A DNA stretch of 57,659 nt from a virus (lineage: Duplodnaviria > Caudoviricetes). This document shows, piece after piece, positions 1 to 57,659 of the stretch. How positions within the stretch are numbered: the first letter of the stretch is position 1; every line of letters starts with the position of its first letter. The notes beneath the pieces are model-generated. The model saw only the letters and a program-made list of their open reading frames with translations, did no database searches and was not told the DNA's origin. A program made the position numbers and the translations under genes. The DNA lies in the IMG/VR virus record IMGVR_UViG_3300043443_000537, positions 1 through 57,659 of that record. One strand, 5' to 3'.

Positions 1-111
1 GTGTTCCCCCTTACCCGCCCTACCCCCGTGGGAAGGACCCATAGCTAGGCAAAATTTGCCGGTCAAAAATGACCACCGCTGGTCAAAATTGACCACTAGG
101 CAAAATTTGCC
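1..111. repeat. Terminal direct repeat, left copy (circular assembly overlap)
   Basis: Bases 1-111 are identical to 57549-57659. Confidence 0.97.
48..111. repeat. Cluster of four short palindromes in A-B-B-A order
   Basis: GGCAAAATTTGCC at 48-60 and 99-111; GGTCAAAAATGACC at 61-74; GGTCAAAATTGACC at 81-94. Confidence 0.85.
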
Positions 112-134
112 TGTCATGCGCGGATGGTTGTCGT

Positions 135-557
135 TCATTTGCGGTCGGGACGTTGGTAGTCGGGCCGGGCACGCAAGCGACGTGTCGCCTGGCGTTGGCG
201 CTCTGCCCTTGCTGGGTCGAGGATGAGGAAGATCGCGCGCTCGCTGAGTTCATGCTCTTGCGCCAGCCATTCCACGGTCTTGCCTGCGCGGAAGGCAGCG
301 CGGATAGATCGGTCGCGCTCGGCCAAGATGACCGCATGGCATTTCGCGAGTGGAAGCAGCAGCCCGCCGAACTCCTTTGATAGACGGTCAGCATGTGCCC
401 GTCCGATGGCGCGCGTGATCCAGTGGTTGTCGCGGCAGCGATAGGGGACATACATGGCCCGGTATTTCGCGCGCTTGGCAAGGGCAAGGGTAGGCTCGCG
501 CCCGATGACGTCAGCTACGACCTGAGCGGTGGGTGGCAACGGTATGGATTCCTCCAT
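135..557 (-). CDS. Mor/C-family transcriptional activator (putative late activator)
   Basis: VADVIGREPTLAL...FGGLLLPL...RDRSIRAAFRAGKTVEWLAQEHELSERAIFLIL matches the Mor layout with C-terminal HTH; start moved to ATG 557, behind a promoter motif. Confidence 0.75.
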   Translation of the reverse strand: MEESIPLPPTAQVVADVIGREPTLALAKRAKYRAMYVPYRCRDNHWITRAIGRAHADRLSKEFGGLLLPLAKCHAVILAERDRSIRAAFRAGKTVEWLAQEHELSERAIFLILDPARAERQRQATRRLRARPDYQRPDRK

Positions 558-580
558 GCCCGCGAAGGATTGGCCCTCTG

Positions 581-594
581 TTGCGCGGAGGCAA
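581..594 (-). promoter_or_regulatory. Early operator/promoter motif (one mismatch) upstream of mor-like gene
   Basis: TTGCGCGGAGGCAA; minus-strand TTGCCT begins 37 nt before the ATG. Confidence 0.6.
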
Positions 595-618
595 GCGTAT
601 TTCTTGCGAGCGCAATCA

Positions 619-895
619 GGAACGGAAAAAGGCCAGCCGTTCCCGCGCGTTCCCGTTTTTGTTCCCGGCCTCGCGCCCTCCTTACTACAACAACAACAAC
701 TATTTATTTGGTAGAGGTAGTAGTAGAGAGAGGGGTTGGGAACGCAGGAACGGAAAGACATAGATATATCCCTTAACGTGTGCGCGCGCGCTCGCATGCG
801 CGCACGGTTTCGGGCTGGCTATCTTTCGCCGTTCCCGCGTTCCCGCCGCAAAAAATCCCGCAAGCCGTTGAGGCGTTGCGGGAAGTGTGGGAACG
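619..895. repeat. Candidate replication origin with GTTCC(CG) iterons in both orientations around an AT-rich core
   Basis: (C)GTTCCCG at 638, 648, 661, 830, 838; GGAAC(G) at ~619, 739, 747, 889; AT-rich CAA/TAG low-complexity tract ~682-735; apparently non-coding. Confidence 0.5.
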
Positions 896-923
896 CTCGC
901 TGTTACCGTGGCGTCGCCGGTTC

Positions 924-1400
924 TCAGATCATGCCAGCCCGGCGAAACGAGTAATGGCCGACGCCCATCGGATCGACGTCAGCCTCGCCGAGAATGATGT
1001 GGTCGTGCATATGCAGGTCGACAACCTTAGCGGCCTCGCGAATCCGGCGGGTGACGCTCACGTCCGCGGCGCTGGGCTGGGGATCGCCCGACGGATGGTT
1101 GTGGGCGATGGCGAACGCCGTGCCGCCAAGGTAGAGGGCTGCGCGCAGCGTGTCGGCCGGCGCGATGAGGGCCTGACGGGATGTGCCAAGCGAGAGCAAC
1201 CGGTAGCCGACCTCCATGTTGCGCGCGGAGAGCGTGATGATGATGACCGCCTCCTTGGTGGGGTCGGGGTTCAGCTCCACAAAGAGTTCGCGGAATCGGG
1301 CGGCCAATTCCTCCGGGGTGTGGAGGGCGCGGCGCTTGGCCTTGCGGGCGCGATAGGTGATGACGGGCTCGTAGAGCGTGTAGGTCTTGGTTTCGTTCAT
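924..1400 (-). CDS. radC: RadC-like JAB/MPN domain protein
   Basis: KEAV, HNHPSGDPQPSAAD and MHDHIILG motifs; start ATG 1400. Confidence 0.92.
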   Translation of the reverse strand: MNETKTYTLYEPVITYRARKAKRRALHTPEELAARFRELFVELNPDPTKEAVIIITLSARNMEVGYRLLSLGTSRQALIAPADTLRAALYLGGTAFAIAHNHPSGDPQPSAADVSVTRRIREAAKVVDLHMHDHIILGEADVDPMGVGHYSFRRAGMI

Positions 1401-1424
1401 AACGCCGCCAAGTCTCCGCGTCAC

Positions 1425-1438
1425 TTGCGCGCACGCAA
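1425..1438 (-). promoter_or_regulatory. TTGCG-N4-CGCAA operator/-35 element of radC
   Basis: TTGCGCGCACGCAA; minus-strand TTG 38 nt before ATG 1400. Confidence 0.8.
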
Positions 1439-1480
1439 GCACGAACGCGGAGCCGGGCGTTACAACGGACCTGCGCGTTT

Positions 1481-4198
1481 CTACTCCAAGAATTGGCGCA
1501 GCGGCACGAGCACGGCGCGGTGCTTGGAACCGGGGCCAAACGACACGGCGCCGGCAGAAGGTTTCGCGCCGGGGATGCGGGCGAGCTGGTCCTTCCATTT
1601 GCCCGACCACGCGGAGTCAGCAAACACACGGGCGAGGAACTGATGCCCGTTCGCGACCGCGACGGCCTGGTCTTCGTCAACAACGCGTAAGCCATGACGC
1701 ATAAGGGTGGCTCGGGCGTCTGACCGCGTAGAAGTTTCCTCGTTAGCCTCTTCGACGAGCTCGCCGACCGTGCGAGTGATGGCGGGGCCGCCCTGCACCT
1801 CGATCCGAATCTGGGCGTCGGCGAGCATCGTGAACGCGCGCACCTGATCGGTGTCCGCCTCGTCGGGCTCGAAGAACGACCAATCCTGACGGTTCACCCA
1901 ATCGTCGGCGTCGGCGAGCGCGATCTCGTTGCGCGAGGTGAGCGAGTAGGCGCCGGCCAGGAGCGCGCCGATTTGGTCGCCCAGGCGGGCGTCACCTAGC
2001 CGTTGCGCGACTACCCGTGCGAACGTCTTGGAATTGGCGCGGATGACTTGCGCGAGGTTTAACGACCGGGCTCGGATGCTTTCAGGGTAGCCTTCGCGGC
2101 CGACGGTGTCGTTCCAGAGCGCGAGCGTGCGGTCGAACGCGACTTGGAAGTCGGCGCCGCGACGCTTGAGCTCGAGCGAGGCTATGCGCGAGGTGTCGGC
2201 GGCCTGCACGGCGGCCACGCCGATTGAGGCGAAGCAGATGCAGGCGCGCGGCTTGAACCGCATGCCGCCACCGGAAGCCGTGCCCTTGGCGATGATTGCC
2301 TCGGTGTCTGAGGAGCACGCGCGGGCAAATTCAAGGATCGACTGCATGCGTTCCTGACCTTTGCGGTTCTCGCTCTCGGCCTCGTCAAAGATGATCGGCA
2401 GCGCGTCAGAGCGAAGGGCCTGGCGGATGCCCGCCTCGGTGGTGGCGGATTGCACCTGCAACGCCGAGCGCCCGGCGATGGGCTGGACGACGTTCTCAAG
2501 GATCCACGTCTTGCCGGTGCCGCGGGGGCCGTTGATCCAGATGTGAGGCCGCCATGGGAGCACACCGCAGATGGGCGCGATTGCGCACCACCCGGCAAGG
2601 AGCTTGGCGTTGAGCGGATGCTTCCACGACACCGACTCGCATAGGGCGATGAGCTTGGAGGCGTCACCGTTGGACGCCGCCGGAGCGCTCTCGGGCTCAA
2701 GGCCGTGCGCCTGCTCGTAGATGAAGTGGGTGGGGTGCTCGTGAATGCCGGTCTCGGCGCCGTTGACGATCAACCGGTCGCCGGCGTGGAAGACCACCGT
2801 CGCGCCGTCAATCCACGCGCCGCGGCCGCGGATGCGCTTGGGGTCAAAGACGCCGACCTTCATGGAGCGCTGCATCAGCGCGTTCGCGGCGAGGTCCCAA
2901 TCGGCGCCGCCCTCGCCGTCGTTAAACATTTCGCACCACCAATGAAGGGGCGCGAGCTGTAGGAGCGGTAGTTTCTTGTGTTCGTTCGCGGTGAGGTCGA
3001 CGAGTTGGCGCGTGCCGTTCGGGAGGTAGAAGAAACGGCCCTCGGCGAACCCGAGGTAGCGGAACGGGTCAATTTCGCGACGCTCACGCGGTGGCGACAA
3101 GTCGTCGACGGGCTCGCCGGGGTCGTCGGGCAACGGCGGCTCGTCGGACGTGTCCGATTTCGGCGCGGATGTCGACACATCGGCGGGACGTGTCGATTCC
3201 GTAGAGGTGTTCGTGGCGGTTGCCGCGGCGTCCTTGCGGGCCTTCACGTGGGCTCGGACCTGCTCGGTCGTCCAGCCCTCAGCTTCGGCGTCGGCAAGAT
3301 CCCAGCCTTCACGCACGCCCTCGGGCGGCAGGACGATGAGCGTCGAGGCCGCGATGCCCTGCAGGCGGTCGGCGATCTCGGCCATCGCCTTGAGGCCGGG
3401 CGCGTCGGAGTCGGGCCAAAGGGTGACACGGCGCCCGCGCAGCGGCTCAAGGTCAACGAGCGGAACCGCCTTACTACCGCCCGGCCAAGTGACGACCGCG
3501 ACGTTCGGCAGGAGACGGGCCGCCGCGTCCGCGGTTTTCTCGCCCTCGACGATGAGCACCCCGACCGCCGGCGCGGTGGCGACGAGCTCGGGCAGGCGAT
3601 AGAGCGGGCGCGGGCGCGCGAAGCCCTTCCACCGCCACTCTTCGCGGCCGGACTTGTGGCGGGCGAACGTGAACGGGAACACGTCTTTCGAGCCGTCGGC
3701 GAATTGGACCCTGCACACGTAGCCGACAAGCCGGCCCTGCGCGTCGCGGTAGCACCACGTGGCGGCGACCGGAAACTCCTTCCACTCGTCCTCGCGGAAG
3801 AGGCGCTTGACCGTCGGGGCGGCGATGTCGGTAGGTGCGAACGGCAGAGCCTCCCATTCGCCGGGGTCGGTGCGGCCGGGGCGCGCGTCGGCTTGCTGAG
3901 CGCGGGCCGTGATGCCGCCGGCGGCGAGACGTTCGTCCAGCTCGCGGGCGGCTTCGCCCATCTTCACGCCGCGGGCCGCAGCCCATAGCGCGATGAGGTC
4001 GGAGCCGGTGTCGCCGCTGGCGAAGTCGGACCACTTGCCGGAGCGCATGTTAATCGCGAGGCTGCGGCCAGGTTCGCCGGAGAGACCGCCCACGCGGAAC
4101 TCGTGGCCGTCACGGCGGCCGGCAGGGAACAGTTCGCAGAGCAGGCCTTCGGCATGGTCAAGGGCCGCCTGCGCGATGCGGTCAAAATCAATGGGCAT
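1481..4198 (-). CDS. DNA primase (TOPRIM)-helicase fusion
   Basis: N-terminal domain GKWSDFASGDTGSDLIAL; TOPRIM IVEGEKTADAA...LWPDSDAPG...GWDLAD; Walker A GPRGTGKT; Walker B IIFDEAE; start MPIDFD at 4198. Confidence 0.88.
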   Translation of the reverse strand: MPIDFDRIAQAALDHAEGLLCELFPAGRRDGHEFRVGGLSGEPGRSLAINMRSGKWSDFASGDTGSDLIALWAAARGVKMGEAARELDERLAAGGITARAQQADARPGRTDPGEWEALPFAPTDIAAPTVKRLFREDEWKEFPVAATWCYRDAQGRLVGYVCRVQFADGSKDVFPFTFARHKSGREEWRWKGFARPRPLYRLPELVATAPAVGVLIVEGEKTADAAARLLPNVAVVTWPGGSKAVPLVDLEPLRGRRVTLWPDSDAPGLKAMAEIADRLQGIAASTLIVLPPEGVREGWDLADAEAEGWTTEQVRAHVKARKDAAATATNTSTESTRPADVSTSAPKSDTSDEPPLPDDPGEPVDDLSPPRERREIDPFRYLGFAEGRFFYLPNGTRQLVDLTANEHKKLPLLQLAPLHWWCEMFNDGEGGADWDLAANALMQRSMKVGVFDPKRIRGRGAWIDGATVVFHAGDRLIVNGAETGIHEHPTHFIYEQAHGLEPESAPAASNGDASKLIALCESVSWKHPLNAKLLAGWCAIAPICGVLPWRPHIWINGPRGTGKTWILENVVQPIAGRSALQVQSATTEAGIRQALRSDALPIIFDEAESENRKGQERMQSILEFARACSSDTEAIIAKGTASGGGMRFKPRACICFASIGVAAVQAADTSRIASLELKRRGADFQVAFDRTLALWNDTVGREGYPESIRARSLNLAQVIRANSKTFARVVAQRLGDARLGDQIGALLAGAYSLTSRNEIALADADDWVNRQDWSFFEPDEADTDQVRAFTMLADAQIRIEVQGGPAITRTVGELVEEANEETSTRSDARATLMRHGLRVVDEDQAVAVANGHQFLARVFADSAWSGKWKDQLARIPGAKPSAGAVSFGPGSKHRAVLVPLRQFLE

Positions 4199-4382
4199 TG
4201 GCAACGGAAACGGGGGTGCCGTAAAAGGCGTCGCACTCAAGGGTGTCGGCGCGGGTGATGCAAGCGCGGGCTTCGTCGGCGGCCTCGTGCGGGCTTGGAC
4301 CGGTGCGCCGGTCCAGCGATAGAAGCCATTCGGCGTGATCGCGCAGGCGGCGCGCCTCCTCAACCATTTCGCGGGGTGTCAT
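4188..4382 (-). CDS. Hypothetical protein (64 aa)
   Basis: MTPREMVEE... fills the gap between methyltransferase and primase with tight junctions. Confidence 0.55.
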   Translation of the reverse strand: MTPREMVEEARRLRDHAEWLLSLDRRTGPSPHEAADEARACITRADTLECDAFYGTPVSVANAH

Positions 4383-4384
4383 GG

Positions 4385-5647
4385 TCAGGCGGCCTTGGGG
4401 CTTTCGAGGAGGGTATTGATGTCGCTGCGCTGACCGAGCGCGGCGAGCACGAGGGCCCGGGCGAGGTTGCGCGGGACGGCGTTGCCGATCTGCTTCACCT
4501 GCTCGGTCTTCGTCCCGGTGAACTTGTAGTCGCGTCGGAAGCCCTGCGCGGCGGCCAGCTCGTGCGGTTGGAGCATCCGGAAGCCGATGTCTCGGGCGTT
4601 CGCGGTGACGAGGCCGAACCGATCCTTGCACGTGACGGTTGGCAGCGGGCTCGAAAGCGGAACGGTGCCGCCCGTGCCGTAGTATTCGACGACGAGCCCG
4701 ATGGCGCCGTCGCACGTGACTGTCGGGACCGGCTCGCTTGCCCGGCGTAGCGCGCCGCCACTATGCTGCGGCAGAAGGTAGGCGACGCCGAACGCGCCGC
4801 CCTTCGCGCAGGTTACGGTCGGGAGCGGGCGGCGTGCGGGAATGACGCGCCCGCCGTGCTCCATCGCGATGATGACCGGCGAACCGTATTTCTCGAGCCC
4901 CTCGTTGATGCGCCGAATCGTCTTCGGGCTGAGAGGACGGCGCCGGCCCTGAATACTAGGCGCCGGGATGGACCAATCAATGACGTGGCTCTCGGCGTCG
5001 CGCCAAGCCTGGCGAGCGCCGAACATATCGGCATCACCCTGCGCGGCGTGCGTCGGGTCTGGCCAGACGATCTTGCGGCGCCCGCGTTGCGCCTGCACGA
5101 AGAGCCGGCGGCGGGTGGTGGGGTCGCCGTAGTCGGCGGCGCAGAAGGTTTTCCAGGCTACCCGGTAGCCGAGCGACTTAAGCGCGCCGACCCATGCGAG
5201 GAACGTCGCGCCCTTCTTTGATTTTAGCGGGCGGCCGTTGCTGCCAATGGCGCCCCACGTGACGAACTCCGGCACGTTCTCGACCATAATCGTGTCGGGC
5301 CGGACCGCCTCGGCCCAGCGGACCACGCACCACGCGGTCGCGCGCGATTGGTCGTTGATGGGCTTGCCCCCGCGGGCGACGGAATGGTGGGTGCACTCCG
5401 GTGATGCCCATAGCAAGTCGAGCTCGCCCTCGCCGAACAGGTCGCGAGGGTTCACGCTGTCGAGGCCGGTGCAAAGGTGGCGAGCGTCGGGGTGATTCGC
5501 GGTGTGCGTCGCGATGGCGACCGGCCAATGATTGACCGCGGTGAGCGTCGGCCGGTAGCCGAGCAACTCTATGGCTTCGATAGCGCCGGCGGATGTTCCG
5601 CCCGCGCCGCAGAACAAGTCAGCAACGTGGAGACGTGAGGGTGTCAT
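4385..5647 (-). CDS. dcm: C5-cytosine DNA methyltransferase
   Basis: Motif I DLFCGAGG, catalytic SPEC, ENVPEF, RRRLF, motif X QIGNAVP; start ATG 5647. Confidence 0.95.
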   Translation of the reverse strand: MTPSRLHVADLFCGAGGTSAGAIEAIELLGYRPTLTAVNHWPVAIATHTANHPDARHLCTGLDSVNPRDLFGEGELDLLWASPECTHHSVARGGKPINDQSRATAWCVVRWAEAVRPDTIMVENVPEFVTWGAIGSNGRPLKSKKGATFLAWVGALKSLGYRVAWKTFCAADYGDPTTRRRLFVQAQRGRRKIVWPDPTHAAQGDADMFGARQAWRDAESHVIDWSIPAPSIQGRRRPLSPKTIRRINEGLEKYGSPVIIAMEHGGRVIPARRPLPTVTCAKGGAFGVAYLLPQHSGGALRRASEPVPTVTCDGAIGLVVEYYGTGGTVPLSSPLPTVTCKDRFGLVTANARDIGFRMLQPHELAAAQGFRRDYKFTGTKTEQVKQIGNAVPRNLARALVLAALGQRSDINTLLESPKAA

Positions 5648-5671
5648 AACGCCGCCGAGCGTGTCCCGCAG

Positions 5672-5685
5672 TTGCGCGCACGCAA
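5672..5685 (-). promoter_or_regulatory. TTGCG-N4-CGCAA operator/-35 element of dcm
   Basis: TTGCGCGCACGCAA; 38 nt before ATG 5647; CACGCT in the -10 position. Confidence 0.8.
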
Positions 5686-5693
5686 GCACAAAA

Positions 5694-6104
5694 TCAGAGA
5701 ACCGGGAACAAAACCGCCTCGGCGTCGGCGACGCTCCGGACGATGCCGGCGCGGGCGCCGAACGCGCGGCAGACCTCGGCCCACTGGACTTGCTCGGGGC
5801 GCGCGCGTCCGCTGGGGCCTTTTACCTCGAGCGACACGAAGGCGCCGATCTCCTGGCCGACCATTTCGGGCGTGACCTTCACGCGCTGGAACCCGATGAG
5901 GTCGCCGGAGCCGACATGCAGGCCGGCGTAAATCGGCCGCGGGTTGCGGATGAGGATTGAGCCGTCGGGCCTGCGTGTGATGTCGCCGGTCCAGCCTTGC
6001 CCGGTGTTGTTGCGGAAGAGCCGGCAGTCGGGGCGGGATCCGAGCGCGAGAAGAATCGCCTGCTGAACGCTGCGCTCGGTGTGATTAGTCGATGAGTGTG
6101 GCAT
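5694..6104 (-). CDS. VRR-NUC domain nuclease (Holliday-junction resolvase-like)
   Basis: ERSVQQAI...LFRNNTG...GSGDLIG...LEVKGPSGRARPEQ, a PD-(D/E)XK pattern. Confidence 0.88.
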   Translation of the reverse strand: MPHSSTNHTERSVQQAILLALGSRPDCRLFRNNTGQGWTGDITRRPDGSILIRNPRPIYAGLHVGSGDLIGFQRVKVTPEMVGQEIGAFVSLEVKGPSGRARPEQVQWAEVCRAFGARAGIVRSVADAEAVLFPVL

Positions 6105-6348
6105 AGGTGTCAAACATGGAGATGATTGCCTCACGCCCGGACTTCCCCCGCACCGTGAGGAGGTAATCGGGGATCGCGCCCTTGGCGCGCACCCCGTTGT
6201 CCTTGGCGGCGATGACCCGCCCGGTCGCTCGGACGCCGGGATGGCCTGGCATGTCGAAGGAAACGTTGCGGCCGACGAAGCGTTCCGGGCCGCGCGCAGG
6301 AGGTGCGGACTCTGGGGCCGGCGCGGGCTTGGGAGCTAGACGCTTCAT
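6085..6348 (-). CDS. Hypothetical protein
   Basis: 87-aa ORF with a 4-bp overlap on dut. Confidence 0.6.
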   Translation of the reverse strand: MKRLAPKPAPAPESAPPARGPERFVGRNVSFDMPGHPGVRATGRVIAAKDNGVRAKGAIPDYLLTVRGKSGREAIISMFDTYATLID

Positions 6349-6764
6349 CCCCCGGTGCTACCGAATCCGCCGGCGCCTCGCGTCGTCTCGGATAACTCGG
6401 TGACGAGCTGAGGAACGCATGGCCAGAGCGCGACGACGGCGCCCTGCGCGATTCGCATTCCACGCGAGACCGCAAATTCGCTGGTTGAGTGATTGAAGAG
6501 AATGACGCCGACGGCTCCGCGGTAGTCGGAATCAACGGTGCCGAAATGAGCGACGACGCCGAAGTTAAGCGCGAGACCTGAGCGAGGGCGAACCTGCAAC
6601 TCCGTGCCGAGTGGAAGCTCGACGGCGATGTTGGTAGGTATGAGCGCGCGACCGCCGGGCTGGATGATCGTAGGCTCGCAATCGGCATAGAGGTCGAAGC
6701 ACGACGCGCCGGGCGTTGCGCGCGTCGGTAGCGTGGCAGTGGAGGTAAGGAGTTTGACCTTCAT
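6345..6764 (-). CDS. dut: Trimeric dUTPase
   Basis: FDLYA, RPRSGLA, GTVDSDYRG, RIAQ and RGAGGFGSTG motifs. Confidence 0.97.
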   Translation of the reverse strand: MKVKLLTSTATLPTRATPGASCFDLYADCEPTIIQPGGRALIPTNIAVELPLGTELQVRPRSGLALNFGVVAHFGTVDSDYRGAVGVILFNHSTSEFAVSRGMRIAQGAVVALWPCVPQLVTELSETTRGAGGFGSTGG

Positions 6765-6769
6765 GGGCG

Positions 6770-7234
6770 TCAGAACGGCACGTCTTCGTCGTTGATGCTG
6801 TCCTGGGGCGCGGGAGCCGGGCGCGGTGCACGCGTAGCCGGTGCCGAAGCCTCGCTGGCGTCTTCGCCGGGCTGACGCTCGGCCGCAGGCGCGTTGCCGT
6901 CACGGCTGCCTAGGAGTTGGAAGTTCTCGACGACGACCTTGAGCTTCGTGCGCTTCTGGCCGCTCTGCTTATCTTCCCAAGAGTCGAGTTTAAGCCGGCC
7001 CTCGACGAAGAGCGGGCGGCCCTTGGCGCAGTATTTCGCGATGATCTCGGCGGGCTTGCCCCACGCCTCGCAGTCGATGAAGGTGACTTCCTCCTTCTTC
7101 TGGCCGGCTTCGTCTTTCCACTCGCGATTGATCGCGAGGCCGAAGGCGGCGATTGATGTGCCCTTGGGGAGGACACGGAGCTCGGGATCTCTGGTGAGAT
7201 TCCCGATGAGGAGGACGCGGTTTAGGTTGGGCAT
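6770..7234 (-). CDS. ssb: Single-stranded DNA-binding protein
   Basis: NRVLLIGNLTRDPELR...KGRPLFVEGRL, acidic tail DEDVPF; start ATG 7234. Confidence 0.97.
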   Translation of the reverse strand: MPNLNRVLLIGNLTRDPELRVLPKGTSIAAFGLAINREWKDEAGQKKEEVTFIDCEAWGKPAEIIAKYCAKGRPLFVEGRLKLDSWEDKQSGQKRTKLKVVVENFQLLGSRDGNAPAAERQPGEDASEASAPATRAPRPAPAPQDSINDEDVPF

Positions 7235-7268
7235 GGTGAGAAATGAACGGCGCGAGGGTGCGGCGCAG

Positions 7269-7282
7269 TTGCGCCAGCGCAA
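7269..7282 (-). promoter_or_regulatory. TTGCG-N4-CGCAA operator/-35 element of ssb
   Basis: TTGCGCCAGCGCAA; CACCCT in the -10 position; ATG 48 nt downstream. Confidence 0.75.
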
Positions 7283-7288
7283 GCAAAA

Positions 7289-8887
7289 TCAGAGGGCGGC
7301 GGCCGGGATTGCGCCCCGCTCTTCTGCGGTGGGGGTGCGTCCGTGACGAGCCCGGAACACGTGAGCTGCCCACCCGTGCGGGTTCTTCATCCCGCGCTTC
7401 TTGCCAATGGCAATGAGTTCCGCGAACGTCTGCGCGCTACCCTGCTCGGCGCGCTTCGCTCGGCCCTCCGCGGCGGCGTGATCGCGACCGCACTTCGGGC
7501 AGATCTCGAGACGTTCACTGTGGACGTGGGTGCATTTCGGACACTGGCGAAACGCCGCGCCGGACGCCGAGACGCCGAGCTGCGGGACTACGAGCTCGAC
7601 GAGCTCGCCGGCAACCTGCTCAACCTCGCGACCGCCGCCCGTAGCGGTAGGCTTGCCGCAATGCGGACACTTGGACGCCGGGAGGAACGTGCCAAAGCAG
7701 GCCTTGCACTGCATGACGCGGTCGCCGGCCTCGCCGTCGCGCTTCTTCTTTTTCTTCGCGGTCTGGCCGTCAAGCGACCAATCGCGCTGCTCCTCGGCGA
7801 GTCCGTGGCGCAGGCAGTTGCCCACGTGGTCAAGGATGACCGCGCGCGGCTTGGGCCCGGCGGCTATGGCTGCAAGCCGCTCTTCATTGGTGGTCGTCGG
7901 CATTCCCTTCGCGTAAACGGGCCGGAGAACGCGGCCGACCTGTTGAAGATGGAGGCCGAGCGACTGCGTAGGGCGCAAGAGAATGCCGGTGGTGACAACG
8001 GGTATGTCGGTGCCCTCGCTTATGATTTCGCACGAAGTCAGGACGTGGAGGCGGCCGTCTCCGAGCGAGGCTATGAGATCGCGCCGCTCAAAATCGGAGA
8101 GCGTGCCGTCTATCGAGGCGGCACGGAAGCCGGCGGCACGGAAGGCCTCGGCGACGTGCTGAGCGTGAGCTACCGAAACACAGAACGCGATGGCCGGCGC
8201 GCCTGGGCAAATCCTGCCGTAATGTGCGACCGCATCGCCGACGATCCTGGGCTTGTCCAAGACGACCTCGGCGTCATGCCGATTGAAATCGCCGGCGGTA
8301 GTTCGGATCGAAGATGCATCAAATTGGGGCGGCGGGCAGAAATATGCCGGACGCGAAAGAAACCCGCGCGCCATCAAATCGGCGACCTCCGGCCCGCGTA
8401 TCAAACAATCAAACACTTCACCAAGACCGCGCCCGTCAACACGTTCAGGGGTGGCAGTCACGCCCAAATGTAGTGCGCGCGGAAATGCGTCGGTGATCTT
8501 CTTGTAAGTGCCCGCGACCGAGTGGTGACATTCATCTGTAATAATCAGGTCGGGCGGCACAACCGATTCAAGCCGCCGGCATAGTGTTTGCACGGAGGCG
8601 ACCTGCACCGCCTCAACCTGGTTCATCGACTCACCCGCTGCGATGAGCCCATGCCCAACACCAATCTCGGCGAGCGTGCGGGATGTTTGGTCAAGGAGTT
8701 CCGACCTGTGGACGAGGATCCACACGCGTCGACCCTTGGCCGCCGCTCCGTCGGTGATATATGAAAACAGAACCGTCTTACCTGCCCCCGTTGGGGCCAC
8801 AACAAGAGGCGCACGCTTGCCTGCGCGAAACACCGCGCGGACCTGCTCGACGAGCGTCTGCTGGTAGTCGCGAAGGCTTAACCGCAT
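7289..8887 (-). CDS. SF2 DExH-box helicase with C-terminal zinc fingers
   Basis: LRDYQ, PTGAGKT, DECHH, TATP, QQVGRVLR; four CxxC pairs; start ATG 8887. Confidence 0.95.
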   Translation of the reverse strand: MRLSLRDYQQTLVEQVRAVFRAGKRAPLVVAPTGAGKTVLFSYITDGAAAKGRRVWILVHRSELLDQTSRTLAEIGVGHGLIAAGESMNQVEAVQVASVQTLCRRLESVVPPDLIITDECHHSVAGTYKKITDAFPRALHLGVTATPERVDGRGLGEVFDCLIRGPEVADLMARGFLSRPAYFCPPPQFDASSIRTTAGDFNRHDAEVVLDKPRIVGDAVAHYGRICPGAPAIAFCVSVAHAQHVAEAFRAAGFRAASIDGTLSDFERRDLIASLGDGRLHVLTSCEIISEGTDIPVVTTGILLRPTQSLGLHLQQVGRVLRPVYAKGMPTTTNEERLAAIAAGPKPRAVILDHVGNCLRHGLAEEQRDWSLDGQTAKKKKKRDGEAGDRVMQCKACFGTFLPASKCPHCGKPTATGGGREVEQVAGELVELVVPQLGVSASGAAFRQCPKCTHVHSERLEICPKCGRDHAAAEGRAKRAEQGSAQTFAELIAIGKKRGMKNPHGWAAHVFRARHGRTPTAEERGAIPAAAL

Positions 8888-9003
8888 CGCATTCCTTCCT
8901 TGAGCGCACGCTTGGTCACGTGATGACTGAGCCTTGCCGCTTCTACGGTCAGAGTCAGCCGCCTCAACGCTAGGCGCCTGGCGCTTACCACTCCGGGTTT
9001 CAT

Positions 9004-9225
9004 TTAGGCGCTCTCGGCCGCTTTTTCTAGGCGCGTGATCGTGCGCGTGCTCGGCATGGAGACGCGTTGGATCGGCGCGCCGTTTCGCGAGCGAGAGCGA
9101 CGCGGGCTTGACCACGAGTAGTAGGTGGAAGGCGCGACGCCTGCGCGCTTGAGCCAAGCGGCGACGCTGCGGTGATTCTTGAGCGCGCGTTCGCGCAGCT
9201 CGGAGATGGTTTTGTTGACGTCCAT
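9004..9225 (-). CDS. Small HTH (Cro/XRE-like) regulator
   Basis: SVAAWLKRAGVAPSTYYSW...PSTRTITRL; first gene of the leftward unit at the divergent junction. Confidence 0.65.
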   Translation of the reverse strand: MDVNKTISELRERALKNHRSVAAWLKRAGVAPSTYYSWSSPRRSRSRNGAPIQRVSMPSTRTITRLEKAAESA

Positions 9226-9373
9226 GTTGCGAGGGATGTTCGCAGCATGGGCGCCGCTTGCGAATACGCAAGGCCGAAGTGTCAAGCGAGCGCATGCGGG
9301 CGCAAAGAAAAACCGAGCGAGCGCAAAGAAAGTGCTTGCTATCGGTTGCGCGGGCGCAATGGTTCGCGGTGTT
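9226..9373. promoter_or_regulatory. Divergent early control region with two operator palindromes
   Basis: TTGCGAATACGCAA 9258-9271 (leftward TTGCGT-N16-CATGCT); TTGCGCGGGCGCAA 9346-9359 within rightward TTGCTA-N16-AATGGT; minus-strand TTGACA at 9280-9285. Confidence 0.75.
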
Positions 9374-9751
9374 ATGCCAACCGCAGCAACTCAAAACAAA
9401 CTGGAGACCGTGAAGTGTTCCAAACCGTTATCAACGTCCTTGCCGCCGTCGGGCTCGTCGCCCTCGCCGGTTCGTGCCTGTTCCTCGCCTGCGCGCTGTG
9501 GATGTCAGGCCGCGAAGGCGAAAAAGAAGACCGCCGCCTGCAAGCGCTCGGCGAAATGCCGCCAGGCTGGCAGCACCGTGAAATACCGGACGCTAAAGCC
9601 GGGAGAGATCGTGCGCCTCGGTGACGAAGCGACGGCGGCCTTGAATCGTCGCGGCATGGGCTGGCTCTCCGCTGACCGCATCGCCGGCGCGCGCGTCAGG
9701 GAGTTCGACTACCTGCGCTTCCGCCGCCCCGTGAAGGGAGGCCGCAAGTGA
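9374..9751 (+). CDS. Hypothetical protein (frame ambiguous; an overlapping frame encodes a membrane peptide)
   Basis: GTTATG start at the conserved promoter distance; ends KGGRK overlapping the next start. Confidence 0.4.
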   Translation: MPTAATQNKLETVKCSKPLSTSLPPSGSSPSPVRACSSPARCGCQAAKAKKKTAACKRSAKCRQAGSTVKYRTLKPGEIVRLGDEATAALNRRGMGWLSADRIAGARVREFDYLRFRRPVKGGRK

Positions 9752-10032
9752 ACGCGATCCCGACATTCAAGGTCTCTGGCGTGGTAGCGCCGTGCAAGAC
9801 CGGCGGCGACAACCCGACCAATTACTTCATCGTGGCAGCGAATGACCGCGACCTGCTGCTCGTCATGACGCAGCTCGGGTTCCGCGACGTTAAGGCCGAG
9901 TCGTTCCGCGCGGCCGATGTCTTCATGGGCACTACGCCCGTCCAGACGCAGCCCGCGACGGAACCCGCGCCGGTGCCCGCGAAGCCCGCGCCGGTAAAGA
10001 AACCCGCCCGCACGAAGGGAGGCCGCAAGTGA
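9748..10032 (+). CDS. Hypothetical protein
   Basis: 94-aa ORF with GTGA overlaps on both sides. Confidence 0.7.
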   Translation: MNAIPTFKVSGVVAPCKTGGDNPTNYFIVAANDRDLLLVMTQLGFRDVKAESFRAADVFMGTTPVQTQPATEPAPVPAKPAPVKKPARTKGGRK

Positions 10033-10958
10033 TCCGCGCCATCCCCTACGCCGACCTCTCGCCTGACTTCGCCGCGCACGCCGACGGCGGCGGCGAGATC
10101 CACGGCATCGTCGACGGCATGCCCGCGCACGTCTACCACGGCCGCCCGGAGATTTCCGCGCACGGTCTGCACAAGATCGCCCGCGCGCCCGCGCTCTACG
10201 TCCACGGACTCAGTAACCCGCACACGCCTTCACCCGCGCAACGCTGGGGAACGTTGGTTCACCTGCGCGCCCTCGAGCCCGAGCGATTTGACGGCGAGGT
10301 CGCAACCCTGCCCGCCGACGCGCCAGAGCGCCCGGCCGCTAGGTCTGTGAATGCCAAGCGCCCGCGCCCCGAAGTCCTTGAGGCCGCGGCATGGTGGGCG
10401 AAGTTCGACGCCGAGAACATTGGCCGCGAGTTCGTCGACGCCACCGAGCTCGCGAGGTTGGAGGCGGTCAACGCGACAATCATGGCGCACCCGAGTGCCG
10501 GCCGCATCCTCGCCGCCGGCGGTCTCACCGAGGCCTCCATGTTCTGGCGCGACGCCGACACCGGCATCCGATGCCGCGCCCGTGCCGACCGCATCCACCC
10601 TAGCGACATCGTGGCGGACATCAAAACCACGAAGGACGCCAGCGCCGAATCTTTCTCGAAGGACGCGTGGAGCTACCGCTACGACGTGCAGGCCGCGTTC
10701 TACCTCGACGCCTACCGCACCCTCACGGGACGCGAAGGCCGATTCATCTTCATCTGCGTCGAGACCGAGCCGCCCTACCTCGTGGCCTGCTATGTCGCGA
10801 CGCCGGAGATGATCGCCGCCGGGCGCGCGCGCTACCGGCAGAACCTCGCCACCTACGCGTCGTGCGTCGAGTCGGGCACCTGGCCCGGCTACGGCGACGC
10901 CGTTATGCCTTTGGACCTCCCCGCTTGGGCGGTGAAGTCCGTAAACCCGAACACGTAA
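10029..10958 (+). CDS. RecE/exonuclease VIII-like PD-(D/E)XK nuclease
   Basis: YH...ISAHGL, GTLVH..LEP, CRARADRI, DIKTT, YRYDVQAAFY, FIFICVE..PPY. Confidence 0.9.
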   Translation: MIRAIPYADLSPDFAAHADGGGEIHGIVDGMPAHVYHGRPEISAHGLHKIARAPALYVHGLSNPHTPSPAQRWGTLVHLRALEPERFDGEVATLPADAPERPAARSVNAKRPRPEVLEAAAWWAKFDAENIGREFVDATELARLEAVNATIMAHPSAGRILAAGGLTEASMFWRDADTGIRCRARADRIHPSDIVADIKTTKDASAESFSKDAWSYRYDVQAAFYLDAYRTLTGREGRFIFICVETEPPYLVACYVATPEMIAAGRARYRQNLATYASCVESGTWPGYGDAVMPLDLPAWAVKSVNPNT

Positions 10959-10978
10959 CCCGTAACACCCGCATCACC

Positions 10979-11896
10979 ATGAGTGACACACCCGCCACCA
11001 ACGCGCCCGCGGCGCCGGCACCGACGACGAACGTCGGGGAGACAACCATGTGGCTTGACGGCCGCATCCTGCTCGCGGCGCTCAAGTTCGCCTCAACGGA
11101 CGAAACCCGCCACGTGCTGAACGGCGTCTATTGCCACGTCGACTTCGGCGCCGAGCGGATCGTCGTTTACGCCACGGACGGCCGCCGCGCGGTCGCAATG
11201 CGCGTCAACAGCGAAGGCGTTCCCGAGCACGATTTTGAGGGCATTGGCGGCGAGGCACCGACCTCCGACCGCTTCATCATCCCCTCGGAGTTCGTGAAGC
11301 GCATCAAGCCCCTGATCGGACGGGGCAGCGAGAAGAACGTGCAGATCGAGGTTCAGGCCGGTGCGCTCGACGGCAAGCGCCGCATCCTGGCGATGTCGCC
11401 GGTGTCCAAGCGCGGCGTCATCGGCGAGACCGTCGAAGGCATCTATCCGAACGTCGCCGCAATCTTCGCGGACTCCCGCACGCCGCTTGAAACCTCGAGC
11501 GCGACGTCGCAGCTCTTTGCCGGCGTGAACACGGAATTCATCGGCGAGTTCGGCGAGATGCTAAACACGCTCTCCGACAAGGGAGCCGGCGTTCTTATCT
11601 ACCGCGCCGGCGGCGCTGACCGCGCGTTGCTCCTCCGTCCGATGACGTTCCCCGGTAACGCCGACGTCGAGGCCATCATCATGCCGATGAACACGGAGGA
11701 TGCCGAAGCCCATTGGGAGCGGCCCGCGTGGATCTCCGGCGATTCGTTCCATAGGCCCGCCTCCACGGCCCCCGCCGACGCGCCGGCCAACGCCCCCGTC
11801 ATCGACAACATGGCCGTCACGATCCGCACCGGCGAGACCTCCGTCCGCATCGACGGCGACGGCATCCACGCCGAGCCCGCGCAGGCATCCGAGTAA
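10979..11896 (+). CDS. Partial DNA polymerase III beta-clamp homologue
   Basis: FASTDETRHVLNGV, ATDGRR, VEGIYPNVAAIF and C-terminal IIMPM resemble DnaN domains II-III; start ATG 10979. Confidence 0.65.
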   Translation: MSDTPATNAPAAPAPTTNVGETTMWLDGRILLAALKFASTDETRHVLNGVYCHVDFGAERIVVYATDGRRAVAMRVNSEGVPEHDFEGIGGEAPTSDRFIIPSEFVKRIKPLIGRGSEKNVQIEVQAGALDGKRRILAMSPVSKRGVIGETVEGIYPNVAAIFADSRTPLETSSATSQLFAGVNTEFIGEFGEMLNTLSDKGAGVLIYRAGGADRALLLRPMTFPGNADVEAIIMPMNTEDAEAHWERPAWISGDSFHRPASTAPADAPANAPVIDNMAVTIRTGETSVRIDGDGIHAEPAQASE

Positions 11897-11932
11897 CCCA
11901 CCCTGTATTTCCACTCAACCCGTTATTCACCC

Positions 11933-13090
11933 ATGAGCACCATCCGCATCGAAGAAGCGCGCCGCGAAGGCGCCAAGATCGTCCTCGGCCTCGCCGGCTG
12001 CTCCGGCGGCGGCAAAACCTTCACCGCCCTCCTGCTGGCCTACGGCCTCGCCAAGCGCGACGGCAAGAAGGTCGGTTTCCTTGACACCGAGAACCGCCGC
12101 GGCCGTCTCTACGCCGACATCCTGCCCGGCGGCGCGAAGTTCCTGATCGGCGACCTAGTGCCGCCGTTCTCGCCGCAACGGCATATCGAAGCCATCCGCG
12201 CCTTTGAAGAGGCCGGCGTCGAAGTTCTCGTCATCGACTCTATCTCGCACGAATGGGAGGGCGTCGGGGGCTGCGAAGAGATCGCCACCGACGGCAATCC
12301 TAAGCTGCCCCGCTGGAATCGCGCGAAGGCGGAGCACAAGAAGTTCATGAACGCGCTCCTGCAATCGAGCATGCACATCATCGTGTGCCTACGCGCCCGC
12401 GAGAAGGTGAAGATGTCAAAGGACGAGCGCGGCGGCACCCTCGTGGAGTCGCTCGGCATTCAGCCGATTCAAGAAAAGAACTTCATGTTCGAGCTCACCG
12501 CCTCGCTCATGATGAAGGACATGGGCCGGCGGCAGGACGTGCTCAAGTGCCCCGAGGCGATCCGCCACGCCCTCGGCAAGGGCGAAGGCTATCTCGGCAT
12601 CGAGACCGGCGAAGCCCTTCGCGCGTGGATTGATGGCGCCACGCCCATCGACAAAGACCTCGAGCGTGTCCGCGCGCAGCTCTCAAGCGTCTGCGAGCAA
12701 GGCACCGTCGCTCTGCAAGCCGCATGGACCGCGCTGCCCGCGAAGACCAAGCAGGCGCTCAAGGACGAGCTGCCCGCGCTCAAGGCATCGGCTGCCGGAT
12801 ATGACACGCACCGCCAGGCCGCCACCGAGGCGAACGGCGCCGACGCCGCGGCCGACGTGAACGCCGCTATCGCCGGCACGCCCGCGCCCGCGCCGGCCCC
12901 CGCGCCCGCAGCCGCGCCCGCACCGAATCCGCAACCCATGAAGGAGACTCCTCGTGTTGAAAAGCCCGCAGCGCCCGCGAATGGTGCGCCTGCTACAAAC
13001 GCCACCACCGGGCCGGCCCCGCAGCCGGCTGCCGCAAAGCCCGCCCCGGCTGCCGTCGCGAACGGAGGCACCGACGACGATGTCTTTTAA
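11933..13090 (+). CDS. Sak4/AAA_24-like phage recombination ATPase
   Basis: Walker A GCSGGGKT, LDTEN, Walker B VLVIDSISHEW; Pro/Ala linker and acidic DDDVF tail. Confidence 0.85.
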   Translation: MSTIRIEEARREGAKIVLGLAGCSGGGKTFTALLLAYGLAKRDGKKVGFLDTENRRGRLYADILPGGAKFLIGDLVPPFSPQRHIEAIRAFEEAGVEVLVIDSISHEWEGVGGCEEIATDGNPKLPRWNRAKAEHKKFMNALLQSSMHIIVCLRAREKVKMSKDERGGTLVESLGIQPIQEKNFMFELTASLMMKDMGRRQDVLKCPEAIRHALGKGEGYLGIETGEALRAWIDGATPIDKDLERVRAQLSSVCEQGTVALQAAWTALPAKTKQALKDELPALKASAAGYDTHRQAATEANGADAAADVNAAIAGTPAPAPAPAPAAAPAPNPQPMKETPRVEKPAAPANGAPATNATTGPAPQPAAAKPAPAAVANGGTDDDVF

Positions 13091-13277
13091 GCCTGCACAG
13101 GACATCCGACTGACACCCGAGCAGTTGGTCGAGCGCTGGCAAGGTGCAGTCAGCCTCGCCACGCTCGCAACCTGGCGGAGCCGCGGCGGCGGCCCCTCGT
13201 TCATCAAGGTAGGGCGGCAACCGCTCTACCCGCTCGCCGACGTAGAAGCCTACGAGGCGAAGCACCGCCGAGAGTGA
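13080..13277 (+). CDS. Excisionase-like winged HTH protein
   Basis: LTPEQLVERW...TLATWRSRGGGPSFIKVGRQPLYPLADVEAYE. Confidence 0.85.
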   Translation: MSFKPAQDIRLTPEQLVERWQGAVSLATLATWRSRGGGPSFIKVGRQPLYPLADVEAYEAKHRRE

Positions 13278-13282
13278 GCACC

Positions 13283-13322
13283 CGGGGCGCGGTCCATTAC
13301 AAACCGCGCCCCGTTTTCTTTT
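13283..13322 (+). terminator. Intrinsic terminator
   Basis: 11-bp stem CGGGGCGCGGT/ACCGCGCCCCG followed by TTTTCTTTT. Confidence 0.8.
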
Positions 13323-13341
13323 ACCCGACGCGAAAAAGTGC

Positions 13342-13355
13342 TTGCGTGCGCGCAA
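13342..13355 (+). promoter_or_regulatory. TTGCG-N4-CGCAA operator/-35 element
   Basis: TTGCGTGCGCGCAA; 38 nt before ATG 13380. Confidence 0.8.
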
Positions 13356-13379
13356 ATCTCTAGTTGAGTAGGCGCCGTT

Positions 13380-13763
13380 ATGAAAATCCGCCTCAACAAA
13401 CAATTCCTCTTCAGCCTGCCGTCCGCCCTCCGCGTGAAGATCGGCGATTGGTCCGCCGCCCACGGCAAGCGCCATATCAGCGTCAACCGCGCGACGCGCT
13501 TCTACATCCAAGAGGACGCGCGTTACACCGCCTACGGCCCCGACCTGCGCAGCATGACCGTCCGTGCCGGCGGCGAGTGGGCGGGCGTCACCGAGCTCAT
13601 GCCCGGCGGCGAGTGCCCGCTTCCCCCAGGCTGCACGGTCGTCGCGACCGGCTTCTTCCTCGGGCACGCGTGGCTGACCGTTTACCACAATCCCGCGCAG
13701 GCGCCGGCCGAGCTGGCCGGTCTGACCGCCCTCGTAGACGCACCCGCAGCAATCGCCGCCTGA
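13380..13763 (+). CDS. Hypothetical protein
   Basis: 127-aa ORF starting at GTTATG behind the promoter motif. Confidence 0.75.
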   Translation: MKIRLNKQFLFSLPSALRVKIGDWSAAHGKRHISVNRATRFYIQEDARYTAYGPDLRSMTVRAGGEWAGVTELMPGGECPLPPGCTVVATGFFLGHAWLTVYHNPAQAPAELAGLTALVDAPAAIAA

Positions 13764-13766
13764 TCC

Positions 13767-15458
13767 ATGAACGCCCTCGTCACCCAACTCAAAGAAGCCG
13801 GACAGGACCACGAGTTCTACCCGACCACCGAAGAGATCGTCGCGGTCCTCGTCCGCGACATTAACGACCTGCGCGAGCGAGACGACATCCGTTATCGCCA
13901 CCGCCGCGGGATCGAGAGCGTCCTCGACATCGGCGCCGGTCACGGCAAGGTCTTGCGCGCCCTGCGCGACCGCGCGTCGTTCACCCAACTCTTCGCCATC
14001 GAGAAGTCGCCTATCCTGTGCGACCGTCTCGACAATGACATCTTCATCGTCGGGACCGAGTTCCACGAACAAAGCCTCGTCGCCAAGCAGGCCGACGTCA
14101 CGTTCTGCAACCCGCCCTACTCGGAGTTCGAGGAATGGGCGGCGAAAATCATCCGCGAGTCGGCGTCGTGGTTCGTTTACCTCGTCATCCCGGTGCGCTG
14201 GGCGTCGTCGATAGAGATCGCCAACGCGCTCGAGTTTCGTGACGCCAAGGCGGAGGTGATCGGCACGTTCAGTTTTCAGGACGCCGAGGACCGCGCGGCC
14301 CGTGCGAACGTCAACCTGATCCGCATTGCGCTGGCCAGAGAGACCGACGACGCGTTCGACCGGTTCTTCGACGCGCAATTCACCGACCTTCGCGCGAAGT
14401 GGGACGCCCACCAAGCCGCCAGCCGTGAAGGCGAGCCTGCGCGTGAAGGCGAGTCCCGCCGCCGCAACCCGAAGATGGACGCCCTTGTCGTCGGCGCCAA
14501 CTACCCGGACCGCCTCGTCGGCCTCTACAACGAGGAGCTTGAGCACATCCGCAAGAACTACGACATGGTGAAGGCCCTCGACGTCGACCTGCTCAAGGAG
14601 TTCGACGTCTCGCCGGTGCGCATCATGGGGTGTCTAAAGGCCAGGCTTGCCGGCCTGCGGAACGCCTACTGGCAGGAGCTATTCAGCCACATGAAGTCGG
14701 TGACGAACCGGCTCACCACGAAGAAGCGCCGCATGATGTTGGAGACGCTGAACCGAAGCGGTCACGTCGACTTCACCGTGGGGAATATCCACGCGGTCGT
14801 CATGTGGGTAATGAAGAACGCGAACAGCTACGTCAACGCGCAGCTCCTTGAGACCTTCGACGCGATGGTGGGTAAGGCGAACGTCCGCAACTACAAGTCC
14901 AATGAGCGGGTCTTCGTCTTCGACCGTTGGCGCTACAACCAAGAGAAGCCCACCCACATCGCTTTGGAATATCGCGTGGTGCTTGAGAACGTCGGCGGCC
15001 TGCGCGCGAAATACACGCGCGGTCACGAGCTCGTCGAGTCGGCGGCGGACTTCATCGGCGACCTCCTGACCGTCGCGCATTGCATGGGGTTTAACTGCGA
15101 CACCGGCGACGCGCGCTTGGCATGGCACGGCCGTCACGAGAGCTGGACGCCCGGCGAGCGCCAGGAGTTTTCGTGCCGCGTCGACGGCGACACCGAGATC
15201 CTCTTCGACGTCCGCGCGTTCCAGAACGGCAACCTGCACGTCAGGCTGAATCAGAAGTTCGCCCTCGCGCTCAACGTCGAGACCGGGCGCCTGCGCGGGT
15301 GGGTGAAGTCCGGCCACGAGGCCGCGGAAGAACTCGGCGACAAGCGCGCCGCCAAGTATTTCGGCGTCAACGTCCAACTAGGCGCCGGCAGCTTGCCGAT
15401 GCTCGGAGCGCCCGCCGCCGAGACCACCTCAACCGAACCCGAACTTTTTCCCGTATGA
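13767..15458 (+). CDS. SAM-dependent amino (adenine) DNA methyltransferase-like protein, DUF4942-type
   Basis: EFYPT, VLDIGAGHG, FCNPPY; C-terminal RAFQNGNLHV. Confidence 0.82.
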   Translation: MNALVTQLKEAGQDHEFYPTTEEIVAVLVRDINDLRERDDIRYRHRRGIESVLDIGAGHGKVLRALRDRASFTQLFAIEKSPILCDRLDNDIFIVGTEFHEQSLVAKQADVTFCNPPYSEFEEWAAKIIRESASWFVYLVIPVRWASSIEIANALEFRDAKAEVIGTFSFQDAEDRAARANVNLIRIALARETDDAFDRFFDAQFTDLRAKWDAHQAASREGEPAREGESRRRNPKMDALVVGANYPDRLVGLYNEELEHIRKNYDMVKALDVDLLKEFDVSPVRIMGCLKARLAGLRNAYWQELFSHMKSVTNRLTTKKRRMMLETLNRSGHVDFTVGNIHAVVMWVMKNANSYVNAQLLETFDAMVGKANVRNYKSNERVFVFDRWRYNQEKPTHIALEYRVVLENVGGLRAKYTRGHELVESAADFIGDLLTVAHCMGFNCDTGDARLAWHGRHESWTPGERQEFSCRVDGDTEILFDVRAFQNGNLHVRLNQKFALALNVETGRLRGWVKSGHEAAEELGDKRAAKYFGVNVQLGAGSLPMLGAPAAETTSTEPELFPV

Positions 15459-16282
15459 ACACCACCACCCAACTAATCACCATCACCGGCGCCGAGTCCA
15501 CACAGGTCTCGGCCCTCCCCGCAGCCATCGCCAAGCGCGACGAGCTCCTCGCCATTGCGGCCAAGGGTAAGCGCATCGCCTCGCCGGAGTCCTGCCAACG
15601 CGCGACCGGCCTGCTCCGCGACCTCAAGATGTTCGAGAAGGCGATCAACGACGCCCACGCGACCGCGAAGGCGCCCGTCCTCGAGCTCGGCCGCAAGATC
15701 GACGCGCTCAAGAAAGACCTCCTCAACGAGGTGACCACGGAGGCCGCGCGAATCGGCCGTCTGATCGGCGACTATGAGACCGAGCAGGCGAAGATCCGGC
15801 GCGAGGAGGAGGCCCGGGCCGCCGCGGAGGCGAAGCGCCTGCGCGAAGAAGCCGAGGCGAAGGAACGCGCCGCCCGCGAGGAAGCCGCCCGCAAGGAGGC
15901 CGCCGCCCGTGCCGCCGCCGAGAAAGCCGCCGCCGAGGGTGACGTCCTGGCGAAGGCCCAAGCCGAACGTGCCGCCGCCGATGCCCGCGCGAAGGCCGAG
16001 CAGGAAGCCGCCGTCGCGAAGGCGCAGGCCGAGGCGCAGATCGCCGCGCAACGTGCCGCAGTCGTCGCGCAGGCTCCGAAGCCTGCCGGCGTCAGCACTC
16101 GCGAGGACGTGGATTTTGAGGTCACCGACATGGCCGCGCTCTACGCCGCGAACCCGTCGCTAGTCACACTGACCGTGAAGCGCACCGAGTTGAAGGCCGC
16201 GCTCAAGGCGCTACCCGAGGGCGCGACGCTGCCGGGCGTTCGTCATTGGAAGACCTCGCAGGCGGTCGTGCGGAGCGCGTGA
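15455..16282 (+). CDS. Coiled-coil phage protein
   Basis: Ala/Glu/Lys/Arg-rich helical core, C-terminal LPGVRHW; ATGA overlap at 15455. Confidence 0.75.
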   Translation: MNTTTQLITITGAESTQVSALPAAIAKRDELLAIAAKGKRIASPESCQRATGLLRDLKMFEKAINDAHATAKAPVLELGRKIDALKKDLLNEVTTEAARIGRLIGDYETEQAKIRREEEARAAAEAKRLREEAEAKERAAREEAARKEAAARAAAEKAAAEGDVLAKAQAERAAADARAKAEQEAAVAKAQAEAQIAAQRAAVVAQAPKPAGVSTREDVDFEVTDMAALYAANPSLVTLTVKRTELKAALKALPEGATLPGVRHWKTSQAVVRSA

Positions 16283-16323
16283 GGCGATTACAAACGTGCA
16301 CCCCGGTTTTCACGCAAAAAGAC

Positions 16324-16337
16324 TTGCGCGCACGCAA
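16324..16337 (+). promoter_or_regulatory. TTGCG-N4-CGCAA operator/-35 element
   Basis: TTGCGCGCACGCAA; CATGCT at 16346-16351; 38 nt before ATG 16362. Confidence 0.8.
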
Positions 16338-16361
16338 GCGCCGGACATGCTGGGCAGCGTT

Positions 16362-16724
16362 ATGAAGAACACCACCCACGAAAGTCTCACCAACGGATCC
16401 CTGATCCGCGTGCCCGGCGTCCTCGGCAAGGTCAGCGTTTGCACGCTGGCTGCCTTCGCCGCCCGATACAACGAGCCGGTCAGCAAGCACGAGGAACTCG
16501 ACCGCAAGTTCGGACGCGAAACGCAATACGCGTGGACGATGCAGCACGCCGCCGTGCTGACCGCCGACTACCCCGGCAAGGCTGAGGAGCACGCCCGCGA
16601 GATGGCGGCCCGCGCCGCCGCACCGCTGGTGAATACCGGCGACGTGCTTGTTATCGACGGCATTCGCTACACCGCGAAGGTGATGGGCGACTACGCCGAC
16701 CCCGTCCACCTCACCCGAGCCTAA
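16362..16724 (+). CDS. Hypothetical protein
   Basis: MKNTTHE... starts at GTTATG. Confidence 0.75.
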   Translation: MKNTTHESLTNGSLIRVPGVLGKVSVCTLAAFAARYNEPVSKHEELDRKFGRETQYAWTMQHAAVLTADYPGKAEEHAREMAARAAAPLVNTGDVLVIDGIRYTAKVMGDYADPVHLTRA

Positions 16725-16771
16725 ACCACCCCGCGCCGCCGGTCGCATCGTAACCGGCACCCTTTCCCGTT

Positions 16772-17158
16772 ATGAACAAACCCACCCACAACCTAACCGC
16801 CGAGGGCCGCGCCCTCGTTCACGCGATTATCAACATCGCCCTCACCACGCCATCCAACGTCGCCGACGTGTTTATTGATTGGTCGCCGCATTGCTGCCTG
16901 TTCCACTTCTACGTCAATCCGGGCGGCTGGACGGAGGGGGCCAAGAATGTATGCAACCACCGATTCTATTTCGACCACACGCAGGACGCGGAGAAGATTA
17001 CCGCGGCTTTGGAGAAGGCCAAGGCCGCGCTCGAGGACTGCCTAGCCAAGTGCGCCAACACGTCGGAGGCCGACCGCCGTGCCAAGCGAGCCGCCGATCT
17101 GCGCGAGCGCGCCGCCGCCCTGACCGCCGAAGCCGCCAAGTTGGAGGACGCCCGATGA
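16772..17158 (+). CDS. Hypothetical protein
   Basis: 128-aa ORF with phage-like codon use. Confidence 0.75.
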   Translation: MNKPTHNLTAEGRALVHAIINIALTTPSNVADVFIDWSPHCCLFHFYVNPGGWTEGAKNVCNHRFYFDHTQDAEKITAALEKAKAALEDCLAKCANTSEADRRAKRAADLRERAAALTAEAAKLEDAR

Positions 17159-17253
17159 AACGCTGGTATGACCGCATCCCTTCATTCGTCTACGTCGTCG
17201 CGCTCGTCGCGCTGGCGTGGGTTTTCATCACTGGTTTTCTGGACAGCCTCTAA
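17155..17253 (+). CDS. Small membrane peptide (32 aa)
   Basis: MKRWYDRIPSFVYVVALVALAWVFITGFLDSL; ATGA overlap with upstream gene. Confidence 0.6.
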   Translation: MKRWYDRIPSFVYVVALVALAWVFITGFLDSL

Positions 17254-17270
17254 AACGGAGCACCTACGTT

Positions 17271-18011
17271 ATGACCACCACCACCGGCCCGCGCGTGCCT
17301 GACGCGCTTATCAACGCCCTGATCGCCGTCGAGAGCGGCGGGAAGGACGACGCAGTTGGCGACGGCGGCAAGGCCGTCGGCTGCCTGCAAATCCACGAGA
17401 TCCTCGTGCAGGACGTGAACCGGATCGACGGCCGCGAGAAGTCGGCCGCGCGATATCTCCCGAAGGATCGGCTCAGCCGTCGCCTCTCCATCGTGATGTG
17501 CCGCATCTATCTCGCGCACTACGCCCACCCGAAGCGCCTAGGTCGCGAGCCTGCGCTGGAGGACATGGCGCGCATCTGGAACGGCGGGCCCGACGGCTGG
17601 CGCGAGCCGGAGACCGAGAAGTATTGGGCGAAGGTGCGCGCCGCCCTCAAGGTTCAGCCTGGCATGGACGTTTGGATTGAGCCGCCCGAAGAAGCGATGC
17701 CTGCGCAGACTCGGCACGTGTGGCGGATTGACGCGCCGAAGACCGCACAGCTCGCGCAGGCCCCGGCGCCGACGCATCAGTTCAAGCCCGGCGAAGTCGT
17801 CGAACCGATAACGCCCGACCACTTCGCGATGGGTCGAGAGATCGCGCGTGCTCAATTCACCGCGCCGGAATACCTCGCCGCGCAGAAACGTGAAGCATGG
17901 GACCGGTTCGCCGCGGCGGCGCTGCAAACGAGCGAATGCACCGGAACCGCTCAAGCCGCCGAGTGGGCTGACGCCCTCTTGGCAGAGCGCCGCAAACGCT
18001 TCCCTGCATGA
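17271..18011 (+). CDS. Lysozyme-superfamily muramidase/transglycosylase resembling i-type (destabilase) lysozyme, with C-terminal extension
   Basis: LIAVESGG, GCLQI, ARIWNGGPDGW...TEKYWAKV. Confidence 0.8.
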   Translation: MTTTTGPRVPDALINALIAVESGGKDDAVGDGGKAVGCLQIHEILVQDVNRIDGREKSAARYLPKDRLSRRLSIVMCRIYLAHYAHPKRLGREPALEDMARIWNGGPDGWREPETEKYWAKVRAALKVQPGMDVWIEPPEEAMPAQTRHVWRIDAPKTAQLAQAPAPTHQFKPGEVVEPITPDHFAMGREIARAQFTAPEYLAAQKREAWDRFAAAALQTSECTGTAQAAEWADALLAERRKRFPA

Positions 18012-18259
18012 CGCCGCGCCGCCACCTCCCCCGCTTCGGTCACGCGCCTGCGCACGTGCAGGCCGTCGACCCGGAGCCCTACAACCCGAACGAGCGCGTC
18101 CGCCGTCGTGGCGCGCTCGCCTTCGGCTACGGCGACGCCATCCGGTTTCGCCGCACGCCTAGCATGCCGCGCCCGCGACAGACCGGGCCGGACTTTCCCC
18201 TCCTCGCTCTCGCATTTGTCCTTGCACTCCTCAGCGCGTTCTTACTCTCGCGCCTGTGA
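18008..18259 (+). CDS. Hypothetical protein with C-terminal transmembrane helix
   Basis: ATGA overlap; FPLLALAFVLALLSAFLLSRL. Confidence 0.6.
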   Translation: MTPRRHLPRFGHAPAHVQAVDPEPYNPNERVRRRGALAFGYGDAIRFRRTPSMPRPRQTGPDFPLLALAFVLALLSAFLLSRL

Positions 18260-18296
18260 ACCGCGCCGGGCGGACTCCCGGCAACCCTCCCTCGTT

Positions 18297-19310
18297 ATGA
18301 AACTAGCCTCAATCGAAGTCATCGCCGACGTGCGCCCGCATGGGAATGCCGACCGGCTCGAAATCGCCACCGTCCTCGGCTGGCAAACCGTCGTCCGCAA
18401 GGGCGAGTTCAAGACCGGCGACCGCTGCGTCTTCATCGTGATCGACACTATCCTGCCGCCGGCGCCGTGGTCCGCATTCCTCGCGCACCCCGCCGCGCCC
18501 GACCTGCCTATCCGGCTCAAGACCGCGAAGCTCCGCGGCGAGTTCTCGCAAGGCCTGGCGCTGCCGCTCACCGTCCTGCCGGAGCACATGCGCGACTGGC
18601 AGAACGGCGCCGATGTCGGCGGCGAGCTGGGCGTGAAGAAATACGAGAAGGAGATTCCCGCCGTCCTATCCGGCGAGGCGAAGAGCGCGTTCCCGACTCA
18701 CTTCGCGCCTCGCACCGACGAGGACAACGGCCTGAGTCATCCGAGCATCGTCGAGATGGTCCTGGCTGAGCGCGAGCTCGTCATCACCCTAAAACTCGAC
18801 GGCTCCTCCTGCACGGTCGTGTGGGAGAACGGCAAGGGCATCGTCGACGTCTGCTCGCGCAACCTGAGCCTGCGCGACGACGGGAAGAATGGATTCTGGC
18901 GCGCGGTCAAGAAGCTGAAGCTCGACCGGCTCAGCGGATACCTCGAGTGGGGGCCGCGCACGGTCCTGCAGGGCGAACTCATGGGGCCAGGCGTGCAGGG
19001 CAACCAACTCAAACTCACCGAGCCGACGCTGTTCCTGTTCCAAGTCCACAACGAGGCAACCGGCTGGCTGGCGCATTCCGGCGTCCGGCGCGTCGCGGAA
19101 CATATCGGCGCCGAGGTCGTGCCGCAGATTGAGGTGCCCATCGGCTGGACTAATCGCGACCTCGCTCAACTCCAATCCGTCGCCGACGCGCAGAAGCTCC
19201 CCGACGGCTCGCCCGCCGAGGGCATCGTGGTCCGGCCCGCTCGCGCCATCGCGTTCGGCAACGGCCGCCCCGCCGGCTTCAAGATCATCAATCGCAACTA
19301 CGGCGAATAA
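18297..19310 (+). CDS. ATP-dependent RNA ligase, Rnl2-like (DRB0094 type)
   Basis: N-terminal HGNADRLEIATVLGWQTVV; motif I KLDGSS, III QGELMGPGVQGN, IV EGIVV, V FKIIN; start ATG 18297. Confidence 0.92.
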   Translation: MKLASIEVIADVRPHGNADRLEIATVLGWQTVVRKGEFKTGDRCVFIVIDTILPPAPWSAFLAHPAAPDLPIRLKTAKLRGEFSQGLALPLTVLPEHMRDWQNGADVGGELGVKKYEKEIPAVLSGEAKSAFPTHFAPRTDEDNGLSHPSIVEMVLAERELVITLKLDGSSCTVVWENGKGIVDVCSRNLSLRDDGKNGFWRAVKKLKLDRLSGYLEWGPRTVLQGELMGPGVQGNQLKLTEPTLFLFQVHNEATGWLAHSGVRRVAEHIGAEVVPQIEVPIGWTNRDLAQLQSVADAQKLPDGSPAEGIVVRPARAIAFGNGRPAGFKIINRNYGE

Positions 19311-19331
19311 CTCTTTTCCCTCCCGTCACCC

Positions 19332-19817
19332 ATGAACATCATCAAGCTCCGCTCCCTCGTCGCAGACACGACCACCCGCCTCGTCGGCATGGTCACCCAC
19401 TACCAAGTGGAAATGAACGGCAACGCCTACTATCGGTTCCAGCCGAAGGGCCTCAACCCGGAGACCGGCACGCCCGTCGACGGCCTCTGGCTCGTCGAGA
19501 ACCGACTCGACGGCGGCAAGCGCGTCGACGTCGAACTGCCGATGCAGGTGCTCGGCACCGAAGTCGAAGACCTCGCCTCCGGTTTCAAGGGCACGGCCAT
19601 CGCGCTCGTCCTGCACACGACCGGATGCGTCCACGTGCAGGTGCAGCCGAAGGGCACGCTGCCGAAGACCGGCGCCCCCATCGCCGCGCAGGACTTCGAC
19701 ATTCGCCGACTCAAAGGCAATGCGATCCCTGTGCTCACTGAGGAAGAGGAGGACGCCGACATCAAGCGCCGCCCCTCGCCGTCGCCCGTCACTGCCTATC
19801 GTCCCGCCTGCCGCTGA
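19332..19817 (+). CDS. Hypothetical protein with internally duplicated SH3-like unit
   Basis: Two similar halves: VADTTTRLVGMV...FQPKG and VEDLASGFKGTA...VQPKG. Confidence 0.75.
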   Translation: MNIIKLRSLVADTTTRLVGMVTHYQVEMNGNAYYRFQPKGLNPETGTPVDGLWLVENRLDGGKRVDVELPMQVLGTEVEDLASGFKGTAIALVLHTTGCVHVQVQPKGTLPKTGAPIAAQDFDIRRLKGNAIPVLTEEEEDADIKRRPSPSPVTAYRPACR

Positions 19818-19824
19818 TACCGCC

Positions 19825-20190
19825 ATGAAAGAAATCACCTCCCTAAACGCGAACTTCATCAACCGCACGCCCAACGAGGGCGAGGAGTTCATCCCTGAGA
19901 TCGAGGTCGCCTTGATCCTCTCCGAGGTCGTTTATCGCCTCGGTGTCACCGGCGAGGTCCAGAAGGACCGCGCCTGCGAGACTGTGCGTTTCGTCGCCAC
20001 GGCGGAGAACCTGCGCAAGCTCGCCAAGACCTTCACGCGCTACGCCGAAGAGGCTGAGACCGCGCTCAGCGAGGCGCTGCGCGAGAACGCTGACGCCGCG
20101 CTGAAGGCCGAGCTCGCTCGACGCAAGGTTTCGTCGCAGACCTATATTGCGTCTGCGCCTACCCCACCGCCTGCTGAACCCGCTCCGTGA
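19825..20190 (+). CDS. Hypothetical protein
   Basis: MKEITSL... in operon context. Confidence 0.7.
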   Translation: MKEITSLNANFINRTPNEGEEFIPEIEVALILSEVVYRLGVTGEVQKDRACETVRFVATAENLRKLAKTFTRYAEEAETALSEALRENADAALKAELARRKVSSQTYIASAPTPPPAEPAP

Positions 20191-20561
20191 CGCGCCCGCT
20201 ATTCAACACCATCACCGACGCCGACTGGCGTGACGGCATCCAAGCCGCGCGCCGTCGGCGCAACACCTCCACCACCCGAATTCTCATGCAAGCCTTCCTC
20301 TCGCGCGCCAGCGAACTCATGCCTGGCGTCGCCTTCACGGTCCTCGCCGACGTCGGCGCCGGACTCGTCGATGTCACCACCATCCCTGCCGACAGAATCC
20401 CGCAATTCGTCACGGTTCGCGCCGAGTGGCGCCATCAAGACGGTCAACAGCGTCGAGCTGACTTCGACATGACAGCGAACGCGTTGCAGACCAACCCGCG
20501 CCTCTTCGCCGGCTCCGTCACCGACCGCCTCGCCCCCATCGTCAAGGGAGGCGCGTCATGA
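20187..20561 (+). CDS. Hypothetical protein
   Basis: GTGA/ATGA overlaps on both sides. Confidence 0.7.
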   Translation: MTRPLFNTITDADWRDGIQAARRRRNTSTTRILMQAFLSRASELMPGVAFTVLADVGAGLVDVTTIPADRIPQFVTVRAEWRHQDGQQRRADFDMTANALQTNPRLFAGSVTDRLAPIVKGGAS

Positions 20562-21316
20562 GCCGCGATTTTGGCGAACACCTGGCGGCCTGCGCTGGCG
20601 ACGGTGTGGATGTCAGCGTGCCGGTTCCGCACCGCGCGAAGGCCGAAGAGGCGGATGGTGCCAGCGACCTCGACGCCGCGCTTGAACACGCCGAGACACC
20701 TCGCGCGACCGCCGAGGAGGCCACGCTCGCCGCTGAGGTTTATCGGCTGCAAGGCGAGCTCGCGAAGGCCGAACGCCAGCGCGACAACGAGGCCGCCGCG
20801 TCATTTGCGGCCCTGCGCCTCGTCTCCGACATACGGTTTGCGCTAGGTGACAACGGAAAGCGGATGCAGGACGAGCTCGTGGCGTGGTGCAAGGAGATCG
20901 CCGGCGCACAGGCCCGCGTGGCCGACCTGGAACAGCAGGTTCAGTTGGACGACAAAGCAAAGCGTGTCATGGTTCAGTGGAGCAGCGCCGAGAAGCGGGA
21001 ACTCGAAGCCCGCAACGCGCGCCTCGTCGCTGAGCTTCAAAACATCGCCAACGCCAAGCCGCACGAGTGGGGCGAGGAGCGCGACCAGTTCCAAGCGTGG
21101 GCGCAGAACCGAGCCCGTCACACTCTCGCCGCCCTCGCGGACGACGGCGCGCCGCACCCGGACACGGCTCGGCTGGATTGGCTGGAATCTCAGGGTGATT
21201 CACTTAGCCAAGGATGGAAGCGGATGTTCTATGAATACGACTGCCGCACACTGGCAAACGGCGACATCCGCGCCGCCATCGACGCCGCCATGCAGGCAAA
21301 GGAGGGCGGAAGATGA
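20558..21316 (+). CDS. Hypothetical coiled-coil phage protein
   Basis: DTARLDWLE...IRAAIDAAM C-terminus, typical of phage accessory proteins. Confidence 0.75.
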   Translation: MSRDFGEHLAACAGDGVDVSVPVPHRAKAEEADGASDLDAALEHAETPRATAEEATLAAEVYRLQGELAKAERQRDNEAAASFAALRLVSDIRFALGDNGKRMQDELVAWCKEIAGAQARVADLEQQVQLDDKAKRVMVQWSSAEKRELEARNARLVAELQNIANAKPHEWGEERDQFQAWAQNRARHTLAALADDGAPHPDTARLDWLESQGDSLSQGWKRMFYEYDCRTLANGDIRAAIDAAMQAKEGGR

Positions 21317-21447
21317 AGCTCTTAATCAGCACCATTCTTTGCGTCGCCGTCGCGCTGTCGCTGTTTGGATGGTTGTTCCTCGTCATTCTGGACCGCGCCG
21401 TGGATCGCGAGATTGAGCGCCGCGCAGAGGAGGAGGGCGAGCCATGA
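21313..21447 (+). CDS. Small membrane protein (44 aa)
   Basis: MKLLISTILCVAVALSLFGWLFLVILD...; ATGA overlaps on both sides. Confidence 0.6.
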   Translation: MKLLISTILCVAVALSLFGWLFLVILDRAVDREIERRAEEEGEP

Positions 21448-21668
21448 GCGGCCCCAAGCAACCGCGCAACGACGGCAGCCGCCGCATCGCCAACATGCGG
21501 ACGCACTACGGTCGGAAGCAGACCGCCGGCGCGATTTTCTTCGACCGCAACGGCAACCCGATCCCGAACAGCGAGGTCATTCGCGAGGTCGACGAGGGCT
21601 GGCGTCACTTCTGGCGGAGCCGCGGCGGCGTGCCAGTTCTTCCCAAAATGGGGGGGCGCTTGCCGTGA
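21444..21668 (+). CDS. Hypothetical protein
   Basis: 74-aa ORF with coupled overlaps. Confidence 0.65.
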   Translation: MSGPKQPRNDGSRRIANMRTHYGRKQTAGAIFFDRNGNPIPNSEVIREVDEGWRHFWRSRGGVPVLPKMGGRLP

Positions 21669-21895
21669 GCCTACCCGGCTTCTTCACATCCAACTATTCC
21701 AAGGACCGCGCCAAGCGCGAGGCCGTTACCTGGCGCCGCACCGAAGGCGTTGCCTGCGCGAACTGCGGCGGGCCGATCATGGCCGGCATCCTTGACGGCG
21801 AGCTCGTCGCCAACGCCTGTCAGAACTGCCCGGCGACGTTCGCGCCAACCTGCCCGGCCGGCGAACTGGCGAAGGAGTGGAGGGCGAACGGATGA
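21665..21895 (+). CDS. Small zinc-ribbon protein
   Basis: CANC...CQNC; GTG start overlapping upstream stop. Confidence 0.6.
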   Translation: MSLPGFFTSNYSKDRAKREAVTWRRTEGVACANCGGPIMAGILDGELVANACQNCPATFAPTCPAGELAKEWRANG

Positions 21896-22170
21896 ACACA
21901 TGGCGCGTCCCTGACGAACTGCGCGCGAAGATCGCCGCCGTGCCGCCTAGCGTTGGCCGGCGCAAGGTCGCGGCTAAGTTCGGCGTGAGCGAGAACACCG
22001 TGACCAACATCCGGCGCGAGTTCGGCGTGAAGATGGCGCGACAAGGCGGGCCCCTGTTCTGGGGCGCGCTGCGGATAACCGCCCGAAACACCGCGAAGAG
22101 TTCATGGCCGATCCGGGGCATGAAGCCGAGGCCGTTGGCGTGGGCGATGGAGGGCGTGGTGGCGAGCTGA
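21892..22170 (+). CDS. HTH DNA-binding protein next to attP
   Basis: GRRKVAAKFGVSENTVTNIRREFG. Confidence 0.65.
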   Translation: MNTWRVPDELRAKIAAVPPSVGRRKVAAKFGVSENTVTNIRREFGVKMARQGGPLFWGALRITARNTAKSSWPIRGMKPRPLAWAMEGVVAS

Positions 22171-22209
22171 GCGAACCGCAGGCTCACCGGAGGCGCTGAC
22201 GCTCGCGTT

Positions 22210-22490
22210 CTGATTTGCTCCCGATTGCTCCCGCTGGCGGACATCCTGCGGACAATTCAAGGACGTGCGGACAATGCCGCGCGCCTAACCTGTTGAACCC
22301 TCAACCCTTAACTCGCCTTTGCACCCCTTGACGAATATACTAGCAGTGTCTATCGTTTACCCCTGCGCTCGGTTGCGGTCCGTTGCGCTCGTTGTCGAAT
22401 CAGCGACTTGCGAGCGACGGCCTTTGATACTGAGTGCCGCCGGATGCTCTGAGTTGCGTTCCGGTGCGGACAACCTGCGGACAACGGGGG
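22210..22490. mobile_element. Putative attP region
   Basis: TGCGGACAA repeats at 22247, 22266, 22465, 22476; IHF-like sites at 22286-22298 and 22398-22410; directly upstream of integrase. Confidence 0.7.
22328..22356 (+). promoter_or_regulatory. Sigma70-like promoter upstream of integrase
   Basis: TTGACG-N17-TATCGT. Confidence 0.55.
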
Positions 22491-22494
22491 AACG

Positions 22495-23694
22495 ATGAAC
22501 CTCACCAAACGCACCATCGAAGGCCTGACCTGCAAGCCGGGCCGGGTCACCGAAACCTTCTACGACGAGCGCGTCTCCGGCTTCGGCGTCCGCGTGATCG
22601 CCAAGTCGGGGCGCAAGACCTTCGTGCTCCGCTACCGCACCCGCGCGGGCAGCGAACGATACTACACGCTCGGCCCTTGCGACGTGCTCTCGCCCGACGC
22701 CGCGCGCGCGGAGGCCATGCGCCTGCTCGCCGAGGTCGCGCTTGGCAAAGACCCGGCGGCCGAACTCGAGACCCTGCGCGCCGAGCCGACGGTCGCGACC
22801 CTGGCGACGGAATGGCTGGCGTGGGTGAAGGCCCACAAGAAGCCGAACACCCTCAAGAACTACAAGGCCTGCTACAAGTGCCACGTCGCCCCGGCGTTCG
22901 GGACGTTGCGCGTCTCGGAGGTCACGGAAACCGCGGTCGCCCGCGTGCACGCCAAGATGCACGAGCACAAATATCAGGCCAACCGCGTCGTCGTCATCCT
23001 GACCGCGATGTGGCGGTGGGGGATGCGCTACGGCTACATGCCGAAGGGCCCGGTGCCGTTCCGCGAGATCGAGGCCTACCGTTTCAAGCCGCGCCGGCGG
23101 CGGATGTCGGTCGACGAGCTCGTCGCGACGTGGCGTTCGCTCGACACCTTCACGGGGACCGAACTGGTGAACTTCGCCCCGCTCGTGAAGTTGCTCCTGC
23201 TGACCGGCGCCCGCCTCTCGGAATGGCGCGACGCCCTGTGGTCGTGGGTTGACCTTGACGACGCCCTCCTCCGCCTGCCCGATTCCAAGACCGGCGCGAA
23301 GGACATCCAGCTCCCACCCGAGGCCGTCGAGATCCTGCGCGCGCTGCCGCGGACATCCGTCTACGTGCTGCCAGGCGTGAAGGGCGGCCCGATGCGCGGC
23401 GTCTGGCGGGCGTGGGTGGCGTTTCGCGAATCCATCGGGGCGCCGGACCTGCGCATGCACGACCTGCGCCGCACGGTCGGCAGCATGGCGCTTGAGGCCG
23501 GGCTGAACGTGCGCGAGGTCGCTGACCTGCTCGGCCATGCGAACACCCGCAGCACGGAGATTTACCTCTCCGCCGTGAAGGAGCGCGAGGCCGGCAACGC
23601 GCGGAAGGTCGCGGGCGTGATCGTGCAGCTCGCGACCGGCGGGGCGCCCGTGGTCGAGTCCATTACAAAGCGCCGCGCCGTTTTCAGAAAATAG
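22495..23694 (+). CDS. int: Tyrosine integrase with N-terminal arm-binding domain
   Basis: FYDERVSGFGVRV...GRKTFVLRYR; TGARLSE; DSKTG; HDLRRT; LLGH...TEIY. Confidence 0.96.
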   Translation: MNLTKRTIEGLTCKPGRVTETFYDERVSGFGVRVIAKSGRKTFVLRYRTRAGSERYYTLGPCDVLSPDAARAEAMRLLAEVALGKDPAAELETLRAEPTVATLATEWLAWVKAHKKPNTLKNYKACYKCHVAPAFGTLRVSEVTETAVARVHAKMHEHKYQANRVVVILTAMWRWGMRYGYMPKGPVPFREIEAYRFKPRRRRMSVDELVATWRSLDTFTGTELVNFAPLVKLLLLTGARLSEWRDALWSWVDLDDALLRLPDSKTGAKDIQLPPEAVEILRALPRTSVYVLPGVKGGPMRGVWRAWVAFRESIGAPDLRMHDLRRTVGSMALEAGLNVREVADLLGHANTRSTEIYLSAVKEREAGNARKVAGVIVQLATGGAPVVESITKRRAVFRK

Positions 23695-23697
23695 GGC

Positions 23698-23711
23698 TTG
23701 CGTCGGCGCAA
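23698..23711 (+). promoter_or_regulatory. TTGCG-N4-CGCAA operator/-35 element
   Basis: TTGCGTCGGCGCAA; TAGGTT at 23720-23725; 38 nt before ATG 23736. Confidence 0.8.
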
Positions 23712-23735
23712 GCGGGTCGTAGGTTCGTCGGCGTT

Positions 23736-24095
23736 ATGAGCACCCACGCCTCAATCATCTACAAGACCGCCGACGGCTACGCCGGCATTTACTGCCACTT
23801 CGACGGCTACCCGTCGCACACCGGCCGCGTCCTCAACCGCCACTATTCCCAGCCCGCGAAGGTCGCCGAGTTGATCGCTCTTGGCGACATCTCCGGCTTT
23901 GCCCGCGACGGTCTCCCGGACGCCTACCGTGATCGCGGCGAGGATTGCCCGGCCTCTACGGGCGCGACGCTCAAAGAGGTCGAGGCGGCCATCGGCGGCA
24001 GCTTCACCTACGTCTTCGACGGCGCGGCGTGGACCTGCAACGGCAAGCCGCTCGCCGAGGCCATTGACAAGGACGACGACGGAGGCGACGAGTAA
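23736..24095 (+). CDS. Conserved phage hypothetical protein
   Basis: IYCHFDGYPSHTGRVL...LIALGDIS. Confidence 0.8.
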   Translation: MSTHASIIYKTADGYAGIYCHFDGYPSHTGRVLNRHYSQPAKVAELIALGDISGFARDGLPDAYRDRGEDCPASTGATLKEVEAAIGGSFTYVFDGAAWTCNGKPLAEAIDKDDDGGDE

Positions 24096-24145
24096 GCCTT
24101 GACCCGGGCGCCGCACCGGGCAACGTGCGGCAGGTTCTTTCTCAC

Positions 24146-24221
24146 ATGGCGGAAGCTCAATTGGTCGAGCAGCGGTCTCCAAAATCGCCGGTCGCAGGTT
24201 CGATGCCTGCCCGCCATGCCA
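24146..24221 (+). tRNA. tRNA-Trp (CCA)
   Basis: 76-nt cloverleaf; acceptor ATGGCGG/CCGCCAT, anticodon loop CTCCAAA, T loop TTCGATG, encoded CCA. Confidence 0.92.
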
Positions 24222-24225
24222 CTTT

Positions 24226-24300
24226 TGCAGGATAGTTCAGTGGCAGAACGCCGGTCTCATAAACCGGAAGTCGTGGGTTCGATTCCCGCTCCTGCATCCA
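24226..24300 (+). tRNA. tRNA with CAT anticodon (Met or Ile2)
   Basis: 75-nt cloverleaf; acceptor TGCAGGA/TCCTGCA, loop CTCATAA, TTCGATT, encoded CCA. Confidence 0.92.
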
Positions 24301-24304
24301 CTTC

Positions 24305-24422
24305 CCTCGTCGCGAGGAAGATTGCGATCCGAAAGGCTGCGTATGCCAACCCGGTGACCTCGCGAGCCTAGTTGCATGGGCGGATTGCATCCATGCCGCC
24401 GGTCGTGAAACTACCGGCACCA
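24305..24422 (+). ncRNA. Unknown structured RNA A ending in hairpin+ACCA
   Basis: TCGCGAGG/CCTCGCGA, CC-GAAA-GG, GCATGG/CCATGC, GCCGGT/ACCGGC then ACCA. Confidence 0.55.
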
Positions 24423-24426
24423 ATTT

Positions 24427-24519
24427 CTCCAGCTCACCGCTGGATACGGGCGAGATGTGGCGCGGTCCGCATACCCTTACGAAAGAGACCGCCGTCCGCC
24501 TGCACGTCAGCAGGCACCA
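24427..24519 (+). ncRNA. Unknown structured RNA B ending in hairpin+ACCA
   Basis: TCCAGC/GCTGGA, GGGCG/CGTCC, GCGGTC/GACCGC, GCCTGC/GCAGGC then ACCA. Confidence 0.55.
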
Positions 24520-24539
24520 CTTTCGTTCTTTCTCACTTT

Positions 24540-24903
24540 GGGGCTACACCGGTTTCGACTCTCGTCGAGGCCCTTAGCTGCATGCAGGCGGTGCCGGCTC
24601 CGCCTTGAACCAACCGGCAAACCACAAACGCCAACTCGTTTGATATGGCTCCCTCGGTTGAGCAGGCTGACGCGATCCTCGCGGCCACCGGCTACGTCGA
24701 GACCGAGCTCGCCACGGCTTAATCGACCGTGCCGTCGCCCGCCTGACTCCGCTACGGCGACGCGACGACGACAGCGGAATCTCAATGGCGCCCGTGCCAG
24801 CTCGCGGGATGGTGGAGGGTGACTCCGGTCACCCCTAATTAAGCATGTCGACGCGACGGGCGCAGGCGAGAACACAGGGGTTCGACTCCCCTTAGCTCCA
24901 CCA
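24540..24903 (+). ncRNA. ssrA: tmRNA
   Basis: 5' GGGGCTA...GGTTTCGAC; 3' GGGGTTCGACTCCCC-TAGCTCC-ACCA; G3:U70 alanine identity pair; internal tag ORF 24630-24722. Confidence 0.93.
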
Positions 24904-24905
24904 TT

Positions 24906-25033
24906 TTCCCCGTGCCTGCGCAGGCCGAGGCGTCGGAGTCAGTGGCGCATCTGGTGCGTCGCGAGGCTGGCCCTTGGCGCGAGCGTGCGCTACTTCAGGC
25001 TCAGCCTCGTGCTGGGACGCTCGCGGCGGGGAA
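24906..25033 (+). ncRNA. Unknown structured RNA C with predicted loop-loop pseudoknot
   Basis: Closing stem 24906-12/25027-33; stems 24924-30/24972-78 and 24979-86/25017-24; 9-bp loop-loop pair 24961-69/25002-10. Confidence 0.6.
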
Positions 25034-25040
25034 TTCAATT

Positions 25041-25155
25041 TGAGCGGCGGCGTGGAAAGCGCAGGCATGCGCGATCCGCGGTGGCGTCCTGACGACCGGC
25101 ACGGGTTGATCGCCGACGGAAGCGTTCAGCCGGTTCAAATCCGCCCGCTCAATCA
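25041..25155 (+). ncRNA. Enlarged tRNA-like RNA D (115 nt)
   Basis: Acceptor TGAGCGG/CCGCTCA, D-loop-like GTGGAAA, T loop GGTTCAAATCC, ends ATCA; no canonical anticodon arm. Confidence 0.6.
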
Positions 25156-25424
25156 TTTCCCCGATACCACCCCCACGGCTACGGCCCAAGGGTGCGCCAT
25201 TCGAAAAGTCCGGCGAGGTGCGCGCGCACTAGACCGGCTCCGGACAGGGGTTTAACTCCGGCGCTTATCGCCTCGGCGTAACAATCGCAGGCGACGTGCT
25301 CAACGATAGAACGCTAGCGGCCTGGCCCACCGCGATAAACCAACGGGCCACATCTTCCGACCTGCACGGTCTTCATAACCGCCGATCCCGCCGGCGTTGC
25401 AGCGAGCGGGCGAATTTCCCCGTC

Positions 25425-25646
25425 ATGCACATCCTCCTCCAATCCTTCGCCGCCGGGCTCGCCTTCGCGCTCGGCGCTTTCGTCGGGATCGGCGTCGCCG
25501 GTCTACTCTTCCGCTCGCGTGACAACGGCGCGATGGACCGACTTCTCGACACCAACAAACGCATCGAGGACCGGCTCAATGCGCAGGTGTCATGCCTGAC
25601 TCGCATTGCGGCCGCCGCCGAGCGGTCGAAGGAGGCGAAGCCGTGA
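25425..25646 (+). CDS. Small membrane protein
   Basis: N-terminal TM FAAGLAFALGAFVGIGVAGLLF plus coiled coil. Confidence 0.7.
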   Translation: MHILLQSFAAGLAFALGAFVGIGVAGLLFRSRDNGAMDRLLDTNKRIEDRLNAQVSCLTRIAAAAERSKEAKP

Positions 25647-25696
25647 GCGACCACCTGCGGTTCCACCGCTAAACAATTTTCCGCCGCGTAAATCGC

Positions 25697-26266
25697 ATGT
25701 CCTCAACAACCATCAACCGTAATCAACTCAAATCGTTCAACGCGTTTGCTTCTGCTTCTGCTTCGAATGCTCTTTGTGCGGACTCCACGGTGCCTAAAAA
25801 AAATCGTTCTTTGAGGCGCGACACCGCGACGACGGGGGAATCGTCCTCACCCCTCGCGGCGGATTCAATCTCAACTCGGGTGCGCATGATCTGCGAGCGG
25901 GCCGAGCCTGCGTGCGGGACGATCATGGCTCACGTAAACGGATGGGTCTGGTGCATGGTCTGCCCCGAGACTCACAAAATCTCTCCAACCTACTCGCCGA
26001 TGCGCTATGCCTTGACAGAAAAGGCGCGGCGAGAGGCCAAGATAAAAGCAGGCTTTTGTGCCGAGTGTGGCCGCCGACGAGACACAATCTCCTCTCGCTT
26101 GTGCGCCAGGCATCTCGCCATGAAGCGTGTCCGTAAGCGCCGATATGACGAGCGTCGTAACTTGGCCGTCAAGGACTCACTTTATTCTGGTTCCAGCCGA
26201 GGTATGTCCGGCGGGGCCGTTATCACCTATGACCTCCGTGACGAGACTGCCGGCATCTTGCTCTGA
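25697..26266 (+). CDS. Hypothetical Cys-rich protein (start uncertain)
   Basis: CMVC, CAEC...LCARH; lower GC than neighbours. Confidence 0.45.
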   Translation: MSSTTINRNQLKSFNAFASASASNALCADSTVPKKNRSLRRDTATTGESSSPLAADSISTRVRMICERAEPACGTIMAHVNGWVWCMVCPETHKISPTYSPMRYALTEKARREAKIKAGFCAECGRRRDTISSRLCARHLAMKRVRKRRYDERRNLAVKDSLYSGSSRGMSGGAVITYDLRDETAGILL

Positions 26267-26522
26267 CTACAACCGCGTCCTCAACCACCTGATGCGCCTG
26301 CGCGGACTGTGGAATCGGACGCCGTCGGAGAACGTGCGCCGCCGAACTGAAGCCGCGATGTCGGTGTGGGGCCGTCGCGCTCGCGAGCTGCGCGAGATCG
26401 AAATGAACGGCTTCGCGGCCAAGATTCAGCGCAGCGAACCCCTAACCAACGACGAGCGTGCGCGCCGGCAAGGTTTGATCTTCGGCCACAACGGGCAGGC
26501 GCGCGGCTTTAAGGTTTTTTAG
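26229..26522 (+). CDS. Hypothetical protein
   Basis: MTSVTRLP...; last rightward gene before the convergence point. Confidence 0.55.
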   Translation: MTSVTRLPASCSDYNRVLNHLMRLRGLWNRTPSENVRRRTEAAMSVWGRRARELREIEMNGFAAKIQRSEPLTNDERARRQGLIFGHNGQARGFKVF

Positions 26523-26619
26523 TCCTGCCAGAGCGACCGCCACACCCCGCGCGCGGCGAAACACGCCCGGCGAAGATGCTCGCGCAGGCAGCGCAGGTGC
26601 AGGGTGATTGCGACGCGGT

Positions 26620-26796
26620 TCATTCGTCGTCGTCCTCGCCGCAGGTGTGCGCCTGCTCGTCGAGCGCGCGCAGGATCGTCCGCTCGTGCGCCTCAACTGT
26701 TTCAAGCGGCGTCTTGTCCGGCAGCTCGATCTCGGCGTCGTAGCGTGTCCAGCCGCCGTCGGTCCACCCGCGGATGACTGACAGCCGGACCTTCAC
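26620..26796 (-). CDS. Hypothetical protein (58 aa)
   Basis: GTG start overlapping upstream stop; VKVRLSVIRGW...GEDDDE. Confidence 0.55.
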   Translation of the reverse strand: MKVRLSVIRGWTDGGWTRYDAEIELPDKTPLETVEAHERTILRALDEQAHTCGEDDDE

Positions 26797-27092
26797 GGCG
26801 CAGGGTTGAGCGAGTCGATTACGTCCTGCGTGCAGGCCGCGTAGCCTGCCGCGTCCACCATGTTGTCCCGCTTCGGTCGATGCGCCTGGCGCGCGACCTT
26901 CACGAGAATCATGAGCGGGCCGATGTCCTCCGCGCGCACGGTCACGGTGCGGCCGTTGGTCCGGCTAAGGTAGGCGGAGAACATCGCGGCCTGCGTGGTG
27001 AAGTCGTCGACGGGCGGCCCGTAGGCGGCGTGCCGGTCGCCGTAGACGAGCGACTTAGCCTCGGTGAGGATGTCGGGAGGGGTGGCGCTCAT
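26793..27092 (-). CDS. DUF6378-like protein
   Basis: ILTEAKSLVYGDRHAAYGPP...KVAR...RDNMVDAAGY; start ATG 27092. Confidence 0.75.
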   Translation of the reverse strand: MSATPPDILTEAKSLVYGDRHAAYGPPVDDFTTQAAMFSAYLSRTNGRTVTVRAEDIGPLMILVKVARQAHRPKRDNMVDAAGYAACTQDVIDSLNPAP

Positions 27093-28108
27093 GAGTTCAG
27101 GAGTTTGCCGTTGTGGATGCGGAAGTTTGTGACGTTGAAGAGGCCGCCAGTGCTGACCTCGATCTCTGCGAAGCCGTGATTCCATCCGTTGTTCGGCTCG
27201 TAGAGGGGCCGCAGCTCGCACAGGCAGCCGGTCGACCAACAGGTCACGATGTCGCGGCCGAGGTTGGTCTCTGTGTGCTCGGAGGTTTTGTGTGAGTGGC
27301 TGACCATACACGAGACCTTCGCGCGCATGAAGGCGCCGCGGGCGGGGTTGACCGGCGCGGAGATGCCGCGGGGGAGCTCGTGGCCGTGTAGGACCGGGAG
27401 CTTCCCAACCATGACCTCGCGCTTCTCGTAGACGTGCTCGATCCCGAACTTCTTGAGATTGAACAGCGCGCCGAGTCCGTTGATCGTGACGTCGTAGAGT
27501 TCCGGCGCGCGCTCCATGATGTAGTGCTGCAGGCGCTCGTCGTGGTTGCCTTCCTTGAAGACGATGCGGGCGTCGGGGAATAGCTCGCGCAGCTTGCTCA
27601 GGAACGCGAGCGCGGTCTTGCGCTCCTGCTTGAACGACCGAGCCTCCGGGTTCTTGCAGAAGCGCGAGAGCGTGTGGAAGTCCGCGAGGTCGCCGTTGAT
27701 GAGGATGCCGTCGACCTTGCGGCGCTGGCCGGTCTGCAACGCCAGCGTCAGGGCGCCGATGTTGTGATACGGGAGGTGGATGTCGGGCAGCACGAGGACG
27801 CGCTCGCAGCCGTCCATGATGAACGGTGTGTGCTCGCGCTCAAACGAGGCCGGGAGATTGAGCGGGTTGATGGGATTGAACTTGGAGGCTGGCGTGGTTA
27901 TGGCGGCGAGTCCGCGATCCTCTCGCTTTGCCTTCCCATTTGCGCCGCGGCGATACCGGATGGCGCAGCGCGCCGCATCCACGTCCTTCCACACCCGAGG
28001 ATGCTTCTTTGCCATGAGCCGCGCGAGCGTGAGCGACGGCATATCGGGGTGCTTCTTGACGTATTCGTCGGCGAGCTCGCTCGCGTGCGGGTTCTTGTGG
28101 TTGGGCAT
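27089..28108 (-). CDS. Calcineurin-like metallophosphoesterase
   Basis: DIH, NGDLAD, GNHD, HGH and SHSH motifs. Confidence 0.9.
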   Translation of the reverse strand: MPNHKNPHASELADEYVKKHPDMPSLTLARLMAKKHPRVWKDVDAARCAIRYRRGANGKAKREDRGLAAITTPASKFNPINPLNLPASFEREHTPFIMDGCERVLVLPDIHLPYHNIGALTLALQTGQRRKVDGILINGDLADFHTLSRFCKNPEARSFKQERKTALAFLSKLRELFPDARIVFKEGNHDERLQHYIMERAPELYDVTINGLGALFNLKKFGIEHVYEKREVMVGKLPVLHGHELPRGISAPVNPARGAFMRAKVSCMVSHSHKTSEHTETNLGRDIVTCWSTGCLCELRPLYEPNNGWNHGFAEIEVSTGGLFNVTNFRIHNGKLLNS

Positions 28109-28111
28109 AAA

Positions 28112-29128
28112 TCATTCGGCGGCCTGCTCGGGCTGCGGCAGGTTCTCCTTCGCGGCGGTGCCGGTCGCGACGGTGTTGTAGCCCTGCCGGCTAAGGCGAT
28201 GCTCGACACGTGTGATCTTCCACTCGCCCTCGTCGAGCTCGCTGCGGAAGCCGCGTAGAATCGCGCGCCCCTCCGCCATGAGGTAGGGCTGGCCAGGCAT
28301 GGTCAGCGTGAACTCCGTGCCACTGCGGCGGAAGTTCCGGAGATAGGAAGACGCGGCGGCCTGCGCGGTCTGCGCGTTTGGGTAAACGGCCTGCGCGCGA
28401 TAGACGGGTTCGCCGACGCCGGCGCCAACCTCGACGGGCTGGCCGGTCGCGGGGTTGTGCCAGGTAGTGACGACGGATTGAAACCGGCTGCGGTTGGAGA
28501 TGCGGAACGCCCACGTCGAGCAGTCCGATTTCAGGATCGTGAAGTGCGGAATGTCGTTGCCCTTGGTGGTCTTTGCCTCCGCGCGCGAGAGGGCAATAAG
28601 GCGCCCGAAGGTCGGCTTGACCACGAGGTCGCGCTCGACGGCCAGGCGCGTGAGGAGATTGATGTCGGACTCGTTGGTTTGGTCGACGTGCGGGAGCTGC
28701 ACCGCCGCGGCGGTGGCGGACACCTCGGCGACGAGGCCTTGCTCCTCCGCGATGGTGCGGACCAAAACACCGAAGGTCGTCGGATCCCACGAGCGCGTCT
28801 TCTGCGATTGCAGCGCCTTGCCGGCGTCGGAGAGCAGGAAGGACGCGCCGGCGGCGCGGATCGTCAGCCGGTCGGGCGGGCCTTCGACTGAGGACTCGTC
28901 GACGACGAATAGGCCCATGTCGCGGAGCGCGCCCGCGTAGCCGAGCGCGACGTTCAGCCTGGCGCCCTTGCGGGGAATCTCAATCAGGCTGCCGGTGTCT
29001 TCGACGACGATGTTCAGGGTGTCGGCGCGCACGCCTGCCTCGTCGGTAACGGCGAGGTCGATGAGCCGGCCGTTGAAGTTGGCCGTAATGTCCTTGCCCT
29101 CCGAAACAATGCGATAGGCCGGGGTCAT
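28112..29128 (-). CDS. P2 gpD-like baseplate hub (late control D)
   Basis: DEAGVRADTL, GLFVVDE...GPPDRLTIRA, KTRSW, DQTNESD..LLTRLA. Confidence 0.92.
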   Translation of the reverse strand: MTPAYRIVSEGKDITANFNGRLIDLAVTDEAGVRADTLNIVVEDTGSLIEIPRKGARLNVALGYAGALRDMGLFVVDESSVEGPPDRLTIRAAGASFLLSDAGKALQSQKTRSWDPTTFGVLVRTIAEEQGLVAEVSATAAAVQLPHVDQTNESDINLLTRLAVERDLVVKPTFGRLIALSRAEAKTTKGNDIPHFTILKSDCSTWAFRISNRSRFQSVVTTWHNPATGQPVEVGAGVGEPVYRAQAVYPNAQTAQAAASSYLRNFRRSGTEFTLTMPGQPYLMAEGRAILRGFRSELDEGEWKITRVEHRLSRQGYNTVATGTAAKENLPQPEQAAE

Positions 29129-29135
29129 GCGAGGG

Positions 29136-29342
29136 TCAGTCGAACAACCGCACGACTTGCGTGGTAGGTTCCGCGATGTCAGGCAGCGTGATCGTCAGGC
29201 CGGCGGGCAGCTCGGGCCCGTAGTCGGCGAGCCCGACGTTGGCCTCGAGGACCTGCTCGACCACCCCGGAGGTGCGGCCGTAGTAGCCGTGGCAGATGGA
29301 GTCCACGGTGTCGCGGTCTTTTGTGCGGTAAGTCGCGGACAT
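29136..29342 (-). CDS. P2 gpX-like tail protein
   Basis: DTVDSICHGYYG...VLEANVGLADYGPELPAG. Confidence 0.92.
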   Translation of the reverse strand: MSATYRTKDRDTVDSICHGYYGRTSGVVEQVLEANVGLADYGPELPAGLTITLPDIAEPTTQVVRLFD

Positions 29343-29348
29343 GGGTCG

Positions 29349-29741
29349 TTATGCGTAGCGTTTTAGCGCGAGGTCAAACTCGATCTTGCGCGGCACTCCG
29401 TTGGCGAAGAACGTGGTGTGGCCTTCACCGATCTTCTCGATGACCCACGCGCCGAGGTTGGCGCCGACGCCGGAGACTAAACGCAGCGGGATGCCTCGGC
29501 CAGCGAGGGAACGCATGGCGTCAACCTGCGCGAGGCCTCCGCGGAACGTTGGATAGATGGTGCCGCGCAGCGTGACGGTCTCCGCCTCCACGCCGGTGAA
29601 TTGCAGCGCAGGCCGGCCGCCGATTCGCGGCTGCTCCGCCCACGTGTAGCCCGTGCTCCGCGTGAACTCCTGATACGCCGCCGAGCTGAGGGCGAACGCG
29701 TAGGTGCCGAGCACCATCATGACTTCGGGGGATTCGGCCAT
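29349..29741 (-). CDS. P2 gpU-like tail protein
   Basis: MMVLGTYAF...PALQFTG...TVTLRG...PRKIEFDLALKR. Confidence 0.92.
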   Translation of the reverse strand: MAESPEVMMVLGTYAFALSSAAYQEFTRSTGYTWAEQPRIGGRPALQFTGVEAETVTLRGTIYPTFRGGLAQVDAMRSLAGRGIPLRLVSGVGANLGAWVIEKIGEGHTTFFANGVPRKIEFDLALKRYA

Positions 29742-29744
29742 AGA

Positions 29745-31793
29745 TTAGTAGGCGGGCGCCACGTCGTAGAGCGCGGTGCGGGTGTCCTGCTGGCGCTTTG
29801 CGTCGAGCCGGCGCATGACCTCCTGCGCGAGCTTCTGCTCGTCCATGCCGGGCGCGGCGTTGACGACGATGCTGTTGTTGGTGGTCGCGTTGGTTTGGTT
29901 CCGCGATGCCGCGGCGGCGACTGGCACGGAGGGCAGGCGCGAGCCCGGCCCGGGCAGGGGAGCGCTAGGCGTGGCGGGGGCGGCGCCCTCCTCCGGGCCC
30001 GGCTTGCTGCCGATACCGAGCGCGGCGAGGCCGGTGCGCACGAGCTTGATCGCGCCGGCGATGAGTTGCAGGGGCGTGAGGATGCCGGCCGCCAGCGCCT
30101 TGCCGACCATGCGGCCGACGTTAGCGGTCTTCTCCATCTCCGCGTTCGTCTGCTGGAACGGCGTGAGCACCCACGCAAAGGCGTCGCGGACCTTGCCGAG
30201 GATCCAGAGGAGCGGCGCAAAGGTGCGCTCAAGGACTTGGCCGAGCGGCTGCAATGCCGCCCACATTTCGCCGAAGCCCTCCATGAAGCCGTCCCATACT
30301 CCGCCGAGGAAGGCCTTGATGGGTTCCCAATACTTGCGAACGAGGAGCGCCAGCGTGACCACGCCGGCGATGATCCAGCCGATGCCGGGAATCGCGGCGA
30401 CGAAGGAGAACAGCGCGGTCGCCGCGGCGGTGATACCGGACGCCAGAGCGGGCAGCGCGGACGCGAGGCCGGCGATACCGGTGGCGTTCGCCAGGGCGCC
30501 CGCCGCGCCGAGCGCACGCATGGCGCCGATTAACTGCCAGACCTGGCCGGCGGTAGTCAGAATGGTGAAGCCGAACTTCGCAACCGCAGCGACGGCGGTG
30601 ACGCCGATGACCACGGCGAAGCCCGCGACGGCAGCCTTCACGAGCAGGGTGTTGTCGCTCAAGAACGTGAGGAACCGGTTCACCACGGGCAATAGGGCCG
30701 CGCCCATCTCGTTGCGGATGCCGACGAGCGTTGCCTTGAACCGACCGAAGGCCTCGTCGAACTCGGCGGTCAACGCAAGTTGCTTCTCGTCGAGAATGAA
30801 TCCGGTCTTCTCGCCTTCCTCGCGCAGGCGGCGCAGTTCGTCCGCCCCCATGCCGAGGACGTTGCCCATCTTGTAGGCCTTCGCGCCGAAGAGTTCGGTC
30901 GCGATTCGGGTTCGCTCAAGCGGGTCGCGGACGTTTTTGAACGCGTCGGCGAGCACATCCATGCGCTGACCTAGCGGCAGTTCGGCGAGCATCTCGGCGT
31001 CGAGGCCAAGTCTCTCAAAGGCCTCGGATGCCTTGCCGCCGCCGTCCTGCGCCTCGGCGAGGGCCTGATTGAGCTTATTGAGCGCGGCGTCCATCTTGCC
31101 GGTCTCGACGCCTACGCGCTCGCCAGCGAAGCGCAGCGCCATGAGTTCACGGGCGGTGGTGCCCAGCGCCGCCGCGGTTTCCTGCGCTTCGTCGCCGGCG
31201 TTCGCGAAGCCCGTTATGGTCTTCCAGAGCGGAACGCTCGCGGCGGTCAGCGCGACGCCGACGGCTGCGGCCTCGACGGCGAGCCGCTTGAACGACGTGC
31301 CGAGCTCGGCGGTGATGCCCTTGATCTTGCCCAGCGCGGCGAGCCTAGTGGAGGCCTGCGCGGCTTCCTTGCCGAGCCGCTCCATCTCCTCGGAGAGTTT
31401 TGACGTGTCAATGCCCGCGGCTTGAAGGGCAGCGCGCTCTTTGTCGAGCGCCTCCGTCTTCTTGGTGAGGGCGGCGCGCGCCTTGTCGTAGGCGGCCTTC
31501 TGCTTGTCGATCTCCTTGTTGAGGGTCGCCATGCCCTCGGCGTCTTGAACCCAATGGGTCTGCCTTTGCAGGTCGCGCAGGCGGGTGCCAGCCTCGGCGA
31601 CGGATTCGCGCGCAGCCTTCACGGCTTCGAGTGCCTTCGCGTAACTGGCGATGCTCTTCTGCGAATCGTTCAGGCCGCGCAGCGAGGCGCCCACCGATTT
31701 GATACGCGAGTCCAGTCCGCCGAACGTGCTGCGGAAACTCGCGCCGAGTTCGGCGCCGATGCTGATGACTGCGCTGAACTTCTTATCGGCCAT
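29745..31793 (-). CDS. Tail tape measure protein
   Basis: 682-aa helical Ala-rich protein with TM-like segment and YWEPIKAF; follows the chaperone. Confidence 0.9.
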   Translation of the reverse strand: MADKKFSAVISIGAELGASFRSTFGGLDSRIKSVGASLRGLNDSQKSIASYAKALEAVKAARESVAEAGTRLRDLQRQTHWVQDAEGMATLNKEIDKQKAAYDKARAALTKKTEALDKERAALQAAGIDTSKLSEEMERLGKEAAQASTRLAALGKIKGITAELGTSFKRLAVEAAAVGVALTAASVPLWKTITGFANAGDEAQETAAALGTTARELMALRFAGERVGVETGKMDAALNKLNQALAEAQDGGGKASEAFERLGLDAEMLAELPLGQRMDVLADAFKNVRDPLERTRIATELFGAKAYKMGNVLGMGADELRRLREEGEKTGFILDEKQLALTAEFDEAFGRFKATLVGIRNEMGAALLPVVNRFLTFLSDNTLLVKAAVAGFAVVIGVTAVAAVAKFGFTILTTAGQVWQLIGAMRALGAAGALANATGIAGLASALPALASGITAAATALFSFVAAIPGIGWIIAGVVTLALLVRKYWEPIKAFLGGVWDGFMEGFGEMWAALQPLGQVLERTFAPLLWILGKVRDAFAWVLTPFQQTNAEMEKTANVGRMVGKALAAGILTPLQLIAGAIKLVRTGLAALGIGSKPGPEEGAAPATPSAPLPGPGSRLPSVPVAAAASRNQTNATTNNSIVVNAAPGMDEQKLAQEVMRRLDAKRQQDTRTALYDVAPAY

Positions 31794-31797
31794 GATG

Positions 31798-31962
31798 CTA
31801 GTGGGCGCGTTTTACTTCGTCGGCTAGGATGCGGAGGTAGGCGTGGAAATCTTCGCCCTCCATGTCCTGAATCTCGCGCCACCCCCAGCCGGTGTGCGAC
31901 GCGAGTTGGATCTCAGCTCGCCGGATGTCGTCGAGCGTCAGTCCTTGGAAGGCTGCAAAAAA
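31798..31962 (-). CDS. gpE'-like extension of the tail chaperone (-1 frame)
   Basis: After GGGTTTTTTG the -1 frame reads AAFQGLTLDDIRRAEIQLASHTGWGWREIQDMEGEDFHAYLRILADEVKRAH*. Confidence 0.8.
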   Translation of the reverse strand, partial: FFAAFQGLTLDDIRRAEIQLASHTGWGWREIQDMEGEDFHAYLRILADEVKRAH

Positions 31963-32198
31963 CCCGCGATGACGGCCTCCACTTTCTTGAAGTCGGCGAC
32001 GTCGATGTTGAGGATGTCGTCAGGCGAGGTCTCAGACAGGTTTGCGGCGAGGGTGACCGCGAGGTCAAAATCGTCAACCTTGCCGCCCGCGCGAGCGACC
32101 TTGATGTCGCGCACGGTCGGGCGGCGGAAGTGGAGTTCGGAGACTTCCACGCCGGCAATCTTGGCGGGGAAGTCGAGCTTGATGGTGGTCTTGGACAT
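31938..32198 (-). CDS. Tail assembly chaperone (P2 gpE-like)
   Basis: LDFP...LHFRRPTVRDI...DVADF; between tube and tape measure. Confidence 0.88.
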   Translation of the reverse strand: MSKTTIKLDFPAKIAGVEVSELHFRRPTVRDIKVARAGGKVDDFDLAVTLAANLSETSPDDILNIDVADFKKVEAVIAGFLQPSKD

Positions 32199-32228
32199 GG
32201 GGGGAACGGGAAACGGGGGGCCTGCGCG

Positions 32229-32735
32229 TTACAGGCCGATGGCGGCGCGCTGCGCGGCGAGGCGGTCGACGCCGTTGATCTTGCGCACCATGTTCAGCAC
32301 ATCGATCTCGTGAACGACGGTGCCGCCCTGGGTGTAGCGGAAGAACGTCAGGGTCGCGGTGAACGTGAGCGACGACTTGGCGCCGGGCTGCCAGGCGCCG
32401 AACTCGACGCCCTTGAAGTTGCCGCGGGCGTTGACGACGACCGGGGTGACGGTCCCGTCGCGGGACTCAAGCGCGCCGCGCAAGGTGACGGGCGTCTCAG
32501 CGTTGCCGAGGCCCCACTGCGCGAGGGCGTCCTTGTCGTATTTGGAGAGCGTGAAGCTGAGTTCGAGCTTCTCCATGCCCATGTCGAGGCCGATGGTGCC
32601 ATCCATGCCGCCGGCACGGAAGTCCTCTTCGACGATGTTGAGGGTGGGGAGTTGCACCTCGTCGGCGTTGCCCGCGTAACCGCGGCCGTCGATGAAGAGG
32701 TTGAAGTTTTTGAGGATGTCGCGAGCGGCGCTCAT
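32229..32735 (-). CDS. Major tail tube protein (P2 FII-like)
   Basis: LKNFNLFIDGRGYAG...FRAGGMDG...HEIDVLNM..INGVDRLA. Confidence 0.95.
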   Translation of the reverse strand: MSAARDILKNFNLFIDGRGYAGNADEVQLPTLNIVEEDFRAGGMDGTIGLDMGMEKLELSFTLSKYDKDALAQWGLGNAETPVTLRGALESRDGTVTPVVVNARGNFKGVEFGAWQPGAKSSLTFTATLTFFRYTQGGTVVHEIDVLNMVRKINGVDRLAAQRAAIGL

Positions 32736-32747
32736 GGTGTGGTGAGG

Positions 32748-34253
32748 TTAGGAGACGAGGGACTCGAGGCCGTTGGTATTGAGCTCGGAGCGGAACGTCA
32801 CGCGCTCGGCCGGATAGGGCGGCGTGAAGTTGAAGTTGAAGTAGACCTTGCCGGCGGAGATGTTTGCCGGGCTGTTGAGGTCGGGGTCGGGATAGCAGCA
32901 GTTGACTTTCTTGCTGATGTCCTGATCGCCGATGAGGGCGCCCTGCGCGATGAGGCTGCGCATGTAGGCGTTGACCGACTCGGTGACGTCCTCAAGGTAG
33001 GTCTTGGTGATGTTGCGGTCGACCGCCCACATATGGGCGCGGAGGATGGACTCGTTGAGAATGTCAGCGGTGCGGACCACGGAGGCGAAGGCCCACTTGC
33101 TGTCCGAGGAGAGGGTGCGGTTGCCCCAAGTGCGGTAGCCGTCGTAGCGGATGATCGTCGCGACATTCTGCTCGTTGAGCAGGTTGGCGCGGGAGTTGGA
33201 GTCGCCGAGGACGAAGTCGATGGGACGAGAGAGGCCGACGATGCCGAGGATCTCCTTGTTGGACTCCGACCACCAGAAGCCGAGGGTGTTGTCGATCTGC
33301 GCCTGAATGCCGGCGAAGAACGAAGAGGCGGGCTCGGTGACGATGTCGGTGCCACGCTGGACCTTGACGCGCGGGTCGATGAGTTTGACGCGGCGGCTGC
33401 CGAAGTTGCCACCGTAGGAGATGGCGTCGGAGTCCGTGCTGTTCGGGCCGTCGGCAAAGATGAAGCCGCGCAGGCTGTTCGCCACGGAGATGAAGTTGGT
33501 GAGGACCGACTGCTCCTGAGTGAAGCCAGGGGCGATGAGGATGCGGGGCGTGAAGCCCGTGACGGACTCGCCGTTGAGCAGGGCGAAGACGCCGTTGCGA
33601 TTGATGGAGTCGCCCGCGACGTTGGAGATGGTGCCGGCGTTGGTGTCGCTCGTGACCTGCGCGACGCGCACGACGACGAGCACGGCGCCGGCCTGCTTCC
33701 AGATGTTGTCGATGGCGCGGTAGAGGGTGCCGGCCTCGCCGAGCCGCTGCACCTGGCCGTCGCCCGGGGTGACGAGGACAGGGGTGTTGAGCGGGAACGC
33801 GGCGTCGAGACCGCCGGTGAGGAACTTCTCGACCGAGGGAGCGACGGTGCCGCCGCCTCCGCCGGAGATCGCGACGGCGGCAAGAGCCGTGGCGGCGCTC
33901 ACGAGGTCATAAGCGGTCTTGACCTGCGCGGCGGTCGAGGTCGCGACGCTGCTGCCGTTGGTCGCGAGGCTGATGGTGATGGCCTTGCCGGTGACCGTGA
34001 CGGCGAGCGACTGATTGGCCGTCGCGGGTTTCACGATAGCGACGGAGACGTCGTTGCCGGTGGCGTCAGCGGCGACGGCGGTGAACGCCAAGGAGGCGGT
34101 GCTGGTGCCGAGCGTCAGCGTAGCGGCGACGCCGGCCTGCGCGTCAGGCGCGGTGCCGACGATGCCGATGATGGAAGAGCGGACGGTTTGGATGGGGCGC
34201 GGACCGTCGGTGATTTCGACGACTTCGACACCGTGGAGGAAGGTTTCGGACAT
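32748..34253 (-). CDS. Tail sheath protein (P2 FI-like)
   Basis: FLHGVEVVE, PRILIAPG, GFWWSESN, WGNRT, TPPYPAE. Confidence 0.96.
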   Translation of the reverse strand: MSETFLHGVEVVEITDGPRPIQTVRSSIIGIVGTAPDAQAGVAATLTLGTSTASLAFTAVAADATGNDVSVAIVKPATANQSLAVTVTGKAITISLATNGSSVATSTAAQVKTAYDLVSAATALAAVAISGGGGGTVAPSVEKFLTGGLDAAFPLNTPVLVTPGDGQVQRLGEAGTLYRAIDNIWKQAGAVLVVVRVAQVTSDTNAGTISNVAGDSINRNGVFALLNGESVTGFTPRILIAPGFTQEQSVLTNFISVANSLRGFIFADGPNSTDSDAISYGGNFGSRRVKLIDPRVKVQRGTDIVTEPASSFFAGIQAQIDNTLGFWWSESNKEILGIVGLSRPIDFVLGDSNSRANLLNEQNVATIIRYDGYRTWGNRTLSSDSKWAFASVVRTADILNESILRAHMWAVDRNITKTYLEDVTESVNAYMRSLIAQGALIGDQDISKKVNCCYPDPDLNSPANISAGKVYFNFNFTPPYPAERVTFRSELNTNGLESLVS

Positions 34254-34301
34254 GGTGGTTCCGGTGGTTGTGGGTTGAGGTTATGCGGTGCGCGGCGGCG
34301 C

Positions 34302-34320
34302 GTCTTGTGCGGGGATTTCC
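34302..34320 (-). promoter_or_regulatory. Late promoter box upstream of sheath
   Basis: GGAAATCCCCGCACAAGAC-N18-TAACCT. Confidence 0.82.
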
Positions 34321-34334
34321 TCCCCGCGCGAGGG

Positions 34335-35132
34335 TCAGAGTTTGATGACGTAGTTAAGAGCGAGGAACGGCTGCATGTTGTTCATCGGCACGTTGCCGCC
34401 GGTGGTGCCCACCGAACCGCTCGCGCCTATGTAGCCGGAGTTCGTGCCGTCGGTGCGGATAGATCCGGTGCTGTTCGGCGAGATGGGATTCGGGTGCGTG
34501 TGGGCGAGCAGTTCCGACGCGCTCATGGCGTGGTTCTCTTCGCCGCCAAATTCGCCAAGTGAACGCGCTGCCAAGGTATGCGTCAGCACGCATGATCCGG
34601 TGCCGGTGATCGTCGCGACGACGCCGTTCTGCGCGTTGGCCAGGGAGGTAGCGAACTTCACGCTTGTGGAGTCCTGCCGGAATATCCACCAAGTGCCGTT
34701 CGTCAGGCCGCTGAAACCGGACGCGCCGGACACGGTGACCTGCATGCCGGTATGCCACTTCGCGATGTTGGACGCGACCGGGATGGCGTTGGATGCCGCG
34801 GTTTGGTTGGTGATTGTCTCGGCCGTGAGGCCGGTGCCGACGCCGATGATCGCGCGACCGCGGGCGTCAGGGAGCGTGAGGGCTTTGTTGGCCGTCCAGT
34901 CGGCGGACGCCGAGGCGCCGCGCCCGCCAGATACCGGAGCGATGCTGTTGCTGAGATTCGTCCAGAGGAAAATGAAGAGCTTCTTAGCCGCGGCGTTCGC
35001 GTAGGTGGCGCCGGAGCTGGCGCTGCCGATGGTGGTGCCGTCCAGGAGTCGCCAGCCGGTGGGAGCGGTCGACGCGAAGGTCGAGACGACCGCGCCGGTG
35101 AAGGTGTCGTTGAGATTGAGGATCGGATTCAT
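34335..35132 (-). CDS. Tail collar domain protein
   Basis: TGAVVSTFA..APTGWRLLDG...LPDARGR...GGEENH...NNMQPFLALNYVIK. Confidence 0.85.
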   Translation of the reverse strand: MNPILNLNDTFTGAVVSTFASTAPTGWRLLDGTTIGSASSGATYANAAAKKLFIFLWTNLSNSIAPVSGGRGASASADWTANKALTLPDARGRAIIGVGTGLTAETITNQTAASNAIPVASNIAKWHTGMQVTVSGASGFSGLTNGTWWIFRQDSTSVKFATSLANAQNGVVATITGTGSCVLTHTLAARSLGEFGGEENHAMSASELLAHTHPNPISPNSTGSIRTDGTNSGYIGASGSVGTTGGNVPMNNMQPFLALNYVIKL

Positions 35133-35133
35133 G

Positions 35134-35451
35134 TTACGGAGAGTTCACGGGCGCCTCCTTGACGGCGGTGGCCTGCGCGGATTGCGCGGGCGTGGCTTGT
35201 TTGTCGCGGCGGTAGCCCTCGAGGCGGATGGTCGTCGAGGTGATGCGGCCGCCGCGCTCGTAGGTGATGCGGTCAGCGGTCACGTGGTCACCGTGGTCGA
35301 CGAGGTTGTCGGCCTGGAGATTGACGTTGAAGATTGGGTTCTGGTGGGAGACATAGACCTCCTTGGCGGTGACGTCAGGCAGGTCGATGTTCGTGGTCGC
35401 GCAGCCGGTGAGGGCCAGCGCGGCGGGAATGAGGGCGAGTGCTGTTTTCAT
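35134..35451 (-). CDS. Lipoprotein (possible spanin component)
   Basis: Signal peptide with lipobox LTG-C. Confidence 0.7.
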   Translation of the reverse strand: MKTALALIPAALALTGCATTNIDLPDVTAKEVYVSHQNPIFNVNLQADNLVDHGDHVTADRITYERGGRITSTTIRLEGYRRDKQATPAQSAQATAVKEAPVNSP

Positions 35452-35466
35452 GCGGTCTCCTTAATT

Positions 35467-35898
35467 TCAGTAGGCGATGGAGTAAAGCTCTTCGGCGCGA
35501 CGCTTCCAAGGAAGCCAACCTCCGATGCGCACGGCTAGATGCAAGACGTGCCTGCGCAGAAATGGAATCTTCAGCGCGGTCAACGCTTCCATGAAAACCG
35601 TGTCGGCCTGCGCGCGGGTAATGGGCGTTTCCCATGCGCCGTTCTCTTCCTTGGATAGATTCCAGTAAAGCCAGTCGTGGACGACTGCGGCGGCGCGATA
35701 TTCGCCATCGGGCGGATAAATGCTCCAAAAGATGCGCGGCACGGAGGCGTAGTCGGTATCGAACCCGGGCTCGACGCGGATAAGCCCGAGCGACGGCGAG
35801 CGAAACGTGAACGGCCGCTCCACGATAGCGACTCGGGCCCGCTCCGGATGCACGCGCAGGAGGAGCGGACGCGGGAAGAATTGCGGGTCGAGGTTCAT
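35467..35898 (-). CDS. DUF1353 family protein
   Basis: GFDTDYASVPR...AAVVHDWLY...RAQADTVF..A...AVRIGG; start ATG 35898. Confidence 0.88.
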   Translation of the reverse strand: MNLDPQFFPRPLLLRVHPERARVAIVERPFTFRSPSLGLIRVEPGFDTDYASVPRIFWSIYPPDGEYRAAAVVHDWLYWNLSKEENGAWETPITRAQADTVFMEALTALKIPFLRRHVLHLAVRIGGWLPWKRRAEELYSIAY

Positions 35899-35909
35899 CG
35901 GCGTGCAGG

Positions 35910-36149
35910 TCAGCGGGAGGTGATCCACTGCCAGGCAGCTGCCGCGATTGCGCCGATGCCGGCCGCGACGCCGCGCTGCCACCACCGCTCGTTCTCAAGC
36001 GTGCGAAGGCGGTCTTCGTGGCTTGCGATGGTGCCGATGATGCCGGTCATGCCGAGCGGCCCGCACAACGCGGCCTTGATCTCGCCCAGTTCCTTGCGGA
36101 TGGCTTCGAGTTCAGATTTCAGTTCTGACACTTCTTTGTCGTCACTCAT
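35910..36149 (-). CDS. Putative holin-like membrane protein
   Basis: Coiled coil HEDRLRTLE plus C-terminal hydrophobic helix. Confidence 0.6.
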   Translation of the reverse strand: MSDDKEVSELKSELEAIRKELGEIKAALCGPLGMTGIIGTIASHEDRLRTLENERWWQRGVAAGIGAIAAAAWQWITSR

Positions 36150-36164
36150 GGGGAGCGATTTTCT

Positions 36165-38024
36165 TTAAGAGCGGACCCACTCAGCGTAGGCGGCGGACGC
36201 CCATAAAAGCGAGCCGTCAGTATTAGGGTGAACGCCATCGCTGTTAATCAGCGTCGAAAGCGCCAAGCCGGAGCCAACGAAGGCCTCGTAGCCATTCACG
36301 CAACCGATGCCAACTTGACGGCACCACTGCACCATGTCGCGTGCGCGTTGATCTTGGCTCGTTTGGTTTCCGCGGGTGCGCGGGGAAATCTGCGGATTCT
36401 GAGTTGATCCGGCGAAGGTTGCATTCGGCATGGCAGCGGCGAATGCAGTCTTTGCAGTATCGAGCGCGGTCCGGTATGTCGCACCGACGCTATTCCCGTA
36501 GTTGTGCATCGAACTAAAGAGGACAAGCTCGGTTCGTTGGCTGAGGCAGATAGCGGCCGTGCGTGCGGTCGTTGCCGTGTGGTAGTCGAGAGTCTGGCCT
36601 GAGAGGCTGGCGTTGTAAAACCAAAGAGTCTGACCAACGTGCGTCTGGTAGGTCTCGTTACCAAGCGTCCACGTGGAGATTTCTTCCGGCAGCATCTGCA
36701 CGCCAGTGACGTGCGACGGGGAGCCGGCAAGCACGCGCACAGCGTGGACTTTTCCGACGAACATAAACGAGGCTCCGGTGCCGCCGAGCCACCAAGAATT
36801 GGACGCGCCGTTCGTGCGGATAAGGTTGCCTGTCGTCTTCGTGACAGTGCTGCCGAGTTGAGTCCATGTCGTTCCGTCGGTCGAGGTGTAAAACTTGAAA
36901 TCGCTTCCGCCTGCACCGTTGTCGCGGTCGTAAGTGAAGCCGACCCATAGCTTGGTCACGCCGTCAGTCACGCCCGAAAGCGAGACGGTGGAGGTTGCTG
37001 TTTGGTCGTCAGCGTTCGCGCCTGCGTTCGTGTTGTAGGTAACGCGCAGCGTTCCGTTCGTATTGAGGCCGAGCCAAAACACGTTGTTGTCGCCGGCATT
37101 TCCGAGGCGAAGCAAGATTTGAAGCGCGGCCGGCGTGTAGTCGGCTGCGGTGATTTGCACGGCTGCGCTAAAGTCTCCCGTGAGCGCAGCGGTGGCAGGT
37201 AACGAGCAGGCGCTAGATGCCAAGGCAGGCGCGGCTAGAAAGTCGATATAGGCAGGCGCTGTTCCGGCGGCGACTGTGGTCGGCGCGAGATAGCTCTGCG
37301 CGGCCATGTCCCAAACCTGCTGAACGATGTTGAGCGATGGGTTGGCGGCAGCGACTTTGAGCATGAACTGGTGTGCCCATTCCTCCGTCTCGTTGCCTGT
37401 CGAGTCCCCAGCAAGCAACCAGGCGGCCGAGCGTCCGCGCCGCAGAGCGGAGCGGAGATTCTGAAATGCTCCGTGGCCGTCAATCTCCTGCGCGCCAATC
37501 GCATTGCGCCACGCGGACGCATTGCCTGACACGTTGCTCGCGTCAGCGGCGGCAGCGCCAAGCGCAGAGCGCCCGGTCGCTGGCACTACGTTGGACAGGT
37601 TTACCAGCGCAACAGCCGCCGCGGTCACCGTGACCGCAACATTCGCGGCGTTGATGACATTCAGCGTCGCGGTCAGCGTGAGGTTCACGCCTACGCTGTC
37701 GGTCGACGGGAGCGGCTTGTAGGTCTCGGGGAACGCCGCGAAGGCGATGAGCGTGCCGTCGGTGTCAAAGACGCCCAGCTCGCGCATATACCATCCGCCT
37801 TGCGTGCTCGGCACAAGCGCGGTGAGCGTGAGCACGTTTCCCGACACGGTCTGATTGTTTATCGAGGCGCGGTAACGCTCCTGCCCGAGGGCCGAACTCG
37901 CGACGGTTAATGGCGTAGCAGACGAGCCGACGGCAATGTGCGTGAGGGTGACGGTCGAGCCGGCGGTGATGGCCGCCATGATTTTCGCCTGCCCGGCGGT
38001 GGTGAGCGAGAGGGTGTAGGACAT
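36165..38024 (-). CDS. Tail spike/fibre: baseplate-attachment domain plus SGNH hydrolase with inserted beta-sandwich domain
   Basis: N-terminal LTTAGQAKI...GGWYMRELGVFD; LAGDSTG block I; DGVHP block V. Confidence 0.78.
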   Translation of the reverse strand: MSYTLSLTTAGQAKIMAAITAGSTVTLTHIAVGSSATPLTVASSALGQERYRASINNQTVSGNVLTLTALVPSTQGGWYMRELGVFDTDGTLIAFAAFPETYKPLPSTDSVGVNLTLTATLNVINAANVAVTVTAAAVALVNLSNVVPATGRSALGAAAADASNVSGNASAWRNAIGAQEIDGHGAFQNLRSALRRGRSAAWLLAGDSTGNETEEWAHQFMLKVAAANPSLNIVQQVWDMAAQSYLAPTTVAAGTAPAYIDFLAAPALASSACSLPATAALTGDFSAAVQITAADYTPAALQILLRLGNAGDNNVFWLGLNTNGTLRVTYNTNAGANADDQTATSTVSLSGVTDGVTKLWVGFTYDRDNGAGGSDFKFYTSTDGTTWTQLGSTVTKTTGNLIRTNGASNSWWLGGTGASFMFVGKVHAVRVLAGSPSHVTGVQMLPEEISTWTLGNETYQTHVGQTLWFYNASLSGQTLDYHTATTARTAAICLSQRTELVLFSSMHNYGNSVGATYRTALDTAKTAFAAAMPNATFAGSTQNPQISPRTRGNQTSQDQRARDMVQWCRQVGIGCVNGYEAFVGSGLALSTLINSDGVHPNTDGSLLWASAAYAEWVRS

Positions 38025-38065
38025 CGGTGTATTGGCTGAGTGAATACTTCGCGGAGGTCAAGGCT

Positions 38066-39481
38066 TTACGCCGTGCGCTTCCAGAGGTAAGTCGTAATGT
38101 AGGGCTGCAAGTTGTTGTGACCCTGGCCGCTGCCCGTGCTGCCGGAAGTAAAGGCCGGAATGTCGACGGTGTGGGTATGGGCGCCGGCGGTGCCGGTTTC
38201 CGGGTTTGTGATGGTTGCCGCCGGAACGCGAGGATAAGCCGCAGCCTGAGCGTAAATGCTACTAACCGTAGTATCACCGCCTCCGCTTTGGCTTGTGCTG
38301 GTGTGCGAGTGATCGCCGTTGCTCGACGTATTCGTCGCCGGCGGGTCGATCTGGTGGGTATGCGCCGGCAGTTCGGCGGTAGTGAGTTGGTGGGTCTTTG
38401 CGCCGCCAATCTTCTCAATGGCGTTAAAATCGGAGTCAGCGGCATCGAAACCGACAATGGCGCGGCCTTCGCCGAAGCGGGTCCACGTGCCGAAGCCGAG
38501 CAGCGAGTTCGGGTTGCCGTTCTCGGTGGTGATGTAAAGGGAGCCGACGCGGTAGATGGCCTGCATGACGGCCTGCGCGATGCCGGAGATACCGTTGGCG
38601 GGCAGGCCCAGGTTGACGCGCGCCGCCTCCTGCGCGGGAGAGCCGGCGGCCTGTATCTCGCTGAACCGGTTCGCGGTGCGCAGGAAGTCGCCGGACGAGA
38701 GCGGTTCGTTCTGGACGACCGTAATGCGCGAGCCGTCCGGATAGGCCTCGTCGAGCGTGATCGTGTCGGCGTCGGTGGCGGCCCATTCGCTGGACTCCAA
38801 CCGCACGCCGTCAACGTAGACGACCGCGCCGTTGGTGGTCGCTACGGCGAGGTTCACGACGGTCTGCGAGGCGGCGAGAGTTTGGTTCTCCTCCACGACG
38901 TCGACGATGATGTTGATGCCGGAGACGGGGTCGAACCACTCGACGTCGCCCGCTGCGTTGGACGCCTTGCGGAGAATCTGCCCGGTGGTGCCGCCGGGGA
39001 TTTGAACGGCGAGCGAGAAGTTGTCCGACACCCACTGGCGCGAGGCCAGCACCACCGCGGGGTCGATGGTAAGTGTGAGCGCGTCAGCCTCCGCAACCTC
39101 GATGATGATGCGGACGATAAGGTCGCGCGTGCTGCCCTCGTTGATGACGGGCTTGTAGGTGTCCGGGAAGTTGGCGACAACGATAAGGGCGCCCGAGTTG
39201 TCAAACACGCCAACCTCGCGGACGGTCCACCCGCCAACGCTCGACGGGATGACGAGCTCGGCAATGACGTAGTTCGGGTTGCTGGGGTCGACGGTCAGCG
39301 TATTGAGCTGCGCGCGGTAGCGCTCGCGCACGAGCGCGGTCATACCGGCCGTGGGCGTGACGGCGTTGCCGTTGCCGTCGCCGACCGCCATCTCAAAGAG
39401 ATTGACGGTGGAATTATTCGCGATGGCCGTGGCGATCTTTGCCTGGCCGAGGGTGGTGACGATGGATTTGTAAGTCGCCAT
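38066..39481 (-). CDS. Tail fibre protein (P2 gpH-like N-terminus)
   Basis: TTLGQAKIA...MAVGDGNG...GGWTVREVGVFD...IDPAVVLASR; C-terminal HxH repeats and HNNLQPYITTYLWKRTA. Confidence 0.9.
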   Translation of the reverse strand: MATYKSIVTTLGQAKIATAIANNSTVNLFEMAVGDGNGNAVTPTAGMTALVRERYRAQLNTLTVDPSNPNYVIAELVIPSSVGGWTVREVGVFDNSGALIVVANFPDTYKPVINEGSTRDLIVRIIIEVAEADALTLTIDPAVVLASRQWVSDNFSLAVQIPGGTTGQILRKASNAAGDVEWFDPVSGINIIVDVVEENQTLAASQTVVNLAVATTNGAVVYVDGVRLESSEWAATDADTITLDEAYPDGSRITVVQNEPLSSGDFLRTANRFSEIQAAGSPAQEAARVNLGLPANGISGIAQAVMQAIYRVGSLYITTENGNPNSLLGFGTWTRFGEGRAIVGFDAADSDFNAIEKIGGAKTHQLTTAELPAHTHQIDPPATNTSSNGDHSHTSTSQSGGGDTTVSSIYAQAAAYPRVPAATITNPETGTAGAHTHTVDIPAFTSGSTGSGQGHNNLQPYITTYLWKRTA

Positions 39482-39484
39482 GAT

Positions 39485-40507
39485 TTAGAGGGTGACCGTA
39501 AGGTCGTAGGTGATTGCGCCGGCGGCGTTCAGCTCGCCGAGAAATTGAGCGGTGTCGACAACGTCGGGAGACACGCGAGTGGTGTCAATCGTTTGCTCGG
39601 CCGAGAGGACACGCTGCGTGGCGATCTGCTCAAGCAGTTCGACGACGTCGGGCCACACCCGGGTAGTGTTGCCGTCGATACCCACCGAGCCGATGCGAGA
39701 CACGCCCCGAATCTGGCCAAGCGCATCGACGCCAAGCAGGTGCGAGCGCGCGTTCTTCGTGCGGAGGGCGATGCGCTCGGCCTCATTGTAGATGTCATCG
39801 CTGCCGCCGCTATCGCCGATGTCCACTTGCAGGCGGAACGTGTAGGGCGTGCCGGTGTTCTCGTTGACGAGCACCTCGTAGCCGAGAGCCTGCAACGCGC
39901 GGCGGACGGCGCCGATGGTGCCCTTGGTGCGGTGAACCTGCACGCTGGCCGCGATAGCGTCGCGCTTCTGCTGCTCGGTCCAGTTCGCGTCCCACTCGTC
40001 GACTGACATCGCCCACGCGAGCCAAGGCAGGATGCCGGCCGGGCAGGTCTGCGGATTCCACACCTGCTTGATCTGCATCGGCACGTCGCCGACGCGAGCG
40101 GTCGTCTTGGATAACGCGCGCTCCTGCGACGTCGAGTTGGGCGGAAGTAAATCGGGAGGGTCCGGCGGCGGTGCCGGCGGAACATATGCGGCGACCGTCG
40201 GAGCAGGGCTTGGAAAAACGGGAGTCCCCGATCCGGCCAGCAAGTAGTCTCCAAGCCAACTGTCAGCCGGCGAGATGTATGACCCGGTGCCGTTAATCAG
40301 GTCGGCAGGAACGATTTCCTCAATGACGTAACGCCACCCGACAATGGCACTTGGAGTAAATCCAAAGGAAATAAACTGCTTCGCCCAAATCCGGAAGTTG
40401 CCCTTGACCCATGTCGGCCTGTCATTGAATTGGAATGACTGGTCATAGACGCCGTTGACGTTGCCGTTACCGGCTCCGGTGACAATCAACTGTCCCGGCG
40501 TGCTCAT
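39485..40507 (-). CDS. P2 gpI-like baseplate protein with extra N-terminal domain
   Basis: LLPPNST...WNPQTCP..LPWLAWAMSVDEWD...HRTKGT; start ATG 40507. Confidence 0.85.
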   Translation of the reverse strand: MSTPGQLIVTGAGNGNVNGVYDQSFQFNDRPTWVKGNFRIWAKQFISFGFTPSAIVGWRYVIEEIVPADLINGTGSYISPADSWLGDYLLAGSGTPVFPSPAPTVAAYVPPAPPPDPPDLLPPNSTSQERALSKTTARVGDVPMQIKQVWNPQTCPAGILPWLAWAMSVDEWDANWTEQQKRDAIAASVQVHRTKGTIGAVRRALQALGYEVLVNENTGTPYTFRLQVDIGDSGGSDDIYNEAERIALRTKNARSHLLGVDALGQIRGVSRIGSVGIDGNTTRVWPDVVELLEQIATQRVLSAEQTIDTTRVSPDVVDTAQFLGELNAAGAITYDLTVTL

Positions 40508-41397
40508 TCCGCGACGCCTCCATTGGTGAGCGTGATGGCCGTGCAATGCGCGGCCTGCGCGGAGGTGCAAACGACATTTGCCGAGGGCGAGGCGAGAACG
40601 ACGCGCTGCACGCCGGGTTGATGGAGCGCCGCATAGACGGCGGAGAGCGTAATGTCGCGGCCGAGCTTTCGCGAGCTGGCGACGAACGTCTCGGCGGCGG
40701 CCTGCGCGGCGGCGATGACAGTCACGGGGTCCGGGCCCTCGTAGGTGTAGATCGTCGCGGTGATCGCGTAGTTGACGATGGTCGCAGCCTGCACGGTCAC
40801 CTGATCGGTCAAGGGGCGGACGTCCTCGGCGTTGAGCGCGACCTCGACGTCCGTTAGGTCCTGCGAGGTAGGCGTGCCATTGCCGGCGCGAGCGAGCACG
40901 GTGACCACGACCTCGCCGGGGTCGGGAGATTCCACGGACGCGTCGGCAATCGACGGGACGGTCAACGCGTGATAGATGTAGGCGCCGACCGGGCCTGCGG
41001 TGGAGAGGCCCTCAAGCGAGAGCTGCACGCGGCGGCGCAGGTCGGCATCGCTCTCAAGCGTGGGCGCGACGGGCGGGATGGCGTTGGCATCGCCGGGATC
41101 GATAGTGAGGCGCTGCACGCCGAACAGCGCGGCGAGTTGGTCAAGGTTGGTTCCGACCGCGTAGGCGAGCAACACCTGGCGGCAGGCGTCGTTGACGCGC
41201 TGGCGAAGCAAGACCTCGCGGTAGGCCGCGACCTCAAGGATCTTGTAGGCGGGATCGGACTCGACTAGCGCGGTGAACGCGGGGTCGCGCGCCTGCAAAT
41301 CGGCGACCATCGCGGCAAGGATGGTTTCGTAGTCGAGCGCCTCCACGATGGAGGGCGCGGGAACCTGCGAGAGGTCGATGGGGGTGAACGTGGCCAT
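40504..41397 (-). CDS. Baseplate protein J
   Basis: IDLSQVPAP..VEALDYE, ESDP, LRQRVND, STAGP, VRPLTD. Confidence 0.95.
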   Translation of the reverse strand: MATFTPIDLSQVPAPSIVEALDYETILAAMVADLQARDPAFTALVESDPAYKILEVAAYREVLLRQRVNDACRQVLLAYAVGTNLDQLAALFGVQRLTIDPGDANAIPPVAPTLESDADLRRRVQLSLEGLSTAGPVGAYIYHALTVPSIADASVESPDPGEVVVTVLARAGNGTPTSQDLTDVEVALNAEDVRPLTDQVTVQAATIVNYAITATIYTYEGPDPVTVIAAAQAAAETFVASSRKLGRDITLSAVYAALHQPGVQRVVLASPSANVVCTSAQAAHCTAITLTNGGVAE

Positions 41398-41402
41398 GAC
41401 GG

Positions 41403-41738
41403 TTATACGACCAACCCATCAAGGGTGATGGGCTCGCCAGAGTCAACGAGGGTGGCGGTCAGGGTGAGCGTCACCCGCCCGGCCTTGATCGCGTCGACCT
41501 GCACGCGCTCGACCGCAATGCGCGGCTCCCACGTGACGAGCGCGTCCACGGTCGCGGCGTAGATTTCGGCTAGCGTGCCGCGATTGACCGGTGCGTCGAC
41601 GAGTTGGAACAAGCGAGAACCGTAGTTGCGACGCATGACGCGGCTACCCAACGGGGTCGACAAGATGTCCCGAATGGATTGGCGGAGGTGGACGAGGCCG
41701 TCGATGGCCTTGCCTGTGGATGCGTTTACGCCGCGCAT
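41403..41738 (-). CDS. Baseplate wedge gpW/gp25 family
   Basis: HLRQSIRDILSTPLGSRVMRRNYGS...WEPRI. Confidence 0.95.
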   Translation of the reverse strand: MRGVNASTGKAIDGLVHLRQSIRDILSTPLGSRVMRRNYGSRLFQLVDAPVNRGTLAEIYAATVDALVTWEPRIAVERVQVDAIKAGRVTLTLTATLVDSGEPITLDGLVV

Positions 41739-41771
41739 TGCCCGGCGAGTATGGGAAGCCCCGCCGGGGGT

Positions 41772-41790
41772 GTCTTGTGCGGGGATTTCC
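41772..41790 (-). promoter_or_regulatory. Late promoter box upstream of baseplate W
   Basis: GGAAATCCCCGCACAAGAC-N18-CATACT. Confidence 0.82.
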
Positions 41791-41792
41791 CG

Positions 41793-42185
41793 CTACCCGA
41801 GGCTGACCGGCGTATCCAGCAGAGAGGTCAGCTTGGTGTATTTGTCGCCCAGCCCGGCGAGGTCCGGAGCCTGCACGACGATGAGGATGCCCGCCGAGTA
41901 GCCTGTGTTGGGCGGCGCCCCTACGGCGGAGATCGCGCGGTCTGCCCAACCGCCGGCACCGGGCGCCAGGTTCAATCGGTAGAAACCGGCCTGCGTCAGC
42001 GCAGAGGCGAGCGAAGTGGACTCGTTCTGCATAGACTCAAGCGCCGCGACCTTCGCGGACATCTGCGAGAGGACGCCGTTGTAGCGCGCGAACAGCGTGT
42101 CGGCCTGACCCTTAAGGCTGTTGATCGTGGCGCTCGGGCCGGGGAAGATGGAGCCGAGCGTGAGGGAGTTCCAAGTGTCGGACAT
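41793..42185 (-). CDS. Hypothetical protein in baseplate cluster
   Basis: 130-aa ORF between V and W. Confidence 0.7.
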   Translation of the reverse strand: MSDTWNSLTLGSIFPGPSATINSLKGQADTLFARYNGVLSQMSAKVAALESMQNESTSLASALTQAGFYRLNLAPGAGGWADRAISAVGAPPNTGYSAGILIVVQAPDLAGLGDKYTKLTSLLDTPVSLG

Positions 42186-42203
42186 GGTTTGAGGAGGTGA
42201 GGG

Positions 42204-42830
42204 TTAATTGGGAACGCCGGTGTTGCCGCCGCCCGGGTCGACGCCGCCGTGCGTGTGGTTGCGCAGGCTGACGCCGCCGGCGATGACATCGCTGGCGACA
42301 TTGACCGGGCCGGCCATGATCGCGCCAGCGCCGGAGGTGCCTGTGCCCTGCGTAAGGAAGCCGTTGATTGTGGTGTCGCCGTTGATGGTGGTCGTGCCAT
42401 TGATCGTGACCGCTGGTGCGGTGACGGTGACCGACGCCGAGGCGTTGACGACAACCTGCGCGAGGCCAGAGACGGTGAGGCGGTGCGCGGCGGTGTCGTA
42501 TTCGACGACTGCGCCGTCGCGGTAGGTGGTGCGGTGGATCGCGGGGTTTGTTGCCGGCGCGGGCTTCGCGTCTGTGTAGGCGCCCGGGAGAATCCAGCCG
42601 GCGGCCAACTCGCCGTCGGGGGAGAGCACAAGGACCTGCTCGCCCACGCTCGGCGCCCACCACGTGCGGTCTTCGCCTGCGCGCGTGGTCAGCCACGGCA
42701 GCGGCGCGGTGAGGAGCGGGCCGATCTGCACGCGCGCGCGGTAGCCCGACGCGTTCACCGATTGCACAGTGCCGACGCGGATGATGTTCGCCAGCCGGCG
42801 CGCGATTTCGTTGAGGGCGAAGTCGCTCAT
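42204..42830 (-). CDS. Baseplate spike protein V
   Basis: LANIIRVGTV...WWAPSVGEQV...DGAVVEYD...HTHGGV; start ATG 42830. Confidence 0.95.
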   Translation of the reverse strand: MSDFALNEIARRLANIIRVGTVQSVNASGYRARVQIGPLLTAPLPWLTTRAGEDRTWWAPSVGEQVLVLSPDGELAAGWILPGAYTDAKPAPATNPAIHRTTYRDGAVVEYDTAAHRLTVSGLAQVVVNASASVTVTAPAVTINGTTTINGDTTINGFLTQGTGTSGAGAIMAGPVNVASDVIAGGVSLRNHTHGGVDPGGGNTGVPN

Positions 42831-43534
42831 TACAGTGCGGCCTCGATAGTGACCTCGGCGTCGGCGACGAGCGCCCCGCCCGCAGAACCCGCGGTGCCGG
42901 AGCCTGCGCGCTGCGCGTCGGTCTCGGCGGCGTCGGGGACCATGCGGCGATAGCGCAGGACGTTCGGCGGGCCGGTGTCGGGATCGATACCCACCCACAC
43001 CTCCGTCGGCACGGCGCCGCTCGGATCCCACACGCTCACATCGATCAACGCGTCGTGCGTCCAGTCGATGCGCCAGGTCTCGTAGGCGTGCTGGACGCCG
43101 CTGCCCTGCCCGCCCGGGCCGGCGTTGAATTGGTCGGGGAAGGCGCCCGTCACCTGCGCGGAGGTAAACGTCGCGGTCTGCCCCCACCGGTTGCCACGGA
43201 TGCGCGAGAGCACGCGCGCCACGAGCGTCCGCACGGCGAGCTTGGCCTTGATGTCCGTGTCCTTGTAAGAGACGAGCACGTAGGCGGAGAACTCGAGCTG
43301 CGCGTTGAACTGCTCGGTGCCGATCTCGTCCGAGGGGTCGCCGGGCACGATGGCGGTCAGCTCAAAGAAAATCGCCGGGACGTTGATGCGCTCGCCCTGC
43401 CGCCCGTAGTAGTCGATGGTCGGGACCGCGCCGGCGCCGGTGGTCGGAAAGCCTGCGCGCAGGTCTGCCTTGATCGCCTCGTGAAGTGCGGCGAGGTCGA
43501 TGGCGGGGAGTGAAGGATAGGCGGGTTGGCTCAT
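42830..43534 (-). CDS. Tail completion/terminator protein
   Basis: Position between minor tail Z and V; LHEAIKADLR...PAIFFEL...WRIDW. Confidence 0.65.
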   Translation of the reverse strand: MSQPAYPSLPAIDLAALHEAIKADLRAGFPTTGAGAVPTIDYYGRQGERINVPAIFFELTAIVPGDPSDEIGTEQFNAQLEFSAYVLVSYKDTDIKAKLAVRTLVARVLSRIRGNRWGQTATFTSAQVTGAFPDQFNAGPGGQGSGVQHAYETWRIDWTHDALIDVSVWDPSGAVPTEVWVGIDPDTGPPNVLRYRRMVPDAAETDAQRAGSGTAGSAGGALVADAEVTIEAAL

Positions 43535-44094
43535 CGGAATCGTTTGGTGCCGCGACGTTTCGCGCGGGTCTGTCCAGAGACCGCGCCAAGGAGCTCGTCG
43601 CGCAGCTCCTCCTTAAAGATGCGTTCGATGACGGGTTCAATCCGATTCCGGATGACGTCCTCGCCCATGTCCTTGATGTCGTAATACTGCTTGTCGACCG
43701 GCAGCCGCTCGCGCCCGCGGCGCTTGAACACCGTCTTGCCGAACGAGCCGCCAGGCATGAAGCCGCCAGCGACCGTGACCGGGCCGGCGCGCACGCCGCC
43801 TGCGGTTTTCCGCGGACTCAACAGCGCGAGAGAGACCGGCGAGAGGCCAAACCAAATGCGGCCGTAGCCGTCCTTGTAGCGGTAGCGGAGAAACATGCGC
43901 CGGCGAATCGCCGAAACGCGGAGGCCCGAGACCTGCACGAACTCGCTGATCGTGTCGTCGCGAAGCCGGTCGGTGGTGGACCGCACGGCGCGGCGCACCG
44001 CCTCTTGGATCTCGCCCTTGAAGACCGTGAACTCTTGCCCGAGCGACTCGAAGTCCGAGGCGTCGAACTTCACGCGCAGCGGGGTGTCGCTCAT
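43531..44094 (-). CDS. Minor tail protein Z-like
   Basis: Basic protein; VFKRRGRERLP motif. Confidence 0.75.
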   Translation of the reverse strand: MSDTPLRVKFDASDFESLGQEFTVFKGEIQEAVRRAVRSTTDRLRDDTISEFVQVSGLRVSAIRRRMFLRYRYKDGYGRIWFGLSPVSLALLSPRKTAGGVRAGPVTVAGGFMPGGSFGKTVFKRRGRERLPVDKQYYDIKDMGEDVIRNRIEPVIERIFKEELRDELLGAVSGQTRAKRRGTKRFR

Positions 44095-44426
44095 GGCTCA
44101 AACGCGAGGGGAACGTAGGCGATGCCAGTGCCGTCGGGACGAACCTCGAGGACGCTGTAATTGCGGACCTGCCCGCCGACGGTGACCGCGACGAGGAGAC
44201 CGCGCTCGACGTTCGCGAGATCGGAGAGCTTCGCGGTGAGCATCGGCTGCCGTGTGTCCTGCACGACCTCGCCGACCTGCGTGTCAAGCCACGGGTCGTC
44301 AAAGATCGCCTGAATGGAACGGTCTGGCCCGGGCGTTTGCGCCTGCGAGAAACGCAACGTCACCGGCACGCTGAACGACAGCGGGCCGGTGTTGAAGAAC
44401 ACGTCGGTGGGCTCGACGAACGGCAT
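44091..44426 (-). CDS. Head-tail joining protein
   Basis: AIFDDP...QPML...YSVLEVRPDGTG. Confidence 0.75.
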   Translation of the reverse strand: MPFVEPTDVFFNTGPLSFSVPVTLRFSQAQTPGPDRSIQAIFDDPWLDTQVGEVVQDTRQPMLTAKLSDLANVERGLLVAVTVGGQVRNYSVLEVRPDGTGIAYVPLAFEP

Positions 44427-44531
44427 GGGTCAGCGCACCCACGGCGCCCATGCGGCAGGCAGCACGAGGCACTGCGAGCCGGCCGGGCCGCCGTAGCGGT
44501 GAAGGTTGACGACAAGCACGTAGTGCATGGC

Positions 44532-44954
44532 TTACTCGGCGGCGGGAGCGTCGCCGGCGGGGGCGGCCTTCGCGCGGCGCGTGCGCTTGGCGGGGGCCGG
44601 GGTGGAGGGAGCGGAGTCCGCGGGTGAGGCGGACTCTAATGCCGGTTGTGCAGGCTGCGCATCGGCGGAAGGCTGGGCGCCGCCGACGGTCTCGTCACTG
44701 TTCGCGCTCGGGATCGGCGCATCGCTTTGTGCGGTGACTTCATCGGCGGGCCCGGAAGCGGGAGCGGCGGGAGCCTGGGCGGGCTCGGCCTGCGCGACGA
44801 ACGGCACGGCGCGCTCTTGGAAAATCATGTCGCGACCGTCGCGCTTGCTGACCAAAACGACGGTGCCGGCGGCAATAAATTCGCCGCGAATATACATGCT
44901 GCGCAGGATCTTCACCTGCATGGATTCAGCGTTGGAAACGATGGAGGTAGCCAT
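44532..44954 (-). CDS. Hypothetical protein with low-complexity Ala/Pro tail
   Basis: Short N-terminal domain similar to the N-terminus of the 45339 protein. Confidence 0.65.
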   Translation of the reverse strand: MATSIVSNAESMQVKILRSMYIRGEFIAAGTVVLVSKRDGRDMIFQERAVPFVAQAEPAQAPAAPASGPADEVTAQSDAPIPSANSDETVGGAQPSADAQPAQPALESASPADSAPSTPAPAKRTRRAKAAPAGDAPAAE

Positions 44955-44963
44955 AGGTAGCGG

Positions 44964-45266
44964 TTATTTTATGAATCCTGAAATTTGCACCGTGGTGTCT
45001 GTTCCTGCGGTGTGAATGAACTTTGCTTGCTGCGCCTCCTCGCGACTCAGTTCAACGTAGTCGTGCGGGGTGACAAAATAGCCAAGTGTTTCGGTCGGCG
45101 TTGTGCCGTTTCGCGTGTATCGAAAATTGTGAGCCTCGGCCTGAATCAGCACCACTTCGGTTTTTGGATCAAGAGCAAAACCAAGTTGCGCGAGCGTCTT
45201 TGCCTCGCCGGTTATGGTCAGGACCGCGTGAAGCTGATCGGGATTGGGATGTGCGTCGAATCTCAC
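44964..45266 (-). CDS. Hypothetical protein
   Basis: 100-aa ORF (RYTRNGTTPT..LG), lower GC. Confidence 0.6.
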   Translation of the reverse strand: MRFDAHPNPDQLHAVLTITGEAKTLAQLGFALDPKTEVVLIQAEAHNFRYTRNGTTPTETLGYFVTPHDYVELSREEAQQAKFIHTAGTDTTVQISGFIK

Positions 45267-45269
45267 TAG

Positions 45270-45309
45270 AAAAAGAAAAAGGGCGCCGGCGTTGCCGGCC
45301 GGCGCCCTT
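45270..45309 (-). terminator. Intrinsic terminator after capsid genes
   Basis: 12-bp stem 45279-90/45298-309 followed by a U-tract on the minus strand. Confidence 0.85.
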
Positions 45310-45338
45310 CCCCGTTATGCGTTACCCTTGATCCCGCC

Positions 45339-45740
45339 TCAGAGAGGACGGGAAACCTTGTAGGCGATCTTGGTGGTCGCGTTGGTGCCGTTGGCCGAGA
45401 GGGTCAGGTCGATCTGACCGTTGGCGACATCGTGCTTGGCGAGCACGAGGGTCTCGGTCGAGGCGCGGTCAACGAGCGTGCACTCGATGATGTCGCCGGC
45501 TTTGATGCCGGGCACCGAGATGCTGTCGGTGGTGGCGGCGCCGCCGGCCCAAGCGTGGACGCCGGCCTGCACGACGGTGTAGTTGTCGGGCGCGTTGGGC
45601 GTGGTCGGGAAGGTGGCGGTAGCGTCGCCGTTCTGCACGAGTTGCAGAGCGAGAGCGTCGTCAACCGAAGCGGTGCCGCCGACGGCGACACGCGAGCCGG
45701 CGACCATGAGAGGACGGACTGCGGTGATGGTGATGGCCAT
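45339..45740 (-). CDS. Putative capsid decoration/structural protein
   Basis: Directly after major capsid, before the terminator; beta-rich. Confidence 0.6.
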   Translation of the reverse strand: MAITITAVRPLMVAGSRVAVGGTASVDDALALQLVQNGDATATFPTTPNAPDNYTVVQAGVHAWAGGAATTDSISVPGIKAGDIIECTLVDRASTETLVLAKHDVANGQIDLTLSANGTNATTKIAYKVSRPL

Positions 45741-45811
45741 GATGGGTGTGGTGTTGGTGGCTTAGGTTGTGGCGGGCCCCGCTAGGCGAGGCCCGCCGGT
45801 TTCAGCGTTGG

Positions 45812-47707
45812 TTAGCTGTTGTTCTTGCCGAAGGCGAAGGACTCGACGCGGCGAACGGCGAAGTCGACGTCCTGCATCGCGACGATGCGGATGCGGCCGC
45901 GGGTGCTGTGGGTGTAGGGATCCACGTTCAGCTCGAGGCCGCCCCACATCGCGGCCCAGAAGTCGGACCAGTTGCCGAAGAACACGTCGCCGGCGGTGAC
46001 CTGATTGGTGACCTCGGTGCCGTAGCCGTTGATGGTGTTGCCGGCTTCCCAGATGGTGCCGGACACGCCCGAGAACTTGAGCGTGGACTTGGCGTAGCCG
46101 CGCAGGCCGGCGTCGACGACGTAGGCCATGCTGTCGACCTCGGCGTTGTCCTGGGCGATGGCGGTCTCCATCGCGACGAGCTCGGCGTAGGTCGGGTTGG
46201 CGGCGGCAAAGTTCACCGCGTTGATGCCGTCCTGCAGCTTGAGGCCTTTGGGCTGGCCATTGGCGCCGGTGCCGTAGAGGGCGGCCTTGTCGATGGTCTG
46301 CGCGAGACCGCGAGCGAGGTCGAGGCGCACGAGGGCCTCCACGTCGAGCGAGGACTGCATGAGCATCTTGCGGGTGACGTCAACGAAGCCCGAGGCGGTC
46401 TTGGGCGCGAGGGGGATGAGACCGAAGTCGACATCGCTCTGGCCAGCGGGATCGTCTTCACCGATCCAGTAGCCGGAGGCGCCGGTCACTTGCTTCGGGA
46501 TGTCGAAGTTGCCGACGAGGCCGCCGAGCACGGAGGCGCGGCGCATGATGAAGGTGCGGGGGCGGAGCAGGTCGACGAACGAGCTGGCGAGCAGCGTGGT
46601 CGCGACGGTCGCGGAGCCGGTGCCGGTGTAGCCGTTGCCGGTCTTCACCGAGATGACGTCGGCGCGCTGGGCGAGCACGGGGTCAAGCGGCGTGGCGAGA
46701 ACCTCGAGCGGGATGCTGAGGCCCTGCACGGAGCGGTGGCTGGCCTTGGCGGCAGCCTCGCAGACCTCGAACTCGTAGCCGGCGGCGTCGCGCAGCTTGG
46801 CGTTCTTGGGGTCGGCCATCGCGGCGAGCAGGCGGGTGAAGCGGAAGTTGCGGGCCTCCTTCTCGGACATGCCGGTCTTGCCGGACTCCTTGAAGGACTT
46901 GTTGCGCTCGGCGAGCTTCTCAAGCACGGCCTGCTTGAACTCGGCTTCGGACTTGCGCTCGGAGACGAAGTCCTGGGCGAGGCCGTCGAGCTCGTATTTC
47001 TTGCCGATCTCGAGGATGGAACGGACGCGCGAGAACTCGGCGTCGGAAGCCTTGCGCTGCTCGGCGGCGACGTCGACAGCGGGAGGCGTGTTGGTTTCGG
47101 TGGTGGTGGCGCTCATGGTAGAGGGAGAGTTGGTAGTTTTGTTGGTTTCGACCTTGGGAGCCTGCGCGGCGGCGGGCTCGGTGTTGAGGTTGCGGCCCAC
47201 ACCGACGGTCGGATCGGCAGGGACGGTGACGAAGCTGATCTCGTAGGGCTGCCAACGAGTGACCGTGTAAACGTCCACGCCGTTGCGGGTCTCGGTGAGC
47301 TTTACCTCCTCGATCTTGTAGCCGACGCTGATGTGCCGCAGGATTCCGTCCTGCACATCCCGCCACTTCTCCTCGGCGAGGCTGCTGTTGCCGAACCGGA
47401 CAACAGCGCGACCCTTGCCGTCGGAGTCGATACGGGCGCTTTCAACAACGCCAATCTGCTCGTCAAAGTCGTGATTGAAGAGGACGGCCGCGCCGTCCTC
47501 CATGCGGGACATGTCGACCGCGTCCTTCTCGTGCGAGAGGACTTCGATCTCACCCCACCGCTTGAGCTCGATGTCGGACGAAAACGCGACCTCGACGGTG
47601 CGCTTCTCCTTGTCGATGGTGCCGGGCTTGAACGCGCGACGCAGCAAAACGCCAGGCGCAATGCGCTGCGCGGTCTTGCTGGGTTCGGTTGCGGTGGCGG
47701 TGCTCAT
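45812..47707 (-). CDS. Prohead protease-major capsid protein fusion (HK97 fold)
   Basis: VLFNHD..QIG, ISVGY, WQPYEISFVTVPADP protease; GYWIGE, VFFGNWS capsid. Confidence 0.95.
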   Translation of the reverse strand: MSTATATEPSKTAQRIAPGVLLRRAFKPGTIDKEKRTVEVAFSSDIELKRWGEIEVLSHEKDAVDMSRMEDGAAVLFNHDFDEQIGVVESARIDSDGKGRAVVRFGNSSLAEEKWRDVQDGILRHISVGYKIEEVKLTETRNGVDVYTVTRWQPYEISFVTVPADPTVGVGRNLNTEPAAAQAPKVETNKTTNSPSTMSATTTETNTPPAVDVAAEQRKASDAEFSRVRSILEIGKKYELDGLAQDFVSERKSEAEFKQAVLEKLAERNKSFKESGKTGMSEKEARNFRFTRLLAAMADPKNAKLRDAAGYEFEVCEAAAKASHRSVQGLSIPLEVLATPLDPVLAQRADVISVKTGNGYTGTGSATVATTLLASSFVDLLRPRTFIMRRASVLGGLVGNFDIPKQVTGASGYWIGEDDPAGQSDVDFGLIPLAPKTASGFVDVTRKMLMQSSLDVEALVRLDLARGLAQTIDKAALYGTGANGQPKGLKLQDGINAVNFAAANPTYAELVAMETAIAQDNAEVDSMAYVVDAGLRGYAKSTLKFSGVSGTIWEAGNTINGYGTEVTNQVTAGDVFFGNWSDFWAAMWGGLELNVDPYTHSTRGRIRIVAMQDVDFAVRRVESFAFGKNNS

Positions 47708-47741
47708 GTTTCTGACGAGGTTATGCAGTTCATGCGCGCGG

Positions 47742-47760
47742 GTCTTGTGCGGGGATTTCC
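47742..47760 (-). promoter_or_regulatory. Late promoter box upstream of capsid
   Basis: GGAAATCCCCGCACAAGAC-N18-TAACCT. Confidence 0.82.
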
Positions 47761-47779
47761 TAGACTTGCGGGTCTTTCG

Positions 47780-48772
47780 CTACGCAGCCATCGCAAGCGC
47801 GATGATTTCTTCGTCGGTGAGGTTGCGGATCGAAGAAACCGAGACCGCGCCAGCCTGAGGCGACGCCGAGACAGAGCCGACACCGACCTCCGCAGAGATG
47901 GAAATAAAGGCGACCGGGGCCGGCGCGACGCTAGGTGGGGCGGGGCGAATCGGCACCTGCGCGGAGGTAGCGAGGGATGACGCGCCTACCCTTGCGTCTG
48001 CCTGCACGCCGATGACCGCGACCGCCTCGTTTACTTGGGCCTCGTAGAGCTCGGGACTGAGCAGGATGAACGGCGGGCGGCGCCGGCCTCCACCGTGGCG
48101 CGAAACCGGTTCTTTTACCGGCTCAGTCGCGGTGACCGTCACCGAAGCAAGTGCGGTCTCGGCCGATACGCCCGCGGTCTCTACTACCGCGTCTTCGCTT
48201 GAGTCGGTAGCAACGGTGACGGCGCCCACGAGCCCGGAGGCGCCGAGACCTGGGGCGGGCGCGCTGCTGCTGCCAGTCGCGGTGACTTCGCCTCTTTGCG
48301 CCGCGCAGAAGTTTCCCGTCACTTGCACCGATGCGGAGCCCGATGCCATGGCGGCGCCGCTTTGCCCGGTGCCCGACATCCCGGTTCCAGCAACCGAGGC
48401 GGACGCAGAGACGGCGGCGGTGCCTGCTTGCCCTGCCCCACTCACTCCGGTTGCCGAGACGGCGGCAACTACGGACGCGCTTGTGGTTCCGATGCCGCTG
48501 ACGGCCAAAACGCCAGAGGTCGACGCGGTCGCGCTGGCGCTGATCGCAACCGAGCCGAGCAGACTCGTGGCCCCGAGCCCGCTGACCGAGGAGGTCGCAC
48601 CTGCGACGACGAGCGTCGAGCCGATGACGCCGGTGCCGGTGCGCCCCGTAGCCGCCACGGCTGCGCCCGCAGCGACGTTCAGCGTGCCGACCGATCCAGC
48701 CGCGGAGACGCCCGTGACAGGAACGTCGACCGAGGAGGCGCTCGCGCTGGCAAATAGCAGGAGGAGGCTCAT
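47780..48772 (-). CDS. Ala/Ser/Gly/Val repeat protein (putative head fibre)
   Basis: ~24-aa degenerate repeats of the VTGVSAAGSVGT type. Confidence 0.7.
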   Translation of the reverse strand: MSLLLLFASASASSVDVPVTGVSAAGSVGTLNVAAGAAVAATGRTGTGVIGSTLVVAGATSSVSGLGATSLLGSVAISASATASTSGVLAVSGIGTTSASVVAAVSATGVSGAGQAGTAAVSASASVAGTGMSGTGQSGAAMASGSASVQVTGNFCAAQRGEVTATGSSSAPAPGLGASGLVGAVTVATDSSEDAVVETAGVSAETALASVTVTATEPVKEPVSRHGGGRRRPPFILLSPELYEAQVNEAVAVIGVQADARVGASSLATSAQVPIRPAPPSVAPAPVAFISISAEVGVGSVSASPQAGAVSVSSIRNLTDEEIIALAMAA

Positions 48773-48779
48773 GGCCTAC

Positions 48780-49424
48780 TCACACCGCCTCAAATATGAC
48801 CGCGAAGCCGATGTTGCCGACGGAGGCTACGGCGCCCTGCACGACGCGCAGCCCGGTGTTTTCCGTGACGAGGATGGGTGCGTGCAGCGGATTGCAGAAC
48901 TGGTTCTCCTTGTCGTAGTTCGAGGCATTGGTCTCCTCCGGGAAGATGTGGCGCTCGCTTAGGATCGCGCCGGCAGTCGCGCCGCCAGTCGGCGAGCTGC
49001 GCGCAGTGACGCCGGCGGGCAGCGCCGAATCGTTCGGGTTGTGTTTGGAAAAGGTGATCGCGGTCAGCGACGTGCCTTGCGATGTCGCCGCCGTGCCGCC
49101 GGTGCCAACCGCGCTCGTGCGGGTAAGGTAGAGCTTGACCGAGAGCGCGCCGGTGACCGCGACGGAACCGTCCTTGATCGCCTCCACCGACTTCACGCGC
49201 AGGGTCTGGCCGCTGCCGGTCGCATTGAAGAGGTCGAAATAGACTTTGTTTGCACCGGCCGCCTGCGCGGGCACGTAGAGCCGATAAGTCGGCGCGGTTC
49301 CAAGGATGTGCCCGGTGTCGTCGGCAGGCATGACGACTTGGTGCTCCTTCGCGTTGACGATCTGCGTGGCGACCGTCGCACCGGAGCCAGGCGTGACGGG
49401 GATGCTGTCGTTCGCGAGGCCCAT
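48780..49424 (-). CDS. Hypothetical virion protein
   Basis: 214-aa beta-rich ORF in the head cluster. Confidence 0.7.
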   Translation of the reverse strand: MGLANDSIPVTPGSGATVATQIVNAKEHQVVMPADDTGHILGTAPTYRLYVPAQAAGANKVYFDLFNATGSGQTLRVKSVEAIKDGSVAVTGALSVKLYLTRTSAVGTGGTAATSQGTSLTAITFSKHNPNDSALPAGVTARSSPTGGATAGAILSERHIFPEETNASNYDKENQFCNPLHAPILVTENTGLRVVQGAVASVGNIGFAVIFEAV

Positions 49425-49427
49425 GCG

Positions 49428-49856
49428 TTACGCGATTCGGATGAGAGCGTTCGAGGCGTCGGCGCTCGGGAAGGTGACTTGGAAGGTGCCGTTTGTGCTC
49501 GTCTTGTCGGCGCCGAAGTCGAGGACCGCGACGGCGTTCTTCCCGGCGAGCGTGTCGTTGTAAATGAGCGCGCCGCGAGCCGTGATGGTGGCGTTGGCCC
49601 ACGAGGGATCGGACGTGAAGTCAAGCCATGCGGTTGTGCCGCTCTTGCTCGTGGTGAAACCCGAGAGCGCAACGCCGCCGGTCGTGTATCCGTTTCCATT
49701 AGCGACCTCGCCGGTCTGGCCGGTGTAGCTGATGGTCGCCGCGTCAAGAGACGCCGCGCTGCTGAAGAGCGCGATCTTGTAGGTGTGCGAGCTTAGGTGA
49801 AGACCTTGAAGAATCTCCTGTTTGAAAGAGGTGCAGAGGGCGGAGGCGATAGCCAT
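49428..49856 (-). CDS. Conserved virion structural protein
   Basis: CTSFKQEILQG...YKIALF...GYTTGG...ARGALIYND...LDFGADKTSTNGTF. Confidence 0.8.
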   Translation of the reverse strand: MAIASALCTSFKQEILQGLHLSSHTYKIALFSSAASLDAATISYTGQTGEVANGNGYTTGGVALSGFTTSKSGTTAWLDFTSDPSWANATITARGALIYNDTLAGKNAVAVLDFGADKTSTNGTFQVTFPSADASNALIRIA

Positions 49857-49865
49857 GTGCGAGGA

Positions 49866-51830
49866 TTAGGTTGAGGGCTTGTCGGTGATTTCTATCCCTG
49901 AAATTGATCCATCTGGGTTGCGGACAACGGTCGCCTGACGGTTGACTGTCGGCGCACCGGGCTGGGTGATGTGGATGTTGACCGGCTGGACGTCGCGGCC
50001 GGCGTCCGCGGGCTTCGCGGGCTGTGGGGCCGGTTCCGGCTTGGGGGTGAACTTCGTGAGCGGCGCGAAGATGGCGTCGACCTCGGCGTCGGGCACGAGC
50101 GGGAAAGCCGCCTTTGCGATGGCCTTCGCGGTCTCGAGCGGGAGCTGCCCGTTCGCGACCTGCGCGGCGAGCGCGACGAGCGCGGTGACCTGCGCGCCGT
50201 TGAGTGCGGTCGCCTGAATGTCGCCTTGGGTGGCGGCGACGTTGGCTGCCTGCTTGGGCCCGGAGCCACCGGAGGCGACGTCCACCGGCTCGCCTTCGGC
50301 GCCCATGAGGCTTACGGTCTGCGCGCCGGCCTCCGCGTCCACGGGGATACCGCGCTTCGACATTTCGTCGCGCTCTTCTTGAATCTCATCCCACGTGTCC
50401 CACGGCTCGTCGCCGGTCTCGCGGATGATCGACTGACGGGACTTGATTCCGAGCGCGACGGCTTTCTCGTGCGCGGAGACCTCTTTGGAGGGATCGACCC
50501 ATGCCCACCGGCGGCCCGTGAAAATACCCGCGTCCTTGTAGCGCTCGGCGCGCTCCATCTTGAGCGGCTTGCCAGCGATCTTGATCTTGTCGGCCAACAG
50601 GCAAAAGTCGATCCACGCCTCGTAGATGGGCACGCAGAGCGAATCAATGATGTGCTCCTGCAGGCCCTTCCAGAGTTCGCGCTCGGCCAGCTCGGCGGTG
50701 CGCGAGCTCGTGTAGTTCACACCCTCCATGTCGGAGGCGAGGTTGTGGTAAGCGGGGCCTAGACCGGAGGCGATGCTCATGAGCGCGCGCTTCATGAACG
50801 GGCCGAAGTCGCCGGTCGGATAAGCCGGGTCAAACGGAACGAAGTCAAGGCCGCCGATGTTCTGGAACGTGCCGGGATCGGCATCCGCAGGCAGTTCGTC
50901 CTCGTTTACGAGTTCGCCTTCCGGGTCTTTGAAGAAGCCCATCTTCGCGGCGCCGACGCGGGCGCTCGTAACCGCGGCGTCCTCGTAGCCCTTGAGCATG
51001 CGCAGGCGCCAAAGCGAGGCGCGCATCCAAGGCAGGCCGCGCTTCTGGTTCACCACCTCCGGCAGGAAATCGTGAATGACGTCGGCGGCGTCGACGACGC
51101 GGAAGTTCTGGCTCGAATAGGTGATGTAGCCGACGTGCGTTTCCTCGTATTCGCGGAAGTAGTAGCGCACCGGCTTGCCCTCCGGCGTGAACTCAATGCC
51201 GTGACGGATGAAGTTGGCGGCGGGCAGAACTACGTTGCCTGCCGTGCCGGCGATCTGGTTGTGCCGCGGGTCGAGAAACACCGGGTCAACCATTTGCAGC
51301 GCGAAGCCGTAGGGTCCGGCCTTCGCACCATAGACCTTGATCGCAATGGCCTCGCCGTCGGTGGCGAGGGTCTTCGCCCATAGGCGCTCGAAGTCGCGGC
51401 GCGAGAGTTTGCCAGAGACGTCGAAACTCCCCTTGCGACTGAACCGGCGAAACTCCGCCTCGATGGCGTTGCTCGCCGGCAGGTCGATGGAAACACGCCC
51501 GTTGACCGGCACCGGGTCTTTGACGTCGGCGTGGAAACGGAAACCGCGTGAGCCGACGACGTTGTCCTGCACGAGTTGCAGGAACTTCTTCGCGTGGTCG
51601 TTGTTGTGAGAGGCGTCACGCGAGCGCGCCACGAGCGTCGTCCAATGCTGCTCGACGTAGGTATCGACGGTGTGCGGCGTGGTCGTCCACGAGGACTCGA
51701 GACGCGTAGTGTCGGCGGCTTGAAAGAGCGAACGGGTCGCGCGGCCGATGGCAGCACGGCGGCGACGCGCGATCTCGGCACGGTCGGGAGTGGGCGCGGA
51801 GCGGCGGCGGAAGATGTCGAAGAGGGACAT
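49866..51830 (-). CDS. Portal protein, lambda family, with C-terminal extension
   Basis: LVARSRD, IRHGIEF, QKRGLPW, VNYTSSR, WAWVDPSKE. Confidence 0.95.
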   Translation of the reverse strand: MSLFDIFRRRSAPTPDRAEIARRRRAAIGRATRSLFQAADTTRLESSWTTTPHTVDTYVEQHWTTLVARSRDASHNNDHAKKFLQLVQDNVVGSRGFRFHADVKDPVPVNGRVSIDLPASNAIEAEFRRFSRKGSFDVSGKLSRRDFERLWAKTLATDGEAIAIKVYGAKAGPYGFALQMVDPVFLDPRHNQIAGTAGNVVLPAANFIRHGIEFTPEGKPVRYYFREYEETHVGYITYSSQNFRVVDAADVIHDFLPEVVNQKRGLPWMRASLWRLRMLKGYEDAAVTSARVGAAKMGFFKDPEGELVNEDELPADADPGTFQNIGGLDFVPFDPAYPTGDFGPFMKRALMSIASGLGPAYHNLASDMEGVNYTSSRTAELAERELWKGLQEHIIDSLCVPIYEAWIDFCLLADKIKIAGKPLKMERAERYKDAGIFTGRRWAWVDPSKEVSAHEKAVALGIKSRQSIIRETGDEPWDTWDEIQEERDEMSKRGIPVDAEAGAQTVSLMGAEGEPVDVASGGSGPKQAANVAATQGDIQATALNGAQVTALVALAAQVANGQLPLETAKAIAKAAFPLVPDAEVDAIFAPLTKFTPKPEPAPQPAKPADAGRDVQPVNIHITQPGAPTVNRQATVVRNPDGSISGIEITDKPST

Positions 51831-51839
51831 GCGGGGAAA

Positions 51840-52367
51840 TCAGAAGCGAAAGCGAATATCCGGGCCGAGAACCGACTGGCCTTTCTGCTTCCGGCGCTCG
51901 ATTGCGGCGAGCCTTTTGTAGTGACCGAGGAGTTTGAGCAACTCGGCGGCGCCGTAACGCTCCATCTCGCGGTTGTTGATCTTGTAGCGGCGCCACGTCG
52001 GGTCTTGCCCGCCGCTCGCGAGGTGCGCCTCAATCGCCTGCACGATCTGCTCGTAGGTGTTGAGGGCGTTGAATCCGGCGCCGCCGTTCATCGCCGACAA
52101 CTCGACGTCAATGCGGCTGCGCGCGACGAGGTAGCTGGGGATCGTCTCGCCGTTCACGACGGCGTTCGTGGCCCACACCTCAATCGCGTAGACACCGGCC
52201 TGCCAAGAGTTGGTCGACGCCAAGGCCTTCCACTCTGCGCCGTCGAGCACGGCGTTGACCGTGATGGCGGCGGGACCGCGCAGGTAGAACGCGACGGATT
52301 CAGCCGACACGCAGGCCTGCGCGCGGAAGGTTTCACCGGCTACGATTTGAGAGGGAAGAGTTACCAT
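51840..52367 (-). CDS. Head completion protein (lambda gpW-like)
   Basis: Between terminase and portal; RYKINNREMERY..ELL. Confidence 0.75.
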   Translation of the reverse strand: MVTLPSQIVAGETFRAQACVSAESVAFYLRGPAAITVNAVLDGAEWKALASTNSWQAGVYAIEVWATNAVVNGETIPSYLVARSRIDVELSAMNGGAGFNALNTYEQIVQAIEAHLASGGQDPTWRRYKINNREMERYGAAELLKLLGHYKRLAAIERRKQKGQSVLGPDIRFRF

Positions 52368-54379
52368 GCGCTGACGTAGCCGCCGCGCCTCCGAGGACGG
52401 GACGCAACGGGTCGGGGGCGAGTATGGGCAGGGGGTGCGGGTGCGTCTTGTGCGGGGATTTCCTCCGGCGGCGCACGTTCTGGCGCGACTGGTGGCGCGA
52501 TTGGCGCGACCGGCGGTTTATCTGGCGCGACTTCGGGCGCGTCGTCGCCCTGCTCCTCGGCCTCAACCTGGGCGACCGCCTCGCGCCGTTTTTTCATCCC
52601 GAGCGCGAGCTTCGAGAAGTCCGGCTTGGCCAGCACGAGCGCGGCGAACGCGTAGACGCGGCAGTCGAGCGCCTCGTTGCGCTTGCCCTCCGGCAGTTTC
52701 CACACGCGCTTCTTGTAGCCCTTCCGGTCCTTCTCGACGACGGCCTTCTCGGCGACGAGCTGCTCAAACCATTCAGGCGGGCGCCCGGTCGGAAAGTGGC
52801 AGTAGCCCGGAGCGCCTGGCGCGTCGATCCGCAGCCGCCGGTAAACGATGCTCTTTACCTGATCGACGGCGACGAGGAACAGGTCGACGGGCCGGCGTTG
52901 CTTGCCCACCCGCTTGCGCTGCGCGGCCGACACGAGTGCCTTGTCCTCGCCGGACACACCCTTGACGGCGAACACGCGCTCGCCACGGCGGCCGCGGCAG
53001 TAGTTGTAAACCGCCTCGGTGTTGTGGCCGCCGGAGTCGATGCAGCCGCCCCATATAGGCATCTTGCCCGCGGTCTCGTGCTGCCAGAGCTTGCGCCGCC
53101 AGGCGGTGAACGCGTCCCACGGTGAGCCGGGCCGGCCCTCCACAATGTCGGGGTCGCCCCAAAAAACAGCGTGGTCAATCGACCACGACTCCTCGCCTGC
53201 GCCGAAGCCGACGAGTTCGGCTTCGATACGGTCGGGTTGCGTGTCTGCGCCGAACACCATCGTCAGGACGCGGCCCGGCACCGGCGCGGCGTATTTCTCC
53301 GCGCGCTTAGCCAGCGCGTTCCCATCCATCGCGCCGTCCGCCTCGTCCCACTCCTCACCGAGCGAGGTGTTGATCCACACCTTGAGCCGCTCCGGGAAAT
53401 CTTTCGCGGCAAGGAAGTCCTTCACGACCTGCGCGATGGTTTTCCATGGCGAGTAGAGCTCGTTGATGTGGAAGCCCGCGGTGCCGGTGAATGGCGCGGT
53501 CGCTCGCCATCCGGCCCCCTGCTTCGGCGCCATCATGACCGCGACGTTCTTCTCGGCGTTCGTAAACGTGCGCGCGCAACTCGGGCACTTCATGCGCGCC
53601 GTGCCCTCCACATCGGCTTTGTCGAAGACGACGTTGCCCCACGCCAGCACGTGCGGGTGCTCGCAATGGGGGCAGCGAATTTCGTAAACGCGGCGGTCGC
53701 TCTCGTCGTAGGCGGCGCCGATGCGGCTCAGGCCCTTCGTCGTCGGGGTCGAGACGAGGATCTTCTTCGCGTTCCAGAACGTCGTTGTGCGCTTCTCGCC
53801 GAGCGCAACGGGGTCGCCTTCGTTGCCGGCGCTCGCCGGGTATCGGTCAACCTCGTCGAACAGGACGATGCGGATCGGGCGCCCGGCCAGGTCGCTCGGT
53901 GAGTTCGCGCCCGCGATGGTGAGGTGTCCGCCCGGAAAGGCCTTGCGCCGGATGCTGCTGCCAGTGTCGCGCGCCTTCGGGTCGCCGCACTTTTCGCGCA
54001 GCGTTGGCGTGTCGCGCAGCATCGGCGCGATGCGGTCTTTCGAGAACGATTCGCCGAGGTCCGTCGTCGGATAGACGACCATGATCGGCGACGGGTCGAA
54101 GTCGATGTAGTAGCCGACGGTGTTGAGGATGACCTCGGACTTGCCTACCTGCGCGGAGGACTTGACGACCACGCGCTCAATGGCGGGGTCGCACACCGCG
54201 TCCATGATGCCGCGCTGATACTCCGCCCGGGCGGTGTCCCATCGGCCAGGCTCAGCCGACGATTCGCTCGGCAGCATGCGGCGGTTATCCGCCCACTGCG
54301 AGACCGTCCACCGCGGCGGCGGCGCCCATCGGCGCGAGATGCGCCGGAACAACTCAACGACTGCGTCGACCGATTGCAT
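52361..54379 (-). CDS. Terminase large subunit, lambda gpA family
   Basis: SAQVGKSE, FDEVDRYP, STPT, CPHC, IDSGG, RNEALDC. Confidence 0.97.
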   Translation of the reverse strand: MQSVDAVVELFRRISRRWAPPPRWTVSQWADNRRMLPSESSAEPGRWDTARAEYQRGIMDAVCDPAIERVVVKSSAQVGKSEVILNTVGYYIDFDPSPIMVVYPTTDLGESFSKDRIAPMLRDTPTLREKCGDPKARDTGSSIRRKAFPGGHLTIAGANSPSDLAGRPIRIVLFDEVDRYPASAGNEGDPVALGEKRTTTFWNAKKILVSTPTTKGLSRIGAAYDESDRRVYEIRCPHCEHPHVLAWGNVVFDKADVEGTARMKCPSCARTFTNAEKNVAVMMAPKQGAGWRATAPFTGTAGFHINELYSPWKTIAQVVKDFLAAKDFPERLKVWINTSLGEEWDEADGAMDGNALAKRAEKYAAPVPGRVLTMVFGADTQPDRIEAELVGFGAGEESWSIDHAVFWGDPDIVEGRPGSPWDAFTAWRRKLWQHETAGKMPIWGGCIDSGGHNTEAVYNYCRGRRGERVFAVKGVSGEDKALVSAAQRKRVGKQRRPVDLFLVAVDQVKSIVYRRLRIDAPGAPGYCHFPTGRPPEWFEQLVAEKAVVEKDRKGYKKRVWKLPEGKRNEALDCRVYAFAALVLAKPDFSKLALGMKKRREAVAQVEAEEQGDDAPEVAPDKPPVAPIAPPVAPERAPPEEIPAQDAPAPPAHTRPRPVASRPRRRGGYVSAW
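52445..52463 (-). promoter_or_regulatory. Late promoter box within the 3' end of terminase, upstream of gpW/portal
   Basis: GGAAATCCCCGCACAAGAC-N18-CATACT. Confidence 0.8.
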
Positions 54380-54391
54380 TCAGGCACGGCG

Positions 54392-54988
54392 TCACTCCGC
54401 CGAGGTGTCGGCTTCCTCTTCCGCCGCAGGCCGGCGCGCAGCCTCGCCGTCTTCCTCGAGCTCGTCGCGGTGCGTAGCCACAAACTCCTCGACCAACCGG
54501 CGCGGGTCGTAGACGGCCAGTTCGTTTAGCGCCTCCATGCACGGCTCGCGCAACAGCGCCTCAACCTGCGGGAGCGGAAGCACGGACTGCACGCGGCCGG
54601 CGGCCTTCGTGGGGATTGCCATGATTCGCGTCTTGGCGTTGGCGAGCATGTCGCCCCACACCTTCTCGATGATCGCCGCGTCGTGAGCCTTGCCGGCGAG
54701 AAGCGAGGCCTGGATCTCTTCCTTGTCGGCGCGGGCCTTGTAGAGGCGGGCGCGGTGTTTCTGGTAGTCGTCACCCTCCCCGCCTCCGCCTTCCGGACCG
54801 CGACCGACCGCGCGCTCCTGCAGGTATTTGATGTAGCCCTTAACGGACGCCCACAGGTCGTAGCGCCCGCGCTCGGCCTTCACGCACACGCCCATCTTCG
54901 CGAGCTGCTGCACGCGAATGTCGGTGAGGTTGAAGAGCTTCGCCAAGGTGCCGACCGGCACCGTCGGGTTGGGTGTCTCGTTGGGCAC
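54392..54988 (-). CDS. Terminase small subunit (Nu1-like)
   Basis: wHTH LAKLFNLTDIRVQQLAKMG...GRYDL; RARLYKARAD; upstream of large subunit. Confidence 0.9.
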   Translation of the reverse strand: MPNETPNPTVPVGTLAKLFNLTDIRVQQLAKMGVCVKAERGRYDLWASVKGYIKYLQERAVGRGPEGGGGEGDDYQKHRARLYKARADKEEIQASLLAGKAHDAAIIEKVWGDMLANAKTRIMAIPTKAAGRVQSVLPLPQVEALLREPCMEALNELAVYDPRRLVEEFVATHRDELEEDGEAARRPAAEEEADTSAE

Positions 54989-54991
54989 GGC

Positions 54992-55420
54992 TTAGAAATA
55001 CTGCGCCCCGAACTGGAAGTTGCGGCAGCTCAGGAACGCCGCCGAGCGCGAGGGAAACGCGCGGCGCGCCACGAGACCGTCAATCGGCAGCGCCTCGGCG
55101 CCGTCGATCCTATACACGTCACCGGTCCACGCCTTGACCTCGGCGAACGCCCCGGCCTTCACGCGCACCGGGAGGTGCAGGTTGTTGCGCCATTGGTAGG
55201 GAACGGAGACGCCGCAGAGGTAGAGCGTCGCGCCCTCGCCGGGGTTGCAAATCTGGACCGGCGTGTTGACCGGCATGTCGGTGCCGATGCCTTGGAGATA
55301 CGAGCCGCGCAGGCACTTCGCGCAGTGTTGGCCCGAGTCGAAGCCGATGACGTGCTTCGCCCAGAGGTAGCGCCAACCGGTCAGGGTTGCGCGGGAGGAG
55401 GTGACGGTCAGAGTAAGCAT
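54992..55420 (-). CDS. Hypothetical protein
   Basis: 142 aa, HCAKCL, YLCGVS, NLH; overlaps the methyltransferase stop. Confidence 0.75.
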   Translation of the reverse strand: MLTLTVTSSRATLTGWRYLWAKHVIGFDSGQHCAKCLRGSYLQGIGTDMPVNTPVQICNPGEGATLYLCGVSVPYQWRNNLHLPVRVKAGAFAEVKAWTGDVYRIDGAEALPIDGLVARRAFPSRSAAFLSCRNFQFGAQYF

Positions 55421-56817
55421 AGGAGGGCGGCCTTGGCATCCTCGTGCCGACCGAGGCGCCGGCCCGAGCTATTTAGGAGCATGTTGAACTCGCGTTCAAG
55501 CGCGGACGCAACTACTTCTTGCGTCGGAGTGCGCGAATTTGTCGCGGTGAGTTGAAACGCCACCGCGCTCTCGGTGTGCTTTGTGATGACGAAGCCGTAG
55601 CGCGCAGCGAGTCGCTCGATGTCTTCACGACTGTGGAACTTCTGGTAGAACCACCGGCCCTTGCGATAGAGCGCGCTGAGGCCGTGCTCGTCGATGAACT
55701 CGACGTAGCGCTGCCCAATCTGCTTCGTCTTTACGTTGCTGCGCATTGTGTCTTGCCACTCGATTCGTTCCTTTGACCGGCCGGAGAAAAACAGCGTGCC
55801 GCCCGGCTTGCAAAACGCGGAGATGCAGGCGAGCACGTCGTCCTCCGCCTGTTGAGTGTCGACCGAGTTGAGCACGTAGTCGCACACCACGGCGTCGAAC
55901 CGACCCGCCTGGCGGAGCGCCCCGACAAACTGATCGACCATCGCGTTGACCGCGCCGACGTCGATGGCGTCGCGGCCGGCCGCCCGGCGGAAGAACTCAA
56001 GGCCTTGGATCCGGTAGCCCTGCCCGGCGAGCTTGCGCACGTAGTCGCCCTGCCCGCACCCGAAGTCGAGCACGCGCGCCTCGGGGTTTCTCGCCAGCCA
56101 CGGGATGACGTGCTCGCGATATGTCGGCGACTCGTTGCCGCGCTCGGCGCCCTCCCGCAGGCGGAACATCTGCGCGAACGTCTGGATATAGGTCTCGCGC
56201 GGGAGGTTTTCGTAGCTGAACACCCCGTAGCGCGCGCCAAGCAGACCGCGGGCCTCCGCCTCAAACTCGGCGGGCACCACGTAGACGAGGCACGGCTTGC
56301 CCATCGTCTTACAGGCGAGGGCATATTGGGCGGCGTGGAAAATCTCGCCCGCCTCGTTGGCCACGCAAGCGCCCCACGGCCCGTAGATGGTGACGAGCCG
56401 CATGATCTCGTGGCGGATGTTTGCGCCGGCCGCCCGTTGGTTTGCGCTGAGTTGATCGGCCTGCACATGGACGAAGCCGCTGCGACCGGCCAGGCCTCCG
56501 ACCACGCGCGCGTTCTCGTCTCCGGTGTCGAGGTCGGTGCCGTTGTGGAGTTGGTTGAACCGCACCTCGTCGTAGAGGTTGGCGTCGGTGGGCAGCACGT
56601 AGACGGGCGCGCGGGTCACGCCCATCGCCCGGAGCGCCCGGGTCCGTTGGTGACCTGCCACTATGGTCCGGCCGCGGACGATGATCGGCTTCGCGCAACC
56701 GACGACGCGCAGCGAGTGCTTGAGCTTTTCGACCGCCGCCTCGTCGATTCGCCTCGGGTTGTAGTCGGCGCCGATGATGTCGGAGATGTCGAAGTCGAGA
56801 TTTAGTCCCGGGTTCAT
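55408..56817 (-). CDS. ParB-like N-terminal domain(s) fused to class I SAM-dependent methyltransferase
   Basis: ADYNPRRI...IVAGHQR; VLDFGCGQG; CDYVLNSV. Confidence 0.85.
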   Translation of the reverse strand: MNPGLNLDFDISDIIGADYNPRRIDEAAVEKLKHSLRVVGCAKPIIVRGRTIVAGHQRTRALRAMGVTRAPVYVLPTDANLYDEVRFNQLHNGTDLDTGDENARVVGGLAGRSGFVHVQADQLSANQRAAGANIRHEIMRLVTIYGPWGACVANEAGEIFHAAQYALACKTMGKPCLVYVVPAEFEAEARGLLGARYGVFSYENLPRETYIQTFAQMFRLREGAERGNESPTYREHVIPWLARNPEARVLDFGCGQGDYVRKLAGQGYRIQGLEFFRRAAGRDAIDVGAVNAMVDQFVGALRQAGRFDAVVCDYVLNSVDTQQAEDDVLACISAFCKPGGTLFFSGRSKERIEWQDTMRSNVKTKQIGQRYVEFIDEHGLSALYRKGRWFYQKFHSREDIERLAARYGFVITKHTESAVAFQLTATNSRTPTQEVVASALEREFNMLLNSSGRRLGRHEDAKAALLCLL

Positions 56818-57467
56818 TTGACGCCCTCCACCTTGCGAACGAGGTAGCCGCCGAACCCAAAGGTCGTCCCGCTCTCGGCCGCGTAGGCCTCGACAAGATC
56901 GGTGAGCGCGCGCAGCTCGTCGGCGTCGAGTGGGATCTTGTATTTCCCGACCGCCAGGTAATCCATCGCGGTGCCACTCTTTGCCTCCTCGGCCTCCGCC
57001 TCGATGGCCTCTAGGTCCTGCGCGGCTCGCAGCAGCGTCGCCAGTTCGTCGTCATTGAAGCCGGTGAGGGAGACGTCAAAGCCGTCGTCCTCCAAGCCCT
57101 TTAACTCAACTCGCAACAGCTCCTCGTCCCATGACGACCCGACCTCGGCGAGCTTGTTATCCGCAATCACGTAGGCGCGCTTCTGCGCCGGCGTCAGGTA
57201 GCCGAGCCTGATGCACGGCACCGTCTCGAGACCGAGCTTGCGCGCGGCCATGACGCGACCGTGGCCGGCGATGATTCCGTCCTGCGCGTCAATGAGGACG
57301 GGGTTTGTGAAGCCAAACTCGCGGATGCTTCCGGCGATGGCTGCGACACCTGCATCTGTGTGCAGGCGCGCGTTCAGTGCGTAGGGGATCAATCGCTCTA
57401 GGGCGATATGCTCAATATTCGCGGCGCCCTTGCGGGGCTCGGCGGCGACGTTGGGAGCAGCGGCCAA
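56814..57467 (-). CDS. ParB/Srx N-terminal domain protein
   Basis: LIPYALNARLH...IREFGFTNPVLID...IIAGHGR...AYVIADNKLA. Confidence 0.92.
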   Translation of the reverse strand: MAAAPNVAAEPRKGAANIEHIALERLIPYALNARLHTDAGVAAIAGSIREFGFTNPVLIDAQDGIIAGHGRVMAARKLGLETVPCIRLGYLTPAQKRAYVIADNKLAEVGSSWDEELLRVELKGLEDDGFDVSLTGFNDDELATLLRAAQDLEAIEAEAEEAKSGTAMDYLAVGKYKIPLDADELRALTDLVEAYAAESGTTFGFGGYLVRKVEGVK

Positions 57468-57545
57468 TTACATGCACCTGTGATTTATTGAGACACGAAC
57501 TCAAAAACAAAGAGGCGTTTGACGGCCTGTAGCTAGCGTTTAACC

Positions 57546-57588
57546 GGGGTGTTCCCCCTTACCCGCCCTACCCCCGTGGGAAGGACCC
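57546..57588 (-). other. Putative cos site (cosQ plus cosN)
   Basis: Minus strand GGGTCCT (57588-57582), 23-24 nt, then GGGGAACACCCC (57557-57546). Confidence 0.7.
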
Positions 57589-57659
57589 ATAGCTAGGCAA
57601 AATTTGCCGGTCAAAAATGACCACCGCTGGTCAAAATTGACCACTAGGCAAAATTTGCC
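57549..57659. repeat. Terminal direct repeat, right copy
   Basis: Identical to 1-111. Confidence 0.97.

What the first reader, a model, noticed from the sequence alone, without database searches (positions are those of the whole stretch)
24099..25420. A ~1.3-kb polycistronic ncRNA operon: 2 tRNAs, tmRNA and at least four unexplained structured RNAs
Seen: after a TTGACC-N16-CAACGT promoter-like site there is no credible ORF. Instead there is a chain of self-contained folded units, each ending in CCA or TCA followed by a short pyrimidine tract, exactly like the true tRNAs. Inference: one transcript is processed by tRNA maturation enzymes into canonical and novel RNAs that manipulate translation or decoy host nucleases. 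This is the best candidate for an undescribed system here.
Basis: partly seen in the sequence, partly recalled or inferred. Interest (0 to 1): 0.88.

Follow-up and report, generated by a model that had tools for sequence, protein, structure and literature searches.

The report
Phage tRNA–tmRNA array with unknown RNAs
A gene-free 1.3-kb stretch beside the integrase of an uncultured temperate phage holds two real tRNAs, a real tmRNA and some folded RNA-like units; two of these are also kept by a related phage that has no tRNAs, and what they do is unknown.

Summary
The window is a complete 57.7-kb phage.

**Confirmed**
- tRNA-Trp, tRNA-Met and a one-piece tmRNA are real.
- 24200-25400 shows no coding signal.
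- Encoded CCA followed by a pyrimidine tract occurs 5 times within 700 nt, against 9 on the whole + strand: three known RNAs plus units S1 and S2.

**Not supported**
- The promoter. The −10 matches 2 of 6 bases and the scan found 0 sites.
- What is conserved there is a hairpin followed by GTTCTTTCTCAC.

**The unexplained units**
- None of the five matches Rfam.
- The one alignable relative, G001, has no tRNA, tmRNA or integrase but keeps S3 and S4.
- In S3, core helices are 41/44 identical and the rest 41/89. There is one compensatory pair, plus strand-specific G·U pairs.
- S1 and S2 are not kept at ≥80% identity in the closest relative, although tRNA-Met and tmRNA are.
- S5 is mostly an insertion with no fold signal (z −0.58).

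**Reading**
This looks like a modular RNA-cassette array cut by tRNA-processing enzymes. S3 and S4 are probably stable RNAs of unknown role. Expression is untested.

The scan noted similar kinds of array on other DNA, but no look-alike of this sequence.

The parts
24110..24131 (+). T1: 7-bp G+C hairpin (GCCGCAC-N8-GTGCGGC) directly after the stop codon of the 119-aa gene.
   Evidence: Terminator-like site. Conserved in G001 with a double change at the loop-closing pair (C-G to G-C). All pairs are Watson-Crick, so an RNA hairpin and a palindromic DNA operator cannot be told apart.
24134..24145 (+). Linker copy 1, GTTCTTTCTCAC, ending at the 5' end of tRNA-Trp.
   Evidence: TTCTTTCTCAC occurs twice in the window, both here (24135, 24526), and once in G001 at the homologous place.
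24146..24221 (+). tRNA-Trp (anticodon CCA), with A1-U72, G73 and an encoded CCA.
   Evidence: ARAGORN; Rfam RF00005 55.2 bits. In the X4 relative it is replaced by 133 other letters.
24226..24300 (+). tRNA-Met (anticodon CAT), with an encoded CCA. It does not look like an initiator: 1-72 is paired and the anticodon stem has no run of three G-C pairs.
   Evidence: ARAGORN; Rfam 69.7 bits. Kept in the X4 relative with 9 differences over 24219-24301. The isotype reading comes from the alignment plus textbook identity rules, which I recalled.
24301..24423 (+). S1: a 123-nt unit. It has a 5' hairpin at 24301-24320, inner hairpins, and a 3' hairpin at 24398-24418 followed by ACCA (24419-24422) and ATTTCTCC.
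   Evidence: Sequence; motif; fold z -0.97. No Rfam match. Not retained at >=80% identity in the X4 relative and absent from G001.
24424..24539 (+). S2: three hairpins in series, the last at 24498-24515, followed by ACCA (24516-24519), CTTTC and linker copy 2 (24525-24536).
   Evidence: Sequence; fold z -2.48, 1 of 200 shuffles as stable. In the X4 relative only the part from 24516 onwards (ACCA and linker) is kept.
24540..24903 (+). One-piece tmRNA: acceptor stem with G3:U70, A73, CCA. The tag frame is 24630-24722 and encodes ANSFDMAPSVEQADAILAATGYVETELATA.
   Evidence: ARAGORN; RF00023 68.9 bits, model positions 1-374. In the X4 and X5 contigs the only indels inside the tag frame total 3 nt (a 1+2 deletion and a CCG insertion). 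24615-24700 shows no listed difference in the X4 relative, although 18 difference rows were not shown.
24904..25037 (+). S3: a stem-closed RNA with three hairpins. P1 pairs 24906-24912 with 25027-25033. P2 is 24915-24925. A long variable middle hairpin follows. P4 pairs 24978-24986 with 25017-25025.
   Evidence: Fold z -2.33 on + and -1.83 on -. The G001 copy has the same architecture, z -2.40. Core helices are 41/44 identical, the rest 41/89 with 47 gapped columns. There is one compensatory pair in P1 (U-A to C-G), one G-C to G-U in P2, and a U·G in P1 in both phages. Blocks 24905-24928 and 25015-25043 also lie on another X4 contig whose printed loose ends are A+T-rich.
25040..25155 (+). S4: a stem-closed unit. 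TTGAGCGG (25040-25047) pairs with CCGCTCAA (25145-25152), followed by TCA and TTTCCCCG. It contains a T-loop-like GGTTCAAATCC at 25132-25142.
   Evidence: Fold z -1.68. The G001 copy is closed by the same stem, z -1.96. Both stem strands and the first 5' hairpin strand are conserved, while the interior cannot be aligned. T-loop motif. No tRNA call. The T-loop is not present in G001.
25156..25350 (+). S5 body: about 195 nt absent from G001. It is flanked by similar pyrimidine linkers, CATTTCCCCGAT... and CATCTTCCGACC...
   Evidence: Alignment; fold z -0.58; no Rfam match. A weak T-arm look-alike at 25244-25259 is best taken as chance.
25351..25424 (+). Conserved 3' end block, running up to the ATG of the 73-aa ORF.
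   Evidence: 83% identical over 59 columns to G001. 3 differences over 25354-25425 in the X4 relative. The genes behind it differ in all three genomes: the ORF73 tblastn against G001 gave a best E of 1.5, and the X4 contig has a loose end after 25425.
22235..22490 (-). Probable attP, outside the finding: TTGTCCGCA direct repeats on both sides of about 190 bp, just upstream of the integrase gene.
   Evidence: Five exact copies in the window, four of them at 22247-22484 on the - strand; sequence. That these are arm-type integrase sites is my inference.
22495..23694 (+). Tyrosine integrase with an arm-DNA-binding domain.
   Evidence: PF13356, PF00589 and PF14659. Relatives L125 and L141, at 30-34% identity, sit next to a tmRNA 3' fragment.

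Best explanation
The locus is a one-strand, ORF-free RNA-gene array in the accessory region just behind the integrase of a temperate phage. It has two layers.

Layer 1 is an older non-coding module: hairpin T1 with a pyrimidine linker, the stem-closed multi-hairpin RNAs S3 and S4, and a conserved 3' end block. A related phage keeps this module without any tRNA, tmRNA or integrase.

Layer 2 is a set of cassettes inserted at the pyrimidine linkers of that module: tRNA-Trp, tRNA-Met, S1 and S2 as one block flanked by two copies of GTTCTTTCTCAC; the tmRNA; and the S5 body.

I infer that the array is transcribed in the direction of int as one or a few precursors. Host tRNA-maturation enzymes would then cut it at the linkers: RNase P at the base of the closing stems, and RNase E with 3' exonucleases in the U/C-rich tracts behind CCA. 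This would release working tRNAs and a working tmRNA that support phage translation or replace host RNAs. S3 and S4 would be released as stable structured RNAs of unknown role, in the way T4 releases RNAC and RNAD from its tRNA cluster. S1 and S2 are more likely fast-evolving spacer RNAs with tRNA-3'-end-like minihelices (hairpin-ACCA-UUUC) than conserved genes.

Shown: the three known RNAs, the absence of coding signal, the motif clustering, and the conservation pattern. Inferred: transcription, processing and every function.
For: - Known RNAs.
- tmRNA under selection: G3:U70 with ACCA (read); indels inside the tag frame total 3 nt in two other samples.
- No coding signal from 24200 to 25399.
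- Five of the nine + strand CCA-pyrimidine motifs lie at unit ends within 700 nt.
- G001 is a true relative: portal 74-76% identical and 26 blastn HSPs summing to 36,880 nt.
- G001 has 0 tRNA or tmRNA genes and no integrase, yet keeps T1 with its linker, S3, the S4 stem and the end block in the same order.
- Conservation in S3 lies on the helices: 41/44 identical against 41/89 elsewhere. The loops differ in sequence and length, but both copies fold alike, z -2.33 and -2.40.
- A U·G pair in P1 and a G·U pair in P2 work only on the + strand, and the + strand folds better than the - strand, -71.5 against -58.2 kcal/mol.
- Direct repeats of linkers flank the tRNA-S2 block and the S5 body.
- In the X4 relative, units are swapped between retained linkers.
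Against: - Only two full sequences could be aligned. Reliable covariation amounts to one pair in S3 P1 and one in T1, and the T1 change would equally fit a palindromic operator.
- Fold z-scores are between -1.7 and -2.5 at best, with S1 at -0.97 and S5 at -0.58. These come from seven or more tests without correction.
- No promoter was found. T1 and the S2 3' hairpin each look like an intrinsic terminator placed directly before tRNA-Trp and before the tmRNA, which fits a single transcript poorly.
- S1 and S2 are not retained at >=80% in the closest relative.
- In the fold of the whole 24904-25416, S3 does not stay closed by P1.
- The helix-versus-loop contrast is partly circular, because the consensus fold leans on the conserved columns.
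- A covariance model of S3 found no further copy in 98 held sources.
Confidence: 0.45

Rival explanations
1. Apart from the three known RNAs, the stretch is spacer DNA without a function of its own. Under this reading the conserved blocks are mosaic joints, meaning short sequences at which related phages recombine. The hairpins are what any 65% G+C sequence forms.
For: Weak z-scores for S1 and S5. S1 and S2 are replaced in the closest relative. The S5 body is absent from G001. No further S3 copy was found, and two DNA-pattern scans of metagenome contigs gave 0 hits.
Against: The conserved blocks are exactly the two strands of helices. They keep pairing although the distance between them changes: 30 nt against 53 nt between the two strands of P4, and 135 nt against about 180 nt for the whole of S3. 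There is a compensatory change in P1. The module survives in a phage whose flanking genes are all different, and blocks of it lie on a third contig of different composition.
Confidence: 0.2
2. S3, S4 and the end block form a cis-acting leader that controls the downstream genes (the 73-aa membrane-type ORF and beyond). Control would work through alternative pairings of the repeated UUUCCCCG and CGGGGAA segments.
For: TTTCCCCG occurs three times on the + strand, at 24905, 25156 and 25415. The last copy lies directly before the ATG at 25425, where no Shine-Dalgarno sequence is visible. The end block is the best conserved part in both relatives.
Against: The genes behind the block differ in all three genomes. 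The G001 end block lacks the last TTTCCCCG. No riboswitch or leader family matches.
Confidence: 0.15
3. One reading: the extra units are trans-acting tRNA mimics that decoy host tRNA-targeting nucleases or otherwise tamper with translation.
For: tRNA-style ends on S1, S2 and S4. A T-loop motif in S4. The phage also carries an RNA ligase at 18108-19310 and a metallophosphoesterase at 27089-28108, a gene set that could serve RNA repair.
Against: None of the units scores as a tRNA. None has the G3:U70 alanine mark of a tmRNA-like minihelix (read). The S4 T-loop is not kept in G001, and S1 and S2 are not kept in the closest relative.
Confidence: 0.1
4. The region is the phage attachment site (attP), and the tRNA-like pieces are copies of the 3' end of the host target gene.
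For: It is the largest non-coding stretch near int. Two relatives of this integrase sit beside tmRNA 3' fragments.
Against: In those relatives, and in the two loci with a tRNA, the RNA gene lies upstream of int on the opposite strand. In the window that position (22235-22490) holds four exact TTGTCCGCA direct repeats around a core of about 190 bp. G001 keeps the module without any integrase. G·U pairs make the helices strand-specific.
Confidence: 0.07

Closest known systems
Phage T4 tRNA gene cluster with the stable RNAs RNAC and RNAD (species 1 and 2)
   Same: Extra structured RNAs of unknown function sit in the same cluster as the phage tRNAs. [quoted passage not shown] That they are co-transcribed and matured with the tRNAs is my recollection.
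   Different: There is no sequence relation: blastn of the whole stretch against 50,697 phage records hit only the tRNA part. The host phage here is temperate, the array sits behind int, and it includes a tmRNA.
Phage-encoded tmRNA genes (for example the OM43 phage Melnitz and mycobacteriophages)
   Same: A complete tmRNA carried by a phage. PMC9004378 (passages) counted tmRNA genes in 402 of 18,146 phage genomes (2.3%).
   Different: This is a one-piece form in a 57.7-kb integrase-bearing phage, with an unusually long 30-residue tag ending ...ELATA. It is flanked by unknown structured units. The phage has no SmpB gene.
tRNA-dependent lysogeny of actinobacteriophages (Guerrero-Bustamante and Hatfull 2024, PMC10865867; abstract read)
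   Same: A temperate phage with a tyrosine integrase carries full-length copies of RNA genes of the kind such integrases target.
   Different: The attB site is unknown. No core is shared between the probable attP and the phage's own tRNAs or tmRNA beyond three 9-mers. This would explain the tRNAs and tmRNA, not S1-S5.
RNase P-processed phage regulatory RNAs (P1/P7 C4 antisense RNA, P4 CI RNA). The names and their processing are recalled, not taken from a call.
   Same: Small stem-closed phage RNAs with tRNA-like ends, cut out of a longer transcript upstream of the genes they control.
   Different: No Rfam family, whichever it is, reached even E = 0.1 on the unknown parts. No complementary target sites were looked for systematically.
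CDS-less mini-tmRNA of mycobacteriophage DS6A (passage of PMC11915505)
   Same: In G001 a 73-nt stem-closed unit ending ...CCAGACC-A-TCCA sits exactly where the window has its tmRNA.
   Different: That unit has U3-A70 rather than G3:U70, has no T-loop, and gets no Rfam or ARAGORN call. It is therefore not a tmRNA-like domain by the defining marks.

Membership tests
tRNA (Rfam RF00005) | Cloverleaf scoring above the family's gathering score | tested here: met
   24146-24218 scores 55.2 bits and 24226-24297 scores 69.7 bits, against a gathering score of 29. ARAGORN gives Trp(CCA) and Met(CAT).
tRNA (Rfam RF00005), applied to S1, S2, S4 and S5 | Cloverleaf scoring above gathering, or any ARAGORN call at default settings | tested here: not met
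   No tRNA match even at E <= 10 on the short stretches. ARAGORN at default settings gives none. Only with thresholds lowered to 70-80% and long introns allowed do 9-15 extra calls appear, on both strands, and I take these as noise.
tmRNA (Rfam RF00023) | Full-length match above gathering score | tested here: met
   68.9 bits against 47, model positions 1-374 of 374; also called by ARAGORN.
tmRNA (Rfam RF00023) | Alanine identity (G3:U70), A73 and CCA | tested here: met
   Read from the alignment: 5' GGGGCUA pairs with UAGCUCC, followed by ACCA.
tmRNA (Rfam RF00023) | Tag reading frame kept open in relatives | tested here: met
   The frame is 24630-24722. The X4 contig lacks 1+2 nt at 24701 and 24703. 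The X5 contig has CCG inserted behind 24702. Single-base indels appear only after the stop codon, at 24723 and 24726.
tmRNA-like minihelix or CDS-less mini-tmRNA, applied to S1, S2, S4 and the G001 73-nt unit | G3:U70 in the stem that precedes NCCA | tested here: not met
   The third pairs are C-G (S1, S2), A-U or G-C (S4, depending on register) and U-A (G001 unit), read.
Intrinsic terminator, applied to T1 | G+C hairpin followed at once by a T-rich tract | tested here: inconclusive
   T1 fits the scan's pattern (7 pairs, tail AGGTTCTTTC). However, 4 such sites were found against 2.3 expected, the tract is interrupted by C, and a tRNA starts 14 nt later.
Sigma-70 promoter, applied to 24099-24126 | Two hexamers each matching at least 4 of 6 at a spacing of 16-18 | tested here: not met
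   0 sites in 23500-26000. CAACGT matches 2 of 6. The -35 hexamer is not conserved in G001.
Phage attP of an arm-binding tyrosine integrase | Arm-type direct repeats on both sides of a core, next to int | tested here: not met
   There are none in 24099-25424. Four of the five exact TTGTCCGCA copies lie at 22247-22484, upstream of int.
Any described RNA family (Rfam 15, 4227 models) | A match near the gathering score on S1-S5 | tested here: not met
   The best scores on the unknown parts are 8-17 bits against gathering scores of 38-95. The same holds for the G001 module.
T4-type tRNA-cluster stable RNAs (RNAC/RNAD) | Excised as discrete stable RNAs from the tRNA precursor | not testable with these tools
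   No listed run holding the stretch is on record as RNA.

The most novel reading that the evidence does not exclude
T1, the linkers, S3, S4 and the end block together form a dedicated RNA-cassette platform. In this reading it is a conserved structured scaffold whose pyrimidine linkers serve both as processing sites and as the joints at which whole RNA genes (tRNAs, a tmRNA, tRNA-like units) are inserted, duplicated and swapped between phages. That would make it work like an integron for non-coding RNA genes. S3 and S4 would be a new family of tRNA-processing-dependent phage RNAs. A second bold reading is not excluded: the phage integrates into and disrupts a host ssrA or tRNA gene and survives by carrying its own copy, which would be 'tmRNA-dependent lysogeny'.
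Probability: 0.15. Interest if true: 0.75.

Novelty: new variant of a known kind. Interest (0 to 1): 0.45.

Why it matters
Phage tRNA clusters have long been known to carry extra stable RNAs, and nobody has explained what those RNAs do. Here the extra RNAs S3 and S4 can be separated from the tRNAs, because a sister phage keeps them with no tRNA, tmRNA or integrase at all. They are therefore not mere tRNA debris or att-site remnants. If they are processed RNAs, they define a new family. They would also give a simple system for asking what such RNAs do and how RNA genes are shuffled between phages at short linkers. In addition, a full tmRNA with a conserved, unusually long tag in a small temperate phage is a handle on why phages carry ribosome-rescue RNAs.

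Tried and rejected
**Homologue hunting that gave little or nothing**
- blastn of the stretch against GenBank phages matched only the tRNA part: 650 records, none covering >=80%.
- Scans of IMG/VR with single proteins:
  - The 119-aa neighbour gave 47 distant loci, 2 with a tRNA nearby and 0 with a tmRNA.
  - The 189-aa neighbour gave none.
  - The integrase gave none.
- The integrase against genome contigs gave none.
- An integrase-family alignment against IMG/VR gave 65 loci, 2 with a tRNA and 0 with a tmRNA.
- A portal alignment against genome contigs gave 20 loci, the best 48% identical, so there is no close prophage and no host call.
- DNA patterns:
  - The tmRNA-tag 20-mer gave 0 hits in viral contigs and 0 in metagenome contigs.
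  - The S3/S4 junction pattern gave 0 hits in metagenome contigs.
  - The linker 17-mer gave 4 viral hits. One is G001; the other three are 32-39% G+C and unrelated.
- The pattern was badly designed. G001 has one base fewer at the NN, so that scan was wasted.
- A covariance model of S3 matched only its two training sequences among 98 sources.

**Host inference**
- The tmRNA 3' end with up to 2 mismatches occurs in 36 of 401 genomes sampled from the phylum around G006, and in 51 of 301 sampled from the phylum around G002. No listed place is an exact match, so this does not discriminate.
- One genome (G389) is flagged as unpublished.
- The five genomes behind the portal hits showed only generic tRNA-Trp and tmRNA-end similarity.

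**Expression**
- No RNA holder is listed for the stretch.

**Considered and rejected**
- Decayed tRNAs for S1 and S2: the hairpin is followed directly by ACCA, with no acceptor strand.
- Permuted tmRNA for S5: the short similarities to the tmRNA are not colinear, and no permuted-tmRNA model matches.
- Coding region. There is also a 1-nt indel inside the best conserved block.
- attC-like sites: no such motifs were seen.
- The earlier-scan lead on 'integrase-downstream RNA arrays of Mica-like phages' could not be tested. No relation showed up in the integrase or portal searches.
- Supplementary tables of PMC9004378 and PMC10865867 were not seen. They may list phage tmRNAs or att sites relevant here.
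Full report
**What the window is.**
The window is a whole IMG/VR virus record of 57,659 bp, rated 100% complete, with an exact 111-bp terminal repeat. It encodes a lambda-type portal, a protease-capsid fusion and a tail fibre. It also encodes a tyrosine integrase with an arm-binding domain at 22495-23694, so it is a temperate tailed phage.

No named phage is close. The best portal match among 50,697 GenBank phage records is about 42% identical, and the best integrase match is 33%. The host is unknown.

**Checking the observation.**
ARAGORN and Rfam agree on three RNA genes:
- tRNA-Trp(CCA) at 24146-24221;
- tRNA-Met(CAT) at 24226-24300;
- a one-piece tmRNA at 24540-24903.

The tmRNA has the G3:U70 pair, A73 and CCA (read). 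Contigs of relatives in two other samples carry indels inside its 30-codon tag frame that total 3 nt, while single-base indels start only after the stop codon. It is therefore under selection as a tmRNA. The phage has no SmpB gene.

The rest of 24099-25424 carries no coding signal. The spread of G+C between codon phases is 0.01-0.13 there, against 0.36-0.49 in the genes upstream and 0.27 in the 73-aa ORF downstream.

CCA[ACT]TT[CT][CT] occurs 9 times on the + strand of the whole phage, and five of these are the 3' ends of tRNA-Trp, tRNA-Met, S1, S2 and the tmRNA. In S1 and S2 the ACCA follows a 6-bp G+C hairpin.

The promoter is not supported. Its -10 hexamer matches 2 of 6 positions and the scan finds no promoter-like site. 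What is conserved at that spot in a relative is a hairpin, not the -35 hexamer.

**The unknown units in the window alone.**
I call them:
- S1 (24301-24423);
- S2 (24424-24539);
- S3 (24904-25037);
- S4 (25040-25155);
- S5 (25156-25424).

None matches any Rfam family, even at E = 10 on short stretches. None is a tRNA by ARAGORN at default settings.

Fold z-scores against shuffles are modest:

| Unit | z-score |
|---|---|
| S1 | -0.97 |
| S2 | -2.48 |
| S3 | -2.33 |
| S4 | -1.68 |
| S5 | -0.58 |

On the window alone, the claim of 'four structured RNAs' would therefore be weak.

**Relatives.**
Two sources remained.

*Source (a): G001.* A portal search found IMG/VR record G001, 62,007 bp. Its portal is 74-76% identical, and 26 blastn HSPs sum to 36,880 nt at roughly 66-79% identity. 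G001 has no tRNA or tmRNA gene and no tyrosine integrase. Between quite different flanking genes it nevertheless holds a non-coding stretch of about 520 nt with the same order of blocks:
1. the T1 hairpin plus GTTCTTTCTCACTTTGG;
2. a 73-nt stem-closed unit ending ...CCAGACC-A-TCCA, exactly where the window has its tmRNA;
3. S3;
4. S4;
5. the end block.

*Source (b): other sequencing runs.* Laying contigs of four runs on the stretch showed a closer relative in run X4. Its 2,414-nt contig behaves as follows:
- It keeps 24098-24144 with 1 difference and one inserted base.
- It replaces tRNA-Trp by 133 other letters.
- It keeps tRNA-Met with 9 differences.
- It replaces 24301-24516 (S1 and S2) by 242 unlike letters.
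- It keeps 24516-24903 (linker plus tmRNA) with 21 differences.
- It replaces 24904-25353 by about 318 letters.
- It keeps 25354-25425 with 3 differences.

Another X4 contig joins 24905-24928 to 25015-25043, and the loose ends printed for it are A+T-rich.

**What the comparison says.**
In S3 the conserved columns are the helices. P1 (UUCCCCG/CGGGGAA), P2 and P4 (CGCGAGCGU/ACGCUCGCG) are 41/44 identical with no gaps. The rest is 41/89 identical with 47 gapped columns.

Further points on S3:
- The two copies differ in length (135 nt against about 180 nt), yet both fold into the same stem-closed, three-hairpin shape, with z -2.33 and -2.40.
- P1 carries one compensatory change (U-A to C-G).
- P2 carries a G-C to G-U change, and P1 has a U·G pair in both phages.
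- These wobble pairs exist only on the + strand, which also folds better than the - strand, -71.5 against -58.2 kcal/mol.

S4 is closed in both phages by the same 8-bp stem, TTGAGCGG/CCGCTCAA, followed by (T)TCA and a pyrimidine tract. Its interior cannot be aligned. The T-loop-like GGTTCAAATCC of the window's S4 is not present in G001.

T1 has a double change at its loop-closing pair. Because all its pairs are Watson-Crick, this fits a palindromic DNA site as well as an RNA hairpin.

Against independent function:
- S1 and S2 are not kept at >=80% in the closest relative, although their neighbours are.
- The S5 body (25156-25350) is missing from G001 and is flanked by two similar linkers.
- The covariation evidence rests on two sequences.
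- The helix-versus-loop contrast is partly circular.

**Modularity.**
GTTCTTTCTCAC occurs twice in the window, before tRNA-Trp and before the tmRNA, and once in G001 before its 73-nt unit. TTTCCCCG follows the tmRNA and S4 and also precedes the ATG at 25425.

The block from tRNA-Trp to S2 and the S5 body each sit between two copies of a linker. In the X4 relative, units are exchanged while linkers stay.

The simplest picture is an old non-coding module (T1, S3, S4 and the end block) into which RNA cassettes have been inserted at short pyrimidine linkers.

**Is it the attachment site?**
Probably not, for four reasons:
- In relatives of this integrase family, the RNA gene or fragment lies upstream of int on the other strand. 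This holds for tmRNA 3' ends in L125 and L141, and for a whole tRNA in the locus where one lies upstream of the match (L103).
- In the window that place (22235-22490) holds four of the phage's five exact TTGTCCGCA copies. They are arranged as direct repeats around about 190 bp, which looks like arm-type sites. That is my inference.
- G001 keeps the module without an integrase.
- No core longer than 9 nt is shared between the probable attP and the RNA array.

**Mechanism: shown and inferred.**
Shown:
- three genuine translation RNAs on one strand;
- an ORF-free context;
- tRNA-style 3' ends on S1, S2 and, as TCA, on S4;
- helix-centred conservation of S3 and S4 in a tRNA-less relative;
- linker repeats at cassette borders.

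Inferred:
- The array is transcribed with int and cut at the linkers by RNase P and by RNase E with 3' exonucleases, as bacterial multi-tRNA precursors are (textbook knowledge, recalled).
- The tRNAs and tmRNA serve translation during infection or lysogeny.
- S3 and S4 are released as stable RNAs whose role is unknown.
- S1 and S2 are fast-evolving spacers with tRNA-end-like minihelices.

Two things sit badly with a single transcript. No promoter could be found. T1 and the last hairpin of S2 also look like terminators placed directly before tRNA-Trp and before the tmRNA. Expression could not be tested, because no RNA run is listed.

**Comparison with what is known.**
- The nearest analogue in kind is the T4 tRNA cluster with RNAC and RNAD, still called 'RNAs of yet unknown functions' (passage of PMC9697503). 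There is no sequence relation.
- Phage tmRNAs are known but uncommon: 402 of 18,146 phage genomes (passage of PMC9004378).
- tRNA-dependent lysogeny (abstract of PMC10865867) offers a possible reason for full-length RNA genes beside an integrase, but attB is unknown here.
- A CDS-less mini-tmRNA is reported for phage DS6A (passage of PMC11915505). The G001 73-nt unit lacks the defining G3:U70 pair, so it is not one.
- Earlier notes of this scan describe similar kinds of RNA cassette arrays in other phages. They share no sequence with this one, and I did not test them.

**Verdict.**
The three known RNAs are ordinary in kind, although a complete tmRNA in a small temperate phage is uncommon. Of the 'four or more' unknown RNAs, S3 and S4 are credible new structured RNAs on thin comparative evidence. 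S1 and S2 are doubtful as genes. S5 is mostly an unstructured insertion plus a conserved end block.

I rate the locus as a new variant of a known kind, with interest 0.45.

Noticed in passing
window 22235-22490 (- strand): Four exact TTGTCCGCA direct repeats, two on each side of about 190 bp, lie just upstream of the integrase gene. A fifth degenerate copy sits beside them. This is probably the real attP with arm-type sites.
   Followed up: partly
window 18108-19310 (+) and 27089-28108 (-): An RNA ligase (PF09414 with the PHA02142 OB fold) and a metallophosphoesterase are present in the same phage as the tRNAs and tmRNA. Together they could be an RNA-repair set against tRNA-cutting host defences.
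   Followed up: no
window 24630-24722: The tmRNA tag is unusually long at 30 residues. It contains an internal ...AILAA and ends ...ELATA rather than the usual ...LAA. Whether this changes the fate of tagged proteins is open.
   Followed up: partly
L060 1148-1225 (- strand) = G001: A 73-nt stem-closed unit (8-bp closing stem, one long hairpin, tail A-TCCA) occupies the exact slot of the tmRNA in the relative. It has no Rfam or ARAGORN call; fold z is -2.09.
   Followed up: partly
L125 74-111 and L141 3762-3790: Two IMG/VR contigs with integrases 30-34% identical to this one carry a tmRNA 3'-end fragment about 200 nt upstream of int on the opposite strand. This is a classic ssrA att arrangement.
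   Followed up: partly
window 23736-24095 (+): The 119-aa protein just before the array belongs to PHROG 1987, of unknown function. It has distant relatives in 47 viral contigs, some from records of over 200 kb, and is rarely found next to tRNAs (2 of 47).
   Followed up: partly
window 13767-15458 (+): A 563-aa protein with a DUF4942 domain and a weak methyltransferase match, probably a DNA methyltransferase.
   Followed up: no
window 25425-25646 (+): A 73-aa ORF with an N-terminal hydrophobic helix, no visible Shine-Dalgarno sequence and no family match. Its start abuts the last TTTCCCCG linker.
   Followed up: no

Follow-up and report, generated by a model that had tools for sequence, protein, structure and literature searches.

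A candidate portable tRNA-end cassette on two small non-coding units in the tRNA/tmRNA array of a phage

Clusters of tRNA genes in phages are usually annotated as tRNAs separated by meaningless spacers. The locus described here raises the question of what such a spacer holds when it is 239 nt long, is located between a tRNA-Met gene and a tmRNA gene, and contains two hairpins that each run into ACCA in the manner of a tRNA acceptor stem. The window analyzed is the whole stretch of 57,659 nt; it is a complete phage record and has direct terminal repeats. PHROG and Pfam matches, among them integrase, RNA ligase, tail sheath, tape measure, baseplate, a fused protease/major head protein, portal and large terminase, characterize the phage as temperate and contractile-tailed. 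A rightward block of protein genes is closed at 24095 by a 119-aa open reading frame, and the RNA array follows on the plus strand in the order hairpin with T/C-rich tract, tRNA-Trp, tRNA-Met, the 239-nt gap and tmRNA. The CCA is encoded by all three of these known RNA genes. The two units of the gap are here called A and B, and the positions of all features are collected in Table 1. The flanking of the units by tRNA-Met and tmRNA does not appear in the initial annotation of this DNA.

Table 1. Positions of the RNA array, its units and two protein genes in the window
Feature	Position	Strand	Remarks
RNA ligase	18108-19310		PF09414
Integrase (tyrosine)	22495-23694		450 nt upstream of the array
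Opening hairpin GCCGCAC..GTGCGGC, then T/C-rich tract	24110-24131	+	Flagged as terminator-like; boundary of the protein-coding block and start of the RNA array
Leader copy 1, GTTCTTTCTCAC	24134-24145	+	Immediately 5' of tRNA-Trp; direct repeat D5 with 24525-24536
tRNA-Trp (CCA anticodon), CCA encoded	24146-24221	+	ARAGORN; Rfam tRNA 55.2 bits
tRNA-Met (CAT anticodon), discriminator T, CCA encoded	24226-24300	+	ARAGORN; Rfam tRNA 69.7 bits
Unit A, 122 nt, non-coding	24301-24422	+	From tRNA-Met trailer to ACCA; ends deduced from the flanking CCA
Unit A penultimate hairpin GCATGGG..CCATGC	24374-24396	+	1 C before the terminal hairpin
Unit A terminal microhelix	24398-24422	+	6 bp and inner 2 bp, then ACCA
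Unit B, 97 nt	24423-24519	+	Trailer ATTTC at start, ACCA at end
Unit B penultimate long hairpin	24459-24496	+	1 C before the terminal hairpin
Unit B terminal microhelix	24498-24519	+	6 bp, 6-nt loop, then ACCA
Unit B trailer and tmRNA leader	24520-24539	+	With leader copy 2 (24525-24536)
tmRNA, full length	24540-24903	+	End ACCA, then TTTTC; ARAGORN; Rfam tmRNA 68.9 bits, model positions 1-374
Conserved trailer closing the array (..CCCCGTGCCTGCGCAGG..)	24904-24930	+	Aligned to the trailer of the nearest relative, G001; present in the run X3 contig

The ends of both units were found as the initial annotation had described them. Unit A closes with GCCGGT (24398-24403), the loop CGTGAAACT, ACCGGC (24413-24418) and ACCA (24419-24422), and unit B with GCCTGC (24498-24503), ACGTCA, GCAGGC (24510-24515) and ACCA (24516-24519). 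The statement that the upstream hairpins of the two units differ is likewise correct. A common architecture (a long hairpin, one C, a 6-bp microhelix and ACCA) is carried by different sequences. Microhelix pairs 1-3 (G-C, C-G, C-G) and the discriminator A are identical in A and B, and pairs 4 and 6 change on both sides yet remain paired (G-C versus T-A and T-A versus C-G, respectively).

Folded alone, the terminal hairpins reached -11.4 kcal/mol in A and -12.1 kcal/mol in B, values equaled by 2 and 0 of 200 shuffles. Taken together with the penultimate hairpins, they gave -21.5 kcal/mol for A (24374-24422; 0/200 shuffles as good) and -23.8 kcal/mol for B (24459-24519; 1/200). In the isolated units, pair probabilities of the terminal hairpin were 0.79-0.82 (A) and 0.93-0.97 (B); in a 335-nt context they were 0.46-0.48 (A) and about 1.0 (B). 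Two results point the other way. The terminal hairpin of A has a competing pairing, 24351-24356 with 24412-24417, and its probability goes down to 0.48 in the long context. The whole 222-nt region folds weakly better than its shuffles (z -1.71; 12/200 as good).

A perfect stem of at least 6 bp with a loop of 3-10 nt and ACCA directly after it was searched for on both strands of the whole 57.7-kb genome, and the only two sites are the ends of A and B. First-order Markov simulations give a mean of 1.1 such sites per genome, so the count is by itself unremarkable. Both sites lie in one 239-nt spacer, on the tRNA strand and 100 nt apart; the Poisson probability of two sites in one such spacer on one strand is about 3e-6, a post-hoc figure. 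Moreover, the 9-nt pattern ACCA-N-TTTC occurs three times in the genome against about 0.6 expected, and these are the ends of A, B and tmRNA. All five CCA ends of the array (5/5) are followed by N-T-T-Y.

The units do not belong to the known RNA families that were searched. ARAGORN returns tRNA-Trp, tRNA-Met and tmRNA only, and no tRNA match at E <=10 was found in 24301-24539. In the same interval, Rfam 15 (4227 models, including YrlA, C4, skipping-rope and other tRNA mimics) gave no plus-strand match at E <=10 and two minus-strand matches, both with E >5. The sole mascRNA-menRNA match of the region is located at the tmRNA end (24859-24899, E 2.7), outside A and B. A degenerate tRNA at 24350-24422 was considered and rejected: a closing stem of 7 bp, with a C-C mismatch, could form, and no T arm or 7-nt anticodon loop fits. 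An antisense target of A or B within the phage genome was also rejected; the longest exact complement is 15 nt (24388-24402 versus 32600-32614), and shuffles reached 15 nt in 1/100 and 14 nt in 13/100 cases.

GC-rich hairpins with T-rich sequence downstream resemble intrinsic terminators. It may be proposed that the hairpins of A and B are generic GC-rich structures with a T/C-rich tail, acting as leaky terminators, attenuators or exonuclease blocks from one gene of the array to the next, in which ACCA would be incidental and tRNA mimicry would play no part. An intrinsic terminator scan of 23600-25800, requiring a GC-rich stem and, 0-2 nt after it, a run containing 5 or more T in 8, flags the opening hairpin of the array and neither A nor B. 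The two hairpins fail because 4-5 non-T bases, ACCA and N, lie between stem and T tract. The clear terminators of this genome have stems of 11-12 bp and an immediate T run (13283-13313, 45279-45309), and the stems of A and B are about half as long. Under a looser rule (5 T in 12 nt) B passes and A does not, which favors the generic explanation, as does the opening hairpin, in which a GCC..GGC stem is likewise present but the next letters are AGG, not ACCA, before the T/C tract. However, a terminator directly in front of the tmRNA would silence it, given that the interval 23600-25800 contains 0 sigma-70 promoter-like sites (-35/-10 hexamers with 16-18 nt spacing), and ACCA-N-TTTC is common to the tmRNA end as well (3/3). 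We consider it unlikely that these hairpins are of a generic kind.

Searched by blastn, the region 24100-24950 matched only tRNA parts among 50,697 GenBank phage records, and none of the bodies of A and B; the search gave 650 records, 0 of which cover 80% of the query, with a best coverage of 14%. A short blastn of the cassette of A against GenBank phages returned chance matches in genes only, and an exact search of IMG/VR for the terminal 25 nt of A gave 0 matches. The nearest IMG/VR relative, G001, has an 82% identical capsid protein, and its synteny comes with a nucleotide identity of about 74%. Preserved in it are the opening hairpin with the 12-nt leader GTTCTTTCTCAC (92% identity over 24107-24145) and the closing trailer; the integrase, the RNA ligase, tRNAs, both units and tmRNA are missing from it, and tblastn recovered 2 of 14 proteins of this phage. 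From leader to trailer, G001 carries one 74-nt stem-closed RNA that ends in T-CCA and is preceded by the same 12-nt leader. In the phage under study, TTCTTTCTCAC has 2 occurrences.

Two contigs of public runs extend this comparison. The run X3 contig (2,414 nt) keeps the hairpin and leader, tRNA-Met, and the stretch of second leader and tmRNA; it has 133 other letters where tRNA-Trp sits and 242 other letters in place of 24302-24515. Its likeness to this phage restarts exactly at the CCA (24219) and at the ACCA (24516). The run X6 contig (524 nt) covers the hairpin of B, the ACCA and the leader (24491-24543) with 5 differences. The expectation of the initial annotation that homologs would keep both stem and ACCA was therefore only half borne out: G001 is without A and B, and in X3 the unit has been replaced by sequence that rejoins exactly at the ACCA. 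The lack of A and B in G001 marks them as swappable cargo of an RNA array, and the contents of the array across G001 and X3 show a cargo slot for units ending in CCA. This slot is set between the conserved hairpin and leader on one side and the conserved trailer on the other, and units A and B are lineage-specific.

Such turnover also invites the view that A and B are non-functional leftovers, either scars of repeated recombination at the CCA ends or RNA genes that decayed in a rapidly changing slot. The content of the slot differs in every relative seen (this phage, G001 and X3), the leader is duplicated, and the bodies of A and B have no relatives detectable by blastn, Rfam or consensus folds. 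Decayed tRNAs, however, should retain traces of a D, anticodon or T arm, and none were found at E <=10; both terminal hairpins are perfect; and a tandem two-unit design of similar lengths is also found in a phage contig of very different base composition, G036, described below. It therefore seems improbable to us that the units are remnants of this kind.

Several other anchors were used to look for related arrays. A 17-mer of the leader is found in 4 IMG/VR stretches, of which only G001 is related and the other 3 are AT-rich chance matches. A 19-mer of leader and tmRNA start gave 5 stretches in JGI metagenome contigs, all rejected as chance (GC 0.40-0.45, the 19-mer alone matching). The motif of the 74-nt RNA of G001 gave 11 stretches in IMG/VR, on 9 contigs besides G001, and was rejected because all lie within apparent coding sequence. 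With the 119-aa open reading frame as anchor, 48 loci were found, 1/48 with a tRNA nearby, and a 93-aa open reading frame gave no loci. Among 30 viral records with related capsids, a tRNA-model match at E <=0.001 was present in 4/30 and above the cut-off in 1/30, a scarcity which indicates that the array does not characterize the wider group. The best capsid relatives, at 51-54% identity, are found in Verrucomicrobia MAGs.

The tyrosine integrase gene lying 450 nt upstream of the array suggests one more origin, namely that one of the dyads is the attP site of this enzyme and copies the 3' end of a tRNA-like target in the host. Integrases of this kind commonly use the ends of tRNA or tmRNA genes. 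In the 3' fragment of a tRNA, however, the discriminator would follow a T arm and 7 nt of acceptor strand, and here a hairpin abuts the ACCA. Two sites stand in tandem, in this phage and in G036; no host attB was found; and with the integrase as anchor nothing was found in genome contigs: the genome collection gave no prophage relative of the integrase, and capsid relatives reach at most 54% identity. We regard an attP origin as very improbable.

The cassette was then looked for in other phages. A first scan of IMG/VR with CCGCC-N9-16-GGCACCA-N-TTTC gave at least 119 stretches; among the matches listed, 6 have a 6-bp stem, roughly as many as chance would give. One of these six is the G036 contig (loci L254 and L301), an unrelated, AT-rich phage contig with a GC of 0.45. 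On one strand it carries a tRNA-like RNA (28.7 bits, just below the tRNA cut-off), tRNA-Thr, a 127-nt unit and an 89-nt unit, lengths similar to the 122 and 97 nt of A and B. The 127-nt unit ends in CC-GCCGGAA-ACTATA-TTCCGGC-ACCA-ATTTC. The 89-nt unit ends in GCCGC-GGCGTTACG-GCGGC-ACCA-ATTTC, an end that was not demanded by the search pattern. The first three pairs, GCC/GGC, and A73 are the same in all four units (4/4). Pairwise consensus folds of A with the first G036 unit and of B with the second gave poor alignments in which even the microhelix was misplaced; no common structure of the bodies can therefore be claimed, and the cassette alone is shared.

A second IMG/VR scan with GCCGG-N5-14-CCGGC-ACCA-N-TTTC gave 46 loci, and in 5/46 of them tRNA genes are located on the same strand within 8-160 nt. 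These are a 107-nt unit after tRNA-Tyr (L298), the G036 contig itself (L301), an element in a locus where tRNA-Met is followed by 159 nt (L306), and elements 8 nt before tRNA-Trp (L312) and tRNA-Gly (L321). Among 94 other IMG/VR loci the linkage was seen once (1/94; Fisher P 0.015, or 0.038 with L312 and L321 counted once), and among the at least 119 first-pattern loci, as far as listed, also once, at L254, which is the same G036 site. A canonical terminator lies within 110 nt downstream of the element in 6/46 loci and within 115 nt upstream in 0/46. This is the layout of a tRNA-type gene, with CCA, trailer and terminator, and it argues against the generic-hairpin explanation, since the element would be redundant as a terminator. 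In 401 bacterial genomes no enrichment was found, with 3 matches of the pattern versus 2 for a reversed control. A short blastn of the L286 element against GenBank phages gave no match.

Most of these outside examples come from a pattern into which stem, ACCA and TTTC were already written. Of the 46 second-scan matches, about 14 belong to a look-alike family with GTGACA, a 5-bp stem and a GAGAGA loop, which was single-copy in 5/5 records checked. The family is also found in tRNA arrays, between two tRNA-Leu genes in Phaeobacter phage MD18 and after tRNA-Met in L306, and covariation is seen in its stems, as in the two copies of Planktothrix phage Pag-Yong1. Where the pattern left the tail free, it reads ACCG, ATTG, AACT or AGCA; such tails are found in MD18 (ACCG), in the second copies of L306, L280 and L324, and in both Pag-Yong1 copies. 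This variation indicates that ACCA is not general to hairpins in phage tRNA arrays, and the presence of a related-looking family without ACCA in such arrays lends the generic explanation some further support. The case for a real cassette is made by this phage, G036 and a few tRNA-linked loci, and not by raw match counts.

The sequence features, their non-random placement, the common end signature and the recurrence in an unrelated phage are observed. On their basis we tentatively propose, with a probability of roughly 45%, that the cassette of A and B is a portable 3' mimic of an acceptor end, through which tRNA-processing enzymes would set and shield the ends of small RNAs produced together with tRNAs. 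A and B would be small non-coding RNA genes, carried as cargo of the tRNA/tmRNA array and presumably co-transcribed with it. The parts of the cassette are a GC-rich 6-bp hairpin opening with G-C, C-G and C-G, the discriminator A, CCA, and the trailer N-U-U-U-C. Composed in this way, it copies a tRNA or tmRNA gene end with encoded CCA, and for that reason the host enzymes that process tRNA ends should treat it alike.

Such processing may be pictured from described systems. In precursors of E. coli tRNAs, RNase E first cuts 1-3 nt past the encoded CCA and exonuclease trimming follows (PMC2190699). By analogy, an endonuclease would cut the U-rich trailer of the cassette just past the CCA, and 3' exonucleases would trim back and halt at the CCA beside a stable helix. 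PMC11143913 describes RNase P as pairing with the 3' RCCA and as cleaving hairpin-loop model substrates, and gives pre-tmRNA, 4.5S RNA, phage M3 RNA and phage C4 RNA among the RNAs that it processes. As a reader of helix and RCCA, it may cleave at the 5' foot of the hairpin as well. The products would be either discrete RNAs with a defined and probably protected end, or freed upstream bodies together with a microhelix of 22-25 nt. With their helix, A-CCA and tmRNA-like U-rich trailer, A and B suggest that the cassette is a minimal portable tRNA-end signal. At the presumed site of RNase P cleavage, the neighboring hairpin leaves a linker of 1 nt, which speaks against a cut there.

The comparison with RNase P substrates can be made more precise. 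Both units offer a stable stem and a single-stranded RCCA tail (GGC-ACCA, R being A in both), as do the hairpin substrates described in PMC11143913. A stack of acceptor/T-stem length, a T-loop-like cap and a free 5' leader are absent from A and B; their microhelices have 6 bp (with 2 inner bp added in A), loops of 9 and 6 nt and no T-loop motif. Classic model substrates differ in having the acceptor/T-stem stack, twice the length of these 6-bp stems, and C4-type substrates differ in that C4, like every other Rfam family, is unmatched in A and B at E <=10.

Non-tRNA RNAs within a phage tRNA cluster have a precedent in kind in RNAC and RNAD of phage T4, the nearest one that was found. The T4 RNAs have tRNA-like paired 5' and 3' ends and are cut by RNase P; in A and B, by contrast, the acceptor-like helix is a local hairpin and not a pairing of the two ends of the RNA. 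A and B are non-tRNA units on the strand of the tRNAs, and RNAC and RNAD, compared here by description, are likewise small RNAs inside the phage tRNA region, with a role that is given as still unknown in PMC3014915 and PMC9697503. For the mechanism, the nearest precedents are non-tRNA substrates of RNase P and tRNA-like processing signals such as t-elements. The idea behind the latter, set out in PMC1920247, is that a tRNA-like fold lets tRNA-processing enzymes make the ends of neighboring RNAs. The t-elements of plant mitochondria and mascRNA are cloverleaf-like and organellar or eukaryotic, whereas A and B copy the acceptor tip alone, with the CCA encoded. What differs from these precedents is an acceptor tip alone, built as a local hairpin with encoded CCA and apparently a 3' module that can move among unrelated RNA bodies; no such cassette was found described in open-access papers and bioRxiv.

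The initial annotation had proposed acceptor-end mimics that could be charged, could bind EF-Tu or toxins, or could use CCA as a stability tag. The mimic and the tag agree with the CCA-encoding array on the tRNA strand, the tmRNA-like ACCA-N-TTTC end and the tandem design of G036, and charging is not supported. Chargeable minihelices and microhelices and the tRNA-like domain of tmRNA resemble A and B in their short acceptor helix and NCCA, and the adjoining tmRNA end is also ACCA-N-TTTC. The marks described for charging of such helices are G3:U70 for Ala, G-1:C73 for His and U73 for Cys (PMC9976931). None of the three is present in A or B, both of which have C3-G70, A73 and a C before G1, and both of which differ from those RNAs also in having no T-arm stack. 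Charging is therefore disfavored.

A mimic need not be charged in order to bind. The microhelix with its ACCA might act in trans as an acceptor-end decoy for a host protein that reads tRNA tails, such as CCA-pyrophosphorylating toxSAS toxins, MenT-type nucleotidyltransferases, Cas12a3 or a synthetase, or it might be charged. The toxSAS enzyme FaRel2 accepts minihelices (bioRxiv 10.1101/2024.07.05.602228), and its determinants G1-C72, C2-G71, G4-C69 and purine5-pyrimidine68 are all present in A, B having T4-A69; this amounts to no more than a likeness to a single enzyme, whose host is unrelated. For Cas12a3, PMC12851939 describes cleavage of truncated acceptor-stem/CCA substrates, with stem changes tolerated as long as CCA is there. 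The phage carries functions of RNA repair and tRNA supply (the RNA ligase, two tRNAs and tmRNA), and the sameness of the GCC/GGC pairs and A73 among the four units would also suit a decoy. Against it stand the missing Ala, His and Cys marks, and a role in trans seems to us rather unlikely. More doubtful still is its full form, in which the host's own processing enzymes would free the microhelix in quantity from the tRNA operon, so that a phage-made decoy would titrate CCA-end effectors (toxSAS, MenT-type, Cas12a3) or a synthetase and shield the real tRNA pool, as an RNA-only anti-defense cassette moving between phages.

The spacer of this array contains two structured units with a minimal copy of a tRNA end, and the tandem design is found again in an unrelated phage. 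If RNase E, RNase P and 3' trimmers do read the cassette, no smaller natural tRNA-like punctuation mark would be known in bacteria or phages, and it would provide a handle for finding further hidden phage RNAs. If it serves as a decoy, an RNA countermeasure would join the growing list of defenses that attack tRNA tails. Either way, the array lends itself to direct tests of a question that is 50 years old: what the non-tRNA RNAs of phage tRNA operons are for.

The elements outside this phage were also compared with Rfam, and those of 16 loci gave no family at E <=0.1. As a minor observation, the element of locus L294 has as its neighbor a sub-threshold match to the Betaproteobacteria toxic sRNA, at 33.9 bits against a cut-off of 50.

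The slot that in the window is filled by the tRNAs, the two tandem non-coding units A and B, and the tmRNA is occupied in G001, the nearest IMG/VR relative, by a stem-closed RNA (copy 1), of which a second copy is found in the same locus (L096). Both copies have GTGGTTTGC..GCAAAGGAC in common, and comparison between them shows changes on both sides with pairing kept in 5 of 21 predicted pairs. The 3' end reads T-CCA in copy 1 and ATTCA in copy 2. This RNA had no match in Rfam, and a motif scan of IMG/VR yielded no relatives.

Two non-coding blocks after the array are also shared with G001 despite differing surrounding genes. Sequences conserved there include CCCCGTGCCT.CGCAGG and GCGCGAGCGTGCG; a block of 42 nt (window 25014-25055) retains 93% identity. 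Neither the RNA ligase nor the calcineurin-like metallophosphoesterase encoded on either side of the region in the window is present in G001. The ligase contains PF09414 and a PHA02142 OB-fold domain, and the two enzymes may form an RNA-repair pair.

Features of the window and of other loci
Feature	Location	Strand	Remark
Stem-closed RNA copy 1, G001	L096:1424-1497	-	73-74 nt
Stem-closed RNA copy 2, G001	L096:446-518	-	73-74 nt
Non-coding blocks kept in G001	window 24904-25060 and 25351-25408		3' of array
RNA ligase, calcineurin-like metallophosphoesterase	window 18108-19310 and 27089-28108		either side of region
Full-length phage-borne tmRNA	window 24540-24903		ARAGORN
Short hairpin-plus-terminator unit	L294:832-897	-	directly 3' of hairpin-ACCA-NTTTC element
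GTGACA motif, IMG/VR	L281, L282, L288, L295, L305, L306, L313, L319, L320, L280, L324
GTGACA motif, Phaeobacter phage MD18	L331:2501-2534
GTGACA motif, Planktothrix phage Pag-Yong1	L332 about 2000-2030 and 2140-2170
tRNA-like stretches in annotated tRNA-array "spacers", MD18	L331:431-512 and L331:2615-2880		by-eye reading

Within the array, the tRNA-Met (CAT; window 24226-24300) has T1-A72 as its first pair and T as discriminator in the Rfam alignment, a combination that is unusual among Met acceptors. The gene could instead encode a tRNA of Ile2 type or one with another specialised role. The tmRNA, 850 nt from the integrase gene, has a predicted tag of 30 residues, which is unusually long and ends in ELATA. 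Its T-arm sequence is nearly repeated (14/16) 340 nt downstream of the tmRNA, in a 16-nt member of repeat family D7 (25244-25259) that may reflect chance or a remnant.

Units similar to the one next to the hairpin-ACCA-NTTTC element of the IMG/VR locus L294 are found in L302, L304 and L286. The L294 unit scored 33.9 bits against a Betaproteobacteria toxic small RNA family, below the cut-off of 50.

In a conserved motif distinct from the A/B cassette, GTGACA precedes a hairpin whose 5-bp stem is capped by a loop of the GAGAGA type. The stems covary (GCCGG/CCGGC, TCCGG/CCGGA, ACCGG/CCGGT, GACCG/CGGTC), and a ribosome-binding site often lies just downstream. Each of the five IMG/VR records checked contained one copy, and Rfam returned no match for the motif. 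In MD18 and in L306 it is located within tRNA arrays. By eye, the MD18 "spacers" resemble extra, unannotated tRNA-like genes: putative acceptor strands pair over 7 bp, a T arm can be made out, and the end is ACCA or GCCA.

Follow-up and report, generated by a model that had tools for sequence, protein, structure and literature searches.

A one-piece tmRNA gene with a 30-residue tag beside the integrase of a temperate freshwater phage

The window analysed here, the whole 57,659-nt stretch of IMG/VR virus record IMGVR_UViG_3300043443_000537, carries a one-piece tmRNA gene whose encoded tag, ANSFDMAPSVEQADAILAATGYVETELATA, is 30 residues long and ends in LATA. We consider it probable that this gene yields a working phage tmRNA, which would use the SmpB of the host and is carried as accessory cargo next to the integrase. 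The gene itself, its tRNA-like domain, PK1, resume codon, stop codon and encoded CCA can all be read from the nucleotide sequence (Table 1). Phage tmRNAs are known already; what is new is an unusually tagged example, with a tag unlike any in the samples we examined. Its value lies in being a small, self-contained gene of 364 nt in a 57.5-kb temperate phage, in which the known functional elements are readable.

Table 1. Features of the phage and of its tmRNA gene. Gene position 1 corresponds to window position 24540; helices were located by hand and their pairing was verified by script.
Feature	Window positions	Gene positions	Strand	Details and evidence
Genes 5' of the RNA cluster				primase, C5 methylase, helicase, exonuclease, RNA ligase, tyrosine integrase
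attP-like region	22247-22484		+	exact TGCGGACAA at 22247, 22266, 22465, 22476
Tyrosine integrase with arm-binding N-terminal domain	22495-23694		+	PF13356, PF14659, PF00589; phrog_1
Small ORF, 119 aa	23736-24095		+	phrog_1987, unknown function; between integrase and tRNA-Trp
12-nt motif GTTCTTTCTCAC	24134-24145		+	abuts 5' side of tRNA-Trp
tRNA-Trp	24146-24221		+	anticodon CCA, CCA encoded; ARAGORN, Rfam
tRNA-Met	24226-24300		+	anticodon CAT, CCA encoded; ARAGORN, Rfam
One-piece tmRNA gene, 364 nt	24540-24903		+	CCA encoded; ARAGORN, Rfam RF00023
Acceptor stem	24540-24546/24893-24899	1-7/354-360	+	7/7 pairs, G3:U70
Helix 2a		21-27/326-332		7/7 pairs
PK1	24586-24618		+	pairing by script; Rfam alignment
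PK1 stem 1, 6 bp	24586-24591/24600-24605	47-52/61-66		all paired
PK1 stem 2, 5 bp	24593-24597/24614-24618	54-58/75-79		all paired
Tag reading frame, 30 codons	24630-24722	91-183	+	ARAGORN, Rfam, script
Resume codon GCC	24630-24632	91		11 nt after PK1; A at -4 = 24626
Stop UAA	24720-24722	181-183		in 9-nt loop of hairpin
Helix-5-like hairpin, 5 bp	24713-24731	174-178/188-192	+	holds UAA in loop
H-type pseudoknot 3' of tag	24733-24777		+	single sequence, no covariation possible
Post-tag pseudoknot stem 1, 7 bp	24733-24739/24756-24762	194-200/217-223		fully paired
Post-tag pseudoknot stem 2, 5 bp	24749-24753/24773-24777	210-214/234-238		fully paired
Two hairpins at usual PK3/PK4 place	24791-24796/24803-24808 and 24817-24823/24828-24834	252-257/264-269 and 278-284/289-295	+	fully paired
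T-arm, 5-bp stem	24876-24892; stem 24876-24880/24888-24892	337-341/349-353	+	5/5 pairs
Discriminator A and CCA (ACCA)	24900-24903		+
Genes 3' of the RNA cluster				P2-like tail and baseplate, capsid-protease fusion, lambda-type portal, gpA-type terminase

Anatomy of the tmRNA and its tag

A preliminary description, made from the letters and their open reading frames, had proposed a phage tmRNA at this place, and the two programs it named for checking, ARAGORN and Rfam, return the same gene with the same coordinates. The tag that ARAGORN reports, ANSFDMAPSVEQADAILAATGYVETELATA*, is identical to the translation given there. Rfam model RF00023 aligns to all 364 nt over its positions 1-374, with 68.9 bits (E 8.9e-25; gathering cut-off 47 bits), a score lying between those of two accepted phage tmRNAs, from mycobacteriophage Bxz1 (73.9 bits) and Bacillus phage G (67.6 bits), which we count in favor of a working molecule. 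With the same model, phiCbK gives no match above the cut-off (21.2 bits). The Rfam model of the permuted tmRNA reaches only 16 bits on the phage molecule, at its T-arm.

The tRNA-like domain had been described as complete, with a G3:U70 pair, and so it proves: all seven acceptor pairs form, G3 stands opposite U, and ACCA follows. The T-loop comprises 7 nt (UUCGACU), and the T-arm is aligned by Rfam at high posterior. The resume codon, previously deduced from the Ala-Asn start of the tag, falls on the resume codon of the model, again at high posterior, at the distance from PK1 and with the upstream A given in Table 1. In E. coli the corresponding base, A86, shows almost no variation and fixes the frame at a point four bases downstream, according to the available part of PMC2481249. 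Only frame 0 begins with an alanine codon at this site; in the -1 frame a stop follows after 4 codons, and the +1 frame remains open for 63 codons and reaches into the hairpins 3' of the tag. Frame 0 is thus the sensible tag frame, and the suggestion that the true resume codon might lie much further downstream finds no support. G or C occupies 20, 15 and 24 of the 30 first, second and third codon positions of the tag frame, respectively, which is the order found in the phage's own genes.

The post-tag region, traced by hand in one sequence, contains one clear pseudoknot and two hairpins where PK2 to PK4 are expected, and the Rfam alignment of this middle part has low posterior. The long tag occupies the room of one pseudoknot. 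In E. coli, activity is kept on replacement of the tag template and of all four pseudoknots, as stated in the part of PMC2481249 at hand, so that the smaller number of pseudoknots after the tag need not speak against function. The minimum-free-energy fold of the whole molecule (z -1.75) is uninformative, the method being blind to pseudoknots. Two further candidates near the gene were set aside. The T-arm is partly repeated at 25244-25259 (14 of 16 positions), but this match does not extend and we take it as chance; a suspected tRNA-like 3' piece near 25128-25155 has no Rfam match at E up to 10.

The tag contains five acidic residues and no basic one, and its penultimate residue is Thr. For a baseline, a generic tRNA-like-domain pattern was searched in IMG/VR, where it matches at least 113 stretches; the 80 loci listed yielded 75 tmRNAs with ARAGORN. 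Since many of these 75 are probably host ssrA genes at prophage edges, they show what is ordinary for tmRNAs in this size class. Tag length among the listed matches has a median of 10 residues and runs from 8 to 21; the ending is AA in 70 of 75 cases and TA in none. The contrast drawn in the preliminary description, of a long tag without the usual ending, therefore stands against this sample. It does not make the tag unprecedented among phages, since the tag of Bxz1, ATDTDATVTDAEIEAFFAEEAAALV, has 25 residues, seven of them acidic and none basic, and ends in ALV. Bacillus phage G, with AKLNITNNELQVA, ends in VA, and for Enterococcus phage vB_Edu_21C1 ARAGORN gives AKNEELLAVA. An AA ending is hence a typical feature of tmRNAs and not a defining one, as the LV of Bxz1 and the VA of phage G illustrate. 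At 30 residues the phage tag is the longest among the tmRNAs examined, and Bxz1 provides a phage precedent for a long, acidic, odd-ended tag. Length by itself says little about selection: given the base composition, the frame would stay open for 29 further codons with a probability of 0.49.

The phage, its RNA genes and its integrase

The virus is a temperate, myovirus-like, integrase-bearing phage of 57.5 kb from a freshwater metagenome. PHROGs and Pfam name phage genes across the whole record, which is complete, with 111-nt direct terminal repeats and a CheckV value of 100%; the tmRNA had rightly been called phage-encoded. The assembly around it is supported by a source-run contig of 56,340 nt that spans the tmRNA region with no differences and by six 151-nt pieces of the region from the run of a second study, likewise with no differences, one of which (24834-24984) bridges the 3' end of the tmRNA and the downstream phage DNA. 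SmpB (PF01668) was not found in a six-frame search of the window, in agreement with the earlier remark that smpB is absent; the same search was positive in 10 of 14 control genomes.

The accessory block runs in the order integrase, small ORF, tRNA-Trp, tRNA-Met and tmRNA, which places the three RNA genes 0.45-0.85 kb downstream of the integrase. The tRNA-Met appears, from its U1-A72 pair, not to be of the initiator type. An identical copy of the 12-nt motif that abuts tRNA-Trp lies at 24525-24536, 3 nt upstream of the tmRNA, and both copies come after a GC-rich hairpin. This common leader of tRNA-Trp and tmRNA suggests a shared expression or processing signal in the phage. The same block also holds, on the minus strand, a calcineurin-type metallophosphoesterase (phrog_221, 27089-28108), which has no sequence match to any solved structure, and a DUF6378 protein (26793-27311); tblastn finds no counterpart of either in the closest relative.

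This relative (G001), found by a capsid search, is a 62-kb IMG/VR record with a capsid 82% identical to that of the phage; the two genomes are syntenic, at 66-79% nucleotide identity. G001 lacks a tmRNA, tRNAs and a tyrosine integrase; window positions 23717-28113 have no counterpart in it, and the integrase lies within an insertion of about 2 kb relative to it. RF00023 exceeds its cut-off in none of the 36 capsid-related IMG/VR records searched (36 of 80 loci), with sub-threshold matches in two of them. On these grounds the RNA cluster appears to be accessory cargo of recent date, linked with the lysogeny module. Scans with single proteins, the integrase and the terminase, found no relatives of the phage, and a metagenome scan with the integrase alignment gave 42 loci, with no tRNA or tmRNA gene detected by ARAGORN in the best 6 of 42. 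For the integrase itself there are relatives with 84-89% identity (P0130, P0131).

One contig of the source run, at depth 3, connects position 24142 directly with 24899; the joint has 3 shared nt and a side of 30 letters. The joint leaves out tRNA-Trp, tRNA-Met and almost all of the tmRNA, and it may, as a weak indication, represent a minor deletion variant. A second joint, from 21288 to 25629, has sides of 20 and 23 letters and unlike flanks, and we take it as chance.

Just upstream of the integrase, the motif TGCGGACAA occurs as two pairs (22247/22266 and 22465/22476) that flank about 190 nt. The whole window contains five exact copies; with one mismatch allowed there are 17, against 15.2 expected, which is no enrichment. 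Paired TGCGGACAA motifs were found in at least 117 IMG/VR stretches. Among the 80 loci listed, an integrase 37-39% identical to that of the phage adjoins the pairs in four, and no related integrase was detectable near them in the other 76. In those four loci a tRNA lies between the pairs, on the strand opposite to the integrase: tRNA-Lys, as a 3' half or whole, in L292, L340 and L357, and the 3' half of an initiator-type tRNA-Met in L310, the halves running from the anticodon loop to CCA. This layout reads as the classic attP of a tRNA-targeting integrase. The corresponding inter-arm stretch of the phage (about 190 nt) contains no tRNA-like piece, its local alignments to the phage's three RNA genes and to the tRNAs of the four loci score at shuffle level, and the att region shares 7 8-mers with the RNA cluster against 8.8 expected. 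Because the inter-arm stretch is without similarity to the phage RNA genes, the tmRNA would not be the attachment site. L310, a 10-kb IMG/VR contig, also carries a complete initiator-type tRNA-Met gene at 136-213; its attP (7353-7593), 7 kb away from that gene, holds a different copy of the 3' half, identical at 38 of 47 positions.

The phage further encodes an RNA ligase (18108-19310, plus strand) with the Pfam PHA02142 OB-fold and RNA_ligase domains, which is homologous to the Naegleria gruberi RNA ligase (PDB 5cot, E 1.6e-36) and for which tblastn finds no counterpart in G001. With tRNA-Trp, tRNA-Met and the tmRNA it forms a modest group of genes around translation RNAs. As Trp and Met have one codon each, compensation of codon bias would not explain the two phage tRNAs. 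Elsewhere in the genome, a 47-nt repeat ending in GTCTTGTGCGGGGATTTCC is present in four copies (34274-34320, 41744-41790, 47714-47760 and 52417-52463), each placed, on the minus strand, just upstream of the point where a block of tail or head genes begins. From this position ahead of the tail and head blocks, the repeats are likely late promoter or activator sites.

Proposed mechanism and competing explanations

Based on the above data, we propose that the precursor would be trimmed to a 364-nt RNA, which the host alanyl-tRNA synthetase would charge with alanine through G3:U70 and A73 and which would bind host SmpB, the phage having no smpB of its own. The charged molecule would enter ribosomes stalled on broken or stop-less mRNAs. 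Translation would resume at GCC 24630, in the frame set by A 24626, and would end at UAA 24720, so that the ribosome would be freed and the nascent protein would gain an encoded tail of 30 residues together with the charging alanine. The likely benefit lies in ribosomes staying available, whether in infection or in lysogeny. The preliminary description had suggested that the molecule changes the fate of the tagged proteins or replaces a host tmRNA destroyed by defence; both roles are speculative. The acceptor stem, ACCA, the T-arm, helix 2a, PK1, the A at -4 and the stop hairpin are the elements with known importance, and their intact state supports a working tmRNA. Against it stand the singleton nature of the sequence, which permits neither a covariation nor a tag-conservation test, the lack of the RNA genes in G001 and of matches over the cut-off in the 36 capsid-related records, the low posterior of the middle part with its one clear post-tag pseudoknot, and the TA ending. 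The 24142/24899 joint, a weak indication, would fit dispensable cargo.

Several of these points are what one would expect of a neutral passenger, recently picked up from an unsampled bacterium or another phage and now drifting, an explanation that we hold to be unlikely but with a real chance of being right. The tmRNA is a singleton, sits in a variable accessory block missing from G001 and has a shortened post-tag region, and a minor variant without the RNA cluster may exist; given the even chance of an open frame calculated above, a lost stop codon would look the same as a selected long tag. A route for such a pick-up is offered by Buchholz et al., who propose, in the part of PMC9004378 at hand, that imprecise excision brings pieces of ssrA into phages. 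However, no essential tmRNA element is damaged, the stop lies within a hairpin loop as in canonical tmRNAs, and the leader motif common to tRNA-Trp suggests adaptation to the phage. Moreover, the att-like site lies upstream and the RNA genes lie downstream of the integrase, which would be unlike simple imprecise excision, and no bacterial source emerged, an exact-match search with a 38-base tRNA-like-domain pattern finding nothing among 185,579 bacterial and archaeal species, each represented by one genome. Still less can be said for a decoy that mainly sequesters host SmpB, or acts as a competitor of the host tmRNA, and so dampens trans-translation. The idea draws on Hudson et al. (PMC4131195, available text), in which a molecule consisting of the tRNA-like domain only strongly inhibits tmRNA, perhaps by titrating SmpB, and in which phage DS6A is described as carrying little beyond this domain; the atypical tag would also suit it. 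Yet a pure decoy could do without PK1, without the A that fixes the frame and without a complete reading frame whose stop sits in a hairpin loop, all of which the phage gene retains, and we regard this role as very improbable. That the gene is a host ssrA at a prophage border, or a product of chimeric assembly, is contradicted by the data and scarcely tenable. The ssrA gene is a common attachment site (PMC10865867, available text), CP4-57 beside E. coli ssrA being an example, and many of the 80 listed IMG/VR tmRNA matches lie within about 100 nt of a locus end. Here, by contrast, the record is complete and bounded by its terminal repeats, replication genes lie on one side of the tmRNA and tail and head genes on the other, and the long contig and the six pieces of the second study agree without differences. 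Given the complete record, the flanking phage genes and the absence of smpB, the tmRNA is phage cargo and not a host ssrA at a prophage border.

The neighborhood of the integrase raises a different explanation, distinctly unlikely in our judgment, in which integration into a host ssrA or tRNA gene leaves that gene disrupted and a phage RNA gene takes over from the lost copy. Such tRNA-dependent lysogeny has been described for actinobacteriophages by Guerrero-Bustamante and Hatfull (2024; PMC10865867), and its published hallmarks, in the available text, are a tyrosine integrase, an attP without a tRNA 3' half and a cognate phage RNA gene. The phage resembles those systems in its tyrosine integrase with an arm-binding domain, in the paired arm-type repeats (here the four exact TGCGGACAA copies), in an att region that lacks the tRNA half and in RNA genes close by. 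The four related loci among the 80 listed, which carry a tRNA half or a whole tRNA between the arms where the phage has none, add to the likeness, as does the absence of both the integrase and the three RNA genes from G001. In the actinobacteriophages the cognate RNA replaces the disrupted host gene, whereas the phage RNA genes are candidate complements; no host or attB was found, and the target could be something other than a tRNA or tmRNA gene. A single complement would also not call for three RNA genes, the att region and the RNA cluster share no more 8-mers than expected, the exact TGCGGACAA cluster alone stands out once a mismatch is allowed, and the paired motif occurs without a detectable related integrase in 76 of the 80 listed loci. 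A tmRNA acting as the complement is not reported in the available text of PMC10865867. With ssrA as the target, the phage tag would end up on all tagged proteins of the lysogen.

The working tmRNA using host SmpB thus remains our preferred reading. As a long shot, we add that it might form part of tmRNA-dependent lysogeny or, alternatively, that phages, in this case and in Bxz1, have repeatedly evolved long acidic tags without AA endings which spare the tagged proteins from host SsrA-tag proteolysis. If the latter were true, such tags would free ribosomes while steering the tagged proteins away from that proteolysis. Two questions are served by the gene: whether a phage tag changes the fate of rescued proteins, and whether, outside the actinobacteriophages, RNA genes beside an integrase can make up for a disrupted attachment site. 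In the accessible parts of the literature on phage tmRNAs, no study tests what a phage tmRNA does.

Origin and relation to known tmRNAs

Searches for the source of the gene used several parts of it. The exact 27-nt 3' end matches 4 IMG/VR stretches with 6 matches, all of them tRNA-Ala and none a tmRNA; a pattern of the D-loop and PK1 matches no IMG/VR stretch, and a degenerate pattern of the tag start matches 10 stretches, none of them tmRNAs. The 38-base pattern of the tRNA-like domain also has no match in metagenome contigs. These pattern searches demand exact words, which a diverged tmRNA source could escape. With blastn, matches of the tmRNA in INPHARED (50,697 phage records) are limited to the 3' end or to chance stretches, and matches in PLSDB plasmids cover the tRNA part only. 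The best global identity to the 75 tmRNAs among the IMG/VR matches listed is 59%.

As to the host, the capsid is about 51% identical to proteins of Roseomonas marmotae and Microvirga alba, the integrase 33-37% identical to Hyphomicrobiales and Altererythrobacter proteins and the terminase 48% identical to that of Roseobacter phages; these few and distant named protein relatives hint at an alphaproteobacterial host. Most Alphaproteobacteria have a two-piece tmRNA (PMC9004378, in the part available), and if the host were indeed one of these the phage tmRNA would not be a copy of the host's. The phage would then supply a one-piece tmRNA to a cell with its own two-piece tmRNA.

The closest parallel in design is the tmRNA of mycobacteriophage Bxz1 (cluster C), which is likewise a one-piece molecule without an smpB context, sits among phage tRNA genes and obtains a similar RF00023 score. 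The tags are alike in being long and acidic, in lacking basic residues and in ending other than in AA (ALV and ATA, respectively). However, the Bxz1 genome measures 156 kb, and in the stretch examined about ten tRNAs surround its tmRNA gene, as against two tRNAs and an integrase in the 57.5-kb phage, and the gene is 435 nt long as against 364 nt, with nucleotide similarity confined to the 3' tRNA-like end.

With bacterial one-piece tmRNAs (RF00023; E. coli SsrA) the phage molecule shares the tRNA-like domain with G3:U70 and ACCA, helix 2, PK1, the A at -4, an alanine resume codon and a stop in a hairpin loop (helix 5). It differs in the replacement of PK2-PK4 by one clear pseudoknot and two hairpins, in the lack of an adjacent smpB, and in its tag, which is three times as long as that of E. 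coli SsrA (ANDENYALAA; PMC2481249, in its available part) and ends in TA instead of AA.

In the available text of PMC9004378, tmRNAs are counted in 402 of 18,146 phage genomes (~2%). Among those discussed there, the two-piece tmRNA of the OM43 phage Melnitz and of pelagimyophages resembles ours in being a complete tmRNA carried as cargo with an uncertain role. The Melnitz gene is circularly permuted, tied to a glutamine riboswitch and carried by a phage that has no integrase, whereas the present one is one-piece and lies beside an integrase. Proximity of an integrase to a tmRNA gene also recalls CP4-57 at E. coli ssrA; there, however, the tmRNA is the host's and the island starts at its 3' end, while here the entire gene is internal to a complete phage genome, with some 2 kb between it and the att-like site. 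Lastly, the tmRNA of Bacillus phage G adjoins a suppressor-like tRNA with anticodon TTA, detected by ARAGORN at positions 1373-1446 of locus L161.
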